From contig CAYPTJ010000032.1 of NCBI GenBank assembly GCA_964413845.1, positions 1-43,634 on the forward strand: a DNA stretch of 43,634 nt, given 5' to 3'. The position numbers and the translations under genes are program-made. Origin of the DNA: an uncultured Candidatus Saccharibacteria bacterium. Lineage in GTDB: Bacteria; Patescibacteriota; WWE3; 9FT-COMBO-53-11. Shown piece by piece: positions 1 through 43,634 of the stretch. Every line of letters begins with the position of its first letter. The stretch's first letter is position 1. A model generated the notes under the pieces. It worked only from the letters and a program-made list of their open reading frames with translations. It ran no database searches and had not been told where the DNA came from.

Positions 1-2160
1 TTGAGTGTTACCAAGACCTCCTCAACCGACATCGAGATCGGGATCGAGATCACCGGTACGGAGATACGGATCAGCCAGATTTCAGCGGTGATCACCTACA
101 CTCCTCCCGACACCACCCCGCCGGTGATTACCAACATCCAAGCCTCTGACATCACCCAAACCACGGCAAAAATCACCTGGACAACTGATGAGCCGGCCAC
201 CTCCCAGGTGGAGTATGGGAAAACGACAAGTTATGGCAGCCAAACCTCTCTTGATCCAGACCTTGTTACCTCCCACACCGTTAATCTTTCAAGCCTTGAG
301 GCCGGAACCCTTTACCACTACCGAGTCAAATCTAAGGATGCGAACAATAACCTCGCTACTTCTTCTGATAAAACCTTCACCACCGAGGCAGGACCGGATA
401 CCACTCCCCCGGTCATCTCCAGTATCCAAGCCCAAAATATCAGCCAAACTGGAGTGACGATCACCTGGAACACCGACGAGCCCGCGACTTCCCAGGTGGA
501 GTACGGAACGACCACCGCTTACGGGAATTCAACTGCCATCAACAGCTCTTTGGTGACCTTTCACTCCGTCACCTTAAGTGGGCTTACCGCGGATACCACC
601 TATCACTACCGGGTCAAATCGAAAGATGCGAACAATAATTTAGCCACTTCCGGCGACAAAACCTTTACGACCTCAGGGAAACCTCTGCCTCCTGAGGAGG
701 TGGAAAAAGCGCTCCCTGGAACCCCGAAGGTTGAGGCTCCGAAAATCGAAGCCGACAAGACCCCACCGAAGGTTTCCCTAGATCCTCCCTCCATAAATCC
801 CACCAAATCTGCCACTACCACTTTTTCAGGAAGGACGACAGAGAAGATGGGGATCGTCTCCGCCCTTCAGTTTTCGCTCAACGGAGGGAAAAGCTGGCAT
901 CCGATCAAGGAGATTAAGGGCTTGGGGAAAAAGAAAGCCTCTTTCACCTTTACCACTCCCTATCTGGTGGATGGAAACTACGAGGTCGTCGTCAGGGCAT
1001 TCGACAACAGCGATAACATTGGTCTTTCCCCAGTTAGGGTCTTAGTGGTGGACGTTCTTCCTCCCTTGGTGGGAGGACATATTGCTACCCTCGGTCCTCA
1101 GGTTCTTACTCCCGATAAAGATGGGTTTGTCACGGCGCTTGTCGGGAGTGAGCAGAAGATTATTCTCTCGGCGGTTGGGGGACCGACTAAGGTGAAGATC
1201 CTCTTGGGGGAAGAAACCTTTCCCCTCGCTTACTCTTCTGATATCCGTCTATGGTCGGGGAATGTGCGGTTTGCTGAACTTGGAGCGCATGATCTTCGGG
1301 TTGTTGCTGAAGATGGAGCGGGAAACAAAACAGATAGGTTTTTGGGAGGTGTTTGGGTGCAGCCGGGAGGGGAGGTTTTGGATGGGGAGGCGGGAAAGCC
1401 GATCGAAAAAGCCGAGGTCTATCTTTATTTCTTTGAAGAGGTGACCAAGAGCTGGGTTCTCTGGGATGCCGCTTCTTTTGGTCTCAAAAACCCCTACCTC
1501 ACCGACAAGAAAGGTCAGTACAGCTTCTTTGTTCCTCCCGGAAGATATTACCTTTCTGTTTCTGCTCCGGGATATCGGACGGTGACCTCGGAAATTGTAG
1601 AGCTGGAGCGAGGTTCTCTTTTGGGCTATATCTTCCGTCTCCCACCCCGGCCTTACATTGCGATTCCCTTCTTTGGGATCACGATCCATCTCCCCGCCTT
1701 TTTGGATTTTCTGGTCGCCGGCAAAGAGTCCGTTGGCCCTTCGGTAACTGTCCCCGAACCCAAAACTTTGAAGTTGGGGGATAAGATTCCCTCATTCACA
1801 CTTTCTGATTTGAAGGGGAAGCAGATCTCATCGGAAGATTTAAAGGGCAGGCTTTTTCTCACCTTCGGTAGCGTCTGGAGCCCTACCTTCTTTGAGCAAG
1901 CACCCATCTTAAGTGCTGTCGCTAAGAAAAAGGTCTCTTTCTACGTCGTTTTTCTCCAGGAGAAAGCCTCGGCGGTCGAAACCTTTCTAAAAAGAGGGGG
2001 ATATTCTTTCCCTAGCTTAATCGACAAAACAGGTGTCTTGGCCCAAAGCTACAAGGTTCTTACCTTGCCCCAGCACTTCTTTATTGAAAACGGGATTATC
2101 CGGGCAGTTGAGATGGGAGTTTTGGATGAAGCGGGGTTGCTTGAGGGACTCCAGAGATGA
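1..2160 (+). CDS. Large surface protein, 5'-truncated by the window edge. Two tandem FN3-like modules, then Ig-like/carboxypeptidase-regulatory-like beta modules, one hydrophobic segment and a C-terminal TlpA/ResA-like thioredoxin-fold domain without CxxC.
   Basis: ORF is open from nt 1. Two ~90-aa repeats (PPVIxxIQAxxIxQTxxxITWxTDEPATSQVEYGxTTxYG...YHYRVKSKDANNNLATS). GRYYLSVSAPGYRT motif. C-terminal DLKGRLFLTFGSVWSPTFFEQAP redoxin-like segment. Confidence 0.7.
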   Translation: MSVTKTSSTDIEIGIEITGTEIRISQISAVITYTPPDTTPPVITNIQASDITQTTAKITWTTDEPATSQVEYGKTTSYGSQTSLDPDLVTSHTVNLSSLEAGTLYHYRVKSKDANNNLATSSDKTFTTEAGPDTTPPVISSIQAQNISQTGVTITWNTDEPATSQVEYGTTTAYGNSTAINSSLVTFHSVTLSGLTADTTYHYRVKSKDANNNLATSGDKTFTTSGKPLPPEEVEKALPGTPKVEAPKIEADKTPPKVSLDPPSINPTKSATTTFSGRTTEKMGIVSALQFSLNGGKSWHPIKEIKGLGKKKASFTFTTPYLVDGNYEVVVRAFDNSDNIGLSPVRVLVVDVLPPLVGGHIATLGPQVLTPDKDGFVTALVGSEQKIILSAVGGPTKVKILLGEETFPLAYSSDIRLWSGNVRFAELGAHDLRVVAEDGAGNKTDRFLGGVWVQPGGEVLDGEAGKPIEKAEVYLYFFEEVTKSWVLWDAASFGLKNPYLTDKKGQYSFFVPPGRYYLSVSAPGYRTVTSEIVELERGSLLGYIFRLPPRPYIAIPFFGITIHLPAFLDFLVAGKESVGPSVTVPEPKTLKLGDKIPSFTLSDLKGKQISSEDLKGRLFLTFGSVWSPTFFEQAPILSAVAKKKVSFYVVFLQEKASAVETFLKRGGYSFPSLIDKTGVLAQSYKVLTLPQHFFIENGIIRAVEMGVLDEAGLLEGLQR

Positions 2161-2177
2161 TAGGGTAAATTATAAAT

Positions 2178-2308
2178 CCGAATATCGAATATCGAAATTC
2201 GAAACAAATTCAAATGACAAAAATCCTAATGAACGAAACATTTAGAACATTTAAACATTTGGATTTAGATATTGTTTCGTGCTTCGGATTTCGTATTTCG
2301 TGCTTGCG
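2178..2308. repeat. Inverted pair of degenerate heptamer arrays separated by an AT-rich spacer.
   Basis: Left arm ccgaata/tcgaata/tcgaaat/tcgaaac (2178-2205). Right arm gtttcgt/gcttcgg/atttcgt/atttcgt/gcttgcg (2274-2308) is its approximate reverse complement. The spacer contains aacattt three times. Confidence 0.6.
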
Positions 2309-2315
2309 TTAAGCC

Positions 2316-3911
2316 ATGTGGAGAGCTTTTTGGGCGCAAAACATACATTTTAGTTTAGAGGTCTTTGTCGCCTTGGTGGCTTTTTCGGCGGGATGGATCT
2401 TTTTGGACAGCTGGCTGTTTAAAAAGGAAAAAAAGATGGCCCTTAGGGCGGGGGGCTTTTTCCTTTATGCCCTTGCCTCAATCATCCACGCCGCGGCCGC
2501 TGAGGAAGCTCTCCTTTTCCTTCCTTTTGGGATCGCCAAGGCCTCCGGTTTGGCTCTGATCATTTGGAGCATGCTTCTGGAACCGATCCAGCCCCTTCCT
2601 GGTTCCGCCAAAGCCAAGGTCGCCGCAGTCACCGTTACTATTCCCACCGAGAAGCTGGGTGGGCTTCTGGCGGTTTTGAAGTTGGCGATCGCGCCTTTCT
2701 TTGCCGCCGTCTCGGCAACCCTTTCTTTAGTGATCAGCACTCTCTACTTCCGCCTCGCTGGAGTGGGGCTGGAGAAGCAACAGGTTCCTGCCTTCAAAGC
2801 TTTTTTGCTTCTGGCGGTTGCCGAAGCGGTCAGCTTCTTTTCGATCTTCTCCACCTCCGCCAACATCTTTATCTCCAAATTTGTCAGTATTTATGGTCCT
2901 TTGTGGTCGGTGGAACATTTGATTAAGTTAGTTGCCTTTGTCGTTTTGGGGGTTTGGGTTTGGGGATACTTGCGGTTCCGCTTGCGGGAGGAGATCTTTA
3001 TCATCTTTGTTTCGGTTACTTTGGGAGTCTTCCTTTTCACCACCTTGGCCTTTACCACCTTGCTTTTGCAGAACCTCCAAAGAGATGCCTTGAAGAAGTT
3101 AGAGACAGACGTCAAGGTTTTGGATTTTGCCATTGAGAGATTACAAGCGGAAGCCCTTTCTGACGCGCGAGCGGTCTCCTCCAACGCCGATGTCGTTGAG
3201 GCTTTAAAGGCAGGGGATAGGGATAAACTTTTTACTCTCGCTCAGAGCTTTTTGGTCAGTATGGAGACGGATTTCCTGGCGATCACCAACGATGCGGCGG
3301 AGGTACTTGTGCGAGCCGAGGATAAAGAGCGTTCCGGCGACAGCCTTTCTGATAACCTAGCGGTGATGAACGCCCTTTTGGAAAGGCCACTGGTCACGGT
3401 GGTCAAGCGCGAGGGGGTTTTGACGCCTCAGGTCTTTATTGAGGCGGCGGTACCCGTCAAAGGCTCTGGTGTTCTAGGGGCGGCCTTAACCGGATTTATC
3501 GTGGATGATGCCTTTGTTGATCGGGTGAAGGAGATCACCGGTCTGGATGTGACCGTTTTTGGAGGAAATGAACGCTCGGCAACTACCTTTTTGGCTCCGG
3601 ATGAAAAATCGCGGGAGCTGGGAACTCTGGAGCCTGACCCAAGAATAAACAGAACGGTCTTGATAAGGGGGGAGATTTATGTGGGGGGCGCGACGGTTTT
3701 GAACCAGCCTTATTTCACCGCCTATCTTCCGTTAAAGAATGTCAGTGATGAAGTGGTGGGAATGCTCTTTGTCGGTGCTCCGCAAACGACTGTTTTGGAG
3801 ACGGCCCAGGAAACCTTTCAACTAACCTTCCTCCTTTCCAGCATCCTGATGATCTTTTCCCTCATCCCCTCCTATTTCATCTCGCGCTATATCCACTCCC
3901 AGATAGCGTGA
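2316..3911 (+). CDS. Polytopic membrane protein with a large extracytoplasmic Cache-like sensor region and a terminal TM helix; no transmitter/output domain.
   Basis: About 7-8 hydrophobic helices in the first ~250 aa. A ~240-aa soluble region follows (LAITNDAAEVLVRAED..., GGATVLNQPYFTAYLPLKN..VVGMLFVG), typical of double-Cache/sensor folds. It ends in one TM helix followed by about 10 residues. Confidence 0.55.
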   Translation: MWRAFWAQNIHFSLEVFVALVAFSAGWIFLDSWLFKKEKKMALRAGGFFLYALASIIHAAAAEEALLFLPFGIAKASGLALIIWSMLLEPIQPLPGSAKAKVAAVTVTIPTEKLGGLLAVLKLAIAPFFAAVSATLSLVISTLYFRLAGVGLEKQQVPAFKAFLLLAVAEAVSFFSIFSTSANIFISKFVSIYGPLWSVEHLIKLVAFVVLGVWVWGYLRFRLREEIFIIFVSVTLGVFLFTTLAFTTLLLQNLQRDALKKLETDVKVLDFAIERLQAEALSDARAVSSNADVVEALKAGDRDKLFTLAQSFLVSMETDFLAITNDAAEVLVRAEDKERSGDSLSDNLAVMNALLERPLVTVVKREGVLTPQVFIEAAVPVKGSGVLGAALTGFIVDDAFVDRVKEITGLDVTVFGGNERSATTFLAPDEKSRELGTLEPDPRINRTVLIRGEIYVGGATVLNQPYFTAYLPLKNVSDEVVGMLFVGAPQTTVLETAQETFQLTFLLSSILMIFSLIPSYFISRYIHSQIA

Positions 3912-3917
3912 GTGAAA

Positions 3918-4006
3918 GTCAGATATCGGATGTCAGATATCGGATTGCCAGATTGCGGATCTGATACCTGGAATCTGAAACCTGATATCTGATACCTGAA
4001 GTCTGG
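3918..4006. repeat. Long imperfect palindrome built from heptamer repeats between convergent genes; candidate bidirectional terminator.
   Basis: Left arm tcagata/tcggatg/tcagata/tcggatt/gccagat/tgcggat. Right arm ctgatac/ctggaat/ctgaaac/ctgatat/ctgatac/ctgaagt is approximately the reverse complement (shared tcagatatc core). Confidence 0.55.
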
Positions 4007-4693
4007 TTACTTTTCTTCTATTCCTTCAAACTTCCGGGCGGCTTTTTTGGCTTGTTGGGTGGCTTGTTCGAACTCTGTTTCTGCCTTTCGAATCTCCTGC
4101 TCGACCGCCTCCACCGCTTCTCTAGGGGTGGTTGCTTTCTCCATCGCCTCCATCTTCCGCATCGTTTTCTCCATCTTTTGGCGGGCAAGATCTAAAGCAA
4201 GATCCGCTTGGGTAATCCCCCTCTCCACTACCTCTTTCTTCCGTTCCTCCTCTTCCTTCTCCCTTTCTCTTTTTATAATCTCTTCTTTTCTCTCCTCAAC
4301 CTCAGGAACCCCTCTGGCGTAGGATTCAATGATATCCCTTACATAATCCACTACCTGCCGAGGGGGATAATCGGTTTTAACCAGGTAAGCAACCGCTCCC
4401 ATCTCCAATCCACGCTCCAAAATCTCCTGTCCCCCGCCTACATTGGTGAGTAAAATCACCGGAATCCCTGCCGTCTGGGGATCCTCCTTTATCTTTTTAA
4501 GCATCTCCAGCCCGCTCATCTTGGGCATCATGATGTCAAGAAGTATCAGTTCAGGTTTGAACTCCTCAACCTTTTTAAGTCCCTCCTCTCCATCCAAGGC
4601 AACCTCGACTTGATAACCGTCGTCGGAGAACTTTTTTTGGTACATGCGGGCGAGGACGGAGTAGTCTTCAACGATGAGGATTTTGGCAGCCAT
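4007..4693 (-). CDS. Response regulator: CheY-like receiver domain plus a ~100-aa E/K-rich helical tail, with no recognisable output domain.
   Basis: KILIVEDYSVLARMY...LILLDIMMPKMSGLEML...IPVILLTN...AVAYLVK receiver motifs. Tail is EERKEEIIKREREKEEEERKKE... Confidence 0.85.
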   Translation of the reverse strand: MAAKILIVEDYSVLARMYQKKFSDDGYQVEVALDGEEGLKKVEEFKPELILLDIMMPKMSGLEMLKKIKEDPQTAGIPVILLTNVGGGQEILERGLEMGAVAYLVKTDYPPRQVVDYVRDIIESYARGVPEVEERKEEIIKREREKEEEERKKEVVERGITQADLALDLARQKMEKTMRKMEAMEKATTPREAVEAVEQEIRKAETEFEQATQQAKKAARKFEGIEEK

Positions 4694-4730
4694 GGCTACA
4701 TCGTAGCAATTTCTAAATCCTAATTGCTCT

Positions 4731-4770
4731 AATCCGCCAAGGGCGGATTTAGCCCCGATAGATCCGGGGC
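4731..4770. other. Two adjacent GC-rich hairpins in the gap between the two tailed receiver genes.
   Basis: aatccgcc-aag-ggcggatt (4731-4749) and gccccg-atagatc-cggggc (4752-4770). Confidence 0.45.
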
Positions 4771-4822
4771 GTCATTTCTAATCAAGTCCCAATGTTTTCA
4801 ATTCCCAATTAGGTCAATTAGT

Positions 4823-5437
4823 TTACTTTTCTTCGAGTCCCTTTCCCAGCTCTTTGAGCTTTTCCATCGCTTCCTGGGCCTGTTTTTGAGCCATCTCCAA
4901 AAGGGTAGTTGCCTTTCTTACCTCCTCTTCGGCCGCTTCTTTTAGGGCCTTTTTTTCCCTTTCGGGCTTCTCTTCTTTCTTCTCCTCAACCTTCGGCGGG
5001 GGTGGAGGAGCTTCCTCCTCAGCCAGTGTTAGCGGGAGGGCAGGCTTTTTTACCTCCTTGCTGAGGGTTTCCTTGATCAGATTAATAACCTGCCGGGGGG
5101 CGTATTTTGCTTTGACAAGATAAGCAACCGCGCCAAGCTGCAGTCCGCGCTCAATCGTTTCAGAAGGTCCGCCGAGGTTGGTGAGTAAAATCACGGGAAT
5201 ATGGGCGGTCTCGGGAGCTTTTTTAACCTCCTCTAAGACCTCAAGGCCATCCTTTTTGGGAAGCATGATATCAAGAAGCACCAGATCAGGTTTGAGCTCC
5301 TTAATCATTCTTTCCCCCTCCTCACCATCCAAAGCGACCTCAACCTCAAACCCATCAGCCCTCAGCTTGTTCTGGTACATCCTCGCCAAAACGGCGTAAT
5401 CTTCAATGATGAGAATTCTTTGCTTTTCTTTGGCCAT
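4823..5437 (-). CDS. Response regulator: receiver domain plus a Pro-rich linker and an E/K-rich helical tail (paralog of 4007..4693).
   Basis: RILIIEDYAVLARMY...LVLLDIMLPKKDGLEVL...IPVILLTN...AVAYLVK. Tail is EEEAPPPPPKVEEKKEEKPEREKK... Confidence 0.85.
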   Translation of the reverse strand: MAKEKQRILIIEDYAVLARMYQNKLRADGFEVEVALDGEEGERMIKELKPDLVLLDIMLPKKDGLEVLEEVKKAPETAHIPVILLTNLGGPSETIERGLQLGAVAYLVKAKYAPRQVINLIKETLSKEVKKPALPLTLAEEEAPPPPPKVEEKKEEKPEREKKALKEAAEEEVRKATTLLEMAQKQAQEAMEKLKELGKGLEEK

Positions 5438-5453
5438 CTTACTTATTTTAAGA

Positions 5454-5482
5454 GTTTCCAGTTGTCAATTGCCAGTTTCCAA
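5454..5482. repeat. Heptamer array in the HK/receiver intergenic gap.
   Basis: gtttcca/gttgtca/attgcca/gtttcca with strict 7-nt phasing. Confidence 0.5.
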
Positions 5483-7129
5483 TTACTTCTTTCCTTTCGC
5501 CAAGGGCAAAGAGAAAGAAAACGTCGATCCCTTTCCGAGCTCGCTCTCAAGCCAGATCTCCCCCCCCATCCCCTCTACGAGTTGTTTTGAGATATAAAGC
5601 CCAAGACCTGTTCCGTGCCTTTCGCGAGCTAAGGTTGTCTCAACTGTATAAAAGCGTTTAAAGATGTGGGGTTGGTCCTTTTTGGCGATTCCAATTCCCG
5701 TGTCCTTTACCGATGTGATGAGTTTACCTTTTTCAGTTTGAAAAGAGATCATGATCTCCCCCTCGTCGGTGAATTTGATCGCGTTTCCCACAAGGTTGAT
5801 TAAAATTTCTCTAAGCTTGTCAGGATCAGCTTGAACCTGAGAAGGTCTGAGGGGGACAATCTCCAACTTCAGCCCCTTACGCTTGGCTGCTTCAGAGAGA
5901 TCGGTAACAACCTCTGATGCTACCGCCAGAAGGTCAATATTTTGCAGCTTGAACTCAATCTTTCCTCTCTCAACCCGGGAGGCGCTTAAAAGATCTTCTA
6001 CCAACCTGACCATCCGCTCGGTTGATTCGTAGGCGTCTTCGAGGTACGTCCTTACCTGAGGATTTATCTTCCCAGCGTCGCCTTCCAGGACCATATCTAA
6101 GAAGCCCTTAACACCGGTTAGAGGTGTCCGCAACTCGTGGGAGGCCATGGCGACAAACTCTCGGCGGGTGCGCTCAAGCTCCAACTCCTTGGTGATCTCT
6201 CTAAAGATAAGAACTGTTCCCACTACCTCTCCTTTGACATTGCAGATAGTCCTCGTATGAAGAAAGGCAGGTAGGCGCCCCTTATCCGCGGTTTCCATAA
6301 AAACCTCTCCAGAAAAAACCCCTGCCTTGCCGGCAGGCAGGCCAGATTTTGCCATATTGGCGATGAGGCATTCTTGCTCGCCGCATAAACGCTTTCCCTT
6401 TAGGTCGAAGATGTTAAGGACCCTGTGCTCCTCCTTTCCCAACAGCTCTTCCTCAGAAAAGCCCAGCGTTTTTCTCGCCTCTTCATTGTAAAAGCTGATC
6501 TGGTGATTTGGTTCAATCATTAAAACCCCATCTCCCATCTGTTCCAAAATGGTGCGGTAGTTTTCGGAAGTTTTTAGGGTTTCCCCATAGAGATGGGCGT
6601 TCTCCAAAGCCAGAGCAGCTGAGTCGCCAAAGGTGTCAAGGATCGCAAGAATGTCCTCTTCAAGCTTTTCCCCCTTCCCTTCCTCAACCAGAATCAACCC
6701 TAAATCCTCATCTGCCAAAACCAGGGGAATAAAAATGGCGCTTTCAAGGTCTAAAGTTTTAGCCAGGTTTTGGAGGTCTTTTTCTTTGGTAAACGTCTTT
6801 TGAGGATTGATCTGCCGAAAGGTCTTTTTCTCACGAAAAGCTTGTTTAAGCTGGGGATTTCGATCAACTTTAATCGTTAAATCTTTTAAAGAGGGAGGCA
6901 GCTTTTCGGTGGGCCGCCTAGGGCGAGCCTCGCCTTCGGCGGGGGAGGTGAGGTAGGAGGCAGCATACTTTAACCCTTCCAGCTGAGGAAGGAATAAAAA
7001 AGTGCGCTCAAAACCGAAAGATTCGTACAAGGACAGGGGGATTACCTCAGCAAGGGTCTCATAGTTTAAGATCCCTTTAAGGCTGGAGACGGATTTATAT
7101 AAATTAGCGAGGTGTGAATCTTCCTCCAT
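5483..7129 (-). CDS. Soluble sensor histidine kinase (GAF-like, PAS, HisKA, HATPase_c); no TM segment.
   Basis: H-box EFVAMASHELRTPLT, N-box NLVGNAIKFT, G-boxes DTGIGI and GTGLGLYISKQLVEGMGG. PAS-like GDGVLMIEPNHQISFYNEEA. Confidence 0.9.
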   Translation of the reverse strand: MEEDSHLANLYKSVSSLKGILNYETLAEVIPLSLYESFGFERTFLFLPQLEGLKYAASYLTSPAEGEARPRRPTEKLPPSLKDLTIKVDRNPQLKQAFREKKTFRQINPQKTFTKEKDLQNLAKTLDLESAIFIPLVLADEDLGLILVEEGKGEKLEEDILAILDTFGDSAALALENAHLYGETLKTSENYRTILEQMGDGVLMIEPNHQISFYNEEARKTLGFSEEELLGKEEHRVLNIFDLKGKRLCGEQECLIANMAKSGLPAGKAGVFSGEVFMETADKGRLPAFLHTRTICNVKGEVVGTVLIFREITKELELERTRREFVAMASHELRTPLTGVKGFLDMVLEGDAGKINPQVRTYLEDAYESTERMVRLVEDLLSASRVERGKIEFKLQNIDLLAVASEVVTDLSEAAKRKGLKLEIVPLRPSQVQADPDKLREILINLVGNAIKFTDEGEIMISFQTEKGKLITSVKDTGIGIAKKDQPHIFKRFYTVETTLARERHGTGLGLYISKQLVEGMGGEIWLESELGKGSTFSFSLPLAKGKK

Positions 7130-7520
7130 GGTTAATTTTTTCCCGCCCTAAGGCAGATTGAACCTTGCCAACGACCCCCTTCATCGTATAGTCAGATTTT
7201 TTGATAAAGTCTCGTGCCCCCAGCTGAATTGCTCTTTGGACCTCCTCCCCTTCACCAGAAAGATTAGAAAGGACTAAAACCGGGATGTTTCTCGTCTTGG
7301 GGTTTTCTTTTAACCTTCTTAAAGCCTCGAAACCATCCATTCCTGGCATCACGATGTCTAACAGTATCACATCGGGAGGATCGGAAGAAGCAGACTTGAG
7401 ACCTGCAAGGGCATCGGTGGCAACATTTACCTTGTAGCCCTCAAAGTCAAGTTTGGTTTTGTAGAGCTTGACCATCAGCTGGTCGTCTTCTATTAGAAGG
7501 ACCTTCTTTTTTTTAAGCAT
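7104..7520 (-). CDS. Single-domain response regulator (receiver only).
   Basis: KKVLLIEDDQLMVKLY...VILLDIVMPGMDGFEAL...IPVLVLSN...ARDFIKK. The 3' end overlaps the HK start by 26 nt. Confidence 0.85.
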   Translation of the reverse strand: MLKKKKVLLIEDDQLMVKLYKTKLDFEGYKVNVATDALAGLKSASSDPPDVILLDIVMPGMDGFEALRRLKENPKTRNIPVLVLSNLSGEGEEVQRAIQLGARDFIKKSDYTMKGVVGKVQSALGREKINHGGRFTPR

Positions 7521-7646
7521 GCGAGTTTATTTTAGGCGAAGGCGGGGTAGCCAATCAAGGCTTGGCTAAGGGGTTGGTATTTGGTCGCAAGCCAAACATC
7601 TTAATTACAAGTTTCGAATTAACCAATCAACTGGAAAATCGCCCTA

Positions 7647-8060
7647 TCAGGCGCTTTTAACTTCCGGAAGCTCGTCTCTTTTGGTTGCGGCCAAAATCTC
7701 CTTCACTTTTACGACCACCTGGGAGGGCCTGAGCTGGCTTTTGACAAGATAGGTGACCGCCCCTAGCTCCAAGCCTTTTTCGATATCTTCTTCGCCTGAA
7801 TCTCTCGCTAAGTTGGTCAAAAGAATGACCGGTATATTTTTGATCTCGGGATCTTTTTTTACCTCCCCTAAGACCTCAAGGCCGTTCATTTTGGGCATCA
7901 TGATGTCCAGAAGCACCAAGGCGGGCTTCTCTTCTTTGATCTTTTTGAGCCCGTCCCCGCCGTTTAGAGCAGTAATAACCTCCAAACCATCCTTCCTGAA
8001 CTTTTGTTCATACATGGTGACGAGAAGTCGATCATCGTCAATGATAAGAACTTTGGCCAT
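7647..8060 (-). CDS. Single-domain response regulator (receiver only).
   Basis: AKVLIIDDDRLLVTMY...LVLLDIMMPKMNGLEVL...IPVILLTN...AVTYLVK. Confidence 0.85.
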   Translation of the reverse strand: MAKVLIIDDDRLLVTMYEQKFRKDGLEVITALNGGDGLKKIKEEKPALVLLDIMMPKMNGLEVLGEVKKDPEIKNIPVILLTNLARDSGEEDIEKGLELGAVTYLVKSQLRPSQVVVKVKEILAATKRDELPEVKSA

Positions 8061-8066
8061 GACTAT

Positions 8067-8564
8067 TTAAGGGTTTAACCCCTTCAGCCTGTCGATGCGC
8101 TTCTGGGACTCTTCTTTTTCCTCTTTCTCCTCTGGCTCCCCCGACAGACGGGTGCTGAGACCTCCCAAAACACCCATCAAGAAATAACAAAGAATTGCCG
8201 GAAGCAAGAGTATGCCGGCGTAGGCAAGGGAAAGGGTCCACTGAATCGGGGTGAATTCCATCCCCGTCGCTAACTGCTGGACGGCGTAAGCTTCGGCGAC
8301 CATCCCCACCGCAAGAAGAATCGCCGCCTTAAGAAAATATTGCTTTTCAATTAAAGAAACCACCAAGAGAGCCGAGACCAGAAGCGCGAGAGCTCTCACT
8401 CCGATGGCGGCGGCGGTAAGGGGATACACCGAAAGGTAATTTTGGGAGAGAAAGGCAAACGGGTTAGCAATCTCGAGCTGGACGGGGCCGGCAAACGATT
8501 CGAGAGCCGAGGAAAGGACAAAAAGCGAGATCGCGACCACGACCCAATATTCTTTCTCCATCAC
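8067..8564 (-). CDS. Small 4-5 TM membrane protein with an acidic C-terminal tail; first gene of the receiver/HK operon.
   Basis: Hydrophobic helices throughout. Its stop lies 7 nt before the next start. No recognisable family. Confidence 0.5.
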   Translation of the reverse strand: MMEKEYWVVVAISLFVLSSALESFAGPVQLEIANPFAFLSQNYLSVYPLTAAAIGVRALALLVSALLVVSLIEKQYFLKAAILLAVGMVAEAYAVQQLATGMEFTPIQWTLSLAYAGILLLPAILCYFLMGVLGGLSTRLSGEPEEKEEKEESQKRIDRLKGLNP

Positions 8565-16123: not shown

Positions 16124-17830
16124 TCAAGCAAGCTCTGATTCCTCCCCCGTTGCTTGGGGCGGGGGGGTGACTTTAGCTAAGCCAGGAAGCCTGCTACTAA
16201 GTTCATGAATCAGCGAAAGCTCCTTAATCCTTAAAAGTTTCGCCGCAAGAAGATAAACTGCAATTCCAACTGCCGCTACAACCACAGTGAGAATAATTAC
16301 ATTTACCGTGTAGCGAGTATCGAGGACAAACTTCTCAAACCTTTCTGGTAGCGTGAGGTAGCCAAGAAAAGAGAGACGTCTGTCCCAGGCACTCCGGTCC
16401 AGAACCTTAAGAAGAACATACATCGTTCCTCCAGAGAAAAAAGAAGCAATCCCCACTTTCAAAAGCGGGTAGATCATCTGCCAAAGGGCTATCCCTGCTT
16501 TTGCGGCAAGAAGGCAGGCTAAAACGACCATCTGCAAAATATTAGCCAAGGCAAAAGCGAAGGCAATCCCCCATACCGGTGTTTTAAGAACCAAAATAAA
16601 ACATGCTGAAAGTGTGATATTCACCAAAACTGTTCCCACTCCCACTTTTACCGGGGTCAAAGTATCCGAGAGCGCATAAAAGCTTTTTACCAAAAGAGAG
16701 GTAAGAGCTTGAGCAACAATTCCCACCGCAAAGGCCGAAAGGGCGTAGCCGGTGGCAACGGTAGATTCCCACGTGAAGCGGCGAGTTCCAAAGGCAAGCC
16801 GAACTGCGGGAACTCTAAGGATAATAAGAGCGACCGCAAAAAAGGCAACCAGAAAGATTATCTGTCTAAAGGTTGTTAAAAATGTCTCTCGGAATTGCTT
16901 TAGGTTTTTCTGTTGATAAGAAAGGGCAGGTAAAGCGGCGTCGGCCAACGAAGTCCCAAAGAGGGAAACGGGAATCGTCGCCAGGTGAGAAGCAAAAGTG
17001 AAGTAACCATATGAGGCGGTTGAGATAAGAGAAGAGAAAAAAAGATCAGAGGTCTCCAAAATCTGCCAAAATCCAATCTCCAATGTTCTTGGGGCAGCAA
17101 GGTTGATAATTTTCCTTACCCCCGGATGAAAGATATTTAAAGAGGGTGTAAACCGAAACCCAAGGTGAAAAGCAAGGGGAAGATGAATTGCAAAATAGAT
17201 AAAAGCACCCCCAACCGCCCCCCACACGGGGGCATAAATTCCTAGCTTTCCAGCAAGAAGAAAGATGCCAGCAATGATTCCTAGATTGTAAAAAAGAGGG
17301 GCAATCGCTGGAACTAAAAACCGCTGAAAGGATTTAAGGATACCGGTAAGAAAGAGAGAAAGGACAAAAAATCCTTGGGCGATAAGAAGGATTCTTGTCA
17401 TCGAAGCCATCAACCCAAGCTCTTCCACCGAAAAACCGGGAGCAAGAAGCCGTGAGAAAGGATAAGCAAAGAAGAAGATGATCGCTGCTAAAGCCAAGAA
17501 GAAGATAAGAGTAAGGTTCATTACTGTTGCGGTCACTTCCCAAGCTTCCTTCTTTTTTCCTTTTGAAATATAAGAGATAAAGGTGGGAATAAAGGCTGCC
17601 GAGAGCGTCCCCAAAATAAGAATTTCAAAAAGAGTGTCAGGAAGACGGAAGGCAGCGAAATAAAGCCCAATTTTGCTCTCACTAAAAAACTGGGCTAAGG
17701 CTCTATCCCGAACAAGCCCCAGAATCCTCGAGGCAAGAGTGAAGATCGACAAAAGCACTGCCGCCGAGAGAATATCCGGCTGCTTTCGATAAAAGGGTTG
17801 CAAAATTGAGCTGAGTGCTCGGCGAAGCAC
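16124..17830 (-). CDS. murJ: Lipid II flippase MurJ/MviN.
   Basis: 568 aa, about 14 TM. N-terminus AAVLLSIFTLASRILGLVRDRALAQFF is typical of MurJ. GTG start. Confidence 0.85.
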   Translation of the reverse strand: MLRRALSSILQPFYRKQPDILSAAVLLSIFTLASRILGLVRDRALAQFFSESKIGLYFAAFRLPDTLFEILILGTLSAAFIPTFISYISKGKKKEAWEVTATVMNLTLIFFLALAAIIFFFAYPFSRLLAPGFSVEELGLMASMTRILLIAQGFFVLSLFLTGILKSFQRFLVPAIAPLFYNLGIIAGIFLLAGKLGIYAPVWGAVGGAFIYFAIHLPLAFHLGFRFTPSLNIFHPGVRKIINLAAPRTLEIGFWQILETSDLFFSSLISTASYGYFTFASHLATIPVSLFGTSLADAALPALSYQQKNLKQFRETFLTTFRQIIFLVAFFAVALIILRVPAVRLAFGTRRFTWESTVATGYALSAFAVGIVAQALTSLLVKSFYALSDTLTPVKVGVGTVLVNITLSACFILVLKTPVWGIAFAFALANILQMVVLACLLAAKAGIALWQMIYPLLKVGIASFFSGGTMYVLLKVLDRSAWDRRLSFLGYLTLPERFEKFVLDTRYTVNVIILTVVVAAVGIAVYLLAAKLLRIKELSLIHELSSRLPGLAKVTPPPQATGEESELA

Positions 17831-17853
17831 ATCAAAATGCTAACATAATATCG

Positions 17854-17912
17854 CTAGGGTCTAGGGGTTAGGGTCCTTGAAACTCCAGTCGCTAATCGCT
17901 AAACCCTATTCG
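17854..17912. repeat. Heptamer arrays upstream of rpsT.
   Basis: ctagggt/ctagggg/ttagggt, then gtcgcta/atcgcta/aacccta/ttcgc. The arms are partially inverted (tagggt versus acccta). Confidence 0.5.
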
Positions 17913-17920
17913 CAAAAAAG

Positions 17921-18151
17921 ATGCCTCACCTTAAAAGTGCTGCAAAACGTTTGCGGCAGAGCCGTAAACGGGAAATAGGAAACAAAAAAATTAAAAACCA
18001 GATCGAAAGGTTAGTGAAAAAAGCACGAAGTGCAAAAAACCTCTCCACCATCTATAAGGCAATTGATAAGGCGGTCAAGCGTAAAATCTTTCACCCAAAT
18101 AAAGCCGCGAGGATGAAACAGATGTTGAGTAAGAGATTAGCCGCTAAATGA
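17921..18151 (+). CDS. rpsT: 30S ribosomal protein S20.
   Basis: MPHLKSAAKRLRQSRKREIGNKKIKNQI..., 76 aa and basic. Confidence 0.9.
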   Translation: MPHLKSAAKRLRQSRKREIGNKKIKNQIERLVKKARSAKNLSTIYKAIDKAVKRKIFHPNKAARMKQMLSKRLAAK

Positions 18152-18247
18152 TTGTTGAGGGAGGCGCAAGAAACCAATTTCGAGGAACCCTCCAGAGGCG
18201 GGCAGGCATCCCGCAGATCCTTGGCGAGGGTTTTCCCAAAGCGAAGT

Positions 18248-18362
18248 CCCGCAGTGTCTGAGCCAACCACCCGCCAGAGGCGGGACGGAGGTACAGGAAG
18301 AAGCAGGGCAAGGAAACCCCTCACTCCCGTACCGAAGCCTGAAAGGTTGGCAAGTTTGCAGG
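18248..18362 (+). ncRNA. Candidate structured RNA or conserved intergenic element, copy 1.
   Basis: About 115-nt core with nested stems: P0 cccgca/tgcagg, P1 gccaacc/ggttggc, hairpin cccgcc-aga-ggcggg, P3 ggtacagg/cccgtacc. It shares a perfect 30-mer (ggtacaggaagaagcagggcaaggaaaccc) with copy 2. It lies in the implausible N-terminal extension of ORF 18152..18970. Confidence 0.4.
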
Positions 18363-18421
18363 ACGAGAGTAGGGAAACCCGAGCAAGCACCTCCGAGAAA
18401 TTCGGTTTCCGAGCCAAAACT

Positions 18422-18970
18422 ATGGAGAAAAAAGGCATTGAACTATTAGAAAAGGCTCCACCGTCAAAGCTCAAGCAAACAATTGTTGCAACCACAAAGA
18501 AAGTTGGATTACCTCTGGCAATTGCGATCCAGCTTATCTTTCTAACCCTCCTCGGTTTTTACTTCAAGTTAAATTGGGACCTTAATGCTCTTTCTGCCTC
18601 AATCGACGAGAAAGAAACCGTTCTTGAGCAAGGGAAAGAGTTAGAAACTCTCTTCCGCCGAACCCAAAATAAACTCGAAACGATTGCCGCTGTTAAAGAG
18701 GATTTTTGTTATCCCTGCGCCTTAAAAATCCTTGGGAAGATCACTCCCGCCTTGGTTAACTTCAACACAGTCATAATCGAAGGTGAAAAACTTTCGATTG
18801 TCGCTGAAACCTTCCATGGGCCCTCCTTGGCGCTTTTTGTTGCAAACCTTCTTGAGGAGAAGGCGATTAAAGAAGTGGTCATTACCTCCGGAAGCTTAAG
18901 CGAGGATGGACGTTTTAACTTTACGATGGAGCTGTGGTTTAACAAAGCAGAGGTAACCCAAAATGACTGA
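18422..18970 (+). CDS. Type IV pilus assembly protein PilN-like.
   Basis: Start taken at MEKKGIELL (ATG 18422). Short N-terminus, one TM (LPLAIAIQLIFLTLLGFYF) and a coiled segment. C-terminal pattern: VNFNTVIIEGEKLSIVAETFHGPSLALFVANLLEEKAIKEVVI...FNFTMELWF. Confidence 0.6.
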   Translation: MEKKGIELLEKAPPSKLKQTIVATTKKVGLPLAIAIQLIFLTLLGFYFKLNWDLNALSASIDEKETVLEQGKELETLFRRTQNKLETIAAVKEDFCYPCALKILGKITPALVNFNTVIIEGEKLSIVAETFHGPSLALFVANLLEEKAIKEVVITSGSLSEDGRFNFTMELWFNKAEVTQND

Positions 18971-19511
18971 TCGTTTTTGGAAGGTAAAAAGTTTTCTTCC
19001 TCCGTATCTTGTTTCGATTCTCGCCCTTTTCTCTATTCTTATTTTTGGAATCTGGGGAATAAGACCGCTATTTTTTAATGTTACCTCCCTATACTCGACG
19101 CTGAAACATGGAGAAACTTATGAGGCAGCTTTAACCGCGAAGATCATCGCCCTTAAAGAAGGGAAGGAAAACCTCGCACAAATTGCCGCAAAGATGAAGA
19201 TAATCAACGAAGCTGTCCCTGATGATCCAGCGCAGGCAGAGCTGATTGAAGAGCTCTCAGTTGATGGAGGAAGAACAGGGTTCTCATTCACCAGTATCTT
19301 TTTCAAAGGAAGGGAAACTGGGGATGAAATTGGTTCGGAAAGCTTTGAATGCTCCCTTCGAGGAAGCTCAACGGGACTGACCCGTTTTTTAGAGGAACTT
19401 ACCAAAAAGCGGCTGGTGAAGATCGAGTCGGTTCAGTACACTCGAAGGGCAGCAGAAGGAGGAGATATCCTTGAGATAACCTTACGCGGACGAAGCTTTT
19501 ACCATGAGTAA
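18963..19511 (+). CDS. Type IV pilus assembly protein PilO-like.
   Basis: N-terminal TM and a coiled region. C-terminal pattern: FECSLRGSSTGLTRFLEELTKKRLVKIESVQY...LEITLRGRSFY. Overlaps the pilN-like gene by 8 nt. Confidence 0.6.
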   Translation: MTDRFWKVKSFLPPYLVSILALFSILIFGIWGIRPLFFNVTSLYSTLKHGETYEAALTAKIIALKEGKENLAQIAAKMKIINEAVPDDPAQAELIEELSVDGGRTGFSFTSIFFKGRETGDEIGSESFECSLRGSSTGLTRFLEELTKKRLVKIESVQYTRRAAEGGDILEITLRGRSFYHE

Positions 19512-19674
19512 AGATCTGGCAGCGATCCTTATCCTTACCTTAATCACTTTTTTTGCCTGGGTAGGATTTCGGGGGATGGTTCTTTTGCGCAAAACTCCGC
19601 AACCTTCTTTTATTGGAAAGACTGTTGAACCACTAAACCCCCAGCTTCGGGTAGATATCATTGAAAAACTTTAA
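19504..19674 (+). CDS. Small single-TM protein (56 aa) coupled to the pilO-like gene; not in the ORF track.
   Basis: MSKDLAAILILTLITFFAWVGFRGMVLLRKTPQPSFIGKTVEPLNPQLRVDIIEKL. Its ATG overlaps the upstream stop (atgagtaa). Confidence 0.35.
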   Translation: MSKDLAAILILTLITFFAWVGFRGMVLLRKTPQPSFIGKTVEPLNPQLRVDIIEKL

Positions 19675-20384
19675 GAGGTCAGCTTCCTGATAAGAAGATC
19701 AAAGGTAACCGCATCGCCCTTGCCTTTTTTAATATTTAAGTCTTCCTTAAGAAGTAGGGAGAAGGCACAGGCAAGCTCTTCTTCTGTAAAATTTCTCTCC
19801 AACCGCTGCAACTTTTCCAGAACATAAGGATGAAATCCCTTTTTTACTTTTCCTTTTACCTTTGCAAGATTTCTCATCTGCCAGACCACCATCGTCAAAA
19901 GAAAATGAACATCTTCTCCTGACTTTATCAGGCGATGGGCTTGCGCGAAAGCTTTCTTTCTATCCTTCGCAACCAAAGCGTCAAGAAAAGGAAAGGCATT
20001 TTTTGGAACCTCCTCGCGAAAGTAGAGGATCTTTAACTGCCGGTCGTGGGGAAGCTTCTCTGGTGGAATTTTTTCAGCAAAGATAAGCGCGACATCCTTG
20101 TCACCCGCTTTAATAAGCTCCATTAATTTTGACAATTCAGCAAGGGGGGGCTCCTCAATAATCACCAACTCCCGCCTACCGGCGGGTAGGCTTTTTTGAC
20201 TGAAGAGGGTCGGTGAGGCAAGATACATAGAGAGTTCTGCAAACCCTCCCTTGCCCTGCCCGTCCGGCAGGTGGGCAACGGGCAGGTCTTTCTCCCAAAA
20301 AACCGCCTCCTCGTATCCCTTTTTGAGTTCAAGCAAGGCATCCCGCAGGGCCGGTTGGTTTTCCCCGTGAAAGAGATAAATCAT
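19671..20384 (-). CDS. holA: DNA polymerase III delta subunit-like (HolA).
   Basis: N-terminus MIYLFHGENQPALRDALLELKK and the overall length and helical C-terminal half resemble compact HolA proteins. Contains two GC-rich hairpin-encoded loops. Confidence 0.5.
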   Translation of the reverse strand: MIYLFHGENQPALRDALLELKKGYEEAVFWEKDLPVAHLPDGQGKGGFAELSMYLASPTLFSQKSLPAGRRELVIIEEPPLAELSKLMELIKAGDKDVALIFAEKIPPEKLPHDRQLKILYFREEVPKNAFPFLDALVAKDRKKAFAQAHRLIKSGEDVHFLLTMVVWQMRNLAKVKGKVKKGFHPYVLEKLQRLERNFTEEELACAFSLLLKEDLNIKKGKGDAVTFDLLIRKLTS

Positions 20385-21466
20385 TCAAACAGCAGCTCCC
20401 GCACCGCTTTGTGGATCGCATCAAAGTTTCCTCCTTTGGGGACAAGGATATAGGCGCCACCGTAAAGGGAAGGTTTTCCCACATAGGTTAGCTTGCTCTC
20501 TGGATCGAGGACCAAAGTTTTGACCTCCTCCAGATCTTGAAAGTTGTAAAGGAGTTCCAAAGCCCGCTGCGTCTCGCCCAAAGAGGCGTTCATCTTGATC
20601 GTTTTCGTGAGTTGGTTGTAAAGTTTAATCACCTTCCCCGGATTAAGGAGTAAAGAGAGAGAGAGAATCTTGTCCTTCACCGCCAGGATAACTTTCTGCT
20701 GACGCCGTACCCGGGCAAAGTCAGAACCTTCTCCTCCGGCGATTCCCCTCCGCGAACGGCTGTACTTCAAGGCCCGCTCCCCGTTCATCTTCTGGCAACC
20801 TTTATCAAAATGGAGATGCTCATAGCGCTGAGAGAGCGGGGCGTTCTCCTTTCCCGGAACGGGATAACCATAGTCGTCGAAGGTCCGCTCGACACAAACC
20901 TCAATCCCACCGAGAGTATCAATAATCTCCTTAAAGCCTTCAAAGCCCACCACTACCCAGTAATGAAGGGGGATTCCCAAAACCTGCTCAACCATCTTTT
21001 TGGCCGCTTCCACTCCCTTCCCCTCATCAATCTTTCCGTTTAGCTGCACCGCTGCGAAAGCGTAAGCGGAGTTAATCTTTCCTTGACCACCGGTTGCGAA
21101 AGAAACCCAAAGATCACGAGGGATAGAGATTAAAGCGGGGTCCCCCCCGCTTAGGGAGAAGGAACCAACAAGAATTGTATCGGTGTTAAGCAGGCCACCA
21201 TTGGCACGGGTATCCAAGCCCAAGATTAAAGCATTCACCCGTCCATCAGTTTCTTTGAGCTTGGTGGGATTGATAAGGCGGGCTACAAACGAGATTGGGG
21301 AAAAAAGGGCAGTTAAAAGATCGCCTTGCCAGAGAACAAAACCGCCCCCCAGAAGAGAAAGCAGCACAAGGAAACCAACGATCAATCCAATCTTTTTTAA
21401 GCGGCGGCGCTTTTTAATTTGTCGCTCCTGGTCAAGATCAAGGTTGTGCATCAAAGTAATTTTCAC
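20381..21466 (-). CDS. LytR-CpsA-Psr (LCP) family cell-wall polymer ligase.
   Basis: N-terminal TM, then VNALILGLDTRANGGLLNTDTILVGSF...ISIPRDLWV...INSAYA. Confidence 0.85.
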   Translation of the reverse strand: MKITLMHNLDLDQERQIKKRRRLKKIGLIVGFLVLLSLLGGGFVLWQGDLLTALFSPISFVARLINPTKLKETDGRVNALILGLDTRANGGLLNTDTILVGSFSLSGGDPALISIPRDLWVSFATGGQGKINSAYAFAAVQLNGKIDEGKGVEAAKKMVEQVLGIPLHYWVVVGFEGFKEIIDTLGGIEVCVERTFDDYGYPVPGKENAPLSQRYEHLHFDKGCQKMNGERALKYSRSRRGIAGGEGSDFARVRRQQKVILAVKDKILSLSLLLNPGKVIKLYNQLTKTIKMNASLGETQRALELLYNFQDLEEVKTLVLDPESKLTYVGKPSLYGGAYILVPKGGNFDAIHKAVRELLFE

Positions 21467-23075
21467 AATAGATCTTAATCATTTGTCTCAACTTCCCTTC
21501 CTCCAAAAGACCGTGGGGGGAAGGGACAGAAAAAAACCTCGCTGGGATTTTAACATGATGAGGATTAAAGCCTGATCTTTTCTGAAGAGAAAGCTTTTGG
21601 GCAAAAATCTTCTCAACCGTATCTTCTAATTCTTCATGGCCCACCCCAGCCCCAACCCTCTCAAGAGCCGCAAAAGCAGTCGCCGTCTCTTCAAACACAA
21701 GAGAGAGATAACCACACCCGATCAAAAGCTGAGAAAGGATCTTCTTCTTTTCCTCCGCCACAAGCGCCGTGACAACCAATGCGGGATCCAGTTCTCCTTT
21801 AAGAAGATCAAGATCCAAAAGGAATCCCCGATTCTCCTCAGATGTAGCGGAAAGCGATAAAACTTGAGAGAGAATACTGGCATAACCGTTAAAATACGGG
21901 AGAAACTCCATCCCCCCCAACGTTAAGGCAAATTCTGCACCGCCAAGCTGCTTCACTCCCTCATCCAACCCCAACCCAAGAGCTTTCGCCCAATCTTCCT
22001 TCCCGTCCAAAAGGGCATCAACCAGCGTTAAATAAGTTTCAACATCACCAAAAGAGAGCTTCTCTTTTTCTGTAAGATAAGCCAGAATCACACCAAGCGA
22101 GGTGGGATCAAGACCAACCCGGTAAGCAATAGACAAAAGTTGAACCACCTCTTCTTTAGATGTAAGGCCAAGGAGAGGACCCAAAGCGACAACGCTTTCA
22201 AAGTCGTATGGAACGTAGTTTTTATCATGTAGAACCAGATGGAGGCAACCTACAGGACATCCATCGCAAGAAAGTCGGGCAGGACTGGTAAGGGACTCCA
22301 CCAACTGGTTTTGATCTTCAAAGTTTGGTTCATTGAGATTTTCAAAAGGAACACCGGAGATCTTTCTTTCAACCTCAAGATTCTTTAACGTCCCTCGTCG
22401 CTCCAGCTCTTCAAATCCCTGAACCTTTGACAAAAGTAGGGAGAAGATCTCCTCATACTGCTTAAGGGTTCCAAGATCTTCCTCCCCGGAGGAAGAAACA
22501 ACCAATCCTTTCAGCCTTCTTTGGCTAAAAGCCGTTCCCAAACCCCCTCGGGGAAAGGCGAAAAATTCATCAATATAAAGAGGGGAGAAGGTGATCCCCT
22601 GCTCGGCTGCAAGCCCGGTTGCAAGAACGGATCTTTGTCCCGGCACTCCTTCTGAGGAAAGGAGGAGATCAAAAACCTGCCCCGTTTCTTTGTTCATTAA
22701 ATACGCCCCATCCTTAAAAAGAGCTTGCTCTTTATCTAGATTGATAATCACTGGCTTCTCCGCTGCTCCTTTAATCACTACAGCTTGGTATCCCGCAAAC
22801 CGCAAGGAGCGGGCAAGATGTCCTCCGCCTAAGGCGGTGGTAAGAAAACCGTTTTGAGGAGAACGAAAAACGGCAATTGTCTTTGAACAACCGGGAATGA
22901 TCCCGCTTAAAGGACCAATCGCAAAAACGATCGGATCTTCTTCCAGGTACTCTTCAAAAAGCGCCAAGGCCCAACCCAACCCCCCAACCCAAGGAGCAAG
23001 ATCCTCATGGGTTCGAACCTCAAAGGATTGGTTAGTTAGATCAAGGTGTAGAACCGTTGGGGGGTGGTGGGCCAT
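21438..23075 (-). CDS. Aldehyde:ferredoxin oxidoreductase (AOR) family protein.
   Basis: The N-terminal AFOR_N pattern is WVGGLGWALALFEEY...IVFAIGPLSG. The Fe-S ligand motif is CDGCPVGC (CxxCxxxC). At 545 aa it is somewhat shorter than classical AORs. Confidence 0.8.
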   Translation of the reverse strand: MAHHPPTVLHLDLTNQSFEVRTHEDLAPWVGGLGWALALFEEYLEEDPIVFAIGPLSGIIPGCSKTIAVFRSPQNGFLTTALGGGHLARSLRFAGYQAVVIKGAAEKPVIINLDKEQALFKDGAYLMNKETGQVFDLLLSSEGVPGQRSVLATGLAAEQGITFSPLYIDEFFAFPRGGLGTAFSQRRLKGLVVSSSGEEDLGTLKQYEEIFSLLLSKVQGFEELERRGTLKNLEVERKISGVPFENLNEPNFEDQNQLVESLTSPARLSCDGCPVGCLHLVLHDKNYVPYDFESVVALGPLLGLTSKEEVVQLLSIAYRVGLDPTSLGVILAYLTEKEKLSFGDVETYLTLVDALLDGKEDWAKALGLGLDEGVKQLGGAEFALTLGGMEFLPYFNGYASILSQVLSLSATSEENRGFLLDLDLLKGELDPALVVTALVAEEKKKILSQLLIGCGYLSLVFEETATAFAALERVGAGVGHEELEDTVEKIFAQKLSLQKRSGFNPHHVKIPARFFSVPSPHGLLEEGKLRQMIKIYCENYFDAQP

Positions 23076-23077
23076 TT

Positions 23078-23317
23078 TTATTCTTCGGCAATCTCAAAAC
23101 AATTGGCAGGACAGATATCGCGAATCTCCTTGTAATCTGTCTTTTGGCCATAGTCAATGACCGCTTTGAAACGGGGTTGGCCAGGTTTAACTTTTCGAAT
23201 CTGAATAAGAGAATCCGAGTACGAGAGCTTACCTTTTGTCACTCGGGAGGCAACCAACTCGCAAAGTCCACAACCAATACAATCCTCCATTCTTGCCGCT
23301 TTGAGGATTTTCGCCAT
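23078..23317 (-). CDS. Small [4Fe-4S] ferredoxin.
   Basis: CIGCGLCE (CxxCxxC) plus a distal CPANC. Its stop lies 2 nt before the AOR start. Start taken at MAKIL; a GTG at 23338 is an alternative. Confidence 0.65.
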   Translation of the reverse strand: MAKILKAARMEDCIGCGLCELVASRVTKGKLSYSDSLIQIRKVKPGQPRFKAVIDYGQKTDYKEIRDICPANCFEIAEE

Positions 23318-23340
23318 CTCAAGAGATAAGGGTATCACAT

Positions 23341-23375
23341 TAAGTGATTAGTAATAAGTGATAAGTGATTAGCGA
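23341..23375. repeat. Heptamer array upstream of the ferredoxin-AOR operon.
   Basis: taagtga/ttagtaa/taagtga/taagtga/ttagcga. Confidence 0.55.
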
Positions 23376-23413
23376 ACAGGAGAAAGGGCGAGGGATTTTG
23401 AGAAAGCGCAGCG

Positions 23414-23527
23414 TTGCAGTGTCTGAGCCAACCCCGAGCGCAAGTCGAGGGGAGAAGGTACAGGAAGAAGCAGGGCAAGGAAACCCTTCGCTCCTGTACT
23501 AAAGCCTAAAGGTTGGCGAGTTTGCAA
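23414..23527 (+). ncRNA. Candidate structured RNA or conserved intergenic element, copy 2.
   Basis: Same architecture as 18248..18362: P0 ttgca/tgcaa, P1 gccaacc/ggttggc, a hairpin of different sequence closed on a gcaa loop, and P3 ggtacagg/cctgtact. Same + orientation. Confidence 0.4.
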
Positions 23528-23575
23528 GCGAGAACTTGAAATCCCGAGCCTGAGGCCTAGCCGTGAGCCAAAGGC

Positions 23576-24598
23576 TCAATCATAATGGCCAAGGGCAACA
23601 AGTCCGGGGAGTTTTTTTCCAGCGAGAAATTCAAGCATCGCTCCACCACCAAGGGAAACGTAACTTATCTTTGAGGCAAGACCAGAGGCGTTTAAGGCGG
23701 CAATCGTGTCTCCCCCGCCAGCAATCGTCTTCCCCGGCAAAAGTGCCAACTCTTCCGCGATCATCCGCGTCCCTCGCGCATAGCGAGGTTTTTCCCAAAC
23801 CCCCAAAGGCCCGTTCCAAACAACCGTCTTTGCTTCCTTGATAATCCCAGTAAAAAACTTGACCGACTTTGGCCCGATGTCATAAGCGTCCTTAGCATCA
23901 ATTGGAAAAACAACATTGGGGATCCTCTCAAGTTCCCGAGAAAACATCAACAGTCCTCCAAGAAGGACCTTATCGGCAATCTTCGCAAAAGCCGGTACAA
24001 GTGGTTTCTTGGTCTCTGTCTTTGCCCCCCCGATGATAAAGATCAGCGGCCTCTCTGGCTTCACCAAAACACTCCCCAACTCTTTTACTTCCTCCTCCAA
24101 CCTTAACCCTGCATAGGCAGGGAGGTGCTTTGGTATCTCAACAATCGAGGCGTGTTCCCGATGGGAAGCAGCAAAGGCGTCGTTGACAAAAATATCGCCC
24201 AGCCCCGCCAATTTCTTGGCAAAACCTAGATCGTTTTTTTCCTCACCGTCCCAGAATCTTAAATTTTCCAAAAGGGCGATATTTGGTAATTGGTAATTGG
24301 TAATTGGTAATTCGGGGAAGAACTCAATCCGTTTTCTCAAAAGCTCCTGAAGACGCACCGCTACCGGTTCAAGGGAGAGTTTTGGATCCCTCTTCCCCTC
24401 CGGTCGCCCAAGGTGTCCAATGACAATTACCTTTGCTCCTCGATCAAGAAGATACTTGAGGGTGGGCAGGAGCGCTTTAAGACGTGTATCATCGGCAACT
24501 TCAACTTGACCAACCCCTGCCTGCCGAAGAGGCAGGTCCAAATCCGCGCGCAGGATTACCTTTTTCCCGGAAACTTTAGCTGCCTTTACCGACTTCAT
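23576..24598 (-). CDS. pgk: Phosphoglycerate kinase (compact, 340 aa).
   Basis: KKVILRADLDLPL...DDTRLKALLPTLKYLL, LLENLRFWDGEEKNDLGFAKKLA, FVNDAFAASHREHAS, GGGDT, SLGGGAMLEFLAGKKLPG. Confidence 0.9.
   Translation of the reverse strand: MKSVKAAKVSGKKVILRADLDLPLRQAGVGQVEVADDTRLKALLPTLKYLLDRGAKVIVIGHLGRPEGKRDPKLSLEPVAVRLQELLRKRIEFFPELPITNYQLPNIALLENLRFWDGEEKNDLGFAKKLAGLGDIFVNDAFAASHREHASIVEIPKHLPAYAGLRLEEEVKELGSVLVKPERPLIFIIGGAKTETKKPLVPAFAKIADKVLLGGLLMFSRELERIPNVVFPIDAKDAYDIGPKSVKFFTGIIKEAKTVVWNGPLGVWEKPRYARGTRMIAEELALLPGKTIAGGGDTIAALNASGLASKISYVSLGGGAMLEFLAGKKLPGLVALGHYD
24283..24312. repeat. Four perfect tandem copies of the heptamer ttggtaa inside pgk.
   Basis: ttggtaa x4 followed by tt. 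On the coding strand it encodes ELPITNYQLPN in a variable loop just before the LLENLRF motif. Confidence 0.9.
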
Positions 24599-24655
24599 CT
24601 TACTTTTTATTCTACCCTATTGACGGTAGTTTAGGAAAAATTCCCTTCTGTTAGA

Positions 24656-25051
24656 ATGGTTATTGTGAGAAAAGACATAATAATTGGAATCCTGGTCGTG
24701 TTTGCGGGTCTGTACCTTTTTCTTTTCCTAGCGCTTCTTAGTTTTGTTATCAGCTCAAGTCAACACTTCCTCCCCGAGGGAATCCTCCTTATTATTCCGG
24801 CAGTTTTAGGGTTTCTTCTTTACAAAAAGTGTGCGTTGCCGTACCTTGAATCAATTGAAGAGGGGGGCAACCTGACCCGTAAAGAGGTTTGGGAACAGTC
24901 TCCATACAAGGAGATCGGTTTGGTACTTTTTACCCTGCTGATGCTGACAGCGATCCTCGTCAGCGGAACTATCGCAACCAGTAAACAAGGAGGCTTAATC
25001 CAAGTCGCCCACGAAAACTTTAACCTCCTTTTGGAACTGCTTAGAAGATAG
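24656..25051 (+). CDS. Hypothetical membrane protein (about 3 TM).
   Basis: Hydrophobic helices only; no family recognised. Confidence 0.4.
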   Translation: MVIVRKDIIIGILVVFAGLYLFLFLALLSFVISSSQHFLPEGILLIIPAVLGFLLYKKCALPYLESIEEGGNLTRKEVWEQSPYKEIGLVLFTLLMLTAILVSGTIATSKQGGLIQVAHENFNLLLELLRR

Positions 25052-25071
25052 CTCCGCGACTATCAGAGATT

Positions 25072-25980
25072 TTAGAGGAACTTGAAGGTGGAAAGAACCT
25101 GATTAAAGATTTGCAGGGATGTGATACTGCCTGCAAATGTTGTCGAGAGCTCAAAAACCCGCGTGTTAAAGAAGCCGTAAGCATAATATTGCGGTCCAAA
25201 AGTTACGATGGTGTCGCTTGAAACATACCAATCGTCGCTACGGTTCCAAGTTATTTCCTTTGTCAACAAGCCACGTATTGAACTGTCGTTTTCTATCCAG
25301 CTAACTCCCGTCCTGCCTGAGGTGTTCTGGTAAACCGTAATTGTCATCCAAGGAAATTCCCCCACGGGATAAACACCATAGGAAAAACTAACTCCGTCTG
25401 AACTTTCCGCTACCCTCGCTACATCTCCTGGATATTTAATTGAGAACCCAAGAGTTGTATTCTCGTAAGTGTTCCAATTCTTGAACGGGTCTACCGTGGA
25501 AAAGGTAGAGTCTTCAGAGACAGCTGGATTGCCAGCAACATCTTTAGACTTCACCCGGAAGTGGTAGAGGGTTCCTTTTGTGAGCCCACTAAGAGAAACG
25601 GAGTGGGAAGTTACTAAAGTGATATCTTCCGTTGTTTGGGAGCCGTAACTTGTGGTTGCTCCATACTCTACCTGAGAAGTCGCCTCTACATCGGTGGTCC
25701 AGCTAATGGTAGCTCCAGTTTCGGTGATGTTTGTCGCCTTGACGGAGGAGATTACAGGCGGTTCTTTCTCCTCTTCTCCTCTTCCAAAGAACTCCTTGAC
25801 ACCTGCGGGAAGGAAGTTATCAAGATAAGTTGTCCTCCAAGCGAGAACAGATCCTACTCCACCAAAGACGATGATGAAGGCGATCAGCAAGAAGATTAGC
25901 TTCTTCCGAGGAAATCTCTTAGGGGTTACCGCTGGTGGCTGGATTGGTGGTTGGGCTGGCGTAGTCTGTTGTTCTTCCAC
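25072..25980 (-). CDS. N-terminally anchored surface protein: TM, FN3-like module and a C-terminal beta domain ending LSTFKFL.
   Basis: The FN3 module (PPVISSVKATNITETGATISWTTDVEATSQVEYGATTSYG...LYHFRVKSKDVAGNPAVS) is homologous to those in ORF 1..2160. GTG start. The N-terminal 65 aa are homologous to the next gene. Confidence 0.65.
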   Translation of the reverse strand: MEEQQTTPAQPPIQPPAVTPKRFPRKKLIFLLIAFIIVFGGVGSVLAWRTTYLDNFLPAGVKEFFGRGEEEKEPPVISSVKATNITETGATISWTTDVEATSQVEYGATTSYGSQTTEDITLVTSHSVSLSGLTKGTLYHFRVKSKDVAGNPAVSEDSTFSTVDPFKNWNTYENTTLGFSIKYPGDVARVAESSDGVSFSYGVYPVGEFPWMTITVYQNTSGRTGVSWIENDSSIRGLLTKEITWNRSDDWYVSSDTIVTFGPQYYAYGFFNTRVFELSTTFAGSITSLQIFNQVLSTFKFL

Positions 25981-26061
25981 TTCTTCTATATTCTACATTC
26001 GGCCAAAGGCTGAAAGCAAGGAGCGCAGCGATGCTACAAAACAGGGGCGTGTCAAGAAATC

Positions 26062-27279
26062 TCAGAGGAACTTGAAGGTAGAAAGCATCAAATCGTAGAT
26101 TTCTCTGTATTTGGTTTCTTCACGTTCATATTGCGAGTAGCGAATAGCAAAAGTAAAGAAATAAACTCTAGGAGGGTGGGAAGCAGTTCCGCTCTGGGCA
26201 ACAGCTGATCCAATTTTGTATAAACGGTTGTCCGCTATGAACATGAACGCAACCTGCTCCCCTTGCACTCCTCCGATGGTAATAGATTTCCTTTCAGCTT
26301 TGCATCCCTCCATGCAGAATAGCTCGTCTTCGTCACATTCTTCTTTGGTGCAATCTTTACATTCTCCTTCTTCTTTGCACCTTTTAACAGAGATAAGAGG
26401 GTCTGGAATCCCGCCTGGGTACGCTTGCACAGCAATCAAAACTACCTCGCCTCCTTCATGTTCCATATCTTCCCGTTTAACGAAGAAGTACGCCAGGGGT
26501 GAACTTTGCGCCAGAGTCCCCTTACCACCACCGGTAAGCCATGTTGAAGGATATTTAATCGAATATCCATACTTTTCATTTTTGAGAGTCTTCCAACCTT
26601 CGGTGGGGTCTTCCTCAGGGAGGAACGCAAAAGTGGAGATCATTAAATCATAAATTTCCCTGTGTTCAATCTTGTGTAGGTTGAAGTAATAAATCCTCCG
26701 CTGATATGTTCCTTCGCGAAAGACGGCCGAGTAAACCCAATCAAGATCCAGGAAGATAACCTGCTCCCCCTGTAGACCTCCGATGGTGACAGATGTCCGT
26801 TCCACTTTCTGTTTTTCCCCGTATAGCTCATCGTCAATAAGGGGATCCGGGACATCACTGCCCGTTGGCAACGTGACGGCTGTAACCACAATCGCTTTTG
26901 AGGCAAGGTCTCCTGGCCCAAGATTTTCCTTACTGGTTTCAAAAACCACCTGTCCTTCTTTAGTACTGCCGTAAACCCAGGTTGGCGGGTACTTTAGCTC
27001 ATAAGCACGTTTTTCATCTTTGTAAGTCTTCCAATTCCTAGTCTCCTCCTCAACTTCTCCAGGTGTCAGCTCCCTGCGTTCCTCACCCCTTCCAAAAAAC
27101 TCCTTCACCCCTGCCGGAAGATAGTTATCAAGGTAGGTTGTCCTCCAAGCGAGAACCGATCCTACTCCACCAAAACCAATGATAAAGGCAACCAAAATAA
27201 GAATTGGCTTCTTCCAAGGAAATCTTTTAGAAGGGGTAGGTGTTGGGTATTGAGAGATAGCAACTTGTTGTTCTTCCAC
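26062..27279 (-). CDS. N-terminally anchored surface protein with two internal copies of a W-x-T-Y/L-K-x-E-K-x-x-Y-x-[LI]-K-Y-P domain.
   Basis: Repeat 1 is WKTYKDEKRAYELKYPPTW...IYDLMISTFAFL. Repeat 2 is WKTLKNEKYGYSIKYPSTW...IYDLMLSTFKFL. It shares its N-terminus and C-terminus with 25072..25980. Confidence 0.65.
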   Translation of the reverse strand: MEEQQVAISQYPTPTPSKRFPWKKPILILVAFIIGFGGVGSVLAWRTTYLDNYLPAGVKEFFGRGEERRELTPGEVEEETRNWKTYKDEKRAYELKYPPTWVYGSTKEGQVVFETSKENLGPGDLASKAIVVTAVTLPTGSDVPDPLIDDELYGEKQKVERTSVTIGGLQGEQVIFLDLDWVYSAVFREGTYQRRIYYFNLHKIEHREIYDLMISTFAFLPEEDPTEGWKTLKNEKYGYSIKYPSTWLTGGGKGTLAQSSPLAYFFVKREDMEHEGGEVVLIAVQAYPGGIPDPLISVKRCKEEGECKDCTKEECDEDELFCMEGCKAERKSITIGGVQGEQVAFMFIADNRLYKIGSAVAQSGTASHPPRVYFFTFAIRYSQYEREETKYREIYDLMLSTFKFL

Positions 27280-27325
27280 TTCTTCTATATTCTACGAGAT
27301 GGGGGGGGCGTGTCAAATCAAGGAA

Positions 27326-28138
27326 TCATTCCGTCACCCGACAACGAGTTGAAACGCAGACCGCCCCGGAAGGTGGGGTTGGACAAGGACTGCAATAGAT
27401 CCCGGTGCAGGAGACTGTTTTCTCCTTTGAATAGTCTTTCCCTACTTCAAAAGGAGCAATCGTCAGATTGGCTTCAATCTCAGAGGTAGTAAAAGCTTCC
27501 GCACAGGTGCAGCACTTATCCAACCGGATCCCCAAGGCGCAATCGGCATCCTTCTCACAGGAAGTTATCACTTCACTTACGAAGCGGAAACTTTCCGCCA
27601 TCTCTTCAAAGACGGTGATGTAGTTCGTGATTATTCCAGGATCAGTTTTGTACTTAAAAAGAGTAAGGAGAAAGTCGTTTTCCCCGTGGGCAAAGAAAAC
27701 ACTTTCTGTCTCAGGAGTGGTGGTTCGCTCCCCAAAGATCCCGTTGGTGTGAAAGCTGCATTTGCTTTGATCTTCCTCGCAAAGAGTCTTTCCCCGCGTT
27801 TTGTTGGAAGCAATCCTAAGGAGGATGTACTCTTGGGGGTTCTCTTCCTCTTCGGAAACTTGAGGGGAGAAGAGGATGAAAGTTGGCTTCACCTCCTCCG
27901 CCTTCCAATCTTGAGGGTAACGAAGGGTAAAGTTGTAGCTTTTACTTTCGTAGGTTTGCCAACCGGCATATTGGTCAACCGCTTCCGGCTTTGCCGCCTT
28001 CTTCCCCAAGTACCAGTTCATCGCCAAATAACCGCCAAGGAAAGAAAGCACCACCAGCGCAAAAACAAGAAATCCCAACCCAACTTTCCGCCACGGAACG
28101 GCTTTAATTTTTTCCCCCCAGCTTCTCATCAATATCAA
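27326..28138 (-). CDS. N-terminally anchored surface protein with one copy of the same domain plus a Cys-rich C-terminal module.
   Basis: WQTYESKSYNFTLRYPQDW..., then SCEKDADCALGIRLDKCCTCAEAF...SCTGIYCSPCPTPPSGAVCVSTRC. Confidence 0.6.
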   Translation of the reverse strand: MILMRSWGEKIKAVPWRKVGLGFLVFALVVLSFLGGYLAMNWYLGKKAAKPEAVDQYAGWQTYESKSYNFTLRYPQDWKAEEVKPTFILFSPQVSEEEENPQEYILLRIASNKTRGKTLCEEDQSKCSFHTNGIFGERTTTPETESVFFAHGENDFLLTLFKYKTDPGIITNYITVFEEMAESFRFVSEVITSCEKDADCALGIRLDKCCTCAEAFTTSEIEANLTIAPFEVGKDYSKEKTVSCTGIYCSPCPTPPSGAVCVSTRCRVTE

Positions 28139-28156
28139 GTATGCTAAATTTAAGAG

Positions 28157-28795
28157 GTGTTTTTCCAGTTGCCGGCAGGGGAGATTATCGATCTTGTTGG
28201 CCGTTATTTTGGCCAGTTTGGATACCCTTTGATTTTTTTAAGTGCGTTCCTCGAAAATATCGCGATCATCAACTACTTTACCCCTGGATCAACGGTGATC
28301 TGGATCGCCGGCTTTTACGCCCAGCAAGGGCTTCTTAATCCTTTTTTAGTCTGGATCACCGCCGCTGCCGCCGCTACTTTGGGAAACCAGATTGATTACC
28401 TTCTTGGATACAGCGGCATCTATCACCTCATCCGCGTCTTTAATCTTGAAAAAAGGGTTGAGGAGCAAAAAAGAAAATATGTTCGCAAAGAGAATATCAT
28501 TGAGGCTTTTTTGATCTATATGATAGGGCTCATCCGCTCCTTTCTTCTTGTTGCTTTGGGAGCGCTTCGTATCCCTTGGCCAAAGTACTTTATCTTCACC
28601 GCCACCTGCGCCGCTTTTCGCAAAGGACTTTTCGTTGCCATCGGCTATTTTTTTGGGACAAACCGCCCTTTTATCGAGTGGTTCTTTTCTAACTTCTGGT
28701 GGATGGGGCTGGCGCTTCTTCTTCTTTGGGTCATCTTTAGAAAGACAATTTTTAAATATGGGCAGATGATTTGCGCTAAGATAAAAGGAAAATGA
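28157..28795 (+). CDS. DedA/SNARE-associated family membrane protein.
   Basis: GYPLIFLSAFLENIAIINYFTPGSTVIWIAG... is typical of the DedA N-terminal region. GTG start. Confidence 0.75.
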   Translation: MFFQLPAGEIIDLVGRYFGQFGYPLIFLSAFLENIAIINYFTPGSTVIWIAGFYAQQGLLNPFLVWITAAAAATLGNQIDYLLGYSGIYHLIRVFNLEKRVEEQKRKYVRKENIIEAFLIYMIGLIRSFLLVALGALRIPWPKYFIFTATCAAFRKGLFVAIGYFFGTNRPFIEWFFSNFWWMGLALLLLWVIFRKTIFKYGQMICAKIKGK

Positions 28796-28941
28796 AGCTG
28801 GAAGGAAAAATCACTCAACTTATCGCAATTATCATCATTGCAGTTGCCCTTTATCTTGTCGGGCCATGGATTATCAACAGCTTAGGAGAGATCTTTCGGG
28901 CTTTGGAGGGGAGAAACCTTAACCTCGAGCAACTCGAATGA
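28792..28941 (+). CDS. Small single-TM protein (49 aa) overlapping the DedA stop (ATGA); not in the ORF track.
   Basis: MKLEGKITQLIAIIIIAVALYLVGPWIINSLGEIFRALEGRNLNLEQLE. Confidence 0.35.
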   Translation: MKLEGKITQLIAIIIIAVALYLVGPWIINSLGEIFRALEGRNLNLEQLE

Positions 28942-29220
28942 CGTGCTTCACTAACGTGGCGTCGCTTCGCTCCTTCCTTTCTCGCTTTCGCTCGAATGTA
29001 ACGACTAAGACCATCTTCACTCAAAGTCAAAAGCGCTAGACTCGTTCAGAAGGAACGCGGGGTATCATTTTCGAGGAACATCCCGCACCCCGCACCGCAT
29101 AACCATCAAGAAAGCAGATAAGATTAGGTGCGGGGGAGGGCGAAGCGGCACGGGAAAAGACCTTAAATTAAAGAAAGATAGCGAACGCTGTTTCCGAGAA
29201 AATCAGTACCCGAGTCCCTT

Positions 29221-30246
29221 TCAACTACCAACTCTGAGGACGTGCTCGACTAAGGTGACGGCGTAGGCCCACTCATTATCGTACCAAGCGAGAACTTTCA
29301 CGAAATCATCATCAATCACCCGCGTTAAGGTAAGATCCACGATTGAAGCATAAGGGTCGGCGATAATATCGGCAGAGGTAAGCGGCTCCTCGGTAACCTT
29401 TAAGATCCCCTCCCAGCGCTTGGTTTTTGCGGCTTCTTTAAAGATCTCGTTGATTTCAGAGACGGAGGTTTTTCTTTTAGAAAGGAAAGTAAAATCGGCA
29501 ATCGAACCACAAACAACCGGGACGCGCATCGCAATCCCATCAAACCGCCCTTTAAGCTCAGGGAGGGAGGCGATCACTGCCTCCGCCGCCCCGGTGGTTG
29601 AGGAAACAATGTTAGCTGCCGCGGCACGCCCCCTTCGATAATCTTTTGTCGCCGGACCATCAACCAAGTTTTGGGTCGCGGTATAGGCATGGACGGTGTT
29701 TAACATTCCCTTAACCACTCCCGGATTCTCCATCGCCACTGCCACAACCGGAGCAACGGCGTTGGTCGTGCAGGAGCCGTTGCAGGTGACAACCGGCAGA
29801 TCCGGCTCCTCAAACCCTTTATCGTTAACTCCAATTAAAAGCTGGGTGACATCCTCCGCCGGAGCAGAGATCACAACCTTTTTTGCTCCAGCTTGAATAT
29901 GTTTTGAGGCATCCTCCAAGTTAGCGAAGCGGCCGGTTGATTCCACAACCACATCAACCCCCAGCTTCTTCCAGGGAAGAGCGGCGGGATCTTTCTCGGA
30001 AAGGACTTTGATCTTCTGTTTATCCCAAGCACCACCGGGGGACCCACCAACGAGCAAACTGTCGCCTTGGACCTTAACCGGTTTATCATAACGGCCATAG
30101 ACGGTGTCGTAACGAAGGAGGTAAGCGAGATTTGCCGGATCGGTTAAGTCATTAACGGCAACAAGCGCCAGCTCCTTTTTCTCCAAGGCAAGTTTGAAGA
30201 AGCAGCGACCAATTCGACCAAAACCGTTTACAGCAACTCTAATCAT
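29221..30246 (-). CDS. gap: Glyceraldehyde-3-phosphate dehydrogenase, type I.
   Basis: RVAVNGFGRIGRCFF, the active site SCTTNAVAPV, and WYDNEWAY. Confidence 0.95.
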   Translation of the reverse strand: MIRVAVNGFGRIGRCFFKLALEKKELALVAVNDLTDPANLAYLLRYDTVYGRYDKPVKVQGDSLLVGGSPGGAWDKQKIKVLSEKDPAALPWKKLGVDVVVESTGRFANLEDASKHIQAGAKKVVISAPAEDVTQLLIGVNDKGFEEPDLPVVTCNGSCTTNAVAPVVAVAMENPGVVKGMLNTVHAYTATQNLVDGPATKDYRRGRAAAANIVSSTTGAAEAVIASLPELKGRFDGIAMRVPVVCGSIADFTFLSKRKTSVSEINEIFKEAAKTKRWEGILKVTEEPLTSADIIADPYASIVDLTLTRVIDDDFVKVLAWYDNEWAYAVTLVEHVLRVGS

Positions 30247-30506
30247 AGATGCTTCTTAAGCCACTCCTTAAACTCCTCTTTGCTTCGCGCCCCGGTTATT
30301 CGGTCAACCTCTTTTCTTCCCTTCTCCAAAACATAAGTGGGGATAGAGAAGATCTCGTAGCGCTCCGCTTCTTTCTGCTTCTCATCAACATTGATCTTCT
30401 CAACCTCAACCTTTCCCTTAAACTCCTTCTCAATCTCGGCAATAACGGGTTTCATTAACTTGCAAGGGGGGCACCACTCGGCCCAAAAATCGATAAGCTT
30501 CAACAT
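30243..30506 (-). CDS. trxA: Thioredoxin with a WCPPC active site.
   Basis: MLKLIDFWAEWCPPCKLMKPVIAEIEKEF...FSIPTYVL. Start taken at Met24 of ORF 30243..30575. Its stop overlaps the gap ATG (ATGA). Confidence 0.85.
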   Translation of the reverse strand: MLKLIDFWAEWCPPCKLMKPVIAEIEKEFKGKVEVEKINVDEKQKEAERYEIFSIPTYVLEKGRKEVDRITGARSKEEFKEWLKKHL

Positions 30507-30587
30507 CACCACCACGATAGCAAATTTGAAAAAATAAAAAAAGGTGGTTCCGTCAAACCAACGTGTTATGATCAAAAATGAAGACCA

Positions 30588-31016
30588 ATGAAAGAGTTTA
30601 TCTCTGTAATCTTTGTCTCCCTCCTCTTTCTCCGTTTTGCCACTACCCCCGTTCCTACAACTTTAGACAGTTCAACACCTCCTCCCCAGGAGACTTCCTC
30701 ACTACCTTCAAAACCGAAAACGATTGATGGTTTGCCCTACACCCGCCGGCTGCGGGTTTACACCACTTCCTACGATGGGAACTGTCCCGGCTGTCGGGGG
30801 AGAACTTACTCTGGAACAGAGGTGAAAAAAGGTGTTTGTGCCGTTGATCCTAAAGTAATCCCACTAGGCACTTGGTTTTACATTCCCAACTACGGCAAGT
30901 GTCACGCGGAGGATATCGGTGAGGCAGTTAAAGGGCTGCGAGTCGATGTTGGTTGGACAGATGCTAGTAAAGGTTGGCTTCCCCAAGGCTGGAAGGACAT
31001 TTATATTTTGAAGTAA
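30588..31016 (+). CDS. Secreted 3D-domain protein (cell-wall-associated, MltA/YabE-type C-terminal domain).
   Basis: Signal peptide, then YTTSYDGNCPGCRGRTYSGTEVKKGVCAVDPKVIPLGTWFYIPNYGKCHAEDIGEAVKGLRVDV. Confidence 0.75.
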   Translation: MKEFISVIFVSLLFLRFATTPVPTTLDSSTPPPQETSSLPSKPKTIDGLPYTRRLRVYTTSYDGNCPGCRGRTYSGTEVKKGVCAVDPKVIPLGTWFYIPNYGKCHAEDIGEAVKGLRVDVGWTDASKGWLPQGWKDIYILK

Positions 31017-31106
31017 CTGAGCTTCAAAATAGAATGCAAGTTCACATTCTCGAGTGAAGCGGGAATGTGAGCTCAAACAAAGTGAGGGTTGTATATTCTT
31101 AAATAA

Positions 31107-31877
31107 ATGCGATACAAAAAGAAGCTAGGACAAAATTTTTTAATCGATCCACATGTTATCCGCGAAACGATAGAATCTGCACAGATCAGTAAGGCCAATG
31201 TAGTAGTTGAAGTCGGGGCGGGAACGGGGGCTCTTACCCGCCCGCTGGCGGAGAAGGCGAGAAAAGTCATCGCTGTCGAGATTGACAAAGATTTGATTCC
31301 CGAGCTCCAAATGAACCTCAAGGGTTTGCCGACCAAGTCGAGCCTCGCCTCTGGCGGGGAAAACGTTGAGATTATCAATGAAGATATCCTCAAACTGGAA
31401 ATTGGAAACTGGAAATTAGCAGATTTCAAGGTCATTGGATCGATTCCCTACCAGATCACCTCACCTTTGATTCACAAGCTGTTGAAAACAATCCCCAGAC
31501 CAGAATCGATCACAATTGTTGTTCAAAAGGAAGTGGCGGAAAAGATCGTAGCAAAACCACCAAGTGCAACTTACCTTTCAAACTTTGTTGCTAATTTTGG
31601 GCAGGCAAAGATTCTTCGGATCATTAAGCCAAACGCTTTCCGTCCTCAACCCAAAGTCGATTCTGCTCTTCTTCACATCGCTCTATACCCTAAACCCTAT
31701 ACCCTAGACCCTAAATTCGAATCCTTCCTCCATCATGGCTTCGCCCAGCCGCGAAAGATGCTCAACAAGCGGTTTCCAAAAGAACTGCTTCAAAAAATTG
31801 GAATTGATCCTCAAAGACGACCCCAAACCTTAGGCTTTGAGGAGTGGGTAAAACTTTTTAAAGCAACAAGAGGTTAA
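31107..31877 (+). CDS. rsmA: 16S rRNA (adenine1518/1519-N6)-dimethyltransferase RsmA/KsgA.
   Basis: KKKLGQNFLIDPHVI, VVEVGAGTGALT, AVEIDKDL, GSIPYQITSP. Confidence 0.9.
   Translation: MRYKKKLGQNFLIDPHVIRETIESAQISKANVVVEVGAGTGALTRPLAEKARKVIAVEIDKDLIPELQMNLKGLPTKSSLASGGENVEIINEDILKLEIGNWKLADFKVIGSIPYQITSPLIHKLLKTIPRPESITIVVQKEVAEKIVAKPPSATYLSNFVANFGQAKILRIIKPNAFRPQPKVDSALLHIALYPKPYTLDPKFESFLHHGFAQPRKMLNKRFPKELLQKIGIDPQRRPQTLGFEEWVKLFKATRG
31683..31717. repeat. Five phased degenerate heptamers inside rsmA.
   Basis: ctatacc/ctaaacc/ctatacc/ctagacc/ctaaatt, encoding LYPKPYTLDPKF. Confidence 0.8.
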
Positions 31878-32887
31878 TACCGGCGGAGAAATTTGCGGAC
31901 CCGCTCGACACCGGCGACGGCGAGGTAGCGCTTGGTTAAAGGATAATCCCAGGCGCCAAGATAATCCATCCGATACCCCCCGAAACCCTTTTTGAAAAGG
32001 GAGTAGCCATACCAGGGGTGGTGAGGATCATCGGTTGGGGCGATCCCCCAAAGGTCGTAGAAGTCAAGATCCTCCTTCTTCGCCTGCCGAATCGCTTCCC
32101 ACTGAAGAACATAAGCGGCGGGAATGTCACTTCTTACAGAGGCGGCATGAAGGTAAGTTGCGGTGTCGCCGTAGGTAACGATGACTGCCACCGCCAAGAT
32201 ATTGCTCTGATATTTCGCCAGATAAAGCTCCGCCATTCCGCGGGGAGCGAGGATCTCAAACTGAGTTTGCAGGTACTTTCGCGAATGGGGGGTAAAGCCC
32301 TGCCGCCTGTAGGTAGCAACCATCAAGCGGTGGAATTCCTCCATCATTTCTGGATCACGGCTGCGTTCAACCTCAATCCCCATCTCCTGCCCTCTCCTGA
32401 CAAGATAACGGGTCGTCTTGCGCATCCCCATCAGAAGAGCCTCCTCGGGTGCACGAAGGTCCAAAAGAAGGGTCGCCCCTCCCGCTTGGGAGGTAGCAGC
32501 GATTGGACGGAAGCCTAACTTTCTCAAAAGCTCCTTCCCTTCCTCCGTCGCCTCCCAAGGGGGTTCTACCCTTAAATAGTCCACCTTCTTACTCTCCGCT
32601 AACTTTTTAAGATAATCTATTAAACTTATCACTGGTCCCTTATCGCTGGTCACTATCAGAGGTCCGTGGGGAACATAAACAAACTGCCCTAACTTTCGTC
32701 CACCAACTAATGCCTGTACCCCCCCAACCATCTTTCCCCTGTCAAGCAACCCCAGCCGGTGGTGGGAAAGGCCCATCGCGTCCTGAAATTCCCCCCAAGC
32801 CCAGGATTGAAGAAAGGGAGTATGGGGGGGTTGCGCAAGGACAAACTTCTCCCAGGTTTTCTCATCCAAGATCTCTTTGATCTCCAC
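31874..32887 (-). CDS. FemAB-family peptidoglycan interpeptide-bridge aminoacyltransferase.
   Basis: FLQSWAWGEFQDAMG at the N-terminus, ...YGDTATYLHAAS..., ...YDLWGIAP..., ...LFKKGFGG... Confidence 0.75.
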   Translation of the reverse strand: MEIKEILDEKTWEKFVLAQPPHTPFLQSWAWGEFQDAMGLSHHRLGLLDRGKMVGGVQALVGGRKLGQFVYVPHGPLIVTSDKGPVISLIDYLKKLAESKKVDYLRVEPPWEATEEGKELLRKLGFRPIAATSQAGGATLLLDLRAPEEALLMGMRKTTRYLVRRGQEMGIEVERSRDPEMMEEFHRLMVATYRRQGFTPHSRKYLQTQFEILAPRGMAELYLAKYQSNILAVAVIVTYGDTATYLHAASVRSDIPAAYVLQWEAIRQAKKEDLDFYDLWGIAPTDDPHHPWYGYSLFKKGFGGYRMDYLGAWDYPLTKRYLAVAGVERVRKFLRRY

Positions 32888-32912
32888 CCTGATAGAATGT
32901 TAGCAGATTACA

Positions 32913-33866
32913 ATGTTGAGCAATCTACGGCAGTCAAAGGAATGGGCGAGATTTCTCGCCTCCCAGGGTTGGATAGTTGAGGAGGTTGGCGGGACAAAAG
33001 CTTACATTCGCAAACTCCCCGTTTATGGTTCGGTAATTAAGATTCAAAGACCTCCCAAGGTCCCTCCGGTTGAAGCAATTGATAAACTGGCACAAAAACA
33101 CCGCGCCCTCTTCGTCAAAGTTGAACCACTCTCAACTGCTAACTATGAACTATCAACTAGTCATGGATTCATCCATGACTCTAGCCCAAATCTTCCCACC
33201 AAAACGATTATCATTGATCTTACCAAATCTGAGGAAGAGTTATGGCAAAATCTCTCCCAAGATGCTCGGCAAAGCATTCGCAAGGCAAAAAGTGATCAGT
33301 TATTAGTTATTAGTTATCGGTATGGAGAAAATAAGTTCGCTGAAGCGTTGAAGGAGTTTCACCAACTTCTTAAAAGAACTGGACGGCGTCAGAGATTCTG
33401 GACCCCAAGCCTCGATCAGCTTAAGACCAAGCTTGAGTACTTCGGCAAGAATGCTGTCCTTTTTCTTGCCTACTCCCCTATGCCAGATCAACCGATTGCC
33501 GGCCGCCTTCGGCGACCCGCTTCGCCGCGAGGCGAGGCCTCACCTCTGGCGGGCGCATTCAACTTGATCCACGACAGGATTAGCTACGGGTGCTATGCCG
33601 CCTCCTCCACCAAGGGTCGGGAGTTCCACGCCCCCTACCTTCTTATCTGGGAGATTATAAAGAAGGGGAAAGACTCAAAACTTAGAGCTCTAGACCTGGA
33701 AGGAATCTATGATCCTCGCTACCATAAACTCACCAAAAGCTGGCAGGGCTTTACCGTTTTCAAACGAAAGTTTGGAGGAAAGGAGAAAGAGTACCCCCCT
33801 CCGCTTGTGAAGTATTACCACCCGTTGGTTAGGTTGCTTTTTAAGGTTGGTTCTTTGTTCGACTAA
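32913..33866 (+). CDS. Second FemAB-family aminoacyltransferase, divergently oriented to the first.
   Basis: LRQSKEWARFLASQGW..., ...ISYGCYAASSTKGREFHAPYLLIWEIIK..., ...FKRKFGGKE. Carries a 51-nt GC-rich in-frame insertion. Confidence 0.7.
   Translation: MLSNLRQSKEWARFLASQGWIVEEVGGTKAYIRKLPVYGSVIKIQRPPKVPPVEAIDKLAQKHRALFVKVEPLSTANYELSTSHGFIHDSSPNLPTKTIIIDLTKSEEELWQNLSQDARQSIRKAKSDQLLVISYRYGENKFAEALKEFHQLLKRTGRRQRFWTPSLDQLKTKLEYFGKNAVLFLAYSPMPDQPIAGRLRRPASPRGEASPLAGAFNLIHDRISYGCYAASSTKGREFHAPYLLIWEIIKKGKDSKLRALDLEGIYDPRYHKLTKSWQGFTVFKRKFGGKEKEYPPPLVKYYHPLVRLLFKVGSLFD
33291..33318. repeat. Four phased heptamers inside the second FemAB gene.
   Basis: agtgatc/agttatt/agttatt/agttatc, encoding SDQLLVISY. 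Same word family as the intergenic array at 23341-23375. Confidence 0.75.
33504..33554 (+). repeat. 51-nt GC-rich hairpin-containing in-frame insertion in the FemAB gene.
   Basis: It encodes RLRRPASPRGEASPLAG between IAG and AFNL. It contains the 8-bp hairpin gcttcgcc-gcga-ggcgaggc (33519-33538). Removing it restores the spacing seen in the in-window paralog. Confidence 0.6.
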
Positions 33867-33867
33867 G

Positions 33868-34356
33868 ATGGATCTTATCTCACACGCACTTTGGGGAGTA
33901 AACTTAATCAGAAGCCGTGAACTTCTCCCCCTGGTAGTTGGGGTTTCACTCCTTCCTGATCTTGGGACGCTACCTGGAGTTTATGAAGTTCTTCGCCGCT
34001 ACTACCAAGACTACCGAAGGGGAGTTCGAAGGAACTTCCGCCAGCTTTTAACCGATTGGCAGAGAATTGCCCCGAGCAATTTTGCTCTCAACTTTTACCT
34101 TGCTTTTCACAATGTTTTTGCCTGGCTCGCCTTTTCTCTCCTTCTCTTTCTTTTTGCCCAAAACTACCTTATCCTCTCCCTCGCTTACCTCTGGCACCTT
34201 CTTATCGATATTTCCACCCACTACGAACCAAAACCCCTCTACCCCCTCTCTAAACCCGGTCGTAGATCTTTTGATTCGCGAACAGACTGGTGGATACTGC
34301 CGGTCAATCTCCTCCTCTTAGGCACCATTAATTTCGCTATCGCTTTTCTCTGGTAA
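33868..34356 (+). CDS. Membrane-bound metal-dependent hydrolase-like protein (YdjM/DUF457-like).
   Basis: MDLISHALWG N-terminus and WHLLIDISTH motif, hydrophobic. Start taken at ATG 33868, after the upstream stop. Confidence 0.4.
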   Translation: MDLISHALWGVNLIRSRELLPLVVGVSLLPDLGTLPGVYEVLRRYYQDYRRGVRRNFRQLLTDWQRIAPSNFALNFYLAFHNVFAWLAFSLLLFLFAQNYLILSLAYLWHLLIDISTHYEPKPLYPLSKPGRRSFDSRTDWWILPVNLLLLGTINFAIAFLW

Positions 34357-35361
34357 TTAAAGAATCAAGGTATTAAAGAGGAAGCCGAGGAGAAGAACTA
34401 AGGGGACGGTAACCAAAACCAGAGCTAGCGCTGCTCGCTTGCCAATGTTGGTTAAAACAATTCCAACCTCAGTAAAATCGGTTACCACCCCTGCCTGGAG
34501 AAAAACGAAGGCGTTACCGAAAGCCCCAGTCTGTTTATATAGTTCAAAAGCGAGGGGGGAAGAGCCCTCAGAGCAGACCTCGATTATCGAGGCCAAGACT
34601 AAAGTTGCCAGCATTCCTAAGATTGTTGGGCCGAAAAACTGATGAAAGATTCGTTCAGGAATATACGCCCCTAAAACCGAAGCTAAGAAAAAGCCTAACA
34701 GGATCCACCAAACAACCATTTTTGCCAGATCCCAGACGCTTTTGAACACTCCAAAGATCAAAACTTTTAACCCAGGAAAGTGCCAAACTATCTTCCCCCT
34801 TCTTGGTCTCAACTTCGCTCCCTCAATCAACCCTTTATCTTCTAAAATCTGAAAAATAAAACCGGAGATGAGTGCCACAACTAAAGCTCCGCCGATTATA
34901 AAAAGAGCCTTCGAACCAAAGAGAGACAAGAGAAGGAAGGTGATTGACAGATTAGCCCAAGGGGAAGCAAGCAGAAATGTCAAAGTTGAGGCAGTAGAAG
35001 CTCCTTTTTTGTAAAGAGAGACGGCAATCGCCAGGATTCCGTGAGAGCAGGCTGAGGCAAGGAATCCAAGAAAAACGGCAATAATTATGCTCCGCCTTCC
35101 ACGAGCCAGCAAGTTGACCATAAATTCTGGAGGGATCAAGACCTCAATCAGTCCACCAATCGCTAACCCCAAAAGAATTGCCCACCAGGTCAACTTTAGA
35201 TATTGCCAAAAGGTCCTAAACAGCGGCGATAATAGAGTACTCCCAAACAAAAGAAGGGTAAGATGAGTGATGAAAGTTATGAAAATTACTGCCCCAATAA
35301 CAAATAGTGGCTCTCGATACCAAGGCTGGCGCTGATGACAACAGGCGTGCGTTTCTTCCAT
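34357..35361 (-). CDS. Predicted permease (ArsP/YraQ-like, DUF318-type), about 8-10 TM.
   Basis: N-terminal Cys pair (THACCHQ). Two-lobed hydrophobic architecture with conserved-looking SACSHG and CSEGS segments. Confidence 0.55.
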   Translation of the reverse strand: MEETHACCHQRQPWYREPLFVIGAVIFITFITHLTLLLFGSTLLSPLFRTFWQYLKLTWWAILLGLAIGGLIEVLIPPEFMVNLLARGRRSIIIAVFLGFLASACSHGILAIAVSLYKKGASTASTLTFLLASPWANLSITFLLLSLFGSKALFIIGGALVVALISGFIFQILEDKGLIEGAKLRPRRGKIVWHFPGLKVLIFGVFKSVWDLAKMVVWWILLGFFLASVLGAYIPERIFHQFFGPTILGMLATLVLASIIEVCSEGSSPLAFELYKQTGAFGNAFVFLQAGVVTDFTEVGIVLTNIGKRAALALVLVTVPLVLLLGFLFNTLIL

Positions 35362-35419
35362 CTTGTTAAACTACGTAGGCTTTGTAAACCTCAAAAATTT
35401 CCAGGTTCAAAATCCCTTC

Positions 35420-35989
35420 TTAAGAGGTTTGACTGGAGTCGAAACTAACTTCAAAAAAATTCGGCAGTCTAAATCTTATCTCCCTTACCCCCTCAATCCT
35501 CTGCAACTCATCAACGACCAAAGGCGCGTGGCCGGAACAGGGAATCTCAACTTTCAAAATCTTTGTCACCAATCCAGTTTGTCCCGAAACCATCACTTCA
35601 CCCTTACTTAGCCGCAGTGCTTTCAAATTTGTCAGCAGAGGAAAAACGACCAAATAAAGTAACAAATTGATCCCTACAACTGCGGCGAATAAAGTCAAAA
35701 GATAGCCCTTCTTTTCTTTAATGCCCAACCAGGAAAGCTTCCGAATCCGGTATAAATAAACGAGCGCCGAAAGCACTACCAACCCAAAAAGAAAAATCCA
35801 CCAATAAAGGAAAAAGGCGGGCATTAGCAACCAGTTCCGGAAAAAGGCCGTAGCTGCGGTTGAGCCACCAATTGAAAGTATCAAAAAGATCAAACAAAAG
35901 CTGTGAGGCAAAAGGCCATAAACCAAACCGGACCAAAAAACAGTTGTTTTTTTATCTTTAACCTCACAACAGCTTCTTTTATTTTCCAT
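35420..35989 (-). CDS. Membrane protein with an N-terminal Cys pair, about 4 TM and a C-terminal HMA-like small domain.
   Basis: Start taken at MENKRSCCEV (ATG 35989). The C-terminus LVTKILKVEIPCSGHAPLVVDELQRIEGVREIRF resembles a metal-binding beta-alpha-beta fold with CSGH in place of CxxC. Confidence 0.45.
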   Translation of the reverse strand: MENKRSCCEVKDKKTTVFWSGLVYGLLPHSFCLIFLILSIGGSTAATAFFRNWLLMPAFFLYWWIFLFGLVVLSALVYLYRIRKLSWLGIKEKKGYLLTLFAAVVGINLLLYLVVFPLLTNLKALRLSKGEVMVSGQTGLVTKILKVEIPCSGHAPLVVDELQRIEGVREIRFRLPNFFEVSFDSSQTS

Positions 35990-36260
35990 TTTCTCCTTCC
36001 TTAAAAACTTCAATAATCTCCCTAAAGATTCTTTTTCTCTCCTTTTCACTTTTGCCCTTGACTGCTTTGGTGACACAGGTTTCGAGGTGGTTTCGGAGGA
36101 CCAACTCATTGACCTTTTTTAAAGCGGCGGTTACCGCCTGGTTTTGGCGGATGATATCGATACAGTACTTATCTTCTTCAATCATCTTAGCCACTCCTTT
36201 GAGGTGGCCGATCAAATAGCTCATTCGGTTAAGGAGGGTTTTCTTGCGTTTGTTGATCAT
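35979..36260 (-). CDS. Metal-sensing transcriptional repressor, CsoR/RcnR/FrmR family (DUF156).
   Basis: LLNRMSYLIGHLKGVAKMIEEDKYCIDIIRQNQAVTAALKKV...LRNHLETCV, with family-typical Cys/His positions. Confidence 0.75.
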   Translation of the reverse strand: MINKRKKTLLNRMSYLIGHLKGVAKMIEEDKYCIDIIRQNQAVTAALKKVNELVLRNHLETCVTKAVKGKSEKERKRIFREIIEVFKEGENGK

Positions 36261-36326
36261 GGAATCCTAGATACCCCCCCATGGGGGGTATGGTTGAATT
36301 TAGCTTACTAGATCGGGGGTACCATG

Positions 36327-37025
36327 TCAACTTTCCCGCAAAATACAAAGTGGGGTTTGCTCTCGCGATTGGCCCATCGGGTTTCCAGCGAGAACAACTT
36401 CAACCAATTTCCGATCCACCTCTTTTGAGGCGGCGAGAACACGTGCCGCTTTATCGTTAGTGTCAGCGATCACCACCGGAAACCCCAATACCTTTTCCAG
36501 CTGAGCAACGACTCTCCCCGGATTCTTTGGTCCTAATTTGGCATGGCGATTGTAAGGAGGTAGGGTATAGTTGCAAGGTCCATCAATCGCATTAATGTTT
36601 CCCCCGACAACGTGGTAGAAAACTCCCCTTATTCCAAAAGGTTTAGTGATAGCGCTGAGAAGAAGAGCTAAGGCGAAGCGGAAAGGATTTGCATCCCGCA
36701 GAGCAAGCTCCATCGTGTAGGGGCTGCCGATCCCAATCCCGTAAGGTGGTTTATAGACAAATTTCGAAAGTAGTCTTGCCAGGAGAGAGGGTTCAACCAT
36801 CTCAATCGGGAACGATCGCCCCTGAGTGATCGCCACAATCCGCTCTCCAACGACCAAGATGTCACCGGGCTGGAGATGAGGCTTGGCATACTTTTCCACC
36901 ATCTTAACGATGTCATCGTTGGCAACGATCACGTGGGTTTTGATCGGGAGGCGGGCGAAGCGCTTTCCCGCAACCTTAATATAAAGCTTTCTTTCTGGGT
37001 TAGGTTTAAGCGGATTTTTGACCAT
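36327..37025 (-). CDS. F420-0:gamma-glutamyl ligase-like (CofE-fold) protein.
   Basis: GDILVVGERIVAITQGR and ...VVIADTND... patterns resemble the CofE/F420_ligase family. The function in this genomic context is unclear. Confidence 0.45.
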   Translation of the reverse strand: MVKNPLKPNPERKLYIKVAGKRFARLPIKTHVIVANDDIVKMVEKYAKPHLQPGDILVVGERIVAITQGRSFPIEMVEPSLLARLLSKFVYKPPYGIGIGSPYTMELALRDANPFRFALALLLSAITKPFGIRGVFYHVVGGNINAIDGPCNYTLPPYNRHAKLGPKNPGRVVAQLEKVLGFPVVIADTNDKAARVLAASKEVDRKLVEVVLAGNPMGQSREQTPLCILRES

Positions 37026-37051
37026 CTTTAGAATCCAATATAAAGTACTCG

Positions 37052-37981
37052 CTAAAACTCGCCGACGTAACGGATCTCTTCCTCCAACTCGATTTTAAAC
37101 CTTTCTTTAACTTTTTCCCTACAGAGCTCAATCAAGGCAACTACATCCTTCGCTTTTGCTTCCCCAAGGTTGACGATCATATTTGCATGTTCCTTGGAGA
37201 TCTTTGCCCCACCGATCTTCCTCCCCTTTAACCCACACTCCTCAATCAGATAGGCGGTAGGAACCATCCCCCCTTTGATCTTTTCTTTCGGGATCATCTT
37301 TCTCGCCTCTAACCTCAATCCTCCAACCTCTAAATTTTTAAAGATACTTCCCGCTGAAGGGTAAGGAGGAACCTGCCGCCTAATTAAGTATTCTTGGACA
37401 AGCCGTTGACTTTCGGAGGGGTCGCCTTTTTTAAGCTTCAAGGTTACCTCAAGAATCACCCAGGGTTTTTCCTCAAAAATACTTTCCCGATAGCCAAACC
37501 TGCAATCACTGACAAGGAACAACCTTGTCATGTTATTTTCGTCTAAAATTTCTACCTTCTCCACCGTCTCAGAGAAATGGTGCCCGAAAGCTCCGGCGTT
37601 GCCAAAGACCGCTCCCCCAACCGTTCCAGGGATCCCCACCGCCCACTCCAATCCCGCCAAACCTGCCTGGATGGAATCGACGACCACCTCACCGAGAAGC
37701 ACCCCCGCCTCGGCAATGATCTTCCCATCTTTGATTCCCGACTTTTGACCTTTGATTTGCATGACCAACCCAGCGAATCCTTTATCAGCCACCAAAAGAT
37801 TACTTCCACCGCCCAAAATGAAAAAAGGAAGTCCGACTTCCCTCACCACCTTAACTGCTCGAATAACATCTTCTTTAGTTTTCGCGGTATAGAAATAACG
37901 CGCTGGCCCACCGATCTTAAAAGCAGTCAGCAGCGCCAAAGGAACATTCTCTTGAACCCCAGTAAGACCTTTTATCTCCAC
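37052..37981 (-). CDS. murB: UDP-N-acetylenolpyruvoylglucosamine reductase.
   Basis: FKIGGPARYF, FFILGGGSNLLV, GIPGTVGGAVFGNAGAFG, AGSIFKN, GGAKISKEHANMIVN. Confidence 0.9.
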   Translation of the reverse strand: MEIKGLTGVQENVPLALLTAFKIGGPARYFYTAKTKEDVIRAVKVVREVGLPFFILGGGSNLLVADKGFAGLVMQIKGQKSGIKDGKIIAEAGVLLGEVVVDSIQAGLAGLEWAVGIPGTVGGAVFGNAGAFGHHFSETVEKVEILDENNMTRLFLVSDCRFGYRESIFEEKPWVILEVTLKLKKGDPSESQRLVQEYLIRRQVPPYPSAGSIFKNLEVGGLRLEARKMIPKEKIKGGMVPTAYLIEECGLKGRKIGGAKISKEHANMIVNLGEAKAKDVVALIELCREKVKERFKIELEEEIRYVGEF

Positions 37982-38032
37982 AGGAGAAGTTTAGCAAAGA
38001 GGTAAGTAAATTTCCTTTGTGACTTTTTTGAT

Positions 38033-38293
38033 TTAGGACCCTTTCCGGAACTGTTCAAAGTTGGTAGCAACTGTTGGGTTGCTTGCTCTTAAAAGCTCAA
38101 GAACTTTGGTTCGCAGTTCAACTGAACTGATTATCCCGTCAATCGCCGCACTTTGGGCCCAGCTCTCAACCTGAGAAGCAATTCCTTCCGCCTCCCCTGG
38201 TGAGGCACCGGACCTCTGAAAACCAGCTGCCATCTTGCCCCGATCAAAGGGCTCTATCCGACCATCCTTCTTTCTCACTTTAAGCTCTGCCAT
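38033..38293 (-). CDS. Stand-alone ATP-cone domain protein (86 aa).
   Basis: LKVRKKDGRIEPFDRGKMAAGFQRSG...ISSVELRTKVLELL... matches the ATP-cone layout. Confidence 0.65.
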   Translation of the reverse strand: MAELKVRKKDGRIEPFDRGKMAAGFQRSGASPGEAEGIASQVESWAQSAAIDGIISSVELRTKVLELLRASNPTVATNFEQFRKGS

Positions 38294-38414
38294 CAGTTCA
38301 TCACCCCCTTTGTGTTGTGGTCCAAGTTATCCTTTTAAGGATAGCAGTTTAAGGTCTTGCACCGCCCAAAAGCCAGCCTCCACGTTGGTTTGACGGAGCG
38401 TTTTGGGAACTGGA

Positions 38415-38708
38415 TTAAAAGCTGCGGCGGCCCCCGCGATCACCAAACCCCGGTCGCTCTTCCCTTGGTCTGGCAACATTAACCACGATCCTTTTTCCTT
38501 CCACTTCGGTGTCATTTAATTTTTTAATCGCTTCTTCGGCGTCCTTGTCTTTTTCCATCTCGACAAACCCAAAGCCTTTGCTTTGGCCGGTCTCCCGATC
38601 CATAATTACCGTTGCCGATGTAACTTTACCCACTTCTGAAAACATTTCTTCCAGTTTGGAATCAGTAACACTATAAGGAAGCTTTCCGACGTATAATTTT
38701 TTAGCCAT
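38415..38708 (-). CDS. RRM-type RNA-binding protein with a Gly/Arg tail.
   Basis: RNP2 is LYVGKL and RNP1 is KGFGFVEM. C-terminus is GFGDRGGRRSF. Confidence 0.9.
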   Translation of the reverse strand: MAKKLYVGKLPYSVTDSKLEEMFSEVGKVTSATVIMDRETGQSKGFGFVEMEKDKDAEEAIKKLNDTEVEGKRIVVNVARPREERPGFGDRGGRRSF

Positions 38709-38785
38709 TTATTATCACCACCGTTCTTTTTTACAGCGCTGTTTATTTTTGATCAAGGAACGGTCGTAAACAGATGTAAATATGT

Positions 38786-38840
38786 TAACGCTCAATTGGA
38801 CGCGGTTCTAATCGCTATCAATTTCGCTAACGCTCAATTG
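38786..38840. promoter_or_regulatory. Two exact copies of a 13-mer, 42 nt apart, in the long divergent intergenic region.
   Basis: taacgctcaattg occurs at 38786-38798 and 38828-38840. On the RRM coding strand each copy contains TTGAGC. Confidence 0.35.
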
Positions 38841-39094
38841 TAACACACCCCAACCTCGAAAACGAACTTGCCTGCCTCGCCGAATTTGAGTCAAGGCGGG
38901 TCAACGCCGCTGATCAGGGTTAAAATTGGCTAGCCCCCACCTGCGCCGAGGCTTCAACGGACGCGGCCAAAATCCACCAACCCGCTCTCACCATCCTTAG
39001 CCTCTCTTAAATCTCCTTTCGTCCTAAATCTCTTTCAATCTCCCTCAATCTGCCATTCACGCTATAACGTGTTATAACAGCGTGTTTGGTTTGG

Positions 39095-39103
39095 TGGTAA
39101 AAT
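39095..39103 (+). promoter_or_regulatory. Extended -10 promoter element candidate for the Cys-rich protein gene.
   Basis: TGgTAAAAT lies 41 nt upstream of ATG 39144. No good -35 box. Confidence 0.3.
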
Positions 39104-39143
39104 AGCAGTGGAGAGTATTGGTGGTTAAAAAGATCAAGATAAG

Positions 39144-39371
39144 ATGGAGTGTCGGCAAAAGGAAAACCTTAAAAGCTGTCCCTGCACCTGGCCCGATTGC
39201 CCCAGAAAAGGAATCTGCTGCCTTTGTATTAAGCACCATTGGGAGAAGACAGAGCTCCCCGCCTGCTTCTTTTCAAAGGAAGCGGAAAAGAGTTTTGACC
39301 GCTCGCTTGAGAACTTCCTTAAAGATCAGGAAATTTTAAATGCCGATGGTAATTTTAATGCTCAAACCTGA
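39144..39371 (+). CDS. Small Cys-rich cytoplasmic protein (conserved C-x-C...C...CC-x-C...H...C family).
   Basis: MECRQKENLKSCPCTWPDCPRKGICCLCIKHHWEKTELPACFFSKEAEKSFDRSLENF. Preferred over the overlapping basic ORF 39118..39339. Confidence 0.6.
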   Translation: MECRQKENLKSCPCTWPDCPRKGICCLCIKHHWEKTELPACFFSKEAEKSFDRSLENFLKDQEILNADGNFNAQT

Positions 39372-39510
39372 TTATCTTCTCGCTTAGCTGGTAGGAAGCT
39401 CCCTTTTAGCTTTATTCAATTGTCTTCCGCCTTGACGACTATGGGACCTTAAGTTAATATTGGGCCGGATTAGATCTTTAACAAACTTCCCATGGTAAAG
39501 AAAGGAGGAG

Positions 39511-41130
39511 ATGATGGGAGAGCGCACTTGCGACGGAGAAGCATTTAAGCAGGCTTTGGAAGCCGGTACCGCTTGGTTGGAAAGAAAAGTTGAGGACATT
39601 AATCTGCTTAACGTCTTCCCCGTACCAGATGGTGATACCGGCACCAATATGTTTCTTACCATGCAGGCCGCCTTGGAGGAGATCGCTCGCTCCCCAGACC
39701 GTTCTCTCTCAACCGTTACTCGTAACGCAGCCCACGGTGCTTTGATGGGGGCCCGGGGAAACTCAGGAGTTATTCTCTCCCAGCTCTTGCGAGGATTAGC
39801 TAAAGTGCTAGACGGAGAAGAGACCCTTAATGTGGCGAATTTTGCAGCGGCCACGAAAGAGGCTTCTCTCGCCGCTTACAGAGGGATGGTTGCGCCTGTC
39901 GAGGGCACAATTCTCACCGTTGCCCGCGAAGCAGCTGAGGCTGCTGCCTCTGCCGCCGAGGGAGATGGCGATATCCTTTACGTCTTAGAAAGGGTGGTGG
40001 TAGCAGCCAAGCACGCTGTAGCCAGAACACCTTCCCTCCTGCCGGTGTTACGTGAGGCTGGCGTGGTTGATGCCGGCGGACAGGGTCTCTTCACCATCCT
40101 TGAAGGTGCGTTACACTTCGCCCGCGGGGGGAAGGTGGGGGAACCTTCAATCATCGAGGTGGCAACAAAACCAGAGGTGAGAACCGGTGAAGAGTACGGC
40201 TACGAGGCGATGTTCATCCTCAATGGTGAAAATCTGAACATAGAGGAAATCAAAGAGGCAATCGCGGCGATGGGCGACTCAGTGCTTGTGGTTGGCGACT
40301 CCAAGAAAGTCAAGGTTCACATCCACACCCCAGAACCGGACAGGCCTCTAAGCTATGCCGCAAAACTTGGCACCCTAACCCAAATCAGCGTTGAGAATCT
40401 GCAAGAGCAATATCAAGAGTTCGTCCGTCGCAAGGCTGAGACGGAGCTTCAGATCAAGTTCCCAAGGAAAGTGGATAACATTGCCGTTGTGGCCGTTGTT
40501 GCTGGGGAAGGATTAGCCCATGTTTTTGAGAGTATAGGAATTGATGCCCTCGTCCCTGGCGGTCAAACAATGAATCCCAGCACGGAAGAAATATTAAAAG
40601 CCATCGATGCCCTCCCGGTGGATGAGGTCATTCTTCTCCCCAACAACATAAACGTGATTATGACTGCGCAACAAGCCCAAAAACTCTCAGCAAAGAAGGT
40701 TGCAATTGTACCGACCGAAAATATTCCCCAAGGGGTCAGTGCTCTTCTCGCCTTCAACCGAGGAGCCAGCTTAAAAGTGAACGTGGAAACGATGGAGAGA
40801 GCAGCAAAAGAGATCCAAACAGGGGAAGTGACAACTGCTATCCGTTCAACTCAGATCAAGGGGATACGGGTGAAGAAAGGGGAGCTCATTGGTCTTCTGA
40901 ACGGGAGTCCGGTTGTATCAGGTAGGAAGGTGGAGGAGGTTGTTCAAAAGCTGCTGCACCAAATGGAGGCTGAGCGGCATGAGGTGATCAGTATTTACTA
41001 TGGCAATCTTATCAGCCAAATTCAGGCCGAGCAGCTAACCCACGAGATCTGTCAAAGATACCCGGAGCAGGAGGTAGAACTCGTTGCCGGTGGTCAACCT
41101 CACTATCATTACATCTTATCGGTAGAGTAG
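39511..41130 (+). CDS. DAK2 (DhaL-like) domain protein fused to a DegV-like C-terminal domain, YloV family.
   Basis: LNVFPVPDGDTGTNMFLT, GARGNSGVILSQLLRG, VVDAGGQGL. An aggagg SD lies 5 nt upstream. Confidence 0.85.
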   Translation: MMGERTCDGEAFKQALEAGTAWLERKVEDINLLNVFPVPDGDTGTNMFLTMQAALEEIARSPDRSLSTVTRNAAHGALMGARGNSGVILSQLLRGLAKVLDGEETLNVANFAAATKEASLAAYRGMVAPVEGTILTVAREAAEAAASAAEGDGDILYVLERVVVAAKHAVARTPSLLPVLREAGVVDAGGQGLFTILEGALHFARGGKVGEPSIIEVATKPEVRTGEEYGYEAMFILNGENLNIEEIKEAIAAMGDSVLVVGDSKKVKVHIHTPEPDRPLSYAAKLGTLTQISVENLQEQYQEFVRRKAETELQIKFPRKVDNIAVVAVVAGEGLAHVFESIGIDALVPGGQTMNPSTEEILKAIDALPVDEVILLPNNINVIMTAQQAQKLSAKKVAIVPTENIPQGVSALLAFNRGASLKVNVETMERAAKEIQTGEVTTAIRSTQIKGIRVKKGELIGLLNGSPVVSGRKVEEVVQKLLHQMEAERHEVISIYYGNLISQIQAEQLTHEICQRYPEQEVELVAGGQPHYHYILSVE

Positions 41131-41134
41131 ATTA

Positions 41135-41171
41135 AGCCCAGTTGCTACAAAACACCTGGGCTTTTTATTTT
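41135..41171 (+). terminator. Rho-independent terminator after the YloV-family gene.
   Basis: aagcccag-N14-ctgggctt followed by tttttatttt. Confidence 0.6.
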
Positions 41172-41222
41172 CGACTGGAAGGAGAAAAGAAGGTTCTCAA
41201 GCGAAGCGAGAGGTTCTTATCT

Positions 41223-41741
41223 TCAAAGCTGTTTCGAAATTTCTTTAAGCCAACGTCGGGGCGGTGGAGAAGGTGATTCAGCGGGATAACCCAAAGGCAT
41301 AATCGCAATCGGGCGAAGACCATTTCCCAAATCCAAAATTCGAGAAACTTCTCCCTCATCAAAAGCTCCAACCCAACCGGCGGCTAAACCCATTTCGGTC
41401 GCTGCCAGCCAAAGGTTCTGGGCGGCGAGAGTAGTATCTTGGATAGCGTAAAGCTCCCTTCCCCTACTCCCGTATTTTGAGGCAGACCGGTCAAGATCAG
41501 CACAAAGAACAATCACCACCGGGGCGGTAGCAATGAAGCTCTGTCCCCACGCCGCTTCAACCAACTGCCTTTTAACCCCCTGATCGCGGACGACAACAAA
41601 AAACCGACTTTGAAGATTCCCGGCGGAGGAAGCCCATTGCGCCGCTTGCAAAAGCTTCTCTACCTGCTCATCGGTTACCCTCCGCGCGGGATTAAACTTT
41701 CTTACCGTCCTTCGTCTTTTAATCGCTTCAAAAACTTCCAT
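41223..41741 (-). CDS. Nitroreductase family protein.
   Basis: AIKRRRTVRKF, SAGNLQ, AIQDTTLAAQNLWLAATEMGL, IMPLGYP. Confidence 0.8.
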   Translation of the reverse strand: MEVFEAIKRRRTVRKFNPARRVTDEQVEKLLQAAQWASSAGNLQSRFFVVVRDQGVKRQLVEAAWGQSFIATAPVVIVLCADLDRSASKYGSRGRELYAIQDTTLAAQNLWLAATEMGLAAGWVGAFDEGEVSRILDLGNGLRPIAIMPLGYPAESPSPPPRRWLKEISKQL

Positions 41742-42943
41742 CAGCTATCTCTCCGATCAATCTCTTTTATAACTTCCGTAGTAAAATCCCGACATAAATC
41801 CAAGGTCTCAAAGTTAATCTTATCTATCGTGTCCAACATCTGGTGGTACTGCGCAACATAGCCGATTTCGTTGATGGAGTTCATCATCACCGCCACCCTG
41901 AAACCCTCTTTAACGAGAAGACTGCACTCCGAGGGGACGGGGAGGCAAAACTCTTTTATCTTTTGGAACCTTTTGTTTTTCCTGACCAGCTCCCTAACAA
42001 GCGAGAACAATTCCTTATCAAAAGGCACAAAAAGCCCTGGCCCGCTGATTTCCCCTTCTGAAACTGTCAAGATATCCGCTCCCACACCATCCAGATCGAT
42101 AAAGCAAGTAGTTTTTGGATCTAACCTGGATTCTTCGAGAAAGGTTTCCAATCCGTTAGTGATATTCTCCTCACTTCCGGTATTCAAAAAGACTAAGCCA
42201 GTGGTTTCAAGTCGATTTTTAGAAAAGTGCGGCGCCAGCGCCATCACCACCGCCGCCCCAGAACCGTTGTCAAAAGCACCGGGAACAAAGGGGGAAAAGA
42301 AGGTATGGAGGGTGAGGGCTACCGTTATAAGCAAGGTAACAACAACGTAAGATCCCACCAACAGTCTGGTCATCGGAACTGGCGAGAGAAAGAATAAAAG
42401 AAGGTTTAAGAGAACAGAAAAGTTGGAGATGAAGAATGGGCCGTTTAGGAACGGGGGAAAGCTTCTGGCCTTTGGGGCGAGACTCTTGGCGAGAGGATTC
42501 AAGAGCTTTATCCCAATCGTGCACCTTGGACTATCATAGTGTCCGATGACAACGACCGTTTTCTTCTTCCCTTTCCTGGAAGGGAGCTCAACAAAAACAT
42601 TCTGCGATTCTCCGGGATAGATTCTTTTGAATGGGCCAAAGTACCGGAAGTGGTTGAGACCAAGCAGGAGAGCTCCCACCGCGAAAAAGATAAGCGAAAG
42701 GATAAGCTTATCGAGCAAGATAGAAGTCGTCGAGAGGATGAAGAAAGAGTAAGTTAATGGTTGGAGGAACCAGCCGTTCTTCACAATCCGGCATCGTTGC
42801 ATCTCGGGCTTGAGGCCTAACTTTTTGTACTCTTGGAAGATCAGCCCCGCTGCCTTTTTCTCATAAACACTCCCCGTCCCCCGATGGGGAAGAGAGCATA
42901 GCTTCTCGAGAAAATATTTGGGCGAACTGTTTTCTGGCATCAA
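41741..42943 (-). CDS. M28-family metallopeptidase-like protein with inserted hydrophobic segments.
   Basis: VVVIGHYDSP, GAFDNGSGAAVVMALA and LNTGSEE motifs. There are hydrophobic stretches near the N-terminus and between the first two motifs. Confidence 0.55.
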   Translation of the reverse strand: MMPENSSPKYFLEKLCSLPHRGTGSVYEKKAAGLIFQEYKKLGLKPEMQRCRIVKNGWFLQPLTYSFFILSTTSILLDKLILSLIFFAVGALLLGLNHFRYFGPFKRIYPGESQNVFVELPSRKGKKKTVVVIGHYDSPRCTIGIKLLNPLAKSLAPKARSFPPFLNGPFFISNFSVLLNLLLFFLSPVPMTRLLVGSYVVVTLLITVALTLHTFFSPFVPGAFDNGSGAAVVMALAPHFSKNRLETTGLVFLNTGSEENITNGLETFLEESRLDPKTTCFIDLDGVGADILTVSEGEISGPGLFVPFDKELFSLVRELVRKNKRFQKIKEFCLPVPSECSLLVKEGFRVAVMMNSINEIGYVAQYHQMLDTIDKINFETLDLCRDFTTEVIKEIDRRDS

Positions 42944-42944
42944 A

Positions 42945-43634
42945 TCACCTTATAGGCGGGGCAAGCTTAAAGGCCGGACAAATATTCCTAAAATCACAGT
43001 AGTGGCAGAGGATCCCCGGTTTGGCGGGGAAGTTTGAGCTTCTGATCTCTCTGGCAGTCTTGATGATCTTTTCTTTTTCCTTTTCGAGCTGTTCTGCTGT
43101 TCGCTTTGTTGTCAGCTTCTTGTTCTGCTTGAGAAAATAAAGCGCTAAAGAAGTAGGTTCGATCTTCAGTGCTTCGCGCGCGGCAAGGGCGTAGATTGTC
43201 AGCTGCTCATCCTGATCAACTTCCTTTTGGGATGCAACCTTGTCGGCCGTTTTATAGTCAATGACCTCATATCCACTTTTGGTGCGATCGATCCGGTCAA
43301 TGAAGCCTGCCAGAAGAACGTTCTCCAGTTTGAGGCCAAAACCTCTTTCCAGGAAAACCGGCTCACTAAGCGTTTTTCGGTGGGCCTTAAAATAATCACG
43401 AAGGATTTTCTCACCCTCTTTCTTCACTAAGCGCTGGTCTTCAACCCCTTCGTAGCCAAGAGGAATCCAATGTCGTTCATAAAGATCAAGGAGATTACCA
43501 AGCGTTTGGCTCTCTTTGGAGAGACGGTGAAAATCCCTGAGAACCCGATGCATCGTTAATCCAAACGATTGGGCCCGGGCGGGAGGAACGGGAATTTTAA
43601 GAAGATAATGGTATTTGAACTTCAAGGGACAGGT
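42945..43634 (-). CDS. PD-(D/E)XK (RecB/Cas4/AddB-type) nuclease domain with an Fe-S cysteine cluster; N-terminus lies beyond the window.
   Basis: GFIDRIDR...EVIDYKT motif and C-terminal CHYCDFRNIC. The reading frame stays open to nt 43634 (TCP precedes the listed start). Confidence 0.65.
   Translation of the reverse strand, partial: TCPLKFKYHYLLKIPVPPARAQSFGLTMHRVLRDFHRLSKESQTLGNLLDLYERHWIPLGYEGVEDQRLVKKEGEKILRDYFKAHRKTLSEPVFLERGFGLKLENVLLAGFIDRIDRTKSGYEVIDYKTADKVASQKEVDQDEQLTIYALAAREALKIEPTSLALYFLKQNKKLTTKRTAEQLEKEKEKIIKTAREIRSSNFPAKPGILCHYCDFRNICPAFKLAPPIR

Follow-up and report, generated by a model that had tools for sequence, protein, structure and literature searches.

The window, i.e. 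the entire analysed stretch of 43,634 nt, contains two copies of a structured element, each located in the spacer between two genes (Table 1). The gene order is MurJ (-), rpsT (+), copy 1, the PilN-like gene (+) and PilO, three genes on the minus strand (holA-like, LytR and AFOR), a 79-aa ORF (-), copy 2 and PGK (-). Both copies lie within co-directional gene pairs, copy 1 in sense and copy 2 in antisense orientation. The AFOR protein is found in identical form on Crystal Geyser metagenome contigs and in three NCBI MAGs, and homologues of PGK carry the name candidate division WWE3, which places the organism in WWE3. The first-pass annotation had located copy 1 inside an N-terminal extension of the PilN-like ORF. 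Two gene calls, of 272 and 238 aa, do read through copy 1; the real start codon follows the spacer and the longer calls cross the element. Copy 2 had been described as lying between pgk and a ferredoxin gene, antisense to both. This is correct, with the 4Fe-4S ferredoxin matches of the 79-aa ORF, which is adjacent to AFOR, all being below threshold.

Alignment and repeat finding place both copies on the plus strand at an offset of 5165-5167 nt, in agreement with the distance of about 5 kb noted before. They have in common an exact 18-mer (GCAGTGTCTGAGCCAACC) and an exact 30-mer (GGTACAGGAAGAAGCAGGGCAAGGAAACCC), corresponding to the long identical blocks of the first-pass annotation. The chance expectation of a shared 30-mer within 43.6 kb is ~1e-9. 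The core identity of the copies is 73% and, judged by their sequences, they are paralogous. A model search with filters switched off finds two elements in the 43.6 kb. The extent of ~115 nt given originally was too short: the core comprises ~165 nt and includes an additional covarying outer helix. The folded unit measures ~155-170 nt, or 240 nt in copy-1-type members. Repeat arrays upstream of the core, like the heptads of copy 2, are also present in L050, L053, L037, L038 and L056.

Table 1. Coordinates of the genes, inserts and structural features in the window.
Feature	Position	Strand	Remarks
rpsT (ribosomal protein S20)	17921-18151	+	5' neighbour of copy 1
rpsT-pilN spacer with copy 1	18152-18421	+	270 nt
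Full-length folded copy 1	18170-18409	+	closed by outermost helix P0, 18170-18188 with 18390-18409
Copy 1, 5' module hairpin	18198-18214	+	GCGGG-caggcau-CCCGC
Copy 1, core	18220-18388	+	covariance-model match, 152.6 bits
Copy 1, outer helix P1	18228-18238 with 18370-18380	+	GC-GA/GA-GC at base
Copy 1, helix 3	18247-18254 with 18356-18363	+	P0 of the first-pass annotation
Copy 1, helix 4	18262-18268 with 18345-18351	+	GCCAACC/GGTTGGC; P1 of the first-pass annotation
Copy 1, variable hairpin	18270-18284	+	P2 of the first-pass annotation
Copy 1, P3 arm	18290-18333	+	stem GGUACAGG/CCCGUACC covaries
PilN-like gene	18422-18970	+	3' neighbour of copy 1; true start ATG 18422
79-aa ferredoxin-like ORF	23078-23317	-	upstream of AFOR; start codon 20 nt from left junction of copy 2
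Copy 2, whole insert	23338-23578	+	241 nt, relative to empty PGK-fdx spacer of L048
Copy 2, heptad repeat array	23341-23369	+	TAAGTGA, 4.1 copies, just 5' of core
Copy 2, core	23384-23553	+	covariance-model match, 138.2 bits
Copy 2, outer helix P1	23392-23402 with 23535-23545	+	
Copy 2, helix 3	23413-23419 with 23522-23529	+	
Copy 2, helix 4	23427-23433 with 23511-23517	+	
Copy 2, variable hairpin	~23434-23453	+	
Copy 2, P3 arm	23457-23500	+	
Copy 2, 3' tail hairpin	23546-23577	+	GAGCCUGAGGC/GCCAAAGGCUC
PGK	23576-24598	-	convergent with copy 2; in block only ~76% identical to L048

A long closing stem forms the base of the element. It consists of the outer helix P1, a 2-bp helix, helix 3 and helix 4, which are separated by GA-rich internal loops, and opens into a three-way junction with the variable hairpin and the P3 arm. 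The pairings suggested in the first-pass annotation are present in this fold. CCCGCA/TGCAGG (copy 1) and UUGCA/UGCAA (copy 2) are found in helix 3, GCCAACC/GGTTGGC forms helix 4 of both copies, and GGTACAGG pairs with CCCGTACC or CCTGTACT in the P3 arm. The variable hairpin occupies the same position in both copies with unrelated sequence, as described. In the outer helix P1, GGGUUUU/GAAACCC of copy 1 is replaced by GGGAUUU/AAAUCCC in copy 2 in a compensatory manner, and each subtype has its own outer-helix sequence. A conserved joining strand, AAAGCGAAG, is located between the outer helix P1 and the 2-bp helix. The internal loop between helix 3 and helix 4 is conserved and asymmetric (UGUYUGA opposite RAGU) and could contain tandem G.A pairs.

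Unrelated sequences form the variable hairpin in copy 1 and L048, in copy 2 and in L051, and the hairpin is missing in five members. The apical domain of P3 (GGAAGAAGCAGGGCAAGGAAACCCYUCRCUCC; ~45 nt) is nearly invariant. Such a combination of a variable-length hairpin with an invariant apical loop is typical of functional RNAs. Copy 1, L048, L038 and, in part, L051 make up the copy-1-type set, which additionally possesses a 5' module and an outermost helix P0. The hairpin of the 5' module is common to copy 1, L048 and L038; the L051 counterpart (GCGGG/CUCGC) has one mismatch. The outermost helix P0 contains a tandem GA/GA internal loop and was observed both by MFE folding and by alifold of copy 1 with L048 and L038. 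Its outer part is fully compensatory (GAAACC/GGUUUC in copy 1 versus GGAGAU/AUCUCC in L038).

Covariation among further homologues, which the first-pass annotation had proposed as a check, is strong with seven homologues added to the two copies (n = 9). Standard pairs are formed by 91.3% of the alignment cells, a value somewhat inflated by the fitting of the pair-counting alignment to the covariance model, compared to 31-48% when the partners are slid by 1-3 columns. Changes on both sides occur in 22 of 45 pairs and in only 3-8 with slid partners, and none of 500 column shuffles came up to the real alignment in paired fraction, in double changes or in covariation score; few independent events underlie these values, since the nine sequences fall into only about five subtypes. 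In P1 together with its base extension, 11 of 13 pairs are changed on both sides. The same helices were obtained by an independent route, RNAalifold on plain MAFFT alignments. Stems that covary freely, a hairpin that can be missing and an asymmetric apical domain that is kept invariant together point to a functional folded nucleic acid with a conserved partner.

In all nine members, the purine-rich strand gives the more stable consensus structure (alifold energies of -52.5 versus -48.1 kcal/mol). In the eight-member alignment A8, 17 G.U cells face 10 A.C cells, and six members have one G.U pair in common. The first-pass annotation had taken a G.U pair as evidence for the plus strand. The G.U excess and the stability difference agree with this direction, but the plus strand is only moderately favoured as the RNA strand. 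With so modest a surplus of G.U over A.C cells, a fold of single-stranded DNA is likewise compatible with the data; covariation alone cannot separate it from folded RNA. Neither a sigma-70-like promoter nor a consistent intrinsic terminator was detected around the nine members.

Besides the two window copies, the family includes L027, L037, L038, L048, L050, L051 and L053. All nine distinct members originate from WWE3-type (CPR) genomes or metagenomes and score 133-157 bits with the covariance model R1. Their pairwise core identities range from 54% to 96%, which corresponds to about five subtypes. A scan of 185,579 species genomes with a 20-mer of the core gave one true match, L027 from WWE3 bacterium CSP1-7. 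The other 19 of 20 matches are chance occurrences in coding sequence of unrelated phyla. L037 and L038 were derived from a metagenome scan in which the variant of this species itself was left out. L050 and L051 were reached via translations of the minus-strand frame, i.e. the spurious 'hypothetical proteins' P0127 and P0132, whereas P0128, P0130, P0131 and P0133 from the same profile search are long tandem-repeat proteins and unrelated. Model R1 detected L048/L049 and L053-L055 among syntenic relatives fetched via PGK homologues. It had no match in L039-L046, and three scans of viral contigs gave nothing relevant.

Copies occur elsewhere at a density of one per ~20 kb in L048 and L053, and L052 has none. 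The neighbouring genes of the members are rpsT/pilN, fdx/PGK, VTT/GAPDH, radA, sigma/MurA and EamA/sigma-70, with varying orientation. A literature search returned no paper that links WWE3 to non-coding RNA and none with the core sequence. The element is a previously undescribed structured family of low copy number that is specific to candidate division WWE3 (Katanobacteria, CPR).

The Rfam 15 collection (4227 models) gave no match in the whole window at gathering thresholds. For both copies with E up to 10, only unrelated weak matches were returned, all noise at 11-14 bits (DUF3800-XI, sR32, RAGATH-32, PinT, PhotoRC-I), and the homologues L037, L038 and L050 had no match with E up to 1. The first-pass annotation had recognized no known RNA class and had proposed a novel structured RNA. 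Both statements are supported, as Rfam assigns no family to the two copies and three homologues and the covariation is strong with the seven further homologues. A riboswitch or other cis-regulatory leader is ruled out because neighbouring genes and orientation differ between members; furthermore, the orthologous spacers of relatives have no element. A 13-nt identity of copy 1 to the 3' part of E. coli 5S rRNA (CGAGAGUAGGGAA) is not kept in copy 2 or the others and has no counterpart in a model match. Integron attC sites are characterised by basal R''/R' boxes (RYYYAAC...GTTRRRY), a centre of variable sequence and a location in arrays beside intI. The base of helix 4 (AGCCAAC/GTTGGC) does not fit RYYYAAC, the centre of the element is its most conserved part, and the inserts are solitary and lie within core-gene synteny.

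The element has much in common with the orphan motifs listed in Rfam as 'Gene; sRNA' (Weinberg-type), which comparative genomics has revealed in metagenomes. These are likewise intergenic, non-coding, ~150 nt long and multi-stemmed with compensatory changes, and share conserved purine-rich loops, a variable-length hairpin and a narrow phylogenetic range. Unlike them, the element is insertion-polymorphic between near-identical genomes and is accompanied by flanking modules (heptad repeats or the P0 frame).

The rpsT-pilN spacer of the window is much longer than the corresponding spacers of five relatives (3-35 nt), and the PGK-fdx spacer measures 258 nt compared to 17 nt in L048. Therefore, copies 1 and 2 each reside in an insert of ~240 nt. 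The element travels on a cassette of ~220-260 bp, which includes the upstream region with heptad repeats or 5' module and a short hairpin tail. At a given intergenic site, one genome may have this cassette and another lack it even if the two are ~95% identical, and three sites are polymorphic in this way. The term 'conserved intergenic element' used in the first-pass annotation thus needs to be divided. It does not apply to the two spacers, since the orthologous spacers of relatives have no element; it does apply to a dispersed, insertion-polymorphic element. This polymorphism makes the element resemble a mobile element, though no known mobile-element end was matched.

L048 is a close relative, with 93-96% DNA identity in AFOR, S20 and GAPDH. 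Its copy-1-like member is located at yet another, third site and immediately adjoins the GAPDH stop codon. Copy 1 initially appeared unusually conserved relative to this member, a notion that was dropped in view of the 93-96% DNA identity of L048 outside PGK: a core identity of 96% between them is unremarkable because L048 is simply a close relative. In the more distant L053 (63% DNA identity to the window in PGK), a member is found at the same GAPDH site and its outer helix touches the stop codon. The members of L048 and L053 at the GAPDH stop codon represent long retention at one site. The spacer of L052 at this position is 5 nt long. In the window, the GAPDH site is occupied by another element of ~175 nt (29040-29215), which has the P0 frame of copy-1-type members and a different core.

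ATCA occurs on either side of the copy 2 insert, at 23334-23337 and 23579-23582; the right flank belongs to a divergent PGK allele, so the comparison with the empty site is imperfect. The last three bases of the insert (TCA, 23576-23578) constitute the stop codon of PGK on the minus strand. In L056, the element likewise supplies the stop codon. There, a 144-nt remnant of a copy-2-type element is located at the PGK site, with the same left junction and the core deleted; the PGK of L056 has 78% amino-acid identity, and L057 has no remnant. This distribution is suggestive of an arrival of copy 2 together with the PGK allele. Sliding identity to L048 places both window copies at the edges of divergent, presumably recombined blocks, and the block that begins at copy 2 contains the 76%-identical PGK and a 2.7-kb indel relative to L048. 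Because of this position, the copies may have arrived by homologous recombination with neighbouring DNA. A convergent gene (PGK, GAPDH twice, radA, sigma-70) has its stop codon 0-10 nt from the 3' end of the element in at least five of the nine members. The MurA stop codon of L051 lies ~40 nt past the core, and the corresponding side of L050 is masked by N. The contig of L047 ends inside the element.

Four other explanations were compared with a structured RNA gene. A small protein could be encoded on the minus strand in the frame reading ...TGAKGFLALLLPVPP..., which is open in all members and across the core in the five members examined, and public annotations do call such ORFs (P0127, P0129, P0132). 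This is next to negligible as an explanation. Block GCAGTGTCTGAGCCAACC reads VVGSDTAG in copy 1 and GLAQTLQ in copy 2, in different frames, as non-triplet indels shift the frame between conserved blocks. Furthermore, the core is invariant at would-be third codon (wobble) positions, and the substitutions that do occur are compensatory across helices. Since conserved blocks shift frame and third positions are invariant, the element does not code for a protein; that this frame has no stop codons is due to the low T content of the sense strand. Very improbable as well is a divergent known RNA that Rfam missed, such as SRP or 6S RNA, a riboswitch or the guide RNA of an IS110, TnpB or IscB system. 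The size of 150-240 nt falls in the range of omega and bridge RNAs. In addition, GGAAGAAGCAGGGCAAGG resembles the 3' strand of helix 8 in bacterial SRP RNA (GGAAGGAAGCAGCCAAGG), a local likeness to domain IV of E. coli 4.5S RNA (GGAAG(G)AAGCAG..CAAGG). However, the apical loop CAAGGAAA is closed by GGG/CCC, a GNRA-capped helix 8 is missing and the AGCAG motif is located on the 5' strand of the hairpin, i.e. on the other side, so the SRP topology is not given. The Bacteria_small_SRP model has no match with E up to 10, and the Rfam searches described above returned nothing relevant for five members. There are two divergent copies per genome, and the element is dispensable at given sites, which are empty in relatives. 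Genes for TnpB, IscB or IS110 are not adjacent, and the varying neighbours and orientation do not fit a leader.

A realistic, though doubtful, alternative is a non-autonomous DNA mobile element similar to REPINs or to IS200/IS605-derived PATEs. It would fold as single-stranded DNA, its centre would be bound by a HUH/RAYT-type or other recombinase encoded elsewhere, and any RNA would be incidental. The modest strand asymmetry of wobble pairs fits this explanation, and so do the three polymorphic insertion sites in genomes with 93-96% identity, the clean junction of copy 2 with its 3-4 nt repeat (ATCA/TCA), the preference for gene-end spacers in either orientation relative to host transcription, the imperfect inverted termini of 16-20 nt in copy-1-type members, the decayed copies (L056; window 29040-29215) and the contig ending inside the element (L047). 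REP/REPIN sequences and MITEs (Correia, ERIC, RUP, BOX) are also small, foldable, non-coding extragenic inserts, often between convergent gene ends, that occur in either orientation, vary among close relatives and leave decayed copies. The element differs from them by its three-way junction in place of a simple long hairpin. Its asymmetric centre is most conserved and its termini covary freely instead of keeping their sequence, the reverse of REPINs and elements with terminal inverted repeats; inverted termini are lacking altogether in copy 2 and the type B members. It is also not numerous, with two copies in 43.6 kb and a single exact-core match in the CSP1-7 record. An ordinary MITE or REPIN is argued against by this low copy number and by the conservation of the centre rather than the ends. 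With PATEs, the element shares the lack of classical terminal inverted repeats, structured sub-terminal regions, a short specific-looking adjoining sequence (TCA at the left flank and right end of copy 2) and an RNA size comparable to omega/right-end RNAs. In contrast to PATEs, its conserved domain is central and not at the right end, and its variable hairpin does not follow the target sequence, being almost the same in copy 1 and L048, which occupy different sites. Neither the 43.6-kb window nor the fetched loci contain a gene for a transposase, an integrase or a reverse transcriptase, and there is none for TnpA, TnpB, IscB, IS110 or RAYT near the element in these sequences. Finally, the location at the edges of recombined blocks allows for homologous recombination instead of transposition. 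Less probable, and on the whole unlikely, is an RNA module that acts in cis where transcription units end. It would provide a structured 3' end, an insulator, a processing site or a stabiliser between the convergent or tightly packed genes of a compact genome. The short distance of the 3' end to convergent stop codons in at least five of nine members and the stop codons supplied in copy 2 and L056 are consistent with such a role, as is the L051 element, which is positioned between the MurA stop codon and a canonical bidirectional terminator. An invariant purine-rich domain of 45 nt on a three-way junction is far more than a terminator or stabiliser needs, however, and relatives do without the element at these positions, where their spacers measure 5-35 nt. 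Moreover, the strand that enters the mRNA of the neighbour differs between members, and selection against insertion near promoters could explain the position bias.

The preferred reading, to which we assign a probability of about one half, is a small structured RNA gene on a portable cassette, read from the purine-rich strand. The functional form would be an RNA of this strand, produced either from the upstream region of the cassette itself or by read-through. The only role of its covarying stems would be to display the invariant purine-rich P3 domain and to shield it. A conserved partner, most probably a protein, would bind to this domain; the RNA is thus probably protein-binding, as the conservation pattern suggests. 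Candidates for the partner would be a component of a host RNP or a factor that spreads the cassette. A further version, speculative and quite unlikely, is a mobile RNA gene of a new kind. Here, the apical domain would recruit a dedicated protein that forms an RNP and also copies or moves the ~240-bp cassette in an RNA-guided or RNA-templated manner, preferentially to the 3' ends of genes, and the P0 frame, which is also present at 29040-29215, would be a common scaffold for delivery or expression of different RNA cargoes.

CPR bacteria account for a large share of bacterial diversity and, to our knowledge, almost nothing is known about their non-coding RNAs. Since the element is well supported and lineage-specific and has an unusually invariant domain, a conserved partner in WWE3 is indicated. 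A selfish REPIN-like element would be ordinary, whereas the RNA of an RNP or a mobile RNA gene would be of real interest to specialists in RNA and mobile elements. As it was recently gained and lost between near-identical genomes, the element can readily be used to trace recombination or mobility in unculturable organisms. Additionally, the element is a source of annotation errors, namely the N-terminal extensions of PilN-like proteins and the spurious 'hypothetical proteins' on the minus strand, and it breaks assemblies.

Wrong annotations in public records are caused by the family element. The Arg-rich N-terminal extension of the PilN-like gene, which is annotated as 272 or 238 aa, is an artefact of copy 1. 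Furthermore, the minus strand of the element is annotated as 'hypothetical proteins' of 62-134 aa (P0127, P0129 and P0132).

The site that holds a family member in the close relative L048 and the more distant L053 is occupied in the window by a separate element (29040-29215). This element shares the outermost P0 frame (AUUUUC-GA-GGAA ... UUCC-GA-GAAAAU), and parts of the 5' module, TTTTCGAGGAAC and CATCCCGCA, are also present. The centre is unlike the family and consists of a 9-bp hairpin, CCCCGCACC/GGTGCGGGG, with AAGAAAGCAGATAAGA in its loop. The element gave no match to R1, the covariance model of the family.

In another WWE3 lineage (L056), the copy-2-type element is decayed. The heptad repeats and the outer helix are retained and the core of ~115 nt is deleted. 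The PGK stop codon falls within this remnant and is spanned by an 8-bp hairpin, CCGAGGUG/CACCUCGG. In the L051 locus, an intrinsic terminator is located closely upstream of the 5' module of the family element. The element is thus bordered by the MurA stop on one side and by this terminator on the other.

Coordinates of the features in the window and in related or metagenomic loci (L numbers)
Feature	Position	Strand	Remarks
Annotation artefact	window 18152-18421
Annotation artefact	window 18091-18495	-
Annotation artefact	L050 2196-2384
Annotation artefact	L051 3629-3970
Separate non-coding element, ~175 nt	window 29040-29215	+	GAPDH-49aa/VTT spacer
Decayed copy-2-type element	L056 2471-2614		PGK-fdx site
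Canonical bidirectional intrinsic terminator	L051 3965-4000		GGGTTAGGAAA..TTTCCTAACCC, T-runs on both sides
Repeats of two paralogous proteins	window 25772-25922 with 27080-27230		exact 30-mer at 25967 and 27266
Period-7 arrays	window 2174-2301, 3918-4005, 8639-8674, 17854-17875, 23341-23369		plus others
Period-7 arrays	L033 1-100; L037 ~470-505; L050 ~2370-2400; L053 ~8625-8660

Short period-7 repeat arrays (3-5 copies) recur in the intergenic regions of these WWE3 genomes, and the heptad sequence differs from array to array. They are found upstream of rpsT and also directly upstream of most family copies. The arrays may be an architecture for promoters or protein binding that is specific to this lineage, or else may have arisen by slippage.

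Comparison with L048 showed that divergence across window positions 23338-27290 is a mosaic. The DNA identity is 75.6% for PGK, whereas AFOR, S20 and GAPDH are 93-96% identical. A 2.7-kb block (24591-27290) is missing in L048; it codes for an ORF of 131 aa and for two proteins that are paralogous and contain internal repeats. Further diverging blocks are 17748-18197 and 20271-20993.

Contig L047, which is from the same species, matches the window at 100% identity except for positions 24177-24407 inside PGK, where the identity is only 58-68%. This stretch includes a perfect TTGGTAA x4.3 heptad repeat within the coding sequence (24283-24312). Either a segment that varies between strains or a chimeric assembly could explain the divergent stretch.

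Two further regions of the window are 4007-8060 and 8888-15037. In these regions, a GAF-PAS histidine kinase is surrounded by response-regulator genes, four in tandem (repeat family D1). Dockerin/Big-like repeats occur in large secreted proteins, of which there are two or three paralogues (repeat families D5-D7 and D13).
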